A model generated the notes under the pieces. It was given only the letters and a program-made list of their open reading frames with translations. It was not told the origin of the DNA and ran no database searches. A DNA stretch of 64,000 bases from Mobula hypostoma (taxonomy: Eukaryota), in contig NC_086097.1 of assembly GCF_963921235.1 (NCBI RefSeq), forward strand, positions 156,552,001 through 156,616,000, given 5' to 3'. Below are positions 1-64,000 of this stretch, piece after piece. Both the position numbers and the translations under genes were made by a program. The first letter of the stretch is position 1, and the number at the start of each line of letters is the position of its first letter.

Positions 1-495
1 TAAATAAGAGGAGGTATCCGCGAGTTGTCGCTGTGCCTCGGCAAGGTAGAGGTCAGTACGCCAGACTACAACAGCACCCCCCTTATCGGCGGGTTTAATA
101 ATAAGGTTAGGATTAGTGCGGAGGGAGAGGAGAGCAGAGCGTTCCGAAGGAGTGAGGTTGGAATGGGAACAAGGTGTGGTGAAGTCGAGACGGTTGATGT
201 CCCATTGGCAGTTAGCAATAAAGAGATCCAGAGCAGGCAGAAGACCAGAGCGGGGTGTCCATGAAGAAGAGGAGGGTTGAAGACTGGAGAAGGGGTCATC
301 AGTGGGGGTGGAAGAGTCCTTGCTGAAGAAGTAGGGATGGGAGAAGGGGTCATCGGTGGGGGTGAAAGAGTCCTTGCCGAAGAAGTAGGACGGGAGAAGG
401 GGTCATCGGTGGGGGTGGAAGAGTCCTTGCCGAAGAAGTAGGACGGGAGAAGGGGTCATCGGTGGGGGTGGAAGAGTCCTTGCAGAAGAAGTAGG
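1..495 (-). mobile_element. Penelope-like element (PLE), 5'-truncated, RT N-terminal region; continues beyond the left edge
   Basis: Minus-strand translation reads DDPFSSLQPSSSSWTPRSG...LRTNPNLIIKPADKGGAVVVWRTDLYLAEAQRQL, containing the PLE IKPADKG motif. Confidence 0.88.
287..495. repeat. About 4 tandem copies of a 53-54 bp unit at the PLE 5' truncation point
   Basis: Unit GAGAAGGGGTCATCGGTGGGGGTGGAAGAGTCCTTGCCGAAGAAGTAGGACGG starts at 287, 341, 394 and 447. Confidence 0.95.
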
Positions 496-1620
496 TGAAG
501 AAGCTGTTCCTGAATTGCTGAGTGTGTGTGACTTAAGGCTTCTGTAACACACATAGTAATACGCAGGAATTTAAAGTTGCTAACCTTCTCCAATTCTGAT
601 CCTCCAATAAGAACTGGCTCACGAACAGACCTTTGGTTTCCTTCCCCTGAAGTTTATGATCAGTTCCTTGGACTTGCTGTCATTGAGTGAAAGATTGTTG
701 TTACACCACCCAGCTTAATTTTCAGTCTCCCTCCTGTATGCTGATTCATCACCACCTTCGATACAGCCTGCAACAGTCGTGTCAAAGTTGAATATGGAAC
801 TGTGCTTAGTCACCCGGTCATGGGTGTAAAATGAGTAGAGCAGGGAGCTAAGCACACAGCACTGCAGCGTGCCTGTGCTGATGGAGAATGTGGACGAGAT
901 GCTTTTGCCAATCTGAACTGAATGGGGTCTACAAGTCAGGAATTCCAGGATCCAATTGCACAAGGATGTAACGGGCCAAGGTTTTGCAGCTTATTGATTA
1001 GTTTTGAGGGGATTATGGTATTAAATGCTGCACTGTAATCGATAAAGAGCATTCTGGCATTCTGATGTATGCATGTTTGCTATCCAGATGTTTTAGGGTT
1101 GTGGTGAAGAGCCAGTGAGATGGCTTCTGCTGTGGACCTAGTGACCTGGTAAGCAATTTGGAGCAGATCCAAGTCACCTCTCAAGCAGGAGCTGATGTGT
1201 TTCATCACCAGCCTCTCAAAACACTTCATCACTGTGGATGTAATTGCATCTGGGTGATAGTCACTGAGGCAGCTCACCATACTGTTGTTAGGCACCAATA
1301 AATTTGAAGCCTGTTTGAAGCAGGTGGCACCACGCACGACCGAAGAGAAAGGTTAAAGACACCAGTGAACAGAGCAGCCAGTTGGTCAGTACATTTATTT
1401 CGTATGTAGCCAGGCGCCCGATTCAGTCTGGTTGGTTTCCGTGGATTCACCCCCCCGAACGTAGCCGGCACACCAACCTGAGATACTGCAATCAAAGGGT
1501 CATCATGAAATGTGCGGCTCGTGATGGTTCCTCCATGTTCTGATGGTCAAAGTGAGCATAGAAGACATTGTGCTCATCTGGAAGCAAAGCCCTGCTGTAC
1601 CTCATGTTGCTTGATTTAAC
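496..1620 (-). mobile_element. Rex/Babar-type LINE fragment, degraded RT
   Basis: Minus-strand ORFs [12 protein letters not shown]...[22 protein letters not shown] and TSTVMKCFERLVMKHI are typical Rex1/Babar RT segments. Confidence 0.8.
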
Positions 1621-3419
1621 ATGGAGGTAGTCTAGTTGAAGTTCTAATCACAGTGGCAATTCCCAAGTTATTGATACTGTGGACTCATTAATGGTATTGA
1701 CACAGAATATAGAAGGTAAAAAGTTTGATTATCTCTTGTTAAAAATGATCATTGCCTTAAGCCTTTTCAGAAAATATTCTTCTTACACCTTTTCAGCTCA
1801 TGTTGACTGCTTAACATTCCTCTTATTGGTGTGTTGAGTAGTCACAGATCTAGAAAAAAATAGTCAGCCATTCAAGATTGAGCTGACAACAGTTTTGTTC
1901 ACCTAAAGAATAGTAGTGGAAGTTCATTGCTAGCAAATATCAAGACAAAAATCTATAACTGACCAGAATTTATCTGGCTCTAGTAAATCTCTTAATTCAT
2001 GTATAACTGGCTGTGACTTGGCATGACCTCCTCTAAAAGGAAGTAATTGTTCTCGATTTTCATATTATTTGTCCAGGTCAAGTTTCTCCCTTGCAATTTA
2101 TCTGCATAGAAGGTTAGTGAAGGATTAAAATATATCTTGGTATTTGATGAACTGTACACATAAAAGCTCTGAATTGCTAGCTTTTTATATTTAAATCAGA
2201 GGAAAGTGAAAACAACAAATTAAATAACTTTACTTAAGGATTTTAGCTGAATATTACTGATAATGGAATGATATCCCGGTCTGAAATATATATAATTATG
2301 ATTGAAGGAATTCTTTATGCCAAATTATTTAGCTGTTATTTTAGTTGAATTCTTTCCTTTTCTTTTTGATATTTGATGTCTAATGATTATTGTTTATTTT
2401 CAAATCATTTTATATTAATAACTAATATCATTGAACTCTCTATTAAGTATTTTTTTAAAATCTTGTATCCTTCCATAAATTGATTTTATGGTACTCTTCA
2501 TGCCCAAAGTAATTCTCATGACTTTTAAATTATGACTAATTCAGCTTTTTACACTTCACTATTACTCACTTCAGATATTATACAGGAATAGCCATTTAGG
2601 TCAATATGTCGCTGTGGGTATTCCATTCAATGCTTCTCAGAATAACCTGATCTGCATATTCTTCTATTCTTTTCTACTTTATGCACCATAAAGACAGCAA
2701 GGGAATTGCTTCTTGTAGCAGAATTCCAATAACTCCAATTATCTGGAGGATCGCATATACAAAATGCTGAAGGAACTCAGTAGGTCTGGCAGTCTGGAAC
2801 CACCAAAGCCAAATGAACAGTTTTACTGTAACACATGGGTTCATGGACCATTTATAAATCTGATGGTGGAGGTGAAGAAGCCGTTCCTGAACTGTTGAGT
2901 ATAGGTCAAGAAGCACATACCAGTCCAGGCTTATTGATGTCGGTGTCCTGAGACACAATCTCTTGAAAATTTCCTCAATGGTAGAAGGTTTTGACCCAAA
3001 ATGACGTTAATTCCTTCCCCCCACAGATGTTGTTCAATCTGCTGCATTTCTTCGCAGATTGTTGCCCTAGATTCCAGTATCTACTGTCTCCTGTTTTTAT
3101 TAACATGTTACTGGATTTATCTTTGACTAACTTTTTATTAAAGCTTCTGACTACCCATAGATAAAAAAGCATCTTCTCTATATCTCAAGTGTTAAACCAA
3201 TTCATAATTTGAAAAACTTCACCTGTCTTTTCTTTCCAATAGAAAGAACATCAAACCATTTAACCATTTTCCTAATGGTTAAAACTTCTCACCTCTGATA
3301 ACAGCCTTTTAAATCAGTTGCTTATATTTGTCCAGTAAAGCTATATAATTATCCTAAGTTTAACTTCTCTGATCAAGTTGTCTAACTAAGTCATCTGTTT
3401 CCATGAAGACACAAAAGAA

Positions 3420-4090
3420 TGGAGTGCTGTCAACAGTTTTGGGCTCCGTATCTCAGAAAGGATGTGTTGTCATTGGAGAGTCCAGAGGAGGTTCATGAGG
3501 ATGATTCCAGGAATGAAGGGGTTAACATATGAGGAGTATTTGGCAGCTTTGGCCCTGTACTCACTGGAATTGGGACTTGTATTTGTTGAAGGTGTAGCTA
3601 TTGCCTTGACACATTGTAAATCCATTGACTGGGATGTATTTTAGCATTGGCAAAGTGAAAGAGCAGCCAACATATGAAGGTAGAAAAAAAAGGCATCTGA
3701 AAATGGAACACCATTATTTGGAATTCAGCCTTAAGTAAGTTCTACAATGAATAGGATGTGTTTTGGTGGCAGAGTACAAATACTCTGGAAAATAAGAGAG
3801 AAACAGAAGAATTTAGGAGTTCATATCAGAAGAACATAAACACAGGAATGCAGATTAATAATGCTATAAAATATGTAAAGTAGACATATTCATTTTTCAA
3901 TGTGTTAGACTGAAAACCATGAAACAGGTTGGGGGGGAGGGGGTATCTCATGGAAATCTACCAAATATTGAAAGGATAGACTGGACATGAAGAGGATGTT
4001 TCCTATGATGGGATCTGGGATCAGCCATGATGGAATGGCAGAGCAGACTCAATGGCTGACTGGCCTAACTTTGCTCCTATGTATAATAGT
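3420..4090 (+). mobile_element. Degraded CR1 LINE 3' fragments (about 3420-3570 and 3925-4090)
   Basis: RVQRRFMRMIPGMKGLTYEE motif and the CR1 3'UTR GATCAGCCATGATGGAATGGC...GCTCCTATG. Confidence 0.65.
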
Positions 4091-4329
4091 GGTATAGACT
4101 GCAGAGTCTGGAATATGGAGCAATGCATAGAAAGCTGAATGAACACAGCAGGTCAAGAAGCATCAACTTGCATCCCTGATTTCAGTTTTACACATCAAAA
4201 AAGAATATGTTTGCCAATGCTTTAATACATCCTAGTGTATAGATTTACAATATGTCAAAGCATTAGGTACAATTGCAACAAATAAGCTATGATTGGTTTT
4301 AGAACTTCAGACAGTGTACTTTATTATAT

Positions 4330-5700
4330 TACAAAACACACAAAATGCTGGAGGAACTCAGCAGGTCAGGCAGCATCTACGGAAATGAACAAATAGTCGA
4401 CGTCTCAGGCTGAGACCGTTTATTAGTTCTGGAAAGGAAGGGGGACCATGGGAGAAAGGGAAGAGGAGGAGCACAAGGAGAAGGTGATGGGCAGGTGAGG
4501 AAAAGAAGTAAGAGGCCAGAGTGAGAAGTAGAAGAGAGAAGGGGGAGGGGAAATTTTACCAGAAGAAGAAATTGATGTTCATGCCACTAGTTTGGAAGTT
4601 TCCCCGGTGGAATATGAGGTGTTGTTCCTCGACCCTGAGAGTGGCCTCATCATGGCAAAAGACAAGGCAATGGACTGACGTGCTGGGATGGGAATGGGAA
4701 TTGGTGAAGTGTTGCCTCGGCTGATGGCATTGTTTGAGGCCCTGAGTGGAGGTAAGGGAAGAGGTAAATAAGCAGATATACTTATTTATTAAAGGACTGA
4801 GGTCCTTTAACATCTGTCGGACGATGCTGAGGATGTTCTACGAGTCTGTGGTGGCCAGTGCGATCATGTTTGCTGTTGTGTGCTGGGGCAGCAGGCTGAG
4901 GGTAGCAGACACCAACAGAATCAACAACCTCATTCGTAAGGCCAGTGATGTTGTGGGGATGGAACTGGACTCTCTGACGGTGGTGTCTGAAAAGAGGATT
5001 CTGTCCAAGTTGCATGCCATCTTGAACAATGTCTCCCATCCACTACATAATGTACTGGTTGGGTGCAGGAGTACATTCAGCCAGAGACTCATTCCACCGA
5101 GATGCAACACAGAGCGTCATAGGAAGTCGTTCCTGCCTGTGGCCATCAAACTTTACAACTCCTCCCTTGGAGGGTCAGACACCCTGAGCCAATAGGCTGG
5201 TCCTGGACTTATTTCCTGGCATAATTTACATATTACTATTTAATTATTTATGGTGCAACTGTAGCGAAAACCAATTTCCCCCGGGATCAATAAAGTATGA
5301 CAATGACTATGACTATGACTATACAATTTTGGTCTCTTGCAGAGTTATGTGCCGGGAGGGAACATAGTGGGGAACGACGAATGGACAAGAAAGTCATGGA
5401 GGGAGAGTTCCCTGCAGAAAGTGGAGAGTGGGGGTGGGGAGAGGTAAAGATGTGTTTGGTGGTAGGATCCCTTTGAAGGTGATGGAACTTGTGTAATGTG
5501 TGTTGAATGTGGAGGCTCATAATAGTTGAGAACAAAAGGAACTCTATCCCTGTTAAAGCAGCAGGAAGATGGGTTGAGCATGGATGTCTGGAAACTGGAG
5601 GAGATGTGAATGAAGGCAGCATCAATGGTGGAAGAAGGGAAACCCCATTTTTTGAAGAAGGAGGATATCTTTGGTGTCTTATAAAGGAAAGCCTCATCCC
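4330..5700 (-). mobile_element. Penelope-like element 3' half, interrupted by a Rex fragment
   Basis: Minus-strand HDEATLRVEEQHLIFHRGNFQTSGMNINF matches the C-terminus of the PLE ORF at 41789-43345; a decayed pseudo-LTR lies at 4330-4550. Confidence 0.8.
4790..5322 (+). mobile_element. Rex/Babar LINE 3' end with (ATGACT)n tail, young
   Basis: ORF end LRSFNICRTMLRMFYESVVASAIMFAVVCWG...RKSFLPVAIKLYN, followed by AATAAA and a microsatellite tail; same family as 26643-27062. Confidence 0.88.
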
Positions 5701-7628
5701 ACGGCTTATTCTATTTCTGCTTGCACCTAACATTTAACTAGCTTTTGCCCCATCTGGGTTATCATTGTACCAAGGCCAAATTCCCACTTTGTGTTTTCTT
5801 CTCTGAAGCTACATTGCTGTAGTTCTGTTATAAGAGAAAAGATAATTAATTCAAGTCATAATTAGAAAATTTTACTGAAATGGAATGCCACAGCAATAAG
5901 ATCAGTGCTTCATAATGGAAATATATTTCTCCTCCCACTATAATCATGTCCTTTAAAGTGATGTTTTATATAAAAAAAAGCTGAGAATTTATTGATTAAA
6001 ATATACTGACATTCAGAATAACTGCATTTTTGTGAAATATTTAACGGGTACTGAATGCAAAATAATGGAATGTCTGGAGGATTGTTACTTATAATAAATA
6101 TGTTATAATAAAAAGCCCAGTAATTAATGCACTTCCTGCCTCTTTTCTGGCTCTGTGCATGCGATAGGCTTATTTATAATGATATGAATTTATAAACTAT
6201 TCATTGGCTGTCACTCTCTTTTCTGAGTTGCATTTGCCATTCTCTTTGGATTCTTTGTTCAGGACAAATAATTGATCCTTACCACGATCTGTCTCTCACG
6301 TACACCAGATTAAAAATAATCTTATACTGTTTATACATCCTGAACTTCCATGTATCATTTTAAACTGCAAAGTACTATAGTAATGATCTTGATGCAAAAA
6401 ATACAAAATACTGCAGATGATGTGTTAGAAGCACCTATCAGCAGAATGAGGAAAAATGTGATTAGCATTAGATTTCAGCAACCTTGTAATTGTTGAGATA
6501 GGACATTAATTCCACCCATCCTCTCTCCTCAGGAGATAACTGTTTTTCATAATTTTTTATTTCATTTACTTCAATGATGATCCTGAATATTTTTGAGTTT
6601 TAAACTCACATCCCCATATTAGACAAAAAAACTATAAGACATAGGAACAGAATTAGGCCATTCAGCCCATTGAGTCTGCTCTGCCATTTCATCATTGCTG
6701 ATCCCAGATCCCACTCAACTCCATACACTTGCCTCCATGCCATATCCTTTTATGCCCTGACCGATCAGGAAACGGCCAACTCCACCTTAAGTATACCCAC
6801 GGACATGACCTCCACCGCAGTCTGTGGCAGATCATTCCACAGAATCACTACTCCCTGGCTAAAAAAATCCCTCCTAAACTCTTTTCTAAAAGGTCACCCC
6901 TCAATAGCGAGGCTGTGCCCTCTAGTTCTGGATATCCCCACCTTAGGAAACATCCTTTCCACATCCACCCTATCTAGTCTTGTCAACATTCAGTAGGCGT
7001 CAATAAGATCCCCACACATTCTTCTAAATTCCAGCGAGTACAGACCCAAAGCTGCAAACATTCCTCATATGTTAACCCCTTCTTTCCCGGAATGATCCTC
7101 GTGAACCTCCTCTCAGCTCTCTCTGATGAGAACACATTCTTTATGAGATATGGGGCCCAAAGCTGTTGACAATTCTCCAAGTGCAGCTTGACTTGGGTCT
7201 TATAAAGGCTCAGCATTATCTCTGTTCTTTTATATTCTATTTCCCTTGAAATAAATGCCAACATTGCATTTTCCTTCTTCACCACAGACTCAACCTGTAA
7301 ATTAATCTTCTGGGAGAGTTGCACAAGCACTCCTAAGTCCCTTTGCATCTCTGATTTTGAAACTTCTCCCCATTTAAATAATAGTCTGCACTATAATTCC
7401 CTTTACCAAAACGCATTTTCAAACTTTTCTGAGCACAGTATTCCATCTGCCCCTTTTTTGCTCATTCTTCCAATTTGTCTAAATCCTGCTGCAAATGCAT
7501 TGCTTCCTCAGCACTACCTACCACATCATCTATCTTTGTATCTTTCCTATAACACCATAGGATTTTATCTTGTTAAGCAGCCTCATGTGTGACACCTTAT
7601 TAAATGCCTTTTGAAAATCTAAGTAAAT

Positions 7629-7977
7629 ACCTTATACTTTATACGTTATTTTCACCAAACAATTGGTACCAGAATGTACAATCATCACAGCGATATTTGA
7701 TTCTGCGCTTCCCACTCCCTGGATTACAAATATTAAATATTAAAAATATTTAAAATAGTAAAAAATGGTAAATATTAAAAATTTAAATTATAAATCATAA
7801 ATAGTAAATAGAAAAATGGCAAGTAAGGTCGTGCAAAAAATCCGAGAGGCAGGTCCAGATATTTGGAGGGTACGGCCCAGATCTGGGTCATAATCCGTGC
7901 AACAGTCTTATCACAGTTGGAAAGAAGATGTTCCCAAATCTGGCCATACGAGTCTTCAAGCTCCTGAGCCTTCTCTT
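7629..7977 (-). mobile_element. Rex/Babar LINE 3' end inserted in the CR1
   Basis: Minus strand reads RRLRSLKTRMARFGNIFFPTVIRL, then an AT-rich UTR and TAAAGTA-like tail; TAAAT is duplicated at 7624-7628 and 7978-7982. Confidence 0.75.
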
Positions 7978-8236
7978 TAAATGACATCCACTGACTATCT
8001 TTAGTCCACCCTGCTTGTTACTTCTTCGATGCACTCTAACAGATTTGTCAGGCAAGATGTTCCTTCACAGAAACCATGCTGACTTTGACTTATTTTATCA
8101 TTAGTCTCCAAGTACCCTGAAACTTTATCCTTAATAATAGACTCCAACATTTCCCCAACCACCATGGTTAGGCTAACTTGCCTATAATTTCCTTTCTTTT
8201 GTCTTCTTCCCTTTTTAAAGAGATGAATGGGGGGGG

Positions 8237-8572
8237 CGTCACGTGATGACGTGGGATTGAGACGTGTAAATTCAGCTCTCCCGCAACAAATCAGTAAAGT
8301 ACCGTTTAAATAAAACAAAGTTGGTAAATATTTTTTGAAAACTATTTATAAACTTTGTAAGACTACTTTATAGTATGCCTCCTAAACCGCAACAAAAGAA
8401 GTCTGCTGTTGCGAAGCAGCCGCGAGACGGGAAGAAAAAAGGGCCTACTGCAACGATGGAGCCTCGGACTCAGGTTGGATCTCCTTCGGTAGAACAGGGA
8501 GCAGTGGCGGTGGCAGAGGTTGCTCCGAAGAAGACAACGGAATTGCGCATGCGCAAAGAAGAGCGCATGCGC
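8237..8572 (+). promoter_or_regulatory. Putative L1 internal promoter motifs (CRE half-sites/E-box; two NRF1-type palindromes)
   Basis: CGTCACGTGATGACG at 8237-8251; TTGCGCATGCGCAA at 8543-8556; GCGCATGCGC at 8563-8572. Confidence 0.45.
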
Positions 8573-9496
8573 AAATCGACACAACGCAAACTACAAGAAC
8601 CGACACCCACTGCAATTGAAAATGACTCAGAGTCAGAACTGGATTCTGCAGAGAACACAGATGAAGAAGAGGAGGAAGAATTGGAAGCGAGTGGAAGTAA
8701 AGGAGATGATAGAGACATAAGAGAGGCTGTATTGCGATCAATGGCTGAATTAAAGAAAGTAAAAGAAGAGCTTAGAGATACGAAGAGATGCTATAATAAA
8801 GTTATGGAAAGACAGGACAAAATGGAAAAGAAGCTTCAGAAGATGGAAAGAGAAATGGGGCTTATGAATGATAGAGTGGAAAAAACAGAAAATGATTTGC
8901 TTGTCTGGAACTCGGAAAGAAACCGACTCTTGGAGAAAGTGGACATGTTGGAAAATTTCAGTAGACGTAATAATATAAAAATTGTTGGTCTTGCAGAAGG
9001 TATGGAAGGAGATAAGCCAATAGAATTTTTTCAAAGATGGATCCCAGAGGTTTTGCAAATGGGAGAGGAGGCCCGATCAATTGAAACTGAGCGGGCACAT
9101 AGAGCTTTAAGACCAAAACCAAAAGATGACCAATATCCACGATCGATTTTAATAAAATTCTTAAGATTTCAAGACAAGGAAAGGATTCTACAGGCGGCTG
9201 TTCGAGCTGCCAAAGATAGAAAAGGGCCATTGATAATTAAAGGGAAAAGAGTTTTTTTCTACCCTGATATAAATTACGAACTTTTGAAGAAAAGGAAGAA
9301 GTTTAATCCAGTGAAAAAAACCGTATAGGAGCATGGTTATCAATTTATACTGCGTTATCCTGCAACTTTGAAGATTTTTTTGTCTGGTGGAGAAAAAAGA
9401 TTTTTTGATGACTACCAGAAAGCAGAGCAGTTTGTGCAAGATTCTCTGAATATTCACCAGATACAAGAACAAACTCAGGAGAGGGAGATAGATTGA
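8375..9496 (+). pseudogene. L1 ORF1p (coiled coil, RRM, CTD) with a premature TAG at 9326-9328
   Basis: LENFSRRNNIKIVGLAEG, ERAHRAL and PRSILIKF motifs; the frame continues past the TAG as EHGYQFILRYPATLKIF... to TGA at 9494-9496. Confidence 0.92.
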
Positions 9497-9961
9497 AGAT
9501 GAAGATTGGGTTTAAGAATGGATTTGTTGGATTTTTGAAGCTGGATGAATGTATAAATATAGTATTAATTATATGAGGGGGATAAGAAAGGTTAGTACTG
9601 GAGGAAATTAGCTGGGAATAATAATACTAATTTTGTTTATATATATATAACTTTTTTTTTGTTGCGGGGGAGCTGGAAGAAGCACTGATCGATTGCTACG
9701 TTAATCATGTGTGCAAGCGTGGCTTTTGCCACGACCCGTAAAATGGAAGGGGGTAGTGTTGTGTATCTTTTCATTCACAACATTAGTGGGGGGGTATTTT
9801 GTTTTTTCTTTTTTTTTCTATCTTTTTTTTCTCTTTTTGCCTGGAAGGTTGGGGGGGGGGAACACATAGCATCATGGTGAAGTTTAAAGTGATTCCCCAA
9901 GGAACTATGAGAGTTGAGAAGATAAGTAATATTTTAGATTGGAGTAACTTTGTTAAGAATA

Positions 9962-12900
9962 ATGACTAATTTATTGAATTTTTTGAGTTTTAATGTTAAT
10001 GGGCTTAATGGGCCAGTGAAAAGAAAAAGAATCTTAACATACATTTAAAAAAATGAAGATAGATTTAGCTTTTTTACAGGAAACGCACCTAACAGAAACA
10101 GAACATCAGAAACTAAAGAGAGATTGGGTGGGTAATGTTGTTGCGGCCTCATTTAATTCAAAAGCGAGGGGAGTAGCAATTTTGATCAATAAAACGTTAC
10201 CAATTAGGATACAAAATGTAATAACTGATTCTGCGGGGAGATATGTGATTATACACTGTCAACTTTTTTCCGAACTATGGACTTTTATGAATATTTATGC
10301 ACCAAATGAAAATGATGCAAAATTCATACAAGAAACTTTTTTGAATTTGGCGGATGCACATGAAAAAATATTAGTTGGAGGTGACTTCAATTTTTGCTTA
10401 GACCCAGTCTTAGATAGATCAACCAAGGCTGTTATAAAATCGAAGGTAGTAAATCTAACTTTATCATTGATGAAAGATTTAAATTTGATTGATATATGGA
10501 GAAGAATCAATCCTAAAGAAAGAGACTATTCGTTCTATTCGCACAGACATAAAACTTACTCAAGGATAGACTTTTTTCTATTATCAATGTATATTCAACA
10601 CAGTGAAAAATATGGAATATAAAGCAAGAATATTATCAGATCATTCTCCTTTATTAATGACAATAATAATGGCTGATAAGGAAGAAGTGGCTTATAGATG
10701 GAGATTTAATTCAATATTATTAAAACGTCAAGATTTTTGTGATTTTATGAAAAAGCAGATTCAATGTTTTTTGGATACAAATTTTCATTCAGTGGAGGAT
10801 AAATTTATATTATGGGATGCGATGAAAGCATATCTTAGGGGACAGATAATAAGTTATACGTCTAAAATTAAGAAAGAATATATGGCAGAACTAGATCTAT
10901 TGGAAAAAGAGATTACAAGAATAGAAAAAGAATCACAAAGATATATGTCAGAAGAAAAACGAAGACAACTTGTCAATAAGAAGTTACAATATAATACACT
11001 TCAGACATATAGAACGGAAAAAGCAATTATAAGATCTAAACAAAGGTATTATGAGTTAGGTGAGAGAGCACATAAAATTCTTGCCTGGCAGTTGAAAACA
11101 GAACAAGCTTCCAAAACAATAAATGCAATTAGAACAAGGGCAGATAAAATATCTTATAAACCTCTTGAAATAAATGAAACCTTTAAAAATTTTTATTCTG
11201 AATTATATCAATCAGAATCCCAAAACGATGTTAATGAGATAGAAAGGTTTTTATCACAAGTTTCTCTTCCAAACTTGAATTTGGAAGAACAGAGGGGATT
11301 AGATATGCCTTTTACATTAAAAGAAGTTGAAGAAGCTTTAGGATCACTTCAAAGTAATAAATCTCCAGGAGAAGATGGTTTTCCACCTGAATTTTATAAA
11401 AAATTTAAAGATTTATTATTTCCTCTTTTTATGGAATTAATACGTCAAGCAGAAAAAATACATAAACTTCCAGATTCTTTTTCAACAGCGATTGTAATAG
11501 TATTGCCAAAAAAGGACAGAAATCCTATGAAACCAACATCATACAGGCCTATTTCTTTATTGAATACGGATTATAAAATAATAGCAAAAATTTTATCGAA
11601 TAGATTATCTAAATATTTACCAAAATTAATACATATGGATCAAACAGGATTTATTAAAAATAGACAACTGGCAGATAATGTAACTCGGCTACTCAGTATA
11701 ATTCATTTGGCACAAAAAAGGGATGAGAAGAGTATAGTAGTAGCTTTGGGTGCAGAAAAAGCATTTGATAGATTAGAATGGGATTTTTTATTTAAAGTAT
11801 TAGAAAAATATGGGTTAGGAACATCTTTTATAAATTGGATTAAAACTTTAAATTCTAACCCTAAAGCTAAAGTAGTGACAAACTCTCAAATTTCAACACC
11901 ATTTCAGCTAAAAAGGTCAACTAGACAAGGTTGTCCACTATCACCTGCTCTATTTGTATTGGCGATAGAGCCATTAGCAGAACTAATTAGATTGGATCCA
12001 GATATTATGGGTTTTAGAGTTAACCAAGAGGAACATAAAATTAATTTTTTTGCCGATGATGTTTTGATCTATTTAACAAACCCACAACATTTGTTACATA
12101 AATTATCTTCTAGATTGGATGAATATGGGAAGGTATCAGGTTACAAAATAAACTGGGATAAAAGTGAAATTTTGTCTCTTACTAAAGAAGACTATAGTCA
12201 ATGTCGATTAGTAACCCAATTTAGATGGCCGGTAAATGGTATAAAGTATTTAGGTATAAGACTTGATAGTAATGTAAAGAATTTATATAAATTTAATTAT
12301 TTTCCGCTATTGAAAAAAATTCAAGAAGATCTTGACAAATGGATGATACTACCAATAACATTAGTAGGTAGAGTCAATGTTGTAAAAATGAATATATTTC
12401 TGAGATTACAGTATTTGTTTCAAACATTACCAATACAATTGCCACAGAAATTTTTTCAACAGTTAAATAAATCTGTGAGAAAATTTCTTTGGAAAGGTAA
12501 AATGTCAAGAATATCATTGGAAAAACTGACATGTAAATTTAGGTTAGGAGGGTTACAACTTCCAAACTTTAAAAATTACTATAAAGCAAATCAACTTAGA
12601 TTTATTGCATCTTTTTTCGATGATCAAAAACCAGCATGGATTAAAATAGAACAAGACAAGATAGGAGAAAATAAACCTGAAGATTTTATATATAAATGGG
12701 AATCTAAATGGATACGGGAAAAGAAAGAATCTCCTATATTAACACACTTGATTGATCTGTGGAATAAGATAAATGTTGATAAGGAAACACAGAAATCTCT
12801 ATTAGCAAGGAGACCTTTGTTTCAAAACAGACTTATTCCTTTTACAATGGACAATCAACTTTTATATAATTGGTACCAAAAAGGGATTAAATTTATAGGA

Positions 12901-13737
12901 GATTGTTTTGAACCAGGTATATTGATGTCATTTGAACAATTAAAGGATAAATATAAAATATCTAATAATACTTTCTTTTGCTACTTTCAGTTAAGGGCTT
13001 ACTTAATAGGTAAGCTGGGTCAAACAATGTTTTTGCCAAAAGCTAATGAAATTGAAATTTTAATTCAAAAAGGGAAAATTAAAAAATTTATTTCTTATAT
13101 GTATAATTTGATTCAAGAACAGACAATTAAACAAGGAACCCATAAGTCAAAGCAAAAATGGGAAACAGATCTGAATATTAATATTGATGAAATAAATTGG
13201 TCAAGACTTTGTCTGGACAGTATGACAAATACAATAAATGTTCGACTTAGATTAGTACAATATAATTTTTTACACCAATTATATATTACATCACAAAAAA
13301 TAAATAGATTAAATTCAAATCTATCTGATAAATGTTTTCGGTGTAATCAAGAAATTGGTACTTTTTTACATTCTACTTGGTCTTGTTTTAAAATTCAACC
13401 CTTTTGGATAAATTTAAGGGTCTTATTGGAACAAATTACTGGAATTCAACTTCCACATAACCCTGTATTATTTCTATTAGGTGATATTGAAGGGATAAAA
13501 CCGAAACTTAAATTGAATAAATATCAGAAAGAATTTATAAAAATTGCATTGGCAGTAGCTAAGAAGACTATAGCAGTTACTTGGAAATCTGATTCGTATT
13601 TAAGTATGGATCGTTGGAATAATGAAATGGCTAGTTCTATTCCACTTGAAAAAATTTCTTATAATTTAAGAGATAATTATCTAACATTCTTGAATATTTG
13701 GCGCCCTTACTTACAAAAGATAGGATGTCATATTTAA
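9962..13737 (+). pseudogene. L1 ORF2p (APE endonuclease, RT, CCHC) with two frameshifts
   Basis: Starts MTNLLNFLSFNVNGLN at 9962; frameshifts near 10046-10052 and 10600; LQETH, GGDFN, SDH, RQGCPLSP, FADD and CFRC-x8-H-x4-C motifs. Confidence 0.95.
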
Positions 13738-14293
13738 GTGCTCCGACAAAGAATTTGGTTACTTGGGGAAAATAACGAATAATTATACCAAATTTATTTT
13801 GAATCCCATGGAGCATGTGGAAACCTTCCAATACCCAGGCGGCTCTTCTTTTTTTTTTGTCTTTCTTTCTTTTAGGTAGACTACATATATGGGGGGGAGG
13901 AGGGTTAAGGGGAAGGGGGGGTGGGTAGATTTTATCTTTTCATGTATTCTTTTTGAAAATTCAATAAAAATTATATTAAAAAAAGAGATGAATGACATTT
14001 ACAATCTTCCAGTCCTCCCGGATCATGGCAGAATCAACTGATTGTTGGAAGATCATGACCAATGTATCCGTTTTCTCTTCACCAACCTCTTTCAGGACTC
14101 TGGGTTGCAGTCCATCTGGACAAAATCTTTTGGTATCCTTCTGTATATTATTGGCTAATTTCCCCTCATATTTCATTGTTCCCCTCTTATAGCTTTCTAG
14201 TTGCCTTTGGTTGCATTTTAAAAGCTTCCCAATCATCCGACTTCCCACTCACTTTTGCTACCTTATATGTCCTTTCCTTGTTTTTTATGCAGT

Positions 14294-14860
14294 TGTTGTG
14301 GGGTGGATGAAATCACCAGAGAGACAGAGTTACTGGTAGATACAAAGCAGCTTCTTTACTCGACACAACAAGGTACAACAGGCATCATATGGACGGCGAC
14401 ACGTTTGGTGGAAAGGTCTGCTAGCCCAATGTGGGCTCAATATTTATATGCTAAACACAAAGGGCAATTGCTATTTACAAAGTTATAGACAATGATTCCT
14501 TTTGAAGCTACATACAAAACATCACACCTTCTGGCTTTGTCCTCTCCTCCCGGTGCCAACATGTCGGGGTTGGCACTCACAGCCTTTAGGAGTGCAAGTC
14601 AAATCCACAATACATTTATTTGGTATTTTACGTGCTAGCATAGAGGACAATTAATATTTATAAAGTATAGATAAGGCTGTCTTCGAAACTACCTGTAAAC
14701 TTCACACTTCCATCCACAGCATTTGGCTAGTATTCTGATATTCGCAGCTTTTAGGAAATGCATTGTTGTGAACTCAATCCACAGTACTTCGACAAACAGA
14801 AGACTGGTGGCCAGAGTCACAAGTGTAAGTGAATCATCTACCCCAAAACTTGCTCTAACA
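14294..14860 (-). mobile_element. Solo LTR (567 bp)
   Basis: TGTT...AACA termini; exact 4-bp TSD CAGT at 14290-14293 and 14861-14864; CR1 sequence is contiguous once it is removed. Strand inferred from a minus-strand TATAAATA near 14441-14448. Confidence 0.85.
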
Positions 14861-15213
14861 CAGTCCTTAACTTCCTTAGTCAACCAAAGTTGCCTACCCC
14901 TGTGATTGGAGAACTTCTGTGGGACATATCTATCCTGTGCCTTGTGGACTATTCCCAGGAACTTCAGCCATCTCTCCTCTGCAGTCATCCCTGCCAGTAT
15001 TGTTCTCCAATCCACCAGAGGCTCCTCCCTCATACCTCTGTAATTCCCTTTATTCCATTGTGATACTGATCCATGTGAGTTATGCTTGTCCCTCTCAAAT
15101 TACAGTATGAATTCAATCATAATGTGATCACTGCTGCCCAAGGGTTCCTTTACATTAAGCTCCCTAATAAGATCTGGGTTATTACACAACAACCCACAGG
15201 GTGGGTTATTACA

Positions 15214-15346
15214 CTGTATATAAGATGATGAGAGGCATTGATCGTGTGGATAGTCAGAGGCTTTTTCCCAGGGCTGAAATGGTATCACGAGGGGGCGCAA
15301 TTTTAAGGTGCTTGGAAGTCGTACAGAGGAGATGTCAGGGGTAAGG
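15214..15346 (+). mobile_element. Short CR1 fragment of another subfamily, opposite in orientation to the host CR1
   Basis: YKMMRGIDRVDSQRLFPRAEM, the same subfamily as 50593-51077. Confidence 0.75.
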
Positions 15347-15907
15347 TGCTCTAAAAAGACATCTCATAGGCATTTGAACAAATTCCATCTTTTGTGATCT
15401 GACACCAACCTGATTTTCCCAATCCTCTTGCATATCGAAGTCTCCCATTACAATTGTGTCATTACCCTTATTACATGCCTTTGCCAGCTCCCGTTGCAAT
15501 CTCAACCCCACATCCTGGCTGCTATGGCTGCTATTTGGAGACCTACATATGATTCCTATAACGTTTTTTCTTACCCTTGCAGTTTCTTAATTCCACCCAT
15601 AAAGATTCAACATTTTCTGACCCTATGTCACCTTTCTAAAGACGTAATTTCATCTCTTACCAACAGAGCTACACCACTGCCTATGCCTTCCTGCCTGTCC
15701 TTTCGATAGAAAAATATATCCTTTGATGTAAAGCTCCCAACTATGGCCTTCTTTCAGCCACAACTCAGTGATGCCGACAACGTCATACCGACCAATCTCT
15801 AATTGCACCATGTGTTCGTCCACCTTATTCCGAATGTTGTATGCATTTAAAAACAGCAGCTTCAGCCCTGCATTCTTCGCCCTTTTGAATTTTGCCTCTG
15901 TAGTACA

Positions 15908-18881
15908 AAAGAGTTATGAACAGATGGACTAAGTATATTCAGGAATCGTTTGAAGACGATCGAGGCAAAAAACCAGAAATTAAGAAAAACATTGAAGGTC
16001 CAAGTATTTTAAAATCTGAAGTTGTCACACTGATGGGGCATTGGGAGCAAGGGTAGGCCCAAATGCAAGACACATCTTGTGAAGTTACTTAGGTTTAGTT
16101 TATTGTACGATACCGGGAGAGCAAAACAGAAGCAGGAATAGTGAACAGGATAAGGACTCAGGATTATGACTAGGCTGGGACCGAGGGTCTGGGCTAGGAC
16201 TCGGAATTGGCTCCCAGAACGAGAGGAGACATGAAGAGGCTAGGGTAGGACTCCGAGCCCGAGACTGGGCAAGGACCCAGTACCTAGGTCTTGCCTCGGG
16301 CTTGGACCCCAAAACCAGGCATGGACATGACATAGGCTAGGGAGAGGAGGAACATGGAAAACAGAGCCTTGGTCACGGGAGAGCAGGTACATGGAACAAT
16401 GGACATATACATAGAACACAGAGCCGGGACCCCTCCTTAGTACAGGACATAAGGCCGGGACTCGCACCCAGAACAGAGAGCCGGGACCCCTCCTTGGGTA
16501 CAGGACATAGGGCCAGGACTCATGACCCTCCGCGGGGCAATGGCAAGACGGCCTGACTTACCCCACGGAGGTGAGGACAGGACAAGACAAGACAAGACAC
16601 GACTCCCCGTGGGGCAACGGCAAGTTGGCCTGACTTACCCCACGGAGGTGAGGACAAGACAAGACAAGACCAACACGAATGGACACCAGACAGTACCTGT
16701 CTAGCTCCGGTGATGGAACTAGACTGAAGTGCAGGCGGGGGCTGCAGTTGAGGGTGAGAGGCAAGAGGGGCAGAGAAAGGATTCAGACAAGGGGGTAGGA
16801 CAGGAATCACAGACCGCCAGGGCCAGGACTTGACACAGAACTGGGAAGCCGCCAGGACCAGGACTTGACTTGGTGCTTGAATGCCGCCAGGGCCAGGACT
16901 TGACTTGGTGCTAGAATGCCGGCAGGACCAGGACTTGACTTAGTACTTGAATGCCCCCTGAGCCAGGACTTGAATTGGAGCCTCCGGGTAGTGGCGAGCT
17001 CTCGACTCGGCCTGGGAACAGTAGACAGTGGTTCTTGATTCCCTCTGGCGGGTTAACTGACGGACCCACCTCGGTGAGGAAACTTTGCAGGCTCTCTTTG
17101 GCGAGGTAACTTGACAAGGTTGCTCCGGTGAGAAAAGGTGAATTAACGGCACTCGCTTCGGGCGGAAACTAGGTTTGTTCCAGCCAGATAACATTGGCAC
17201 GCCATACCTTGGTGACTTTGCAAATGCTCCCGCGCCGAACAGCTGAAAACCGGAGACTATAAACTACCGGTTCAGCCGAGCATTAATTGCCTGTAATCAC
17301 CAAACTCAAGGGACACAGGAAAACAGGGAATCAATGGTCCAGATCATAACATAAGCAAGGTAAATTTAAAGGGACCCCGATCCGGACCATGACAGAAGTT
17401 CGTAATGCAATAAGTAAGATGAAGAAATGAAAGGCAGCAGATCCTGATGAGATAGTAATACAACAAGTTATTGCCCTTGAAGATTATGGGATTGAAAAAC
17501 TTGCTGATTTAATCAATGACATTTATGAGACTGGAATAATACCAGAAGAGATGAATAACTCAGTATTTATCATTCTTCCTAAGAAAGCAGGAGCAATAGA
17601 ATGTGAATTACATAGAACCATAAGTTTAATGAGTCATATCACCAAGATATTTCTAAGAATTTTGATGACGAGCTAAAAGTAAGATACAAGCTGAAACAGG
17701 CAAAGAACCATGTGGTTTTATGAAAGACAAAGGTACAAGAAATGCAATATTGATGTTAAGGATACTATCAGAATGAGCTATTCAAGTGCAAAAAGATTTG
17801 TTTGTTTGTTTTATATACTACACAAAAGCATTTCATAAAGTGAAGCGCAATAATTTATTACAGAAAACTCTAGATCTAGATTCATAAGACCTCCGCCTAA
17901 TCATAAATCTGCACTGGGAACAAACTGCCGCTGTAAGAATAGGTGGAGATGTAACTCAGTTTATGAAAATCATGAGAGGCGTTAGACAAGGGTGTGTTTT
18001 CTCCCCTGATTTATTTAATGTGTACAGTGAAACAATATTACAAAAAATAAGATACATCTTGGGAATCAAAGTTGGCGGTGAAAACATCAATAATTTCAGA
18101 TACGCAAATGATACTGTGTTAATTGCAAGTATGAATGAAGAACTAGAAAATTTAATTGATATAATTGAAGAAAGTGCAAAAATGGGTCTATCTGTTAATT
18201 GCAAAAAGACAGAATGTATGGTGATATCCAAAAAGAAAGAGAATCCTATCTGCAGGCTGAGAATAAATGAGGAAGACATAAAACAAGTAAAGAACTTTTG
18301 CTACTTAGGAAGCTGGGTGAGATCAGATGGCAGGTGCGACATGGACATCAAAAGAAGAAAAGGGATGGCAAAAGACACCTTTACGAGAATGAAGAGTATA
18401 CTGACCAATACTAAACTAGGCATGACAACCCACCTCAGAGTACTGAAATGTTACGTTTATCCAGTTATGTTATATGGCTCAGAATGTTGGACAATATCTG
18501 GTAAGATGAGGAAACGATTTGTAGCAGCAGAGATGTGGTTTTTGAGGAGGATGCAGCATATCATGGATGAAACCAATATCTAATGAGGATGTCATGAACA
18601 GAGCAAACACAGAAAGAGAAATAATGTATGAGATCATGAAAAGACAACGTGACTTCATTGGACATGTGATTAGGAAAGAGGAGTTAGAATGCACAATAAT
18701 TATGGGAAAGATTGAAGGGAAGAAAGGAAGAGGAAGACAAAGACAAATGATGATGGAGACAGCAGCCAGAGAACTGGAAATGAATACCAATAATTTGATC
18801 CACTTGATCCGTAACAGGAATGTGTGGGCCATGGCAGTCAAAGCTCAAACTGGGCACCGCACCTGATGATGATGATGATGA
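15908..18881 (+). mobile_element. RTE-clade (BovB-like) LINE, 5'-truncated, (GAT)n tail
   Basis: RGVRQGCVFSPDLFN, NNFRYANDTVLIA, FCYLGS, LYGSECWT and GKIEGKKGRGR motifs; TGATGATGATGATGATG tail at about 18864-18881. Confidence 0.9.
16023..17394 (-). mobile_element. Solo LTR (1372 bp, Gypsy-like) inserted in the RTE
   Basis: TGTCA...TGACA termini; exact 5-bp TSD GAAGT at 16018-16022 and 17395-17399; minus-strand AATAAA near 16099-16104; internal tandem repeats. Confidence 0.88.
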
Positions 18882-19260
18882 TGGTACTCTTTGCTCTGTC
18901 CGCATTTGTACCTAATCATTGACTTGTCCTATTTTACATTCATGTTACATCCATCATCTACTTGTAAACTTGTTGGCTCATCCTCATCTCTATCATACTG
19001 ATTCCCATCCCTCTGCCATATTAGTTTAACCCCTCCCAACAGTTCTAGTAAACCTACCTGCAAGAACATTGATCCCCTCGAATCCTCTACTTCATTCAAG
19101 TTCTATTTTTCTGTGTTTCTTGATTTGTCATTCACAGAGACACAAGGCTACATTGTTCCTGATCATAATTAGCCAATGTTGATAATGTCCTCACTACAAC
19201 AATGAGTAAAAACGGAAAATAGCAATTGAGTTTATCTATATTTATTTTTTTCTCAAACGT

Positions 19261-19387
19261 AAATCAGCTTTAAAACTGGATTCAAACATAACTAAGATAT
19301 ACTCAATCCAGTCATGGAATCATAATGATTCCATAACTGGATTGAGTATATCTTAGTTATGTTTGAATCCAGTTTTAAAGCTGATTT
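19261..19387. repeat. 127-bp near-perfect palindrome (63-bp arms, 1-nt centre, 1 mismatch)
   Basis: 19261-19323 is the reverse complement of 19325-19387 except for C19313/A19335. Confidence 0.97.
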
Positions 19388-20217
19388 TGGGAATTGGATG
19401 AATGTTTCAAAGACAAAAATATCAAATCCCACCAAGCAGCAGAGAAGATAAATTCAGTTGATTAAATAATCTGAAATTAAAAATAACAATATCCATGAAT
19501 CAAGCAGATTATTATAAAAACTCAGTTCCTTCTCTCATTCACGATTACCTTCATTTACAGAAGAAAATTGGCCATCCTCACCCTATTCAATGAGTTGATG
19601 ATTCCAGATACAGTTTAACAACCTACTTGACTGAATCAAACCACAAAGGAAATGTACACCTAATTCAATGGCTCAAGAATTCTTTTCACAGTATGTGGGC
19701 ATGTGTCAAATTTGGGAGAAAGTGTATAACACTGGTCATGTATCAGCAAGTCTGTTCCACTCAGAGAATGATACCTTTGGTATCATACACTAAAGTCCTA
19801 CACTGTGCTATCATGATCTCCTGGTATATTTTATATTACAAGATAGATTCAACAGAAATGGAAATCAGAAATGTATATCCATGAGAGTGCACAGCACTTG
19901 GGCAAATTTTCTCTTATTGATAATTCCTGCCCTGTACAGAATGTGGATGTTTAGCTGTTTAATTAGCAATAAATTTGGCATTTGGATTTATTGACAGATT
20001 CAGAGCACTGGTTATTCAGTTTGCTTACTGGTGAACATTGCATGAAATCCAGTGGTTGAACACTGATCTTTGGAGATTCAGTGAAGTGTTACGCTAGGTA
20101 ATCACCTCATGGAGACTTTATTTCCATTTACATTCATGTCAATTATTTAGGTGTTCATCTTCTTTGTTGAAGAAATAAGATTTTTTAACTTTTTAAATTA
20201 TTTACTTCAGTTTAAAT

Positions 20218-21138
20218 CGGGGTCCCCAACCTTTTTTGTACCACGGACCGGTTTTATACTGACAATATTCTTGCCGACTGGCCGATCGGGGATGGAGCGG
20301 GGGGGTGATGTTAATCACGACCGGAATATAGGTGATAAGTCAACTATAAGTCACTTATAAGTGGCTAATACACTCAATTTTGTTTCTAAAAGGGTTTATC
20401 TAATGAATTTAATATTAAACACACAGTGCATATTTTCCTGGCATGAATATAGTAATAAGTCAATTATAAGTCAATAGCATCATAACATTTTAAGTAACAT
20501 TTAGATATTAAACACACAGCGCATATTTCCCCTGTATGAACATATAAAATCATTGCAACACAGCAATATCGCTGAATCAGTGGGAGCCCTGGGCTTGTTT
20601 TCCTGCAACAAGACGGTCCCATCAAGGGGTGATGGGAGACAGCGATACGCGAAGGGTATCTTATGTCTAGTCTATTCCGCAATTTAGTTTTCATTGCATT
20701 CATTGCAGAAAACTCCACTTTGCAGCAATATGATGTTGGAAATGGAAGTAACGTTTTCAGTGCTTTCGTGGCCTTCTCAGGATATTCAGCCTTGACTTTG
20801 ATCTAGAATGCCGGCAGAGATGTTATGTCAAACATACTTTTCAGCCCACCATCATTTGCAAGCTCGAGGAGTTGATCTTCTTCCCGCACTGACATGGATG
20901 ATTCACTGGGGACATTCACAAATGGGTCACAGACCCATTCCTTTGCACATCTTGGGTCACTGATGATCTTGCGTGGGTCATGACCTCGCGTGCATTCAAG
21001 TTCTAACAGTGGGCGTGAAAGAGAATGAGGAAAGGTGCGGCTGACTCATATTGCCAAATCATGTCGTTTCCTCGTGGCACGGTAGCACATGCTTTGTGTC
21101 CCGGTGCCAGTCCGCGGCCCGGTGGTTGGGGACCACTG
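20218..21138 (-). mobile_element. hAT/Charlie-type non-autonomous DNA transposon
   Basis: TIRs CGGGGTCCCCAACC and GGTTGGGGACCACTG; degenerate 8-bp TSD GTTTAAAT/GCATAAAT; minus-strand FSAMNAMKTKLRNRLDI (hAT C-terminal dimerisation region). Confidence 0.88.
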
Positions 21139-22059
21139 GCATAAATATTTAAGAAATTTCTGAATGTCAGAGATATTTAAGCACTTCAAAATTAGCGGGA
21201 TATGGATCTTTCCTTCCTGTCATAGTTTTCAAGTTATATGGGTTCTGGGCTTTTTCATACTCTGCTGGTAGAGGCTCTTGAACCAAGCAGGCACAGGCCA
21301 CCGAGGTTGTTATTGATTATTAGTGGTTATTGATTGTTGAAGGACTGGAGTGATTCAGCAAGATCTGGCCCAATGACTCCAGATTCATCATCAAAGTGCA
21401 TCCGTTCAAACACTGGCAGTAAAGCTTCCTGCTAGTTACCATCTCTTCCAGTAGGTGAATCAGTTCTCCATCAACAATTGGAAGAATCTCTGAAAGCAGC
21501 ATTAGCGTTGACTTCAATATGCATCATTGAGGCTGGATCAGTGGCTTCGTCATAGAACTGACTAAATCCTGAAATGCTGGTGGTGGGTTCAGTGATACCA
21601 GGGATTCAAGGTAAACCTGCCTGACCTCATCTTCAAATACGTGACAACATTGGTAAGAATGGCCAGATTGTCCTGGTGAGTCAAAGTCCCATCTACACAC
21701 CAAAGACACCTTTACCATTAGCACTACTATTGTACAAATGGAATAAAACCAGAAAAAAAAGCCTGGATATTCAAAGTAGTAGTCATAGGAATCCACATCA
21801 CTAAATCAAAGCCTGGCAGATTGTTCATTCTACAATTGCTATCAAACCAGAGAATTGATCAGGTGTGTGGAAGGACAAGTCAGGAGTGGACCAGGCAGGA
21901 GTTAAAATCAAATGAAAACTCTGGTGAAATAAAAGCATTCCAAAATTCCTTTGATGCACCTAGGATTTCTTTGAATTGAAGAACGCTGAATGTAGGTTTT
22001 TAACCACTTATATGTGAAATTGGCAGGTTGTGTTTTGATAAAAAGTTGAACAACCTCAG

Positions 22060-22430
22060 TTTATACCCACCAGAGAAGTGGCCTGATTGACATGTGTACA
22101 AAACTCATGGATCTTGACAGAATAGGTGCAGGGAAAATGTTACCTCTTGCAGGTAAATCTAGTTCCAAGGGTAAGTGTGGGATGCCCATGTAAGATAATG
22201 GTGTGGCAACATTTTCCTCTGAAGATTGAAGACCTTTGGAACTCTCTTCTTCAAAGGGCGCTGAGAGCAGAGCGATTGGATATTTTTTAAGGTAGAAGGA
22301 GATAAATTCTTGATAAACATGGACATGAAGGAATTCTGGAGATAGGTGATAAAGTGGAATTGAGGATACAATCAGATCATCCATGAAAAGCAGAAAAGGG
22401 TTTGAGGCTGACTTCTGTTCCTAGTCAATG
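22060..22430 (+). mobile_element. Old CR1 3' fragment
   Basis: Degenerate similarity to the CR1 3' ends in this window (CTTTGGAACTCTCT...TTTAAGGTAGAAGGAGATAAATTCTTG). Confidence 0.55.
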
Positions 22431-22815
22431 TTAGTATGCATGTCCAAAAAGGCCCAGCTTGCCCTTGCCAACCATCAATACAAATTTATGCTAAACTCTA
22501 TTACCAATACTTTTTGTATAGCTTTCTGTGCATTGATGATTCAGGTGTGTGTCTAGATATTAAACAACAATTTTTAAGTAATAAAGATTGTGCGTGCTAA
22601 TGAAATTCCATCTAAAGGTACACAGACCAAAATATTTTCATCTCAAGCCAAGATGTTCGAGGACAAGAATGATGTTTCTTGCCATCCATCTAATAATGTG
22701 GGAATTTGTGCACATATCTCTTCCCATAAAAGGAAGGGGGTATCCAGTTTGATGAATTATTGTCAGTTCACCACTATCTTTAATCATAGGAAATGTGATT
22801 GAAGTAAACTGATAA

Positions 22816-23761
22816 CACAGGACAGCAAATATTTTGGTTCCTGAATACTTCTGGGTGTATCCTATGGATTTTATGCTGTTGATTATGAAAAATCACCATG
22901 AAATTTCCCTTTCATGCACCATTTTTTGAAATCACCTATAATTGGTATTTCAATTCATCATCCAAGTCAACTAAAATGTTGCCCACAACGTAAGCTGAAA
23001 CTTTTTCTATTTTGCCCAGGCATGCCTGGGCATGCTTAGGCAGGGCAGATGCTGCATGGCAGCATAATTTTAGAAAGGTTATACATTTTCGTGAAGAATT
23101 TTGATACGTGACAGATGTTTCCCAAAATAACTGAAGGTAAGATTAAGGAAGGCATTTTTGTTGGTCCACAAATCAGACAGGTCATTAAAGAAAGGGAATT
23201 CAAAAACACTTCTGGTGGGACCAGAGAAAATCACATGGAAAGCATTAAAGGATGTTTTCAAAAATTTTCTTGGGAACCACAGATCACCAAACTAAACGCA
23301 GCTGGTTGACAACATGTTTCAAACATACAAAACCATGAAATGTCAGTAAAGATTCATTTTCTGCATTCTCATTTAGACTTCCTCCCTGCAAATCTTAGTG
23401 CTATCAGTGACAAGCATGGTGAAAGATTTCACCAGGACATTGCTGTCATGGAGAAATGGTATGAGGGCAACTGGAATCTATCAATGCAGGCTGATTATTG
23501 TTAGACACTTAAGCAAGAAACCTCAGACACTGAGTACAAATGAAAATCATCAGCAAACCATTTTTAGCTTAGTTAGCTATGGCAAAGCATCAGGACCATT
23601 GTGCAATTAAACACATTATATTCAATAAAAGCTGCTTTCTTATTATTCCAAATTCCTAAGTGATACAAGTATTCTGAAATTATATTTGTGTTCAGCTTCA
23701 AGCAGAAACTAAAACAAAAATCTGATGAAACAGCACTTTCGAAAAAGTTTGTTGTCCAGTG
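22816..23761 (+). mobile_element. Chapaev3-like (CMC superfamily) DNA transposon deletion derivative
   Basis: TIRs CACAGGACAGCAAA and TTTGTTGTCCAGTG; TAA/TGA flanks (TWA-type 3-bp TSD); transposase remnants FPKITEGKIKEGIFVGPQIR and KIHFLHSHLDFLPANLSAISDKHGERFHQD. Confidence 0.72.
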
Positions 23762-23769
23762 TGATCTGT

Positions 23770-24010
23770 TCCTGGATACAAGAGATTCTGCAGGTGCTGG
23801 AAATCCAGAGTAACACAAACAAAATGCTGCAGAGGTTCAGCAAATTAGGCCGCATCTAAGGAGAGGAATCAACAGTCAGTGTTTCAGGCTGAGATCCTTC
23901 ACCAGGACTTGAAAGGAAGGGGGAAGAAGCGTCAGCCAGAAATTTTGATTGCTAATTCCTCTCTTTAGATGCTGCCTGATCTGCTTCTGGATATTTTGTT
24001 TGGAAATTCC
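23770..24010. mobile_element. Penelope pseudo-LTR terminal remnants in inverted arrangement
   Basis: 23770-23930 is the reverse complement of the PLE end at about 43630-43770, followed by a plus-orientation TAGATGCTGCCTGA segment. Confidence 0.6.
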
Positions 24011-26642
24011 CAGGACCACATGATTCCAGATTTCATTGGAGCCACAGTCCAAATATGGCTTTGGTACTGGAAAGACTATGTTGCCCCTGTTGAATTTATG
24101 TGGAATCCAGTAAGGACCATAGGATTGCCATTTTGCTGGGGCAGAAGGATGAACAACTTTTGCATGGTTAAAAACTGAAAGCTGACTGATGTTAACAGCT
24201 TTGTCTGTGTTTAAGCCGAAGATCAATATTCTTTGCAGGGAAAACTATGGCTAGAAAAGAAACAAATAGTTAAAGGACCAACACCAATCAGATTACTTCT
24301 CTTGTGGATATAAACCCAGGTCAGTTTCTATGAAATCTTATTTGCAACTAAAAAATATTTCACTGTCCCTATATTGAGAGCTGGCCAATTAATCATTATA
24401 AACTAACAGTCTGATGAAATGAAATAAGCAACAAATCCAAATCCAATCAGTAAATGTTCTGCTGAATTTGAAAAAACTGTTGACTTTATATTGGTTCAAA
24501 GAGACTCACAAAATGCACTAATATGGAAAGACTCTTCCAATTCAGAGTCTAATCAGAAAATAACCTTGGCTGCCTTGAAATGATTTGATTTTTAAATAGT
24601 CATTGTCTCGATGCAATCACGGCCTGCCTGGAGATCTTTCCCTTCAGTCATTTTTATTTCATTATATGGGCATCACTGGCAAGGCCAGAATTATTACACA
24701 CCCATAATTGTTCTGAACAGATTGATCCTGTCAGAGCCTATTGATAGATCAAACACAAGGATGGGTCTACAGTCACACATAGACCGGATGGTAAGAATGC
24801 CAGGTTACTTCGAGACATAAAAGTTAGCAGATGCTGGAATCCAGAGCAACGAATCAGTACTTTAGTGGAGTAAGCAGAATTACAGAGGCATGAGAGTGAA
24901 GCTGGCCAAAATGATCGGAAGGCTACACTTGCAGGGATGATGGCAGAACGGTAATAGTTGGAGTTTCTGGGAGCAATTCTGAAGGCACAGGATAGATACA
25001 TCACAAAGAATAAGTATTCTAAAGGGAGGATAAGACAACTGTGGATGACAAGGGAAGTCAAAGAGGGCATAAAAGCAAAAGAGAGGGCATATAATATAAC
25101 AAAAATTTGTGGGAAGTTAGAGGATTGGGAAGCTTTAACAAACCTACAGAAGGCAACTAAAAAAGCTGTAAAGAGAGAAAAGGTGAAATATGAAGGCAAA
25201 CTAGCCAATAATATAAAGGATGATAAAAAAAAAACAAAATCTTTGTCAAATATATAAAGGGTAAAAGAGAGATGAGAGTGGATATTCAACTGTTGGAAAA
25301 TGATGCTGAAGAAACAGTAATGGTGCCAAAGAAACGGCGGACAAACTTCATAATTATTTGTGTCACTCTTCACTCTGGAAGACACTAGCCATATGTCAGA
25401 AATTCAGCTGTGGCGGGGGCAGAATTAAGTGTGTTTGCTATTAATAAGGAGAAAGTGCTCAGGAAACTGAAAGGTCTGAAGGTAGGTAAGTCACCAGAAA
25501 TAGATTGTGTTCACCCCACGTTTCTGAAAGAGGTGGCTGAAGAGATCATGGAGGCAATAGTAATGATCTTTCAAGAATCACTAGATTCTGGAATGTTTCT
25601 GGAGTACCATAGAATCGTGAGCAGTTTTGGGCTCCTATCTAAGAAAAGATTTGCTGGCATTGAAGAGGGTCCAGAAGATATTCACGACAATAATCCCATG
25701 AATGAAAGGTTAACTATGAGGAGTGTTTGATTGCTTTGAGGCTGTACTTGCAAGAGTTTAAAAGAATGAGGGAAGATCTAATTGAAGCTTATCGAATTTT
25801 GAAAGGCCGAGTACAGAATGGAGGTGGAGAGGATGTTTTCTGTAGTGGGCGGAATCAAAATTGAGGTACGTCCATTTATAACAGAGATGAGGAAAAATTT
25901 CTTTGGCCAGATAGTGGTGAATTTGTGGAATTCATTGCCACAGACAGCTGGGCAGGTTAAGTCAATAGGTATATTTAAAGTTGAAGTTGATAGATCCTTG
26001 ATTAATCAGGGCATCAAAGGTTACGGGGAGAAGACAGGATAATGGCATTGAGAGAGATAATAAATCAGCCATGATGGAATGGCAGAGTACACGCGAAGTG
26101 CTAAATGGCCTCATTCAGCTCCTATAGCTAATGTTTTTATGGTTTATGGACTGGAAAATTAAAACTGTCACTCTACTTTTTAAGATGGGAAGGAGGCAGA
26201 AGAAAGGAAATTATCGTCCAGTTAGCCTGACTTCAGTGGTTGGGAACATGTTGGAGTCCATTATTAAGAATAAGCTTTCAGGCTACTTGGAGGCACATGA
26301 TAAAATAGGCCAAAGTCAGCATGGTTTCCTTAAGGGGAAATCTTGCCTTAAAATCTGTTGGAATTCTTTGAGAAAATAACAGGTAGGATAGACAAAGGAG
26401 AGTCAATGGCTGTTGTATACCTGGACTTTCAGACAAGGTGCTGTACACAAGGCTGCTTAACTAGATAAGTGTCCATGGTATTGCAGAAAAAATTCTAGCG
26501 TGGACAGAAGATTGATTACCTGGTAGGAGGCAAAGAGTGGGAATAAAGGTGGCCTTTTCTGGTTGACTACCAACGACTAGTGGTCTTCTACAGGGGTTGA
26601 TGTAGGGACCGCTGCTTTTTTACATTATATGTCAATGATTTG

Positions 26643-27062
26643 TCATAGTCATAGTCATAGTCATACTTTATTGATCCCAGGGGAAATTGGTTTTCGTTAC
26701 AGTTGCACCATAAATAATAAATAGTAATAAGACCATAAATAGTTAAATAGTAATATGTAAATTATGCCAGGAAATAAGTCCAGAACCAGCCTATTGGCTC
26801 AGGGTGTCTGACCCTCCAAGGGAGGAGTTGTAAAGTTTGATGGCCACAGGCAGGAATGACTTCCTATGACGCTCTGTGCTGCATCTCGGTGGAATGAATC
26901 TCTAGCTGAATGTACTTCTGTGCCCACCCAGTACATTATGTAGTGGATAGGAGACATTGTCCAAGATGGCATGCAACTTAGACAGCATCCTCTTTTCAGA
27001 CACCACCGTCAGGGAGTCCAGTTCCATCCCCACAACATCACTGGCCTTACGAATGAGTTCGT
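26643..27062 (-). mobile_element. Rex/Babar 3' end with (ATGACT)n tail
   Basis: 7-bp TSD TGATTTG at 26636-26642 and 27063-27069; LIRKASDVVGMELDSLTVVSEKR as in 4790-5322. Confidence 0.9.
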
Positions 27063-27474
27063 TGATTTGGATGACGAAATTGATTGCTTTGTGGCCAATT
27101 TTGTGGACAATATGAAGATAGGTGGAGGAAGCAGGGAGTCTGCAGAAGGACTTAGACCTTTTGCGAAAATGGGCAAAGAAGTGGCAGATGGAATATAGTG
27201 TGGGGAAGTGTATGGTCATGCATTTTGGTAGAAGGAATAAAGGTATAGATTATTTTCTAAATGGGAAGAAAATTTAAAAATCTGAGGTGTAAAGGGACTT
27301 GGGAGTACTTGTGCAGGATTCCCTAAAAGCTAACTTGCAGGTTGAGTCAGAACGAAGGAAGGCAAATGCAATATTAGCATTCATTTTGAGAGGATTAGAT
27401 TATAAGAGCAAAGATGAGATTCTGAGCGTTTATAAGACATTCGTCAGACCATACATGGAATATTGTGAACTGTT

Positions 27475-28570
27475 ACCTAGTTCATATTTTTTTTAGATAT
27501 CTGCAGATTAGAAGTTTTTTGAATGGTGTTTTACCTAACTTTCCAATATTTCACCCAACTAATATTACAGAAAAATTTTTAGGTTTAAATCCCTATCAGA
27601 AGCACTTAATAGCAGTTTTGTATGATTTAATTATGAAAATACATCTAGGTACATCTGATAAAATAAAAAAATGAATGGGAAAGAGAACTTCAGGTATCTT
27701 TACCTATAGAGAAATGGAAGAAAATTCTTCAACTAGTTAGTACTTCTTCAATATGTGCTAGACATACACTGATCAAATTTTAAATGGTCCATAGGGCTCA
27801 TATGTCTGAGGATAAATTAGCTTGTTTTTACTGAAATATAAACCCTGTGTGTGACAGATGTAATTCTGAGGTGGCCTCTCTGACACATATGTTTTGGTCT
27901 TGCCCTCTTTTAGATAAATATTGGAAAGGTATTTTTGATATTACTTCAACAGTTTTGCATATTAATTTAAAACCTCACCCTATTACTGCAATTTTCAGAT
28001 TACCAGTGACAGACGATGGTCACTTATCCTTTTCAGCTTGCTGTTTGATTGCACTTGTTACACTAATAACTAAAAGATCCATTTTACTTAAATGGAAAGA
28101 TTCTGATCCTCCTATTACTTCTCAATGGTTTTCTCAAACTATATTATGTTTAAACCTGGAAAAAATTAGGTGTGGTATGGTTGATTCTTCAGTTAAATTG
28201 AAGAAACCTGGAGACCGTTTATTCAACATTTTCATATGATGTAAGCTGTCCCTTTCAGAACCCTTTTATTTTTTTAATAATCTTTTGTTTATCTTTGGAG
28301 GAGCGGAGTTAATGACAAATAACGTTCTTATCCGAAGGAATAGGACATCCCAGTTTTGTTTTGTTTGTTTTTTTTAGCTTAGGGGGTTCTTTATAAAATT
28401 CTTTTTTCATGTTCAACTACTTAGAGATTGGAAGGCTTGAATTATATATTTTACTCAAATTATGCTTGTATATATTAACCATTATCAATGTTATACTGAT
28501 CTCTTTGTATCATTAATATTGTTATGTATATTAATCTGAAACTTAATGAAAAGATTGAAAAAGGAAAAAA
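27475..28570 (+). mobile_element. L1 3' fragment of a second L1 family
   Basis: 14-bp TSD TATTGTGAACTGTT at 27461-27474 and 28572-28585; CDRCNSEVASLTHMFWSC knuckle; A-rich tail. Confidence 0.9.
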
Positions 28571-30774
28571 GTATTGTGAACTGTTCTGAAAAATGAAAAA
28601 TGAGGTTCAAAAGAATGATTCTGGGTATGACAGGGTTAACATATGAGAATTGTTTGATGGCCCTGGGTATGAATTCGCAGGAGTTTAGAAGAATGATGGG
28701 GGGGATCTCTTTGAAACCTACTGAATATTGAAAGGCCTAGTAGGTGAATCTAGGATCAGAAAGCATAGAGTCAGAATAGAGGGATGTCCATTCAGAACAT
28801 GTCCATTTTGTGATGAAGAGGTATTTCTTTTGCCAAAGGCTGGTGAATCTGTGGAATTCATTGTCACAGATGGTTACAGAGACCAAGTCAAGAAGTATAT
28901 TTCAGGCAAAGGTTGATAGATCTTTGATTAGTCAGGGCATCAAAGGTTATGGGGAGAAGGCAGAAGAATGGAATTGAGAGAGATAATAAATGAGCCATAA
29001 TGGGATGTCAAAGCAGACTCAGAAGGTTGAATAACCTAAATCTGCTCTAAGTCTTATGGTCTAAATTAATAAGTACACAAACAGTATGAACCTTTCTGTA
29101 GTTTAATGCATGTTAATCTTGGGATAGTACTTTCTTCTGTAGTGTATTTTGGGTGAATTTGTCCTTTTTATTTATAATCTCTTGTTGGGACTAAATCTAC
29201 TCTAAAAATACAAATGACTTTCCATTGCAAGTGTTCAATGATCAGCAACATAAGCATAATCATCATTTTTGTATTACTTAATTAGATCTATTCCATTATC
29301 TCTAATTAATTTCCTTATAAGGAGTAAATTTAGGTTTTAATTATGAATGGATGGTAATCTTGTTTCATTAAATCGGATGGTAAGTTACATGAGATATTGC
29401 AGTTGCTTCTTAGGATAGAGGAACTTACAAGTTAATAAGTTTTTTTGCTGAAAAGAAATTACTCCACTGAGGAAACAAAAATTCTGCGTAATTTTTTGTT
29501 CAATTAAGAATTTGTGAGAATGAGTATAACATTCACGTAGAGTGTCCCAATGTACCAACGCCAGCACATTTTCTCATGGCTGAATACAAGGATGATATCA
29601 AGACACTTACTTAATTAGTTTTGGGCTTGTGTGTATCTACTGCATGTTTGATGTTCTAATCAGAGATTCACTAAGTGATACAGAGCCAATGACGTGATCA
29701 GTGATGCATTGCTTGTGGGAAGGCTTGATGCTGGCCAAGGGTGGAAAGTACTCTACAATCAGGATGATGGTGGAAAGCCTCCTTGCCAGATAAAACGATG
29801 ACATTTGATCACCAAAAAAGTAATAATGTTTCTATCTTGAGGGCCATCTCCTTACTGGGTGGAATACTATGTTGAAATAATATCTTTATGTATTTGGTTT
29901 GTTATGTCTTAATTTAGTTTATGTTAGACAATGCGATTATGTCTGGAAAAAAAAGTAATTGTATCCCTTTAGTATAGAAATATATATATCAAGCCCAAGA
30001 AGCCTGGATATTTTGGACTGAATAAATTGATATTGAAAGGAACTTATGAAGCAGCAGCAGAAGTAGACTAGCTAAATCCAATCCACCATTTAATAACGTA
30101 ATATCTAATCTAATCTTGACCTCATCTTCATTCTGGCATGTGTCCTATAATCCTTGATTCCAAACTAACTGAAAATTCTCACTCATCATTTAATAATTTT
30201 ATACCTACATTCAAATGAAAGAAGAATTCCAAAAACAAGTGAAATTTGAGAGAAGCTCTTCCTTATTTAATTTTAAATGTGTGTTTTGTTATTTGGAAAC
30301 TAAGCCCTTTAATTCTTGCTTCCCACACAAACAGAAACATTGTTATAGATTCGAACTTGTCAAGCCCAATATGAATTTACTGTTTTAATAATAACACTTC
30401 TCAAGTAGTCTAGAAACCCACCACATTTATTCCTCACTAAAAAAATTCTTCATCCCAGTGATTCTTACTTATGTAAAGATTTTCTGTAGAAAACTATTAG
30501 TATATACTTAAAGACTTATGTGAGATCTATTGTATGAAAATGTTAATAACATAATCATGTATAGCTAAAGTAGAGTATTTTATCGGGGATATTTTATACC
30601 CAATATATTGATCTTGTCCCAGTTCTGCTCTTCTGTTGAGATCAGATGTGGGTGATATCCTCTTTTGCCAAGTTTCAGAGTTCAAACTTAACCCATCCAG
30701 TTAGGTTAAACCTATTCAAAATTCACAAGCAGCATGACCCAGAATTCACTGACTCCTTTGGAGGTTTATTAAGA

Positions 30775-32100
30775 CTGATAAGCATGTAATGCTGAGGCTT
30801 TATAAAGCATTGGTCAGACCAATATGGTTGTGGGGCCCGCTCTGAGGGGCTCTTGATCAGCCTTTTTGATATCCCAAGGACACGACCCAGAAGACGAGCA
30901 CATCTTCAGGGTTCTGAGGCTTTGGGGCCCTGGGGATAGGCTGATTTTAAGTTGTTGCAGCCAACTGAGGCATCGTGGGAGAAAACAGAACATCAGGAAC
31001 AGCAGATTAGCTATCCGGAGGTCTGTATCCAGTGAGTTGTACTTTCTCTCTCCCATCAGTGAGGAAATAATTGTTTCTGATTTGCGAGTCACAGAACTTG
31101 GAAAAAAAAAGCAAGACAACAGTCTTTTAACACCATAAATCAGCAAGTGGTTTTGTTATGTCTCCCCTCCCACTGTTCAAGGGGACACCATTTTTCTCTA
31201 TATTAGGGAGAGAGAGAGCCAGTGATATGTCCAATTGTTGGGTGAACAGTTAGTTTTTGTTGTACTGCAGCTCATGGTCTTTAATGGGGACTTTGCTATT
31301 GCATGCTCAGGGGGTGGAGGGGGCTGCTGCTGTTTTGTGTAAATGGGTCAGGGTGGAGCAGGGTTGTTGATTTGCTGCTGCTTGTGCATAGGGGGAAGTA
31401 GGGGGCTTTGGGATTCTAACGTTTTTATAGTCAATCATTCTTTGGGGCATTCTTTTGTTTTCATGAATGTCTATAAAGAAAAAAGAATTACATTATGTAT
31501 ATTGTATACATTTCTCTGATATGAAATGGAACTATTGAACTATTAAATTATTGAACCATACTTGGAGTCTTGTGAGCAGTTTTGGGCCCCTATCCTAAAA
31601 AGGATGCGTTGAGATTGGAGAGAATCCAGAGAAGGTTCATAAGAACGATCCCAGAAATGGCAGGGTTAATGTATGAAGAGCATTTAATGGCTCTGGGCCT
31701 GTACTCATTGGAATTTAGAAGAATGAGGTGGGGGGCAGGTGGTTATTGAAAGGTCCTGATTGAATGGAGTGTGGAGAGGATGATTCCTAGAGTGGAAGAG
31801 TCTAGGACCAGATAGCACAGACTCAGAATAGAAGGACATCCTTTTAGAACAAAGATGAGGAGGAATTTCTTTAACCAACGGGTGATAGTCTATGGAATTC
31901 ATTGCCACAGGTGGCTGTGGAGGCTACGTTATTGGGTATATTTAAAGCAGAAATTGATAGGTTCTTAATTAGTAAAGGTGGCAAAGGTTACTGAGTGAAG
32001 TAGGAGAATAGGGTGAGAGGAATAATCAGTCATTATGGAATGGCATAGCAGAGAGATGGGCCAAATGGCTTAATTCTGCTCCTATGTCTTATGGTCTTAT
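30775..32100 (+). mobile_element. CR1 3' fragment interrupted by a non-coding retroelement
   Basis: ATGCTGAGGCTTTATAAAGCATTGGTCAGACC resumes as CATACTTGGAG at about 31557; TCTTATGGTCTTAT tail near 32087-32100. Confidence 0.8.
30821..31556 (+). mobile_element. Non-coding retroelement (SINE-like or non-autonomous LINE) with (ATTGAACT)n-like tail
   Basis: Interrupts the CR1; 3' GTATATTGTATACAT...ACTATTGAACTATT resembles Rex-type 3' ends; no recognisable ORF. Confidence 0.6.
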
Positions 32101-32509
32101 AGAAGTATAAAGACTGTGACTAATACTGTATAAAAAAGGATGTTTAACAAAAGGACATTATGGAATTATAGAATACCACAAAATGTTATGTTATTATATA
32201 ATCACTAAGTTCTAATAAATTTACATTGCTTTAACCTCTAAACATAACTCATTCTAGCGATCATTAGAAGGAGGTTTTCTTCCCTACTTCTGTAGGTGAA
32301 CACCCATGTCTGCAGTTTCCTTTCAAAATTCTCTTTCACCTTAAATATTATTCACACTAGTTGATTTATTAAAATACAACTCAGTCTGGTGATCACTCAA
32401 AGTACTCTATCTGCATAACTAATGGGCATCAGTCTTCAATCTTCAAGCTGTGAATCTTTACTCCTCCTCCTTAGTACAAAAGTCATACCTATGGCAACTT
32501 GATTGACAC

Positions 32510-32982
32510 AACCGCCCTTTAATCATCACCAGGGACCCCCATCATTCAGGTCATGCCATCTTCTCGCTACTGCTCTCAGGAAGAAAGTACAGGTGCCTCG
32601 GGTCTCACACCACCAGGTTCAGGAACAGTTATTCCCTCTCAGCTATCGGGCTCCTGATCCAAAAAGGATAACTGCACTTGCCCCATCATTGATATGTTCC
32701 CACAGCCTCTGGACTCACTTTAAAGGACACTTCATTTCATGTTTTTCATATTTATTCCTTATTTATTTATAATTATTATTTCTTTCTTTTTGTATTTGCA
32801 CAGTTTGTTCTCTTTTGCACACTGGTTGAATGCCCGCGTTGGTGCAGTCTTTTATGAAACTGTTATGTTTATTATTCTAATATGGAGTTATTGAGTATGC
32901 CCAGAAGAAAATGAATCTTGAGGATGTATAGGGTGATATATATGCACTTTGATAATATATTTACATTGAACTTTGAACTTTA
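32510..32982 (+). mobile_element. Rex/Babar 3' end with (ACTTTGA)n tail
   Basis: CACCACCAGGTTCAGGAACAGTTATT ORF end and TTGAACTTTGAACTTT tail; homologous to 41558-41786 and 53995-54388. Confidence 0.8.
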
Positions 32983-33121
32983 TTTGTACTATATTTATCC
33001 TGTTGGTCCACAAGCTACTGATATCAAAATAGCCATTATTTAATATATGATTACTAGCCCGACAAGAATATTCTGTAAAGGAAAAATCTGAAATCCACAT
33101 TCTGAAATTTGGGTAACTGTT

Positions 33122-33915
33122 TAAACATTCAAACTCATTTATTTATCACATGTACTTTGAAACATACAGTGAAATGTATTGTTTGTGTTAGCAACCAACA
33201 CAACCTAAGGAGGTGCTGGGGCCAGCCTGCAAGTGTCACCACACCTCCGCTGACATCGAATGCCCACAACAGCAGCAGCAAAATGAAGCAATAACAGCAA
33301 AACAAACCCCTTTCCTCCACCCACCCACTCACTCACACATTAAGACAGGCCTCCAACACCAGGACAAGCTGCCTCTGAGGCCCCAGCCTCCACAGACTTG
33401 CAGATATCGGGCCTATACTTCCAGCCATTCCAACTCAAGGGCTTTGACCAATGGGCTTCATCCTCCAGTATCAAGCCCAGGACCACTGACCACATGTGGT
33501 CCTCTGATCCCGGGATTTGATGACCTGAGGGTCATTGGCCCTCATGCTTCCTGCACACATGGACCAGTGACCGTAGGACACGTCATCCTGGGTGGTCACC
33601 AGACTTTGTCCGCAGGGCCTACTGAATGCAGTTATTGACTTTGAGTATCACTAGTTTTGGTCTTCAACACCAGCTGACCCAACAGGGATCACTGGTTTTC
33701 AACCGTGGAACACTTTGACCTGGACTCTGACCACTGGCTTCTGCCTTCACTCTACATTAACTATCTTGACTCCTAACTGCCTCTCATCCCTGTCTCTAAA
33801 CCCTAAATTGACCCCTAACTCCCTGTGCTGTGCCAAAACTATCCCTATGAGCCTAAAAGCAACAATGTTTTAAAGATAACTTCAACGAACATTACAGCTT
33901 GACACCATCCTGACC
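33122..33915 (-). mobile_element. Non-coding retroelement (SINE-like)
   Basis: Minus-strand 3' end ATGTGATAAATAAA...TTTGAATG and 5' end CAGGATGGTGTC; no recognisable ORF. Confidence 0.5.
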
Positions 33916-34157
33916 AGAGAAATAAGATTTTGCCCTTTTAGGACAGAGATGAACTCTTAATTTCAGAGATCAACGAGTCTTTGGAACTCTCTCCATTAAG
34001 TGTGGCAAAAAAGTGTCTTTAACTATTTCAAAACAGAGCTAGATAGGTTCTTGATAACCAAAGAATTTACATTTAAAGGTTATAGGGGACAGGTGAAAAT
34101 GCAGGGTAGATATTACAGTTATATCGATCATGGTCTTATTGACTATTAGAACAGACT

Positions 34158-34560
34158 TCAGAATTAGAATCAGAATCAGTATTGTTGTTACTGATGTATG
34201 CCATGAAATTTGTTGTTTTGTGGCAGCTGTAAACTGCAATACTTAAAAATTATTACACATTACAATGAGAGTATATAAAATAAATACATAGTGCAAAAAA
34301 GAGCAAAATAGTGAAGTAGTGTCTGTAGGTTCATATTCAGAAATCTGACAGCAGAGTGGAAGAACTTGTTCCTATAACACTGAGTGTACTTCTTCAGGCT
34401 CTTGTTCCTCTTCTCTGAGGGTGGTAAAGAGAAGAAAGCATGTCTTGAATGGAGTGGGTCCTTCATGATGGATGTCACCTTCTTGAGTCACTGCCTCCTG
34501 ATGATGTCCTCGATGGTGGGGAGGCTTTGTGCCCATGATGCTGGCTCAGTCTAGGCTTGA
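34158..34560 (-). mobile_element. Rex/Babar 3' end with (ATTCTG)n tail
   Basis: SIMKDPLHSRHAFFSLPPSEKRNKSLK...FFHSAVRFLN; CAGAATCAGAATCAG tail. Confidence 0.8.
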
Positions 34561-35145
34561 CTGGCCTGACCCTACTCCTAATTCACGTGTTCTTTTGGAT
34601 AGTCTGTTTAAGCTATTTATTAAAGTCTTGTATAATTTTCATGGAATGCTGTTTGGTCAATTGGCTTACCATGGGTTAAAAACCCCATTTCCTGGTAATA
34701 TGACAACATATTCTACATGTCAGCTACCACCAAGAGAAGTGGATTGTCATGCATTAGAATGATACTGCTTAGTAAGTCAATGTGATCTGTTCTCCAGGGT
34801 CTACTTATGACCTTATGACCTTACCAAAATGAGAGCTTCAAGAATATGCTTAAAACATTGAGGGATGAAAATGTATCTCACAGGGGAGAAAGATTTAACA
34901 ATTCCCTTAGGCAGCATAATTCTATCTTAAAAATGATTAAATTCAGCTTTCTATTCTCCTTAGAGCCTAAAATATCTAGTCTATACTTGTAACTAGATAA
35001 GAACCCAATCAGTTTCTTTTAAGAATTTCATCTAGGTAATTTAAATTTTCCACTTCCAATAGATGGTGAGAATTTTGTCATTCTCTGGTGTAAGGCTTTG
35101 AGGTTATAGGTGTAAGTAATTATTTCTTCCATTATCTCTCAATAG

Positions 35146-35229
35146 CCGAGAAAACTCTCATTGAGAGTAAGCCAAGGGTAACTTTCCTCCTGGCTCCAGG
35201 AATTGAAATTGCGCAGAACAAAACTGAAA
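35146..35229 (+). CDS. Candidate 84-bp internal coding exon of an unidentified host gene
   Basis: Pyrimidine tract plus TAG acceptor, GTAAGT donor, symmetric phase 1-1, one open frame (EKTLIESKPRVTFLLAPGIEIAQNKTE), TE-free context; protein not recognised. Confidence 0.3.
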
Positions 35230-35729
35230 GTAAGTGTCATGAATTTGTATGAAGATCCTCAGCATGTTCTTTGAACAAAGATACCGAGCAGCTTTGAATA
35301 ACAGCTTTATGATAATTGTTTCTTTATGAATACACTGAAAAATGAAGATTCCAATTGAAAGGCGTTCTAGTGTTAGCAATTATTTGGCCTATCATTCCTT
35401 TGCTAGCTAAATAGGCACATTTTTGTTTAATATGGCATTCCAATCAATAAGAGAAATAGTGGATCAGAGCAAGGCTCCTATCCGAAGCATTAACTGGTTT
35501 CTTTACCCTTCAACGTTGTTTGTTTGGCAGAGCTCTTCCAGCACCACTGATTTGTTACAGGTTTTCAGTATCTCCAGCTTTATTTCTGTCCCAGTTTCCA
35601 CTCATTAGTCCACAGCTTTGTTGGCACTTCAAGCACATATCCAGATACAAAGCACTGGAAGCATTGGCATTTTATCATCTTTCAGGAAGAGATCTGCATA
35701 TTCTGTCCTCTGCCTGTTCCCATTCCATA

Positions 35730-36625
35730 TTGCAGGAGTCTGCGAGGGGATTTTATAGATACATATAAAATCACGATGGCTATAGTCTGTGAATGGTCAT
35801 GGTTTTTCTCCAGTGTAGGGGAATTTAAAATTAGAGGGCATTGATTTAAGTCAGGAGAGGAAAATTTTAAAGAGACTTTGAATGCAACTTCTAACACACA
35901 GAGGATGGAGGGATATTGAAATGAACTGCCAGAAAAAGTGGTAGAAGCAGATATAATTACAAATTTTCATAGAGATTTGGACAGGTACCTGGATAGAAAT
36001 AGTTTAGGCATATAGGCTTCTTGGCTAAGGAAGTACACAAGTGTCTCTACTTCCTCAGGAGGCTAAAGAAATTTGGCACGTCCCCTTCGACCCTCACCAA
36101 TTCCTACAGGTGAACCATAGAAGGCATTCTATCAGATGCATCATGCTTGGTATGACAGCTGCTGTGCCCGAGTCCGCAAGGAACTGCAAAGAGTTGTGGA
36201 CACAGCTCAACACATCAGAAACTAGCCTTCCCCTCCACAGACCCTATCTGCACTTCCCGATAAAGCAGCTAACATAATCAAAGAGCCCTTCCACCCTAGA
36301 CATTATCCCTTCTCCACCCCATCCTCCCATTAGGTAGAATATACATAAAGCCGAAAGTAGGTAGCACTGGACTGAAGGACAGCTTCTACCCATTGTTTTA
36401 AGACTATTTACTGGTAACATAGTTCAATATAATGGACTCGTTACCTCACATTCCTTATAATCTTCCACTTTATTGTCTGTCTGCACTGCATTTCCCTGTA
36501 ACTGTGACACTTTATTCTGCATTCTGTTATTGTTTGTGCTTGTACTACCCTAATCCACTGATAGGATGAAATGATCTGTATGGGTGGCCTACAAAACAGC
36601 TTTTGTACATGTGACAATAATAAAA
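35730..36625 (+). mobile_element. CR1 3' fragment (about 35730-36020) followed by a Rex/Babar 3' fragment (about 36030-36625)
   Basis: CR1-like GAGGGCATTGATTTAAG...AACTGCCAGA; Rex-like CTCTACTTCCTCAGGAGGCTAAAGAAATTTGGC through ACATGTGACAATAATAAA. Confidence 0.7.
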
Positions 36626-38654
36626 CAACTTATATGCTCCCCAAGTTTAGGGTCCATGTCTCAGCAAGATTAACCAAAAATGTGTCATCTATATTTAATG
36701 TGAGGCAGACATATAAATAGAGTTTTAAAGCTATTACACCAAGCAATAGAAGTACCATGTCAGCAATTCAACTGTGGAGGTAAGATCAGTCACAACTTTC
36801 TATTTACTCCCTTGTAATTGTGCCACACTTTTCAAACATGACCAGCTTTTTTGAGCAATCCAGTCTGATTACCCTACTTAACCTATAATTCTCAATAATT
36901 TTAATCCTACTCTCATTTGGCTGAAGGACATCAAGTTGATCTCTAAATTATACCCTAAAGCCATTTACCTTTGTTTCTTGTTACATAAATGTTGTCTGAG
37001 CTGCTGAATATTCCCAGAATTTTCTGTCTGATTTCAAATTTCCAGCACCATTGTCCTCTTCTTTTCCACTTCTTGCTTAATTATTATCTTATTTTGAAGC
37101 AGAAGTGTCTCTTTTACCTTTCACTAACTCAGGTGCACTTTTTTATTTTTTCCCTTCAGAGTATGGATGATTAGAAGCCTGATTTTTTTTCTTAAATCTA
37201 TTAAATTGCTTTTGGTATAAATTTGGCACATGGAGGGAGAAGAAAATCATATGGGAAAATGGAAGCAAAACTTCAGCATTTATAATCTTCAAATTGATTT
37301 AAAAATGCAAAAAGAGCAGGGAAATTTTCCCTCATGTTCTCAATAGCCATTATACAACAAATGTAATCAAAGGAGACTGGCTGGCCAGTTTGTGCTGCTG
37401 TGTCTGGGACATTATTGTGTGAAAATTAGCAGTGATATCTAATGGTATATTAGCAGTGAAAACATATAAAACCATGAACTGGATATATGACCCGCAATAA
37501 GATCATGTCTGTTTATGTGCTTCAATTCACCTTCCTGCCTGAGCTTTCAAACCTAAATCTTCAATAATTCTTTTGATGTCAGTTTTGTATTTACTCAATA
37601 TCCAATCAGCTATTACACTTTTGGTGATAAATAAGATCAAAAATAACTTGCGTATAAATAAATTTCTCCTTATTTCACACCTGCCTGTGATCATGCTGGT
37701 TTCTTTTCTAGTTAGCTCCAAAATTATATGTGGTTCGGTGGGTCAATTAGCCACTGTAATTCCTAAAGTATAGGTGAGTGATTCTTGATTCAGTTGATGA
37801 GAATGCTGGGAAAATAAAAAAAGCAGGATTAATATGGATGAGTGGCTAATGCTCAACGTAGACAGTGTGCCGAAGGGTCTGTTTCTATACTATATCTCTC
37901 TATGACTCTGTGACTGCATGTCCGATCCCTTATCCAATGTCCCCTTATTCCAGACACTCAAGTGAAATGAAACAACTGCTTGGAATCCACCCATAGTGAA
38001 CTTCTCTCAGAATCCTATTACCCTCAATAAGAAAGAATATACAATTATTACAGATAATGGAGGCCAATCAGCCACTGAGTCTGTTCAACTGCTTAGCAAT
38101 GCCTGCTGTACTCACTTTATACTTATGACTGTGTGGTTAACCACAGCTCCCATGCCATACTTACGTTTGCTGCAACGCCACTGTTGTTGGCTGAATCGAA
38201 GATGGTGACAATTCAGCATATAGGATGGAGATTGAAAATCTGACTGAGTGGAGGCACAGCAACCTCTTACTCAATGTCAGCAACGCCAAGGGGCTGATAA
38301 TTGACCTCAAGAGGAGGAAACCAGAGGTCCACGAGCCAGTCCTAATCAGGGGATCAGAGGTAAAGAGTGTCAGCAACTTTAAATTCCTTGGTGCTATCAT
38401 TTCAGAGGATCTGTCCTAAGCCCAGCCTGTAAGTGCAATCATGAAGGAAGCACAGCAACACCTCTACTTCCTTAGATGTTTGCAAAGATTCAGCATGACA
38501 TCTAAAACTTTGACAAACTTCTATAGATATGTGGTAGACAGGTATGACAACCTCAATGCCATTGAACAGAAAATCCAATATAAAGAAGTGAATACAGCCC
38601 AGTCCATCACAGGTAAAGTTCTTACTATCACTGAGCACATCTACATGAAGCGTT

Positions 38655-41557
38655 ATGACAAAGGCAGGTTCTACAACACACCCAGTGGAGTCATCATCAG
38701 AGGGAATTAAAAATCCCGACCATTGTCATTGGAGAGTTTAATGCCAAAATAGACAGGGATAATGCAGAATACAAACAGGTGATGGGCACCATGGTCTTGG
38801 AGAAATGAACAAAAATGGGGAACAATTTAAGGAAACTTGTGCTAACTTCAAGCTAGTTATTTGGATGAAGCTTATACTGACACAAACAAATACACAAGGC
38901 AACACGGATGTCACAAACAAGGTAACAGAGAACTAGATGGACCACGTATGCATCTCAAAGAAGTTTTGAAGATCACTCCATGATGTAAGAGTAAAATGTG
39001 GTGCAAATGCAGGATCAGACCATCATCTTCTGATCACCAAAGTACAGACCTGGATGTCAATTGTGCCAATCCACCAAAGAAGGAAATCATACGGGTAATC
39101 AAGAAGCTAAAGTCAGGAAAAGCAGCTAGTCCAGACAGTGTACCACCAGAAACATTGAACGCAGACCCTATACACTTCGTTCTGCATCATCTGGGATAAA
39201 GAAGAGATGCCACTAGAGTGGAAGGAAAGTTGATGATTGAGCTTCCAAAGAAAAGTGACCTAAAAGACAGTTAAAACTATAGAGGTATATCCTTAATGTC
39301 TGTGGTTGGAAAGGTGTTAAACCAAATTATTCTGCAATGACTTTAACAAACTGTTGACACAACATTAAGGGACCGGCAGCAGGATTTAAGAAATATTGTT
39401 CCTGCACAGGTCAGAATAATCATTGAACAGTCAGTTGAATTAAATACCTCTATCTACATCAACTTCATCGACTACAAGAAGGCCTTTGATAGCTTAGACA
39501 GAGCACCCTTTGGAAACTTATGAAACATTATTAAATACCACAGAAATGTATCAATATAATCAGGAACTCCTTCAACAACATGCCATGCAAAGTCATACTT
39601 GCACGAAAACTGTCAGAAAGCTTCAGTATCAACATGGGGGTGCAGCGGATATGTTTGATGGCTCCTTTCCTATTCCTATCAGAAATAGACTGCATTATGA
39701 AACAGATAACAAGTGAAAAATAAAATGGAAACCAGTGGTCTATGTGATGACAAATGGTTAAGTTTGCAGATGCTATCACCCTACAGTCTAGCTCTAACTA
39801 ACAGATGCAAGAGGACTCAACATTCTTGACTACTAAATCCACCATGCTGGGTCTAAGACTAAATGTAGATAAAAACAAAAGTGATGAAGATAAACTGCAC
39901 AGGTAATAGACCCATAGTGATGAGAGATACAACCCTGGAAGAAGGGATTTCCTTTGTCTATCTTGGAAGCATTGTGAGTATATGTGATGGAATAGATGAG
40001 GATGTCAAAACCAGGATCAGTAAGGTCAGAGTAGTTTTCAGCATCTTGAAGAAAGTGTGGACATCCAAGGTCATATCAAGGAAATCCAAAATCAGAATCT
40101 TCAATTCAAATGTTAAAGTTCTCTAATAAGGCTTTGAAACCTGGAGAAGAACAAAGAAGAGACTACAAAAACTGCAGGCTAACCGGAAGACCACAATCTG
40201 TGTGGATTGCTGATAACATCTCCTCCTCGCCGATGATCAACACTGGTGCACCTCAACAGTGAGTGCTTAGCCCACTGCTCTACTCTCTCTACACCCTTGA
40301 TGTGTGGCTAGGCATAGCCCAAATACCATCTATAAATTGGCTGATGATACAACCATTGTTGATAGAGTCTCAAATGGAAATGGGAGCACATACAGGAGCA
40401 AGGTATGCCAACTAGTAGAGTGGTGTCACATCAAAAACCTTGCACTCAAAGTCAGTAAGACGAAAGAGCTGATTTGGACTTCAGGAAGGGTAAGATGAAC
40501 ACATACCAAGCCTCACAGAGGGATTAGAAGTGGAGAGAGTGAGCAGTTTCAAGTTCCTGCAGTTATAAAAAAAGGCAAGACAGCACCTATACTTCATTAG
40601 GAGTTTGAAGAAATTTGGTTTGTCAACAAATACACTCAAAAACTTCTATAGATGTACCATGGAGAGCATTGTGACAGGCTGCATCACTGTCTGGTATGGG
40701 AGGGGAGCTACCGCACAGGACCAAAAGAAGCTGCAGAGGGTTGTAAATTTAGTTGGCTCCATATTGGGTACTAGCGTACAAAGTACCTAGCCTAATCACA
40801 GGACATCTTCAAGGAGTGGAGTCTCAGAAAGGCAGCATCCATTATTAAGGACCTCCAGCACCCAGGGCATGCCCTTTTCTCACTGTTACCATCAGGTAGA
40901 AGGTACAGAAACCTGAAGGCACACACTCAGCGATTCAGGAACAGCTTCTTCCTCTCTGCCATCCGAATCCAAAATGGACATTAAACCCGTGAGCACTACG
41001 TCAGTTTTTTAATATATATTATTTCTGCTTTTTACACGATTTTTAATGTATTCAATATATGTGTACTGCAATTAATTAATTAATGTATTATTTTTATTAT
41101 TATTATTTCTTCTTCTATATTATGTATTACATTGAACTGCTGCTGCTAAGTTCAATGACACATGCCAATGATAATAAACGTGACTCTAATTCAACCAGTG
41201 CCTGAGAAGGATCTTGAACATCAGATGAACTGACAAAGTCACCAGCCAGGCACTGTAGGAAAACACCAACCAGGAACCCATAAAGATACAAATATGCAAA
41301 CAGAAATGGAGGTGGATTGGCCACATCTTGAGGAAGCCAACCAACAACATCCCAGGCAAACACTAAAATGGAATCACCAAAGAAAGAGGAAAAAGGGACT
41401 TCTGAAGAACACATGGAGGAGAGACACCTAGGCTGAAATTAAACGATGGGGACACTCCTGATCCACCCTTGAGAAACTGGTTAAGAACAGAGGATGATAG
41501 AGTCAAGGGGTCATTGATAGCGTCTGCTCCACTGGGAACGAAAGCCTCAAGAAGAAA
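38655..41557 (+). mobile_element. RTE-clade LINE, degraded, AAG-rich tail
   Basis: KKLKSGKAASPDSVPPE, SFVYLGSIVS and KIRIFNSNVK motifs; degenerate 12-bp TSD ACATGAAGCGTT (38643-38654) / ACATGGAGCATT (41558-41569). Confidence 0.8.
40180..41192 (+). mobile_element. Rex/Babar LINE 3' part nested in the RTE
   Basis: YKLADDTTIV and NFYRCTMESIVTGCITVWYG motifs; AATAAAC...TCTAATTC end. Confidence 0.85.
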
Positions 41558-41788
41558 ACATGGAGCATTGTCACAGGGAAGGAGCATCCATCATCAGGAA
41601 CCTCCAAGACCCAGGTCATGCTCTCTTCTTGCTGCTGCCATCAGGAAGAAGGTACAGGAGACTTAGTGGTCACACCATCAGGTTCAGGAACGGTGATTAC
41701 CCCTCAACCATCGGGCTCTTAAACCAGAGGGAATAACTTCACTTACCTTCACTAGTCCCATCACTGAACTGTTCCCACAACCTATGAG

Positions 41789-43345
41789 ATCCACAAACCT
41801 GCCTGTCCTGGCAGACCTATTGTCTCAGCTTGCTCCTGCCCCACCAAACTCATTTCTGCGTACCTCAACATGGTTTTATCCCCCCTTGTTCAATCCCTTC
41901 CTACCTATGTTTGTGACACTTCTCACGCTCTTAAACTTTTCGATGATTTTAAGTTTCCTGGCCCCCACCGCTTTATTTTCATCATGGATGTCCAGTCCCT
42001 ATATACTTCCATCCCCTATCAGGAAGGTCTCAAAGCTCTCCGCTTCTTTTTGGATTCCAGACCTAATCAGTCCCCCTCTATCACCACTCTGCTCCATCTA
42101 GCGGAATTAGTCCTTACTCGTAATAATTTCTCCTTTGGCTTCTCCCACTTCCTCCAAACTAAAGGTGTAGCTATGGGCACCCGTATGGGTCCTAGCTATG
42201 CCTGCCTTTTTGTTGGGTTTGTGGAACAATCTATGTTCCGTGCCTATTCTGGTATCTGTCCCCCACTTTTCCTTCGCTACATCGAACACTGCATTGGCGC
42301 TGCTTCCTGCATGCATGCTGAGTTCGTTGACTTTATTAACTTTGCCTCCAACTTTCACTCTGCCCTCAAGTTTACCTGGTCCATTTCCAACACCTCCCTC
42401 CCCTTTCTAGATCTTTCTGTCTCTGTCTCGGGAGACAGCTTATCCACTGATGTCTACTATAAGCCTACTGACTCTCACAGCTATCTGGACTATTCCTCTT
42501 CTCACCCTGTCTCCTGCAAAAATGCCATCCCCTTCTCGCAATTCCTCCATCTCTGCCGCATCTGCTCTCAGGATGAGGCTTTTCATTCCAGGACGAGGGA
42601 GATGTCCTCCTTTTTTAAAGAAAGGGGCTTCCCTTCCTCCACTATCAACTCTGCTCTCAAACGCATCTCCCCCATTTCACGTACACCTGCTCTCACTCCA
42701 ACCTCCCGCCACCCCACTAGGAATAGGGTTCCCCTGGTCCTCACCTACCACCCCACCAGCCTCCGGGTCCAACATATTATTCTCCGTAACTTCTGCCACC
42801 TCCAAGGGGATCCCACCACTAAGCACATCTTTCCCTCCCCCCATTTCTCTGCTTTCCGCAGAGATCGCTCCCTACACGACTCCCTTGTCCATTCGTCCCC
42901 CCCATCCCTCCCCACTGATCTCCCTCCTGGCACTTATCCTTGTAAGCGGAACAAGTGCTACACATGCCCTTACACTTCCTCCCTCATCACCATTCAGGGC
43001 CCCAGACAGTCCTTCCAGGTGAGACGACACTTCACCTGTGAGTCGACTGGGGTGATATACTGCATCTGGTGCTCCCGATGTGGCCTTCTATATATTGGCG
43101 ACACCCGACGCAGACTGGGAGATCGTTTTGCTGAACACCTACACTCTGTCCGCCAAAGAATGCAAAAGCTCCCAGTGGCCACACATTTTAATTCCACATC
43201 CCATTCCCATTCTGACATGTGTATCCATGGCCTCCTCTACTGTAAAGATGAAGCCACACTCAGGTTGGAGGAACAACACCTTATATTCCATCTGGGTAGC
43301 CTCCAAGCTGATGGCATGAACATCGACTTCTCCAACTTCCGCTAA
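41789..43345 (+). pseudogene. PLE RT/GIY-YIG polyprotein, N-terminally truncated but with an uninterrupted frame
   Basis: IHKPACPGRPIVS, MDVQSLYTSIP, GVAMGTRMGPSYA, RYIEH in place of RYIDD, LPFLD, VIYCIWCSRCGLLYIG. Confidence 0.92.
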
Positions 43346-43640
43346 TGCCCCACCTCCCCCTCGTACCCCATCCATTACTTATTTTTATACACACATTCTT
43401 TCTCTCACTCTCCTTTTTCTCCCTCTGTCCCTCTGACTATACCCCTTGCCCATCCTCTGGGTCCCCCCCCCCCTTTGTCTTTCTCCCTGGACCTCCTGTC
43501 CCATGATCCTCTCGTATCCCCTTTGCCAATCACCTGTCCAGCTCTTGGCTCCATCCCTCCCCCTCCTGTCTTCTCCTATCATTTTGGATCTCCCCCTCCC
43601 CCTTCCACTTTCAAATCTCTTACTAACTCTTCCTTCAGTT

Positions 43641-43676
43641 AGTCCTGACGAAGGTTCTCGGCCTGAAACGTCGACT
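43641..43676 (+). ncRNA. Minimal type I hammerhead ribozyme motif (PLE-associated)
   Basis: AGTC-CTGACGA-AGG/TTCTCGG/CCT-GAAA-CGTC-GACT: helix I AGTC/GACT, intact core boxes, palindromic ACGT at helix III. Confidence 0.8.
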
Positions 43677-43941
43677 GTACCTCTTCCTAGAGATGCTGCC
43701 TGGCCTGCTGCGTTCGCCAGCAACTTTGATGTGTGTTGCTTGAATTTCTAGCATCTACAGAATTTCTGTTGGTTGCCCACAACCTATGGACTCACTTTCA
43801 AGGTCTCTTCATCGCATGTTCTTGATACTTATTACTCATTATTATTTCTTTTTTTTCTTTTGAATTTGCACAGTTTGTTGTCTTTTGCACATTCATTGTT
43901 CGTCTGCCCTTTTGGGTGCGATCTTTCATTGATTCTGTTAC

Positions 43942-44838
43942 AGTTCAAAGGTTCAAAGGTTCATTTAATACCAGAGAATGTATGTAACCTGAAATTTGCA
44001 CTCTTCACAGGCATCCACGAAACAAGAACCCCATAGAATGAATGAAAGAATCATCAAAGCCCTGAAGTGCTCCCTTCCACTTCCCTTCACACAAGCAGCA
44101 GAAAAAGCATCGAACCCCTCAACCTACTCACATTAGCAGAAGCACCAACCCCACCCATGCCCCTACCATGCAAGCAATAGCAGAAGCCCCCCAAAGAGAC
44201 CTTGATCCAGAGTCCATCAAAATTGCAGTCCACAAACCAGCACTTTGGTATCTCAGACAGGCTCTCTCCATGAGGGAGAGAGGGGTCGCTCCTTCAAGAA
44301 TGAGAGCGGAGACCAGCAACTCACTGTTCTGATGTTACAATCTCTGTGTTGATTCTCCAAGCCCCCCCACCACCTCGAGGACCAGCTGGCTCTCACTCTC
44401 CATCAAAAGAGAGAGTGGGAGGAGTGGGGATTGCTCGAGTAGAGGGGCCTACCTCTGACAACAGCCAGCAATTAGCAAACACAATGCCTGCTGTCTCAGT
44501 GTTCCAGTCTCGATCTTTCAGTCTCCCACAAAATTTCAGTCAGTGAAATCGGTGAGGAACTGGGTCATCCACAGGACCACTCCCCAACCTCTGACCTCCC
44601 AGTTCAGAGAGCTTACAAATTCCTTGCCGTTCCTGAGACAGCAAAGTGTTAGGCCACACATTTAGTCCAAAAACCCAATGTTCGTGAAGAACCAGAGTCT
44701 GAAGTGTAGATCACGAATTCTGACAGAACCCCAGCCACCTTGAAAAGAAAAGGAAACCTAAGAGAAGAAAAATCTGTTCCATGGATGAACTGGAAGAAGC
44801 CGCATAGGCCGACAAAATCCGTTGGTGCCATCATCCTT
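43942..44838 (-). mobile_element. Non-coding retroelement with (TGAACCTT)n tail
   Basis: GTTCAAAGGTTCAAAGGTTCA at the left end; minus-strand 5' end GATGATGGCACC; interrupts the Rex 3'UTR. Confidence 0.65.
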
Positions 44839-45484
44839 TGGATTTATTGAGTATGCCTGCAAGAAAAGAAATGTCAGGGTTGTATATGGTGACATATACA
44901 TACTTTGATAATAATTTTACTTTAAGCTTTAAATTTTGAATAATGCTGATTGTCCTGGTCAACTGATTTTTTTCTTAAGCCCTTCAAATGATTCATTCTC
45001 AAGTATCCAGTGAACTCTCTTTTGATTCCAACTTGCTGATGCGCAATGAATTCCAGATCCTAGCTTCTCTCTGAGTGGAAAAAAATGTTTACTCAGAATT
45101 CCTTTGTATTTTTTGCCCCAAAATTTAAAACTTTGCCCCCTTTTGTTGAAGTAATCGCAACAGCTTCTCTCTTTCTATTTGCTTAACTTAGCTATGATTT
45201 TGTACAGCACTATCAGATCTTCTCTCAAACTGCCTTACTTCAATGAAGATAGTCTGAGCTGAAAAGTTCAACAATAAAATCTTTTCGTGGATTGTCATGT
45301 TCTTCTCAATCTATACTCAGTACACCAGATTTTACAGTTTTAGTGTAGCTTCTCTTCTTTTGTGCTCACAGTCACTCTCAAGGTTTTCTGTACATGTAAA
45401 TAGACTTTTTGTCAAAGTGTATCATTGTACATTTCTGTGCACTAAGTTCTACCAGTTATTACTCATTCAGTCAAACTTAACTAT

Positions 45485-45990
45485 CACCTTATATTCTGTC
45501 TGGGTAGCCTCCAACCTGACAGCATGGCATGGACATTGACTTCTCTAACTTCCGTTAATGTTCCTCCTCCCCCTCGTACCCCAACCGTTATTTATTTTAC
45601 AAATATATATATATATACATATACGCACACAGATATACGCACATTCTTTTTCTCTCTCTCCTTTTTCTCCCTCTGTCCCTCTCACTATACTCCTTGCCCA
45701 TCCTTTGGGCTTCACCCCTCCCCCTTTGTCTTTCTCCCCGGGCCTCCTGTCCCATGATCCTCTCATATCCCCTTTGCCAATCACCTGTCCAGCTCTTGGC
45801 TCCATCCCTCCCCCTCCTGTCTTCTCCTATCATTTTGGATCTCTCCCTCCCCCTCCCACTTTCAAATCTCTTACTAGCTCTTCTTTCAGTTAGTCCTGAC
45901 GAAGGGTCTCGGCCCGAAACGTCGACTGTACCTCTTCCTGGAGATGCTGCCTGGCCTGCTGTGTTCACCAGCAACTTTTATGTGTGTTGC
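45485..45990 (+). mobile_element. Penelope 3' end / pseudo-LTR fragment
   Basis: Closely similar to 43277-43740, including the ORF C-terminus and pyrimidine-rich UTR. Confidence 0.92.
45892..45927 (+). ncRNA. Minimal type I hammerhead ribozyme motif, second copy
   Basis: AGTC-CTGACGA-A-GGG/TCTCGG/CCC-GAAA-CGTC-GACT; predicted cleavage 3' of C45923. Confidence 0.82.
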
Positions 45991-46084
45991 TATCTAAGAC
46001 TTTGTGCAGTTTATCCACAGCTCATTTTTACTAAACAATTGTGAGTATATATTGGTCTTATTCAGTTATCTTGATTGCCAGTGG

Positions 46085-46310
46085 TAAGCACGGCACTAGT
46101 ATAGCTGGTGGGGGGGAATGGTGGGTGGGTTCAGAGTTCAGAGTTCACTTCCAGTGCTGGCTATATGGAGTTTTTACATCCTCCGACTGATGGGTTTCCT
46201 CCCTCAGCCCAGTTCTAGTTAGTAGGTTAACTGATCATTATAAACTGTCCTGTAATTAGGCTGGGGTTAAATAGGTGGGTTGCTGGACCAATATGATATA
46301 CTGTATTCTA
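46085..46310 (+). mobile_element. Degraded V-SINE-like SINE
   Basis: GGGTTTCCTCC...GTAGGTTAACTGATCATTATAAACTGTCC central domain, shared with 48180-48460. Confidence 0.6.
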
Positions 46311-48179
46311 AATTTTATTTTACCATATCTCTGTGCAACCAGTGCAGGATTCCATTACTTCTGTGCTCTAAACACCTTGCAACTGAATATTTAACTGGCT
46401 ACAAAATATATTAACATATGTAGCCAAAGGCAACAAAGAATGAAGTTGCATTTACATTGAGTCAGATGTGAAAATGTGTGGGTGAACTCTTTCATTTATT
46501 GCATTGGCATAATGACACTGACTCTTAATTGAGAACTTGTATTTAGATTTGGGTGGTGATGTTGAAGAAGCACAGAGAACTGCTCTAGCTGAAGCACACA
46601 TCAGTCATGATAGATTGGCGAAGGAGGGAATACAATTTAAAAGGGTGCATCAGTTTGCCTCCAGGTTGTTGAATGCTGAGTTGTGCTGCAACCAAATTTA
46701 TTTGGGAAAGTAAGGAACACTGCATCAGACTTGTGCCTTGCTGCAGAATACATCGTCAATGAAGAATGTTTTAAGCCACTGCATTAATATATCGATTCCA
46801 GTTGAGGTTCAGGTCAATTAATGTCTCCATGAAGTTAATGGAAGGTAAATGTTTGATGCTACATCACTGAACTTCAAGGAATAACGCAGTACATCCTCTG
46901 CACATGATTGGAGTGACAGCCTATATTTTGTGCCTTAAGTACATTTACATATTTGGACAGACAGTATGGCACAGCATTTGGATGAGGATGTCCTGTGCTA
47001 TCTATACCCTCTGTGGCTACTTTATTAGGTACCTCCAGGATCTAATAAAGTGGCCATTGAGTGTAAGTTTGTGGTCTTCTGCTGCTGTAGCTCTTCCACT
47101 TCAAGGTCCAATGTGCTGTGTGTTGTGTGCTCAGAGATGATCTTCTGCACTCCACTGTTGTAACATGTGATTATTTCAGTTACTCAAGGTACCTTTTCCC
47201 CCAGAGATGCCATACACTGGATGCTTTATTGGTTTTTTTCACACTATTCTCTGTAAAATTTAAAGACTTTGTATGTAAAAATGCAAGGAGTTCATTAGTT
47301 TCAAAAGATACTCAAACTATCCTGTCTGGCACCAACATTCATTCCACAAAGTCTTTTAGATCACATTTCTTCCCCATTCTGATGGCTTGGTCTAAACAAC
47401 AACTGAACCTCTTTCTTCTTCTTCTTCTTCCTCCAGTGATGATTAATGGTGGTTAGCAGTCCAACATAAGGTGCATTACCACCACCTACTGAGCATCATT
47501 GAAGCACACCAAACACTTTTCTTCCAGAAAATCTTCCACCACCACACCATTCACATTTGTATCAGTACAGCCCCACATAGTGCAATGAGCATTAAAATCT
47601 CCACATTATATAACCTTATATTTCCCATTTCCAATTTATAAAAAAATATTATTGGGTTCTTTACTTTTCTATTCATTCCCCAAATTTCAACCACAATTGA
47701 CTCATAAACAACTCCAATTTCCAAAACTCTATGTGCTATCCCATTTTTAACAAAGATAGCAATTCCTCCTCCATTACCCATTTTTTGATCACGTCTTATA
47801 TCAACCTAACCTTGTATTTTAAAACTTAGACAAAATTTCAGCCAGGTTTCCTGTACACATATAACATCAGGTTTATTTGGTAATTCTTCAACAAATTTCT
47901 AAAATTCTTGAACATTAGCAACCCAAATATCTAGCATTCGATTGTAAGATTAGAGAAGGCATTAACACCATTCCTTTGAAGTCTGGACATTATTTGCTCC
48001 TCCTTTTAAAGCATCATTAATAACTTCTCACATAGAGCCTCTGTGTATGATTTTTAACCCAACATGCTACACTTCCACAGGTTTCTTATTTTCAGGCCAC
48101 CCTGCATAAACAGAACCACGTTCTCTTTAGTCTAACACCTTCTCCACAACTGCCATTATCATGTTTTTTTTGTTTGTTC

Positions 48180-48460
48180 ATTTATTTACTTATTGAGATA
48201 CAGCACGGAATTAGCCCTTCGTGCTGTGCTGCCCAGTAACATCCGATATAGCCTAGCGTATTCACAAGGCAATTTACAATGACCAATTAACCTACCAACT
48301 TGTACATCATTGGACTGTGGGAGGAAACCAGAGCACCTGGAGGAAACCCACGCAGTCATTGGAAGAGTATACAAACTCGTTATAGAGAACAGCAGGAATC
48401 GAACCCGGGTTGCTGGTACTGTAAAGTGTTGTGCTAACCACTGCGCCACCATGCTATCCC
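48180..48460 (-). mobile_element. tRNA-derived V-SINE-like SINE
   Basis: Minus-strand A box TGGCGCAGTGG, B box GGTTCGATTCC, and core GCGTGGGTTTCCTCCAGGTGCTCTGGTTTCCTCCCACA. Confidence 0.85.
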
Positions 48461-48741
48461 AACCCCACCACCTCTACCACACCACTTTTTACCCTTACAC
48501 ATAGATGCAACATCATCAAACTTGTGGCACTGAAAACATCTCAGAGGGGATCGTGCATAGACTCGAACCATATAACTCATATAACCTAAATTAACTGTAT
48601 CTGGTAACCTTTTACTGTCAAATTTAATCAACACTGATAAACTATCTGTTCTTATTCCACCACAAAACTCCTTTAAACATCTAGCGTCCACACCTTTTTC
48701 CCTGACTAAATTATTTTTAACTTGGTCAAACATATGAAGAG

Positions 48742-48821
48742 CAGGGGTTCCCAACCTGGAGTCCACAGACCCCTTGCTTGATGGCACTAGTCCACGGCAT
48801 AAAAATGATTGGGAACCCCTG
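48742..48821. mobile_element. 80-bp hAT (Charlie-type) MITE
   Basis: TIRs CAGGGGTTCCCAA/TTGGGAACCCCTG; right flank GTCTAGAA (left flank does not match); homologous to 60692-60771. Confidence 0.85.
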
Positions 48822-50139
48822 GTCTAGAAGCACTCCAATGATTACTCTGCAATGCGACTGTTGTTCAATATAATTCCTTGGTGTTATTTTCCTTCTTCCC
48901 ACAGCCTTTAACCATAAAGCTTTCTCACATTGCTTAATTTCTTTACAAAATACTATGTATGCCCAGCTCTTAAAGGTCTTGCGCCCACAATATCTTCCAA
49001 TGCTTTTTTTCAAATCCTCAGTAAATCTAATTGAGTTGATATCAGGAACAGGTCACATTCAAAACTCAGTAATACCTTAAACTCTTCCTTCCTTCTTTTA
49101 TTTACTCTTCTGTTTATTGCCTTCATCATTTGATGAGTCACTGCAATACTCAATTTACATATAATTTTCAAATTCCCAGAAATCTACCATTCGTCTTTCT
49201 TCAATACAACTACTATCACTCAATACTGTCTTCAATTCACTACTTCCATCTTCTTCATCACTTCTTGCCATCACACACTCTCCACACATCTTAACTACCT
49301 TCTCTACCCTCTCCCCTCCTTCCCATCAATCACTTATCAACTGGCCCTCTTGACTATGTCTGCCTGCTTTTATGCATATGACTGGCTGATTATATATTTC
49401 TATTAATGTACAGGTTTACCAAATAAAGTGCCCACTGAGTGAACATTGCAACATCGATAGTAGTTGCAACGGTCATTTAGAGTAGATTTGCGGAGGAATA
49501 ATATTTATATTGATTAACCATTGTTATCAGCCTTGTTAATTAAACATCATTATACTTGTATTAGCACCATTTACAGAGGATATTAAGTTCTCTTTTCCAA
49601 CTTTTGGGCTTCAGTCCATAATTCTCTAATTTTGTTGCAAAATTCCTCCACAAGCCACAAAATAAAAAGCATTTCCAATGTCACAAGATATAATTTTAAA
49701 ACTCCTTGTTGGGTAAAATTAATAATCATTATAGAACTCAGTGCTCAAACTCATCTATCACCAGGGCTTCCTTTCTGTGAAGCTGCTTACTGTCTCCTGT
49801 CTTTCCTCCATAATTAACAGGTTCTTACAAAATCTTACAGGACAAACTTTGAATATATTCTACAGGAATACAATAGCAGAACCCCTACTATGGCGCTAGG
49901 AGTTTTTCTGAGTGCAGATTCAACAAGTAAATGGTATCGTTATGACCACCAGGAATGTATAATTTTATTTGATAAACATGAAAGGCAAAACAAAACTGCT
50001 TGTTTTTGATATACTTCCTCTTTATGTTTAGTCTTATAAACCCAGAAGGATTGGCCTTTGATCTATCAGTATGGATGCGCATTGAACAAAATTCACATGT
50101 CAAATCCATATCAACAAAATCCTGATAGATAAGTTACAG

Positions 50140-51692
50140 AACTTGGACTTCCCAACTGGAAGACCACATCTGTGCAAACTGGTGATAGCATCTCCTCCTT
50201 GCCGTTAATGAACACAGGCGCACCTCAGGGATGTGTGCTTAGCCCACTGCTCTACTCTCCCTATGACTGTGTGGCTAAGTATAGCTCAAGTACCAGCTAT
50301 AAATTTGCTGATGATACAACCATTGTTGGTAGAATCTCAGCTAGAGATGAGAGGGAGTACAGGGGCAAGATATCCTGGTGGAATGGGTGGCAGCAACAAC
50401 CTTGTACTCAGTCAGTAAGACAAGAGAGCTGATTATGGACTTCAGGAAGGGTAAGACAAGAGAAGACAAACTAATCCTCATAGAGGGATCAAAAGTGGAG
50501 AGAGGGAGAAATTTCCAGTTCCTGGGTGTCAATATCTAACCTGGTCCCAAAACCTCAATGCAGCTACAGTATAAAGTAGGCAAGTCAGCAACCATAGAAA
50601 CATAGAAACATAGAAAACCTACAGCACAATACAAGCTCCATGTACCTATCAAGGAGTCTCTTAAAAGACCCTATTGTGTCCATCTCCACCACCGTCACTG
50701 GCAGCCCATTCTATGCACTCACCACTCTCTGCATAAAAAACTTACCCCTGACATCTCCTCTGTACCTACTTCCAATCACCTTAAAAGCTGTGTCCTCTTG
50801 TGTCAGCCATTTCAGTCCTGGGAAAAAGCCTCTGACTGTCCACATGATCAATGCCTCTCATCATCTTATACACCTCTATCAGGTCACCTCTCATCCTCCG
50901 CCACTCCAAGGAGAAAAGGCCAAGTTCACTGAACCTATTCTCATAAGGCATGCTTCCCAATCCAGGCAACATCCTTGTAAGTCTCCTGTGCACCTTTTCT
51001 ATAGTTTCCACATCCTTCCTGTAGTGAGGTGACTCCGAACCCAAGATCCTTCTGATCCTCCACACTGCCAAGAGTCTGCCAAGAGCAATATTTCATTAGG
51101 AGTTTGAAAAGATCTGGTATGTCAACAAAAACACTCAAAAACCTCTATAGATGTACCATGGAGAGCATTCTGACAGGCTGCATCACTGTCTGGTACGGGC
51201 GGGGTGCCTTTTGCATAAGGCAGCAAGACACTACGAAAAGTCATGAAATTAGTTATCTCCATCTTGGACACGAGCCTCCATAGTATCCAAGACATCTTCA
51301 AGGGGCAGTGCCTCAGAAATGTGACATCCATTATTAAGGACCTCCATCATCACCCAGTCATGCCCTTTACTCATTGTTACCATCGGGAAGGAGGTACAGA
51401 ATACTGAAGGCACACACTCAGCGATTCAGGAACAGCTTCTTCCCCTCTGCCATATGATTCCTAAATGAATATTGAACCCATGAATTTTTTTCCTTTTTTA
51501 AAATTTATATTATTTCTGTTTTTGCAGTACTTTTAATCTATTTAATATACATATATATATACTTACTATAATTGATATTTATATTTATTTTTGTCTTCTT
51601 TCAATATTATCATGTATTGCGTTGAACTGCTGCTGCTAAATTAGCACATTTCAAGACACATGCAGGTGACAATAAACCTGATTCTGATTCTG
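50140..51692 (+). mobile_element. Rex/Babar LINE 3' part with (ATTCTG)n tail
   Basis: NTGAPQGCVLSPLLYS and YKFADDTTIVG motifs; AATAAACCTGATTCTGATTCTG end. Confidence 0.87.
50593..51077 (-). mobile_element. CR1 3' fragment nested in the Rex element
   Basis: (CATAGAAA)n tail; RRLTRMLPGL...RMRGDLIEVYKMMRG. Confidence 0.87.
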
Positions 51693-53994
51693 TGGTGACA
51701 GAGGAATAAGTTATAAAATTAAGGAATACTAATTTTACATTCTCCTTAACAGATGTTTTCTTCCTTGTGGGCATATCCAGATATCTATCATGAAAATTAT
51801 TTTCTCAGTTATTTTGTTTATGAAGTTTGTTTGACACTCAAGCTATGTCAAACATTAAGAATTATAATGCTACTTGTACATCGATTTCTGTAAGGGAAAA
51901 CAGGCTAAAGCACCTGTCTGAACAGGTCCAGTTTCTGATAGTTATTTTATGGCTCTTGGATAGCTTTAATCCTCACTAATTGTGCCCAGAATCAATGAAG
52001 CAGAAAAATGCAGTTGGACAGCAAATATGGCATTTGAAGTGTTCTTCAAAAAACTACTAGATGAAACCGTAAAACAGTTGGTATAAGATTTTGAAGAAAA
52101 AAACACTTATCTCTGACTGGTCTCAGATCATCTCTCACTGTCTGATGCTTTACAACTATTGAGCTAGTCGGAGTTGATAGTATTCACTCTACACTGTGTC
52201 TGAAAATTCACGAGTTTAATTCCACCAAAGGCCTCTTCAAGGTCTTCATTATTCCGTTGGCAGGCAGACACATTCTAAATTTCATTCAATTGCACTCAGA
52301 TTTCTAGGTGATGATTTGAAACCTACAGATAAATTAAACTCAGTCAATTCTACTAAAGAATAACTAAGCTAATAAACTTCTGAATTATGAGTTAATAATG
52401 ATAACCCACTGTCGCTTTGTAGAAAGGCCATCCAGTTAGGTTGCTTCTAAACGATTAAGAGATTTGCATGCAAGAATTCAGTTTCAGATTTTTAGACTTA
52501 ATCATGTACTGCATGCACAGAACCCAAATAATATCTTTAATATATTAATAAAATTGGCTAAAGGTCTATCAAAAACAGTGCTATGATAGCTTACGCTGAA
52601 ATCATGCATTAACCTAGGACCTGCGCTGATGTTTATGAGAGTGCTCTCAGCTGAAAGTAGCTTTTGGCAAATTGCTGCACACCTAAAAGAGAAGGACATC
52701 ATTCCTTTAAGATATACATTCCGATGGCAACCATGAAGGAGAAAGATTTAAATGACAAGAAAATGGATTTAGCATAAAGGAGAGAATCTTTGGATTTAGC
52801 AAGAGTTAAATATAATAAAGTAGGTGCAATATTTTTATCCATGTTTTTAAAGGAACATATTCATACCCAAGCAACATTCTTCCAGCTATAGGAAGTGTTA
52901 CTAATTTATGAACTGATATTGCAATGATGGAAGGAGGGTGAGGGAATGTTTCCTGGGTGGTGGGGGAGGCCAGAGGAGTCTAGACAAGCTTGTAAAGAAC
53001 TATGCCTGTGAAATGCTCACTAATAATATATTAAAACAACAGTCATTTATACAGAATATTTAATATAAATCAGGAGTTCTCAAAGCATTTGAAGGAAAAA
53101 CATATTTTCATCGAGCAAGTTTAGTAAAAAGATTCAAGTTGAAGTTACTTTTTTTATAATATTTATTCACATGCCTTTGAGAGATGTGTACTCCAATAAA
53201 TACATTTTCAGAATCTAAGGATTTTCATATGTGGTATATTTTAAATAAGACGATTATATCAGGAATTACACAATCAAAGTTTTGCCCATATGATCAATGA
53301 TCTCTTAGGCAATTCCACATAAATTACATTGATGACCTATTTTATTTGCAAACTAAGTCTTTAAACTCAAGCACAATATAGTCTGCAATAAACTGTGCTT
53401 GGAGGACAAAATATTTGCGGTGATCAGTCATTATTTCAATGACTTTTCATCAGAAGTAGAACAGTGAGTAAGCAAGTTTGTTTCAAGTTTCATAGTAGGG
53501 AAAGGGTGGAAGACACCCTCTTAGAGTTCCCTCTAAGTTGCGTGGGTGTGTAGCTACTAAGTAACGGAAATGCTCTCACACAGATAACATTTGTTGCCAC
53601 ACAGCTGAGAAAAAGTTTATGAAATGTGTAAGATTTTCTTTTTGTTATACCATTCAATTAATAAATAAAATCAAGAGTAGGTGATCTTTCAATTTTCATT
53701 CTAAGTATTCATAATATGCATATTACAAAATAACCCATTTAAAGTGCCGCACAGTTTTCAGGGTGTGTAAACATTTGCTGTTCAGAGCAATGGTTGATCC
53801 TCACAGCTGTAAAAAAAAATAGAGGGAACTTCGCTGGAGGGAACAGAGGGATTGACTGTAACAGGCAGGTAGCTAAGGATTTTCAGGAAATACTATTTTA
53901 TGTGTCAATAGTCATAGAAGAAAAAGAAACAAAAGAGCAGGTTGAAACTATGAGAAGTGTTTAATAAATGAGCAACAGTTTTAATATCATTATT

Positions 53995-54388
53995 AGGGTA
54001 CAGGAGCCTTAGGTCCCACATCACTAGATTCAAGAACAGTTATTATCCTTCAACCATCCGGCTCCTGAACCAGTATGGATGACTTCACTCACCTTAACAC
54101 TGAATTGATTCTATAGCCTACAGACTCACTTTCAAGGAGTCTACAACTCATGTTTTCAATATTATTTATTTATATATGTACAGAATCTATTAATCTTTTC
54201 TTTTTTGTATTTGCTGTTTGTCTTCTTTTGCACAATTTGATATTTGTCAGACTTGTGCATAGTTTATCATTGATTCTATTGTATTTATTTGCTTCGAAGT
54301 CTGACTACAAGAAAATGTATCTTGGGGTAGTATATGGTGACATACAGTAGATCATTTTGCTAATTAATTTACTTTGAACTTTGAACAT
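53995..54388 (+). mobile_element. Rex/Babar 3' end
   Basis: Homologous to 32580-32982; ACTTTGAACTTTGAAC tail. Confidence 0.78.
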
Positions 54389-54439
54389 GAACACAAATGC
54401 ACAAATATTATTTTATGTTTCAAATATTTGTTGTATGGA

Positions 54440-56270
54440 GGCATAAAGTCATGGTCAATTTAGAAATGAATGACAGACAATTCATTGAACAGATAATGGA
54501 AGGACGATGTTCCAAGTAAATCTCCATGCACAATAAAGGTGTGGCCAAGATTTGGGAGTACTATAGAAAATGTTGATACATCCTGTATTACATTTGGGCA
54601 GAAGTGCCAAATTGTCTTCTTCTAGAGATCTCTGCTGTCACAAAAAACATTCTCTAGTGAGTCCAGTCAATTTCCAAAAGGAAGTTCCAATTCCTTACAA
54701 GTTTCATTTTTAAATAATTTTCCTAAAAATCAGTTTTTCCACAGTACATGAATAACATGAATGTTTATTAGGGCTTAAGGTTGACAAATGTCAAAGGTCC
54801 ACTAATTTACATTCTAGGAATTATGGTGGCATTGATAGTTTTCCTCTAAATTTTTTAAAATTCTGGACTTGTTTCTATTGCTTGGAAGGGAGACAAATTT
54901 AATCCTAATATTTTAAGAAGCAAAGATGGAAAAATCAAGGGGATAATAGACCAGCAATGATAATGCCTTTAGTCTGGAAAAATCTGGACTCTATTCTAAA
55001 GAATGCAACACTGGATTACTCGGAAAGCAATAATGAGATTGATGAAAGTTAGTGTGGTTTAATGAAAGGAGCCCTATAATACATAAGCAGCTCCTTCAAC
55101 CGAAATGCACATCCAAACTTGTCCATTAGCCAGTGTTTGGCCCTTAAACTTCTAAACTTTTCAGATCAAAGTACCTGTCCAAGTATCTTTTAAATATTGT
55201 TATTGTTCCTGCCTCAACAACTTTCACTAGCAGCTGATTCCACATGCATACCATCATCTGTGTCAAAAGTTACCCCTCAGATTTTCTTAAGCCTTTCCCC
55301 TCTTGTCCTTGATTCCCTAACTCTGGGGGAAAATAAATGCATTCACCTTATCTCTGTCCTTCATGATTTTATGTACTCTATAATATCACCTTTCAGTTTC
55401 CTGTGCTTCAAGGAAAGAAATCCTAGTCTGTCCATCCTCTCCCTCTGGCTCATTCACATGATCCTGGTAACATCACCGTAATTTCTTTTTCTGTACTCTT
55501 TCTGGTTTAATAACATACTTCCTATAACACGGTGCCCAAAACTGAACAAAATACTCCTTAAGGCCTTGTCAGTGCCTTGTAGAACCACATGATGACTTTT
55601 CAACTTCTGTATTCAATGTTCTAAAAGCCAACATGCCAATCACCCTGTCTACCTACAGTCCAAGGTCTGTGTCTGTTCGACAAGAAATCAAGATGAATTA
55701 ATTTACTGGAATTTTTGAAAGAAATAACTAATCAACTAGGTAAGGGAGAAACAGTGAATGTGAACTGTTTGGGCTTTAATGTAGTTTTGAATAAGATTTT
55801 TTTGACCCAGATGAATATTCTGAGTGGGCCAGCTTCAAAACCAGAAATGTGAGATCTCCGAATTAAGTTTCTTATCACTGACATGTGATATCTGTTGTTT
55901 TGTAGCAGCAATACAGTCAAGCACATTCAAATTACTGTAAATTACAATAAGAATACTGTATATAAAAACAAAATAAATAGCCTGAAAAGAGAGCAAAATA
56001 GTGGGATAATGTTCATGGGTTCCTGAACCATTCAGAAATCTGATTGTGGATAGGAAGAAGCTGTTCCAAAATGTTGAGTGTGCAACCTCAGGTTCCTGTT
56101 CCTTCTTTGAGATGGTGGTCGTGACAAGAGGGCATTTCCTGGAGAGCATCCTTACTGATGGATGCAGCTTTCTTGATATATCGCCTTTTGAAAGCGCCCT
56201 TGATGGTTGAGAGGTTACTGTCCATAATCGAGCTGGCGGAATCTACAACCTTCTGCAGCTCTTTCTGAAC
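54440..56270. mobile_element. Old CR1 (+) with nested CR1 (-, about 55070-55680), then a Rex 3' end (-, about 55840-56270)
   Basis: Degenerate similarity to the CR1 and Rex copies in this window (AAGGGCTTAAGGTTGACAAAT; TFWNSFFLSTIRFLNG). Confidence 0.6.
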
Positions 56271-56779
56271 ATATTCACTGGCTCCTTTTAAGCATTGTTT
56301 TAAGTTGCCTTCAACTTTGGGATTTTATTGGAGATGATTCTAACTGCAAATAAGAAAGCTGCAAATTTCTGTGGGATCACTGGGAATCTTCATAATTAGT
56401 GCAACTATTTACATCATTAGCACATGTAATGAGGTGATTGTGAATTGATTTAAACAGACATTCAAATTTAACTCCTCCGGCATGCGTTTCCCAGGGCTCG
56501 GCATCTGGCCAGTGAAAAGGGAATGGGATTGTGAGGCATTTCACAGTAGAATGTAAATTCATGTTGTCCAATATCATTAAAGCCTCATTGCCTACAGCTT
56601 CATTGCCAGTTCCCTTTATAAAAATACTTGCAGTTAATCCTTGCCAGCAGAGATGTTTCTGTGAATTTCTGCAGTTTTCAAATGGCCATCAACCGGATTG
56701 AGTACATCAGACCACAGTCAGTAAATAACAGTGTCTGACAGTAGAGAGAGTTTGGAGATAAAGAAACAGACACAAAAAA

Positions 56780-56912
56780 AAAGGCCTGATGAAGGATCTT
56801 GACCCAAAACGTCAACTTTTTATTCCCCTTCATAGATGTTGCCAAACTTGTTGAATTTCTCCAGGATTTTGTGTGTGTTGCTTAATATTTCCAGTATCAG
56901 CAGAATCTCTTT
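56780..56912 (+). mobile_element. Penelope terminal remnant with decayed hammerhead
   Basis: CCTGATGAAGGATCTTGACCCAAAACGTCAAC...CAGCAGAATCTCT. Confidence 0.7.
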
Positions 56913-57634
56913 TTTTTATTAAGTTCAATCGTGAACAATAGCCAGATCAGAAATGCTGATCAAATCAACTAGTTCTCAAAGAGAAATCTGATAGGCCAAT
57001 CAGATGGTTCACTACTGCTCAGCGATAGAACATTAAAAAAACACATATGTACAATTAAGAAATATTAAAGAATAGTAGAAATACTGGAGTCATGATGATC
57101 ATGATGAGGTCTGCTGGAGAGAGACATTTATGCACATGCTATCCTCCATAATTCAAAGTGATTGAAGTATGAGGTTGCATTTGTGAGTCTGATAAGAAAG
57201 AAGCTGAGAGGTTGGAGTACAGAAACCATTACTCAAATGAATACCTGACCAAAGGTCATATACCTGGAAGGTTAACTCTGTTTCACTTTCTAGCTGTATC
57301 TGAAGGTCAATGCCTCCACTTGTTCAGATTGACATGGTAAGTGGTTGCTGTCTCCTTGGAAAAGAACTGCTGCCTTCCTTTGTTTCTGATTCCTCTCATC
57401 AAACTCACCCAGGTCACCCAGGAGGAGGTTCCACATATATGTAAATAGAGGACATCTTGCCAACACTGTCCAAAAATGAACTGCAGGTAAGGGGAATTTA
57501 TTATGCAGCAAACAAGTTGAACTTACATTAGTGCTTTAAGGGGCAGAAGGGAAAAAAAAACAGTCAAATTGTTCTAAAAACAGGGAATGTAATAAAGGCA
57601 ATTATATACAAAAGTAAATAAACAGTGTCAGGTT

Positions 57635-60171
57635 AGAAATGTGTGCAATAAAGGAACAGCAGTTATAATGGGTGACTTCAATCTACATGTAGATTAGGTG
57701 AACCAAATTGGTAAAGGTGCTGAGGAAGAGGATTTCTTGGAATGTATGCGGGATGGTTTTTTGAACCAACATGTCGAGGAACCAACTAGAGAGCAGGCTA
57801 TTCTGGACTGGGTTTTGAGCAATGAGGAAGGGTTAATTAGCAATCTTGTCGTGAGAGGCCCCTTGGGTAAGAGTGACCATAATATGGTGCAATTCTTCAT
57901 TAAGATGGAGAGTGACAAAGTTAATTCAGAAACAAAGGTTCTGAACTTAAAGAGGGGTAACTTTGAAGGTATGAGACGTGAATTAGCTAAGATAGACTGG
58001 CAAATGACACTTAAAGGATTGACGGTGGATATGCAATGGCAAGCATTTAAAGGTTGCATGGATGAACTACAACAATTGTTCATCCCAGTTTGGCAAAAGA
58101 ATAAATCAAGGAAGGTAGTGCACCTGTGGCTGACAAGAGAAATTAGGGATAGTATCAATTCCAAAGAAGAAGCATACAAATTAGCCAGAGAAAGTGGCTC
58201 ACCTGAGGACTGGGAGAAATTCAGAGTTCAGCAGAGGAGGACAAAGGGCTTAATTAGGAAGGGGAAAAAAGATTATGAGAGAAAACTGGCAGGGAACATA
58301 AAAACGGACTGTAAAAGCTTTTATAGATATGTAAAAAGGAAAAGACTGGTGAAGACAAATGTAGGTCCCCTGCAGACAGAAACAGGTGAATTGATTATGG
58401 GGAGCAAGGACATGGCAGACCAATTGAATAATTACTTTGGTTCTGTCTTCACTAAGGAGGACATAAATAACCTTCCAGAAATAGTAGGGGACAGAGGGTC
58501 CAGTGAGATGGAGGAACTGAGCGAAATACATGTTGGTAGGGAAGTGGTGTTAGGTAAATTGAAGGGATTGAAGGCAGATAAATCCCCAGGGCCAGATGGT
58601 CTGCATCCTAGAGTGCTTAAGGAAGTAGCCCAAGAAATAGTGGATGCATTAGTGACAATTTTTCAAAACTCGTTAGATTCTGGACTAGTTCCTGAGGATT
58701 GGAGGGTGGCTAATATAACTCCACTTTTTAAAAAAGGAGGGGGAGAGAAACCGGGGAATTATAGACCGGTTAGCCTAACGTCGGTGGTGGGGAAACTGCT
58801 GGAGTCAGTTATCAAGGATGTGATAACAGCACATTTGGAAAGCGGTGAAATGATCGGACAAAGTCAGCATGGATTTGTGAAAGGAAAATCATGTCTGACG
58901 AATTTCATAGAATTTTTTGAGGATGTAACTAGTAGGATGGATAGGGGAGAACCAGTGGATGTGGTATATTTGGATTTTCAAAAGGCTTTTGACAAGGTCC
59001 CACACAGGAGATTAGTGTGCAAACTTAAAGCACACGGTATTGGGGGTAAGGTATTGGTGTGAATGGAGAATTGGTTAGCAGACAGGAAGCAAAGAGTGGG
59101 AATAAACGGGACTTTTTCAGAATGGCAGGCGGTGACTAGTGGGCTACCGCAAGGCTCAGTGCTGGGACCCCAGTTGTTTACAATATATACTAATGACTTG
59201 GATGAGGGAATTAAATGCAGCATCTCCAAGTTTGCGGATGACACGAAGCTGGGTGGCAGTGTTAGCTGTGAGGAGGATGCTAAGAGGATGCAGGGTGACT
59301 TGGATAGGTTGGGTGAGTGGGCAAATTCATGGCAGATGCAATTTAATGTGGATAAATGTGAAGTTATCCACTTTGGTGGCAAAAATAGGAAAACAGATTA
59401 TTATCTGAATGGTGGCCGATTAGGAAAAGGGGAGGTGCAACGAGACCTGGGTGTCATTATACACCAGTCATTGAAAGTGGGCATGCAGGTACAGCAGGCA
59501 GTGAAAAAGGCGAATGGTATGCTGGCATTTATAGCGAGAGGATTCGAGTACAGGAGCAGGGAGGTACTACTGCAGTTGTACAAAGCCTTGGTGAGACCAC
59601 ACCTGGAGTATTGTGTGCAGTTTTGGTCCCCTAATCTGAGGAAAGACATCCTTACTTTAGAGGGAGTACAAAGAAGGTTCACCAGATTGATTCCTGGGAT
59701 GGCAGGACTTTCATATGAAGAAAGACTGGATGAACTGGGCTTGTACTCGTTGGAATTTAGAAGATTGAGGGGGGATCTGATTGAAACGTATAAGATCCTA
59801 AAGGGATTGGACAGGCTAGATGCAGGAAGATTGTTCCAGATGTTGGGGAAGTCCAGAACGAGGGGCCACAGTTTGAGGATAGAGGGGAAGCCTTTTAGGA
59901 CCGAGATTAGGAAAAACTTCGTCACACAGAGAGTGGTGAATCTGTGGAATTCTCTGCCACAGGTAACAGTTGAGGCCAGTTCATTGGCTATATTTAAGAG
60001 GGAGTTAGATATGGCCCTTGTGGCTACGGGGGTCAGGGGGTATGGAGGGAAGGCTGGGGCGGGGTTCTGAGTTGGATGATCAGCCATGATCATAATAAAT
60101 GGCGGTGCAGGCTCGAAGGGCCAAATGGCCTACTCCTGCACCTATTTTCTATGTTTCTATGTTTCTATGTT
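57635..60171 (+). mobile_element. Young CR1 LINE, 5'-truncated within the endonuclease; ORF2 has two nonsense codons at expected Trp positions (57695-57697, 59060-59062)
   Basis: IMGDFN, SDH, YLDFQKAFDKVPH, PQGSVLGP and KFADD motifs; (TTTCTATG)n tail. Confidence 0.95.
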
Positions 60172-60691
60172 GTTTTTAAATGGGTTTTGACTGAAGAAGC
60201 AAAGTTATCATCTTTAAAGCAATAGCCAGTATGTGCAGGCATCTGTAATAATTCCTCTGGCTATCTTCCAACATGTGCAGATACTGAGAATGAAAAAAAA
60301 AACACTCCAGTAATATTTAGTAGCCAGGCAACACCTGCAGAAAAAAACTGAGTTAATCCTTCAGGCTGACAAACTTTTGTCAGGATTTTTGAAACAATGA
60401 GACGACAATGACCTGAAACATGAACTTTTGTTTTGTCTCTCTACACCCATTGAGGACTTCCAGAATTTTCTGAACTTCTTTCAGGTTTTCTGTATTGATA
60501 GTGTTTTTTGTGATACAGTTGTCTTGAAATTGGATCACACTGTTCCATATTTGTGAGTGTCTCAGAATCTAAATTCTAAGAAGATAACAGATTAAAGAAA
60601 AATAGGTTTGCACCGCATGGATTGTGAAGTCCACAATTTTCGTTTTTGGCCGTATATGCATCTAAAGTATAGCACGTAGAAACCTCTAGAT

Positions 60692-60771
60692 CACGTGTTC
60701 CCAACCTGGGGCCAATGGACTCATCAGTTAATGGTAGGGGTCCATGCAAAAAATACATTGGGATATCCCTG
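60692..60771. mobile_element. 80-bp hAT MITE, second copy
   Basis: 8-bp TSD CTCTAGAT/CTCTAGCT; degenerate TIRs. Confidence 0.8.
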
Positions 60772-61599
60772 CTCTAGCTATATGCAGAGGCATTCAGTGT
60801 TATGCAGACACATATTTAGATGCATCTTCATTGACCAAGTGTATTCCTACATGACTTAAATGAGAACCACCTAAGCCATTGGTCCCAGGTTCCTTGTCAA
60901 TGGTTGGAACTAACGTAATTAAGTTTACTTTTGTTTTCCCCAAACTAATACTCTGAGAATTGCGTTAACACCAACACAAGTTTATGACATTCATAGAGTC
61001 ATGGATACTGGTCCTTTAGCCCAAATGGTCCATGTCGACCAAGATTCCCATCTAAGCTGACTATTTACCTACAATTGGTTCATATCACTCTATATATTTT
61101 TTCGCTATCCATGTACCCATCCAATAATAATTGGACCTTTCAAATGTTGTTTATGTACCTGCCTCAGCCACTTCCTCTGACAGTTCATTCATACACTGAC
61201 CACTCGCTGGGTGAAAAAAATGTCCCTCAGGTTCCTAGTAAATCTCTCTCCTCTCACCTACACTTATCTGATCACTGTCAACTAATCTTCACCACAACAG
61301 CAATCTCAAACTCTAGTTCAACTACCACCAGTGATCAACAGTTTGAAACCATAAAATTCACTCCCACTGCCAGTCCATAACCCATGATGGCTATTATGCC
61401 CTTGCTTCCTTGCAATCACCTACTCCCAATAAGCCACTAATATTTTTTTTGGTAACTGTTTGGCAGATCAGGTGGGTATCAGGATTACTGGCTGATCAAT
61501 GCATACAAAAGATGAAAAATATCCCTCTCATTCCTGGAGTTTAAACATTAACACTATCATTTCTATGTTCAAGCCAGTCATACGGTTACTAATCACAGT

Positions 61600-62088
61600 C
61601 TTCCATGGTTGGCAAGATGTTAGTGTCATTTATTAAGGATGAGCTTGAAGCACATGATAAAATAGGCTGAAGTCAGCATGGTTTCCTCAAGGGAAATATA
61701 TTGCTGACAAATCTATTGGAATTCATTGAGGAAATGACAGGGAGGTTAGACAAACGAGAGTCAATGGGTGCTGTTTACTTGGATTTTCAGAAGGCCTTCC
61801 ACAAGGTGCTGCTAAACAAGAGTCCATGGTATTACAAGAAAGAAGCTACATGGACAGAAGGTTAGCTGACAGGCAGAAGTCAATAAAATAGGAATAAAAG
61901 TGGCCTTTTCTGGTGACTGCCGGTAATTAGTGTTTTTTCTCAGAGGTCTGTGTTGAGGTGATCCTGCTCATTCTTAAATCATATGCTAACAATATGGATG
62001 ATGGAATTGATGGTTCTGTAGCCATGTTTGTGGATAATTCAAAGATAGGTGGAGGAGCAGGTCATATTGAGAAAGCAGGGAGTCTGCA
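61600..62088 (+). mobile_element. Older CR1 RT fragment
   Basis: AGTCAGCATGGTTTC...TACTTGGATTTTCAGAAGGCC (SQHGF...YLDFQKA). Confidence 0.8.
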
Positions 62089-64000
62089 CCTAGTCCATTT
62101 CCAAAACCTCCTTCGCCTTTCTCAATCTCACTGTCTCTGTCTTTGGTAACAGGTTTCCTACTGATGTCCATTATAAACCCATGGACTCTCACAGCAACCT
62201 GGACTTTTCCTCTTCCCACAGTTTCACTTGTAAAAATGCCACCTTCTTCTCTCAATTCCTCAGTTTCTGCCGCATCTGCTCTCAGGTTGAGGCCTTTCAT
62301 TCTAGAACAAAGGAGATGTCCTCCTTTTTCAAAGAAAGTGGCTTCCCTTCCTCCACCATCAATGCTGCCCTCAACCGCAAAAGATAACAGCACATTTGGA
62401 AAGCGGTGAAATGATCGGACAAAGTCAGCATGGATTTGTGAAAGGAAAATCATGTCTGACGAATCTCATAGAATTTTTTGAGGATGTAACTAGTAGAGTG
62501 GATAGGGGAGAACCAGTGGATGTGGTATATTTGGATTTTCAAAAGGCTTTTGACAAGGTCCCACACAGGAGATTAGTGTGCAAACTTAAAGCACACGGTA
62601 TTGGGGGTAAGGTATTGGTGTGGGTGGAGAATTGGTTAGCAGATAGGAAGCAAAGAGTGGGAATAAACGGGACCTTTTCAGAATGGCAGGCGGTGACTAG
62701 TGGGCTACCGCAAGGCTCAGTGCTGGGACCCCAGTTGTTTACAATATATATTAATGACTTGGATGAGGGAATTAAATGCAGCATCTCCAAGTTTGCGGAT
62801 GACACGAAGCTGGGTGGCAGTGTTAGCAGTGAGGAGGATGCTAAGAGGATGCAGGGTGACTTGGATAGGTTGGGTGAGTGGGCAAACTCATGGCAGATGC
62901 AATTTAATGTGGATAAATGTGAAGTTATCCACTTTGGTGGCAAAAATAGGAAAACAGATTATTATCTGAATGGTGGCCGATTAGGAAAAGGGGAGGTGCA
63001 ACGAGACCTGGGTGTCATTATACACCAGTCATTGAAAGTGGGCATGCAAGTACAGCAGGCGGTGAAAAAGGCGAATGGTATGCTGGCATTTATAGCGAGA
63101 GGATTCGAGTACAGGAGCAGGGAGGTATTACTGCAGTTGTACAAGGCCTTGGTGAGACCACACCTGGAGTATTGTGTGCAGTTTTGGTCCCCTAATCTGA
63201 GGAAAGACATCTTTGCCATAGAGGGAGTACAAAGAAGGTTCACCAGATTGATTCCTGGGATGGCAGGTCTTTCATATGAAGAAAGACTGGATGAACTGGG
63301 CTTGTACTCGTTGGAATTTAGAAGATTGAGGGGGGATCTGATTGAAACGTATAAGATCCTAAAGGGATTGGACAGGCTAGATGCAGGAAGATTGTTCCAG
63401 ATGTTGGGGAAGTCCAGAACGAGGGGCCACAGTTTGAGGATAGAGGGGAAGCCTTTTAGGACCGAGATTAGGAAAAACTTCGTCACACAGAGAGTGGTGA
63501 ATCTGTGGAATTCTCTGCCACAGGTAACAGTTGAGGCCAGTTCATTGGCTATATTTAAGAGGGAGTTAGATATGGCCCTTGTGGCTACGGGGTCAGGGGG
63601 TATGGAGGGAAGGCTGGGGCAGGGTTCTGAGTTGGAGGATCAGCCATGATCATAATAAATGGCGGTGCAGGCTCGAAGGGCCGAATGGCCTACTCCTGCA
63701 CCTATTTTCTATGTTTCTATGTTTCTATGTTTCTATCTCTTCCATTTCACGCACGTCTGCACTTACCCCAGCCTCCTGCCACCCTACTGGGGATAGGGTT
63801 TCTCTTGTCCTCACCTACCACCCCACCAGCCTCCATGTCCAGCACATAATTTGCTGGAACTTCCGCCATTTCCAATGGGATTCCACCACCAAGCACATCT
63901 TTCCCTCCCCCCCACTTTCTGCTTTTCACAGGGATCACTCCCTACGTGACTCCCTTGTCTATTCCGCCTCCTGCCACTTATCCTTGCAAGCAGAACAAGT
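62089..64000 (+). mobile_element. Penelope fragment split by a young CR1; continues beyond the right edge
   Basis: DSHSNLDFSSSH...CKNATFFSQF...RICSQVEAFHSRT; CTCAACCGCA rejoins TCTCTTCCATTTCACG after the CR1. Confidence 0.88.
62381..63734 (+). mobile_element. Young CR1 LINE, 5'-truncated; RT frame open until a 1-bp deletion near 63589
   Basis: Near-identical to 58822-60171; (TTTCTATG)n tail. Confidence 0.95.

Follow-up and report, generated by a model that had tools for sequence, protein, structure and literature searches.

L1 retrotransposons of a ray genome and of other animals carry a three-part arrangement in their untranslated regions, namely, an upstream ORF (uORF) of 1 to 5 codons at the first AUG of the element, complementarity between the 5'UTR and the spacer that separates ORF1 and ORF2 of the same element, with compensatory changes in the two arms, and, in many of these elements, a bridging ORF that opens 0 to 40 nt past the spacer arm and ends at the start of ORF2. 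The feature is real and represents a new arrangement built from known parts; we are highly confident that the layout as a whole is genuine and under selection. The question of how ORF2 of L1 is translated is sharpest for AUG-rich spacers of 400 to 1200 nt. Such long-spacer L1s are probably ancestral (PMC5381506), and the long spacer has been described as inhibitory and its persistence as hard to reconcile with this effect (PMC4072516). The three parts are short, separately mutable and known to exact coordinates, which makes the ORF2 question directly testable. In the open full-text literature searched and in the available text of PMC3894237, we found no description of L1 5'UTR-spacer pairing, of a conserved micro-uORF or of a bridging ORF.

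The L1 element and its three parts

The window, a stretch of 64,000 nt from Mobula hypostoma, contains a full-length L1 of a family denoted here A (Table 1). Assignment to the L1 clade follows from an L1-type RRM in ORF1, an APE endonuclease and a reverse transcriptase (RT) in ORF2, an A-tail and a target-site duplication; the homologs of ORF1 (17 matches) come from rays and, at a greater distance, from teleosts, in which their annotation is L1 RRM protein. The window copy is dead: its ORF1 contains a premature TAG at 9326-9328 that is found in this copy only (1 of 30 family A copies), and its ORF2 is split by frameshifts. Because the TAG is private, ORF1 of the family ends at 9496, and the 465-nt spacer given in the preliminary description of this DNA is correct.

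Table 1. Coordinates of the L1 element and of its parts within the window
Feature	Positions	Strand	Remarks
5' target-site duplication, 13 nt	8217..8229	+	same 13 nt at 13982-13994
L1-clade non-LTR retrotransposon, full length	8230..13981	+	family A, inactivated copy
Extended duplex, outer 5' strand	8236..8267	+	28 bp predicted with 9682-9714; covers the uORF
Micro-uORF, 4 codons (MTWD*)	8246..8260	+	first AUG of the element; counterpart in 33/33 elements
Core helix, 5' strand	8271..8290	+	20 bp; contains the conserved AGCTC box
ORF1	8375..9496	+	373 codons in family A; looped out by the predicted duplex
5' portion of the spacer	9497..9657	+	5 AUGs within
Core helix, 3' strand	9658..9677	+	20 bp
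Extended duplex, outer 3' strand	9682..9714	+	contains the AUG of the bridging ORF
Bridging ORF	9707..9969	+	86 codons in the family majority; stop at 9967-9969 overlaps the ORF2 start
ORF2 (endonuclease, RT)	9962..13737	+	frameshifted in the window copy
3' target-site duplication	13982..13994	+	copy of the 5' duplication

The pairing that was originally pointed out, 20 contiguous positions with 18 Watson-Crick pairs and U.G at 8272:9676 and 8279:9669, is present as described. The element contains 86 contiguous helices that reach 14 bp or more, and at -35.0 kcal/mol this core helix is the strongest of them (-19.9 for the next one). Not one of 200 dinucleotide-shuffled spacers pairs equally well with the 5' arm of the family (z -7.1). 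Folding of the region 8230-9990 pairs 8236-8290 with 9658-9714 through 48 bp, of which 39 are Watson-Crick and 9 are G-U, with no A.C; the pair probabilities are mostly 0.85 to 1.0, with a minimum of 0.45 (0.53 on the outer 5' strand). The duplex predicted in this way would form on the sense RNA, loop out ORF1 and run out to 8236:9714, about 6 nt from the 5' end, burying both the uORF and the AUG at 9707. Minimum-energy folds of the whole region are uncontrolled and often pair elsewhere, and we draw support from them for family A only. Folded alone, the 5'UTR (8230-8400) forms a local structure (z -2.9) that differs from the duplex, so that two states are possible; in the local fold, the G-run pairs with the start of ORF1 and the box pairs with the end of the uORF. 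There is also a 10-nt direct repeat (8281-8290 and 8387-8396): half of the 5' arm recurs at the start of ORF1, which gives the spacer arm a second possible partner (15 bp, -18.3).

Short uORFs are known from the 5'UTR of human L1. The uORF of the window copy, ATG ACG TGG GAT TGA, ends 10 nt before the core helix, as initially noted, and a gap of 7 to 14 nt separates the uORF stop from the helix in 12 of the 15 strongly pairing elements, a range that is partly fixed by the search window. Conservation and covariation of the two arms and of the uORF had been proposed as a check; for the uORF, a counterpart exists in every element. The first AUG is located at +17 to +29 and meets a stop within 1 to 5 codons in all 15 ray families and all 18 elements from other animals, compared with shuffle expectations of 0.75 and 0.88, respectively (1.6 in total versus 33 of 33), in a test that was not blind because the 5' starts were picked with the sequence in view. 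After ATG GAG, the stop varies by family and can be TGA, TAA or TAG. The uORF start coincides with ATGG, the core of the YY1 motif that is named in PMC5381506, in 24 of the 33 elements and lacks it in the other 9. Among published ends available to us, inspected by eye and uncontrolled, a micro-uORF is present in 17 of 17 from zebrafish, 12 of 12 from frog (10 codons in one case) and 3 of 3 from lizard clade 2.

The third part concerns what had been considered a difficulty, the AUGs between the landing site and ORF2. The AUGs at 9707, 9743, 9874 and 9907 and the ORF2 AUG at 9962 are at the positions originally listed; because the first of them past the arm, 9707, opens an ORF that ends at ORF2, the difficulty is removed, and a shunt would land on this bridging ORF, not on ORF2. 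The AUGs at 9743, 9874 and 9907 are in frame with 9707 in the family A majority. The bridging ORF of the window copy itself is broken by homopolymer slippage, with a stop at 9878-9880; among 67 family A copies, only 30 keep the bridging frame, versus 18 and 19 for the other two frames, and 26 of the 67 end at +8.

For comparison across elements, a bridging ORF was defined as an out-of-frame, AUG-started ORF in the last 330 nt that ends within 20 nt of the ORF2 AUG. This definition applies to 30 elements, family A' having no ORF2, and F2 and L334 no usable ORF2 AUG. Such an ORF exists in 25 of the 30; it has at least 45 codons (45 to 110) in 19 and is shorter in 6, and there is none in 5, including the strongly pairing L367. 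Against 500 dinucleotide shuffles per element, the enrichment is highly significant (Fisher p=7e-7 in the 7 ray lineages, p=5e-9 in the 15 others), and when the anchor was moved 60 to 300 nt upstream (five anchors), only 0 to 1 of the 30 elements contained such an ORF. In 14 of 19 elements, no other AUG lies between the stronger arm and the bridging AUG, and the latter follows the arm within 40 nt, a limit set after viewing the ray data (1.6 expected for a random arm; these ORFs have 56 to 110 codons); the number is 11 of 15 when only independent elements are counted (1.2 expected). This placement does not hold in D1, E, 319, 336 and 338. Upstream of the bridging AUG, 143 AUGs are retained in 7002 nt, 2 to 18 per spacer, which argues against scanning from the ORF1 stop. 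The bridging peptides are dissimilar among elements and look unconstrained (synonymous/non-synonymous 7/17 and 4/14), suggesting that it is the open frame itself that matters.

Pairing across families and its history in family A

Protein, Pfam and pattern searches in the genome yielded 15 family sequences from 7 lineages, represented by majority lines of 3 to 30 copies (a single copy for H). Pairing was scored with two fixed windows, nt 1-18 and 41-62, that were set after viewing the ray data. The nested score exceeds that of 40 of 40 shuffled spacers in 8 of the 15 families (A, A', B, C, D2, D3a, F2 and G) and is weak in the other 7, where the score was equalled by 3 (D4 and F1), 5 (B'), 7 (E), 8 (D3b), 16 (D1) and 24 (H) of the 40 shuffles. 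Cognate pairs score above the 180 cross-lineage, non-cognate pairs (p=0.0055; p=1e-4 with a strand-neutral score), and in the shuffle control, families A and C reach z values of -7 to -8.5. The arms share little sequence among families, family C having its own helix of about 29 bp and family B an 11+6-bp helix at the extreme 5' end, and the spacing of the arms varies as well; three compensatory pairs were identified by eye in the D families. Two further observations concern the spacers of this genome: the 5'UTR of family C (L062-L085) pairs with the spacer of family E (L286-L293) at -49.5, better than either cognate pairing, which may reflect a past 5'UTR swap, and the spacer of family D4 (L266-L270) opens with a diverged duplicate of the 3' end of ORF1.

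A metagenome scan with an endonuclease alignment produced 80 loci, of which the 50 with about 1.5 kb or more upstream were examined and 18, with a recognisable 5' terminus, ORF1 and spacer, were retained; the rest are truncated, lack such a terminus or no longer have the spacer. Among the 18, two are related to family G. With the same windows, the cognate pairing in these 18 elements is stronger than in every one of 100,000 random permutations of the assignments (p<1e-5), and a rank test gives p=2.7e-4. Taken singly, 6 of the 18 exceed 40 of 40 shuffles and two more exceed 39 of 40; elements 338, 334, 385, 330, 336 and 343 pair at the chance level, and about half of the 18 are weak. What recurs among the elements is the box helix; the 5'-terminal (outer) helix does not (p=0.33 for the 15 strongly pairing ones), and a universal two-helix architecture was rejected, the outer helix being lineage-specific; a universal local hairpin between the uORF and the box was rejected as well, being present in only 10 of 33. 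In the supplementary sequences available from PMC5381506, inspected by eye and uncontrolled, the spacer contains a complement of the box region in 8 of the 16 families from zebrafish and in 5 of the 12 from frog. Two distant elements, L350 and L351 (34% endonuclease identity), have a YY1-like motif at the 5' end, a 7-codon uORF and an AGCTCC box.

Changes in the duplex could be followed within the family A lineage, for which 95 of 110 A-like loci were aligned (5 were flagged duplicates and 10 had no 5' match or spacer anchor) and ordered by an ORF1 tree, with 91 placed in seven groups. From the oldest to the youngest subfamily, the number of non-pairing positions among the 48 is 6, 3, 1 and 0, the oldest being represented by only 4 copies and noisy. 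The pair 8284:9664 passes from U-A through U.G to C-G, 8287:9661 from A.G to C-G, and both 8249:9701 and 8260:9689 from A.C to A-U. The predictions of the preliminary description hold for the arms: the complementarity is family-wide and covaries, and it recurs in unrelated families and in other animals. Many single families do no better than shuffles, as would be expected if the complementarity arose by chance in one family only, yet this explanation is refuted by the z values of families A and C, the compensatory history and the permutation result in other animals, and we assign it practically no weight.

Watson-Crick pairs of family A changed to G.U at five positions (8258, 8267, 8272, 8284 and 8290) and to A.C at none; these G.U states are the best evidence, from one lineage only, that it is the sense RNA that probably pairs. 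Over all 33 elements, the pairing scores of the sense strand are no different from those of the antisense strand (p=0.26), and the ratio of G.U to A.C is not above background (10:4 versus 52:24, p=1.0; 57:21, p=0.07), so a G.U bias as general proof of the strand was dropped as non-significant. These overall strand tests leave room for the idea that the arms act as DNA, that is, as inverted promoter motifs (an ETS-like 5' end and the AGCTC box) that form an antisense or internal promoter and are kept alike by gene conversion. Such an origin would account for the arm of family A, which copies the first 55 nt in inverted and collinear form, and for that of family B, an inverted motif that is presumably ETS-like. 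It would not account for stepwise change via U.G that led to the present 9 G.U and no A.C, for arms that differ in spacing and sequence among families, or for the bridging ORF, which it does not predict; moreover, none of 30 family B copies simply starts at the arm. We therefore regard this explanation as very unlikely. An internal start at the arm, considered on account of family B counts of 1285 upstream and 1474 downstream, was rejected given that none of the 30 sampled copies begins there. One family B copy (L434, approximately 1490-1500) has a 5' inversion that breaks exactly at the start of the spacer arm, one of two inversions among the 30 copies.

A sister family, A', which accounts for 19 of the 110 A-like loci, has lost ORF2, its spacer being joined to the 3'UTR and followed by an A-tail. 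It retains 45 of the 48 duplex pairs and the open bridging frame; its divergence from the ORF2-bearing parent is only about 4-8%, so that the duplex may be plain inheritance. Like HAL1 (PMC5753468), A' has ORF1 only, with the spacer running into the 3'UTR, and was amplified non-autonomously, so that it counts as a HAL1; unlike the HAL1 of PMC5753468, which originated independently in mammals, it resides in a ray genome and keeps the duplex. The HAL1-like, ORF1-only loci are L089, L092-L101, L103-L105, L171, L176, L179, L184 and L190. Searches with P0014 and P0015 returned A-like copies only, P0017 matched ORF2 ends, and P0010 gave no match at the cut-off used.

A candidate route to ORF2 and its alternatives

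The best model, in our view, is a relay from the uORF by a shunt across the duplex to the bridging ORF and from there by stop-restart to ORF2; judging from the sequences and the predicted folds, it has about an even chance of being correct. A ribosome reading the uORF would open the weak outer duplex and halt at the strong core, the 40S subunit would resume on the freed spacer strand beyond the core, the bridging ORF would carry the ribosome past the remaining AUGs, and its termination would lead to stop-restart initiation on ORF2. With the duplex open, ribosomes would scan on to ORF1, so the stability of the duplex would set a low ORF2:ORF1 ratio. Ribosome shunting is what we infer here from layout and folding; if this is right, a gene-length ribosome shunt combined with a stop-restart relay would operate in a genome-resident vertebrate element. 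The retention of the duplex in the ORF2-less A' and a strand bias that is non-significant overall speak against a plain shunt. The weak pairing of many single elements, the lineage-specific outer helix and the elements whose bridging ORF is short or missing count against the model as well. The relay half of the model fits the spacer deletions in a megabat L1, where removal of the spacer AUGs reduced retrotransposition about 3.3-fold and removal of the 3' third of the spacer about 6.9-fold (PMC4072516); that element was synthesised as ORF1+spacer and ORF2 blocks, so its own 5'UTR is apparently absent.

The same geometry of arm and AUG would be expected if the uORF were not translated at all and the closed duplex simply held the cap and initiation factors beside the bridging AUG for direct ribosome entry, the uORF only damping ORF1 or being a promoter by-product. 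Family A, where the duplex extends to about 6 nt from the 5' end, and family B, where the AUG is 0 nt past a 5'-terminal helix and the uORF lies inside a local hairpin, suit such tethering well, and the frequent ATGG starts (24 of 33), which match the YY1 core (PMC5381506), suit a promoter by-product. Nevertheless, an AUG with a quick stop is kept in the 9 elements without ATGG, the stop codons interchange, and the 5'-terminal helix is not general; we judge cap tethering to be improbable, if worth serious consideration.

In another reading, the duplex, which ORF1p may help to anneal, would switch off the translation of ORF1 or serve in RNP assembly, and the bridging ORF would be reached by restart after the ORF1 stop, a route proposed for human L1. 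The predicted duplex indeed buries the uORF and blocks the scanning route to ORF1, the 5'UTR folds otherwise on its own, the duplex is retained in A', and the prevailing model for mammalian L1 is termination-reinitiation (PMC5972666). This reading leaves unexplained why 14 of 19 elements have no other AUG between the arm and the bridging AUG and how ribosomes would pass the 2 to 18 upstream AUGs of each spacer, and the low divergence of A' from its parent weakens the argument from retention; we consider it rather unlikely.

Splicing could also be served by a duplex that brings a donor at the uORF end to an acceptor in the spacer, yielding a spliced ORF2 mRNA. The uORF stop often occurs in a GTRAG-like context and the spacers contain pyrimidine tracts; however, about a third of the elements, including family A, have a stop without GT, no spliced retro-copies turned up among the few junctions tried, the matches to the donor variants being point changes (24 of 24 in E and 6 of 6 in B) and two family A junction patterns giving 0 matches, and splicing would make the bridging ORF needless. 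Contigs from sequencing runs presumed to be RNA, aligned to families A and E, contain no joint of 5'UTR and spacer, which, for contigs alone, weighs neither way. The probability of this explanation is accordingly very low.

Beyond the elements at hand, the relay invites a broader reading that we hold to be possible and rather doubtful: the RT of the ancestral vertebrate L1 would have been made by a three-step relay on a single RNA, from the micro-uORF by a shunt past all of ORF1, through the covarying duplex, to a sacrificial third ORF that passes the ribosome on to ORF2, a duplex switch, possibly closed by ORF1p, would order ORF1 before ORF2, and the short-spacer mechanism of mammals would be a reduced form.

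Relation to known systems and other features of the window

Pararetroviral shunting requires a short uORF that ends before a helix (by 7-8 nt in RTBV and RTSV) and, past the helix, a landing site that is unstructured and rich in UA (PMC5902531). The L1 layout resembles the shunts of CaMV, RTBV and RTSV in that a 5'-proximal uORF stops, with respect to the core helix, shortly ahead of it, a long structured region would be bypassed and translation would restart downstream (PMC5902531). It differs from the CaMV type in that not a leader but an entire protein gene of about 1.37 kb would be bypassed, UA-richness is missing at the landing site, the predicted helix of family A covers the uORF, and the first AUG past the helix opens a relay ORF, with the target, ORF2, one step later. 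The 40 nt after the arm are not rich in AU (60% vs 62%), which counts against a CaMV-type shunt, and 9682-9714 is predicted to be paired, so that family A would have no unstructured landing site. With the landing site not UA-rich, L1 works at best like the pararetroviral shunt and is not a member of that kind. Of the CaMV-type layout, the short 5' uORF stands, in all 33 elements; not supported are a landing site that is AU-rich and unstructured and, in family A, a uORF left free ahead of the stem, the predicted duplex covering the latter.

Another parallel is the Pol shunt of duck hepatitis B virus, whose RNA is bicistronic and whose RT ORF is reached by a shunt that departs close to the 5' end and passes the first long ORF (PMC5902531); its take-off site is described as undefined and it lands near the Pol AUG, and the available text of PMC5902531 names neither a long-range duplex nor a bridging ORF. 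Stop-restart is known from caliciviruses (through TURBS), SART1 and mammalian L1 (PMC5902531, PMC5972666), all of which, like the elements described here, have an upstream ORF that stops a few nt from the start of ORF2; unlike in those systems, the upstream ORF here is a separate, unconserved spacer frame of 45 to 110 codons, not ORF1. The UGGGA motif 1 of TURBS (an element of 40-87 nt) shows no fixed distance: 13 of 30 elements lack it, and in the others its position varies, mostly between 110 and 180 nt upstream. An Rfam search of 8100-10100 of the window gave no IRES, of the dicistrovirus intergenic type or any other, and a single match at the chance level (E 0.97).

The L1 sequence AGACGTG at about +30 (8260-8268 in the window), which we take to resemble the downstream promoter element of insect LINEs, has similar counterparts in frog and fish L1 ends. 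Conserved 5' motifs at about 30 and 40 bp have been described in frog by PMC5381506, which addresses the same elements and the same question; it predicts an IRES in the long spacers of vertebrate L1, shows no structure common to its spacer folds, and in its main text does not deal with 5'UTR pairing, a uORF or a spacer ORF ('complementar' and 'uORF' occur 0 times).

Several ray proteins listed under host gene names (P0001, P0003, P0005, P0006 and P0013) are largely L1 ORF1p, and these labels are probably gene-model artefacts. One family A copy (L005, 673-1449) is inserted in the spacer of an older family C element, directly 3' of ORF1. Elsewhere in the window, coding regions are located within 41870-43345 (an ORF of 491 aa) and at 57746-60070, 62411-63649 and 27889-28239; we take the 491-aa ORF to be a Penelope-like RT with a GIY-YIG motif, and the other regions presumably represent two CR1-like RT copies, nearly identical to each other, and a 3' fragment of a further L1. 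Positions 282-495 and 16413-16979 of the window are occupied by tandem arrays, in which the periods are 53, 57, 77 and 35/70 nt.
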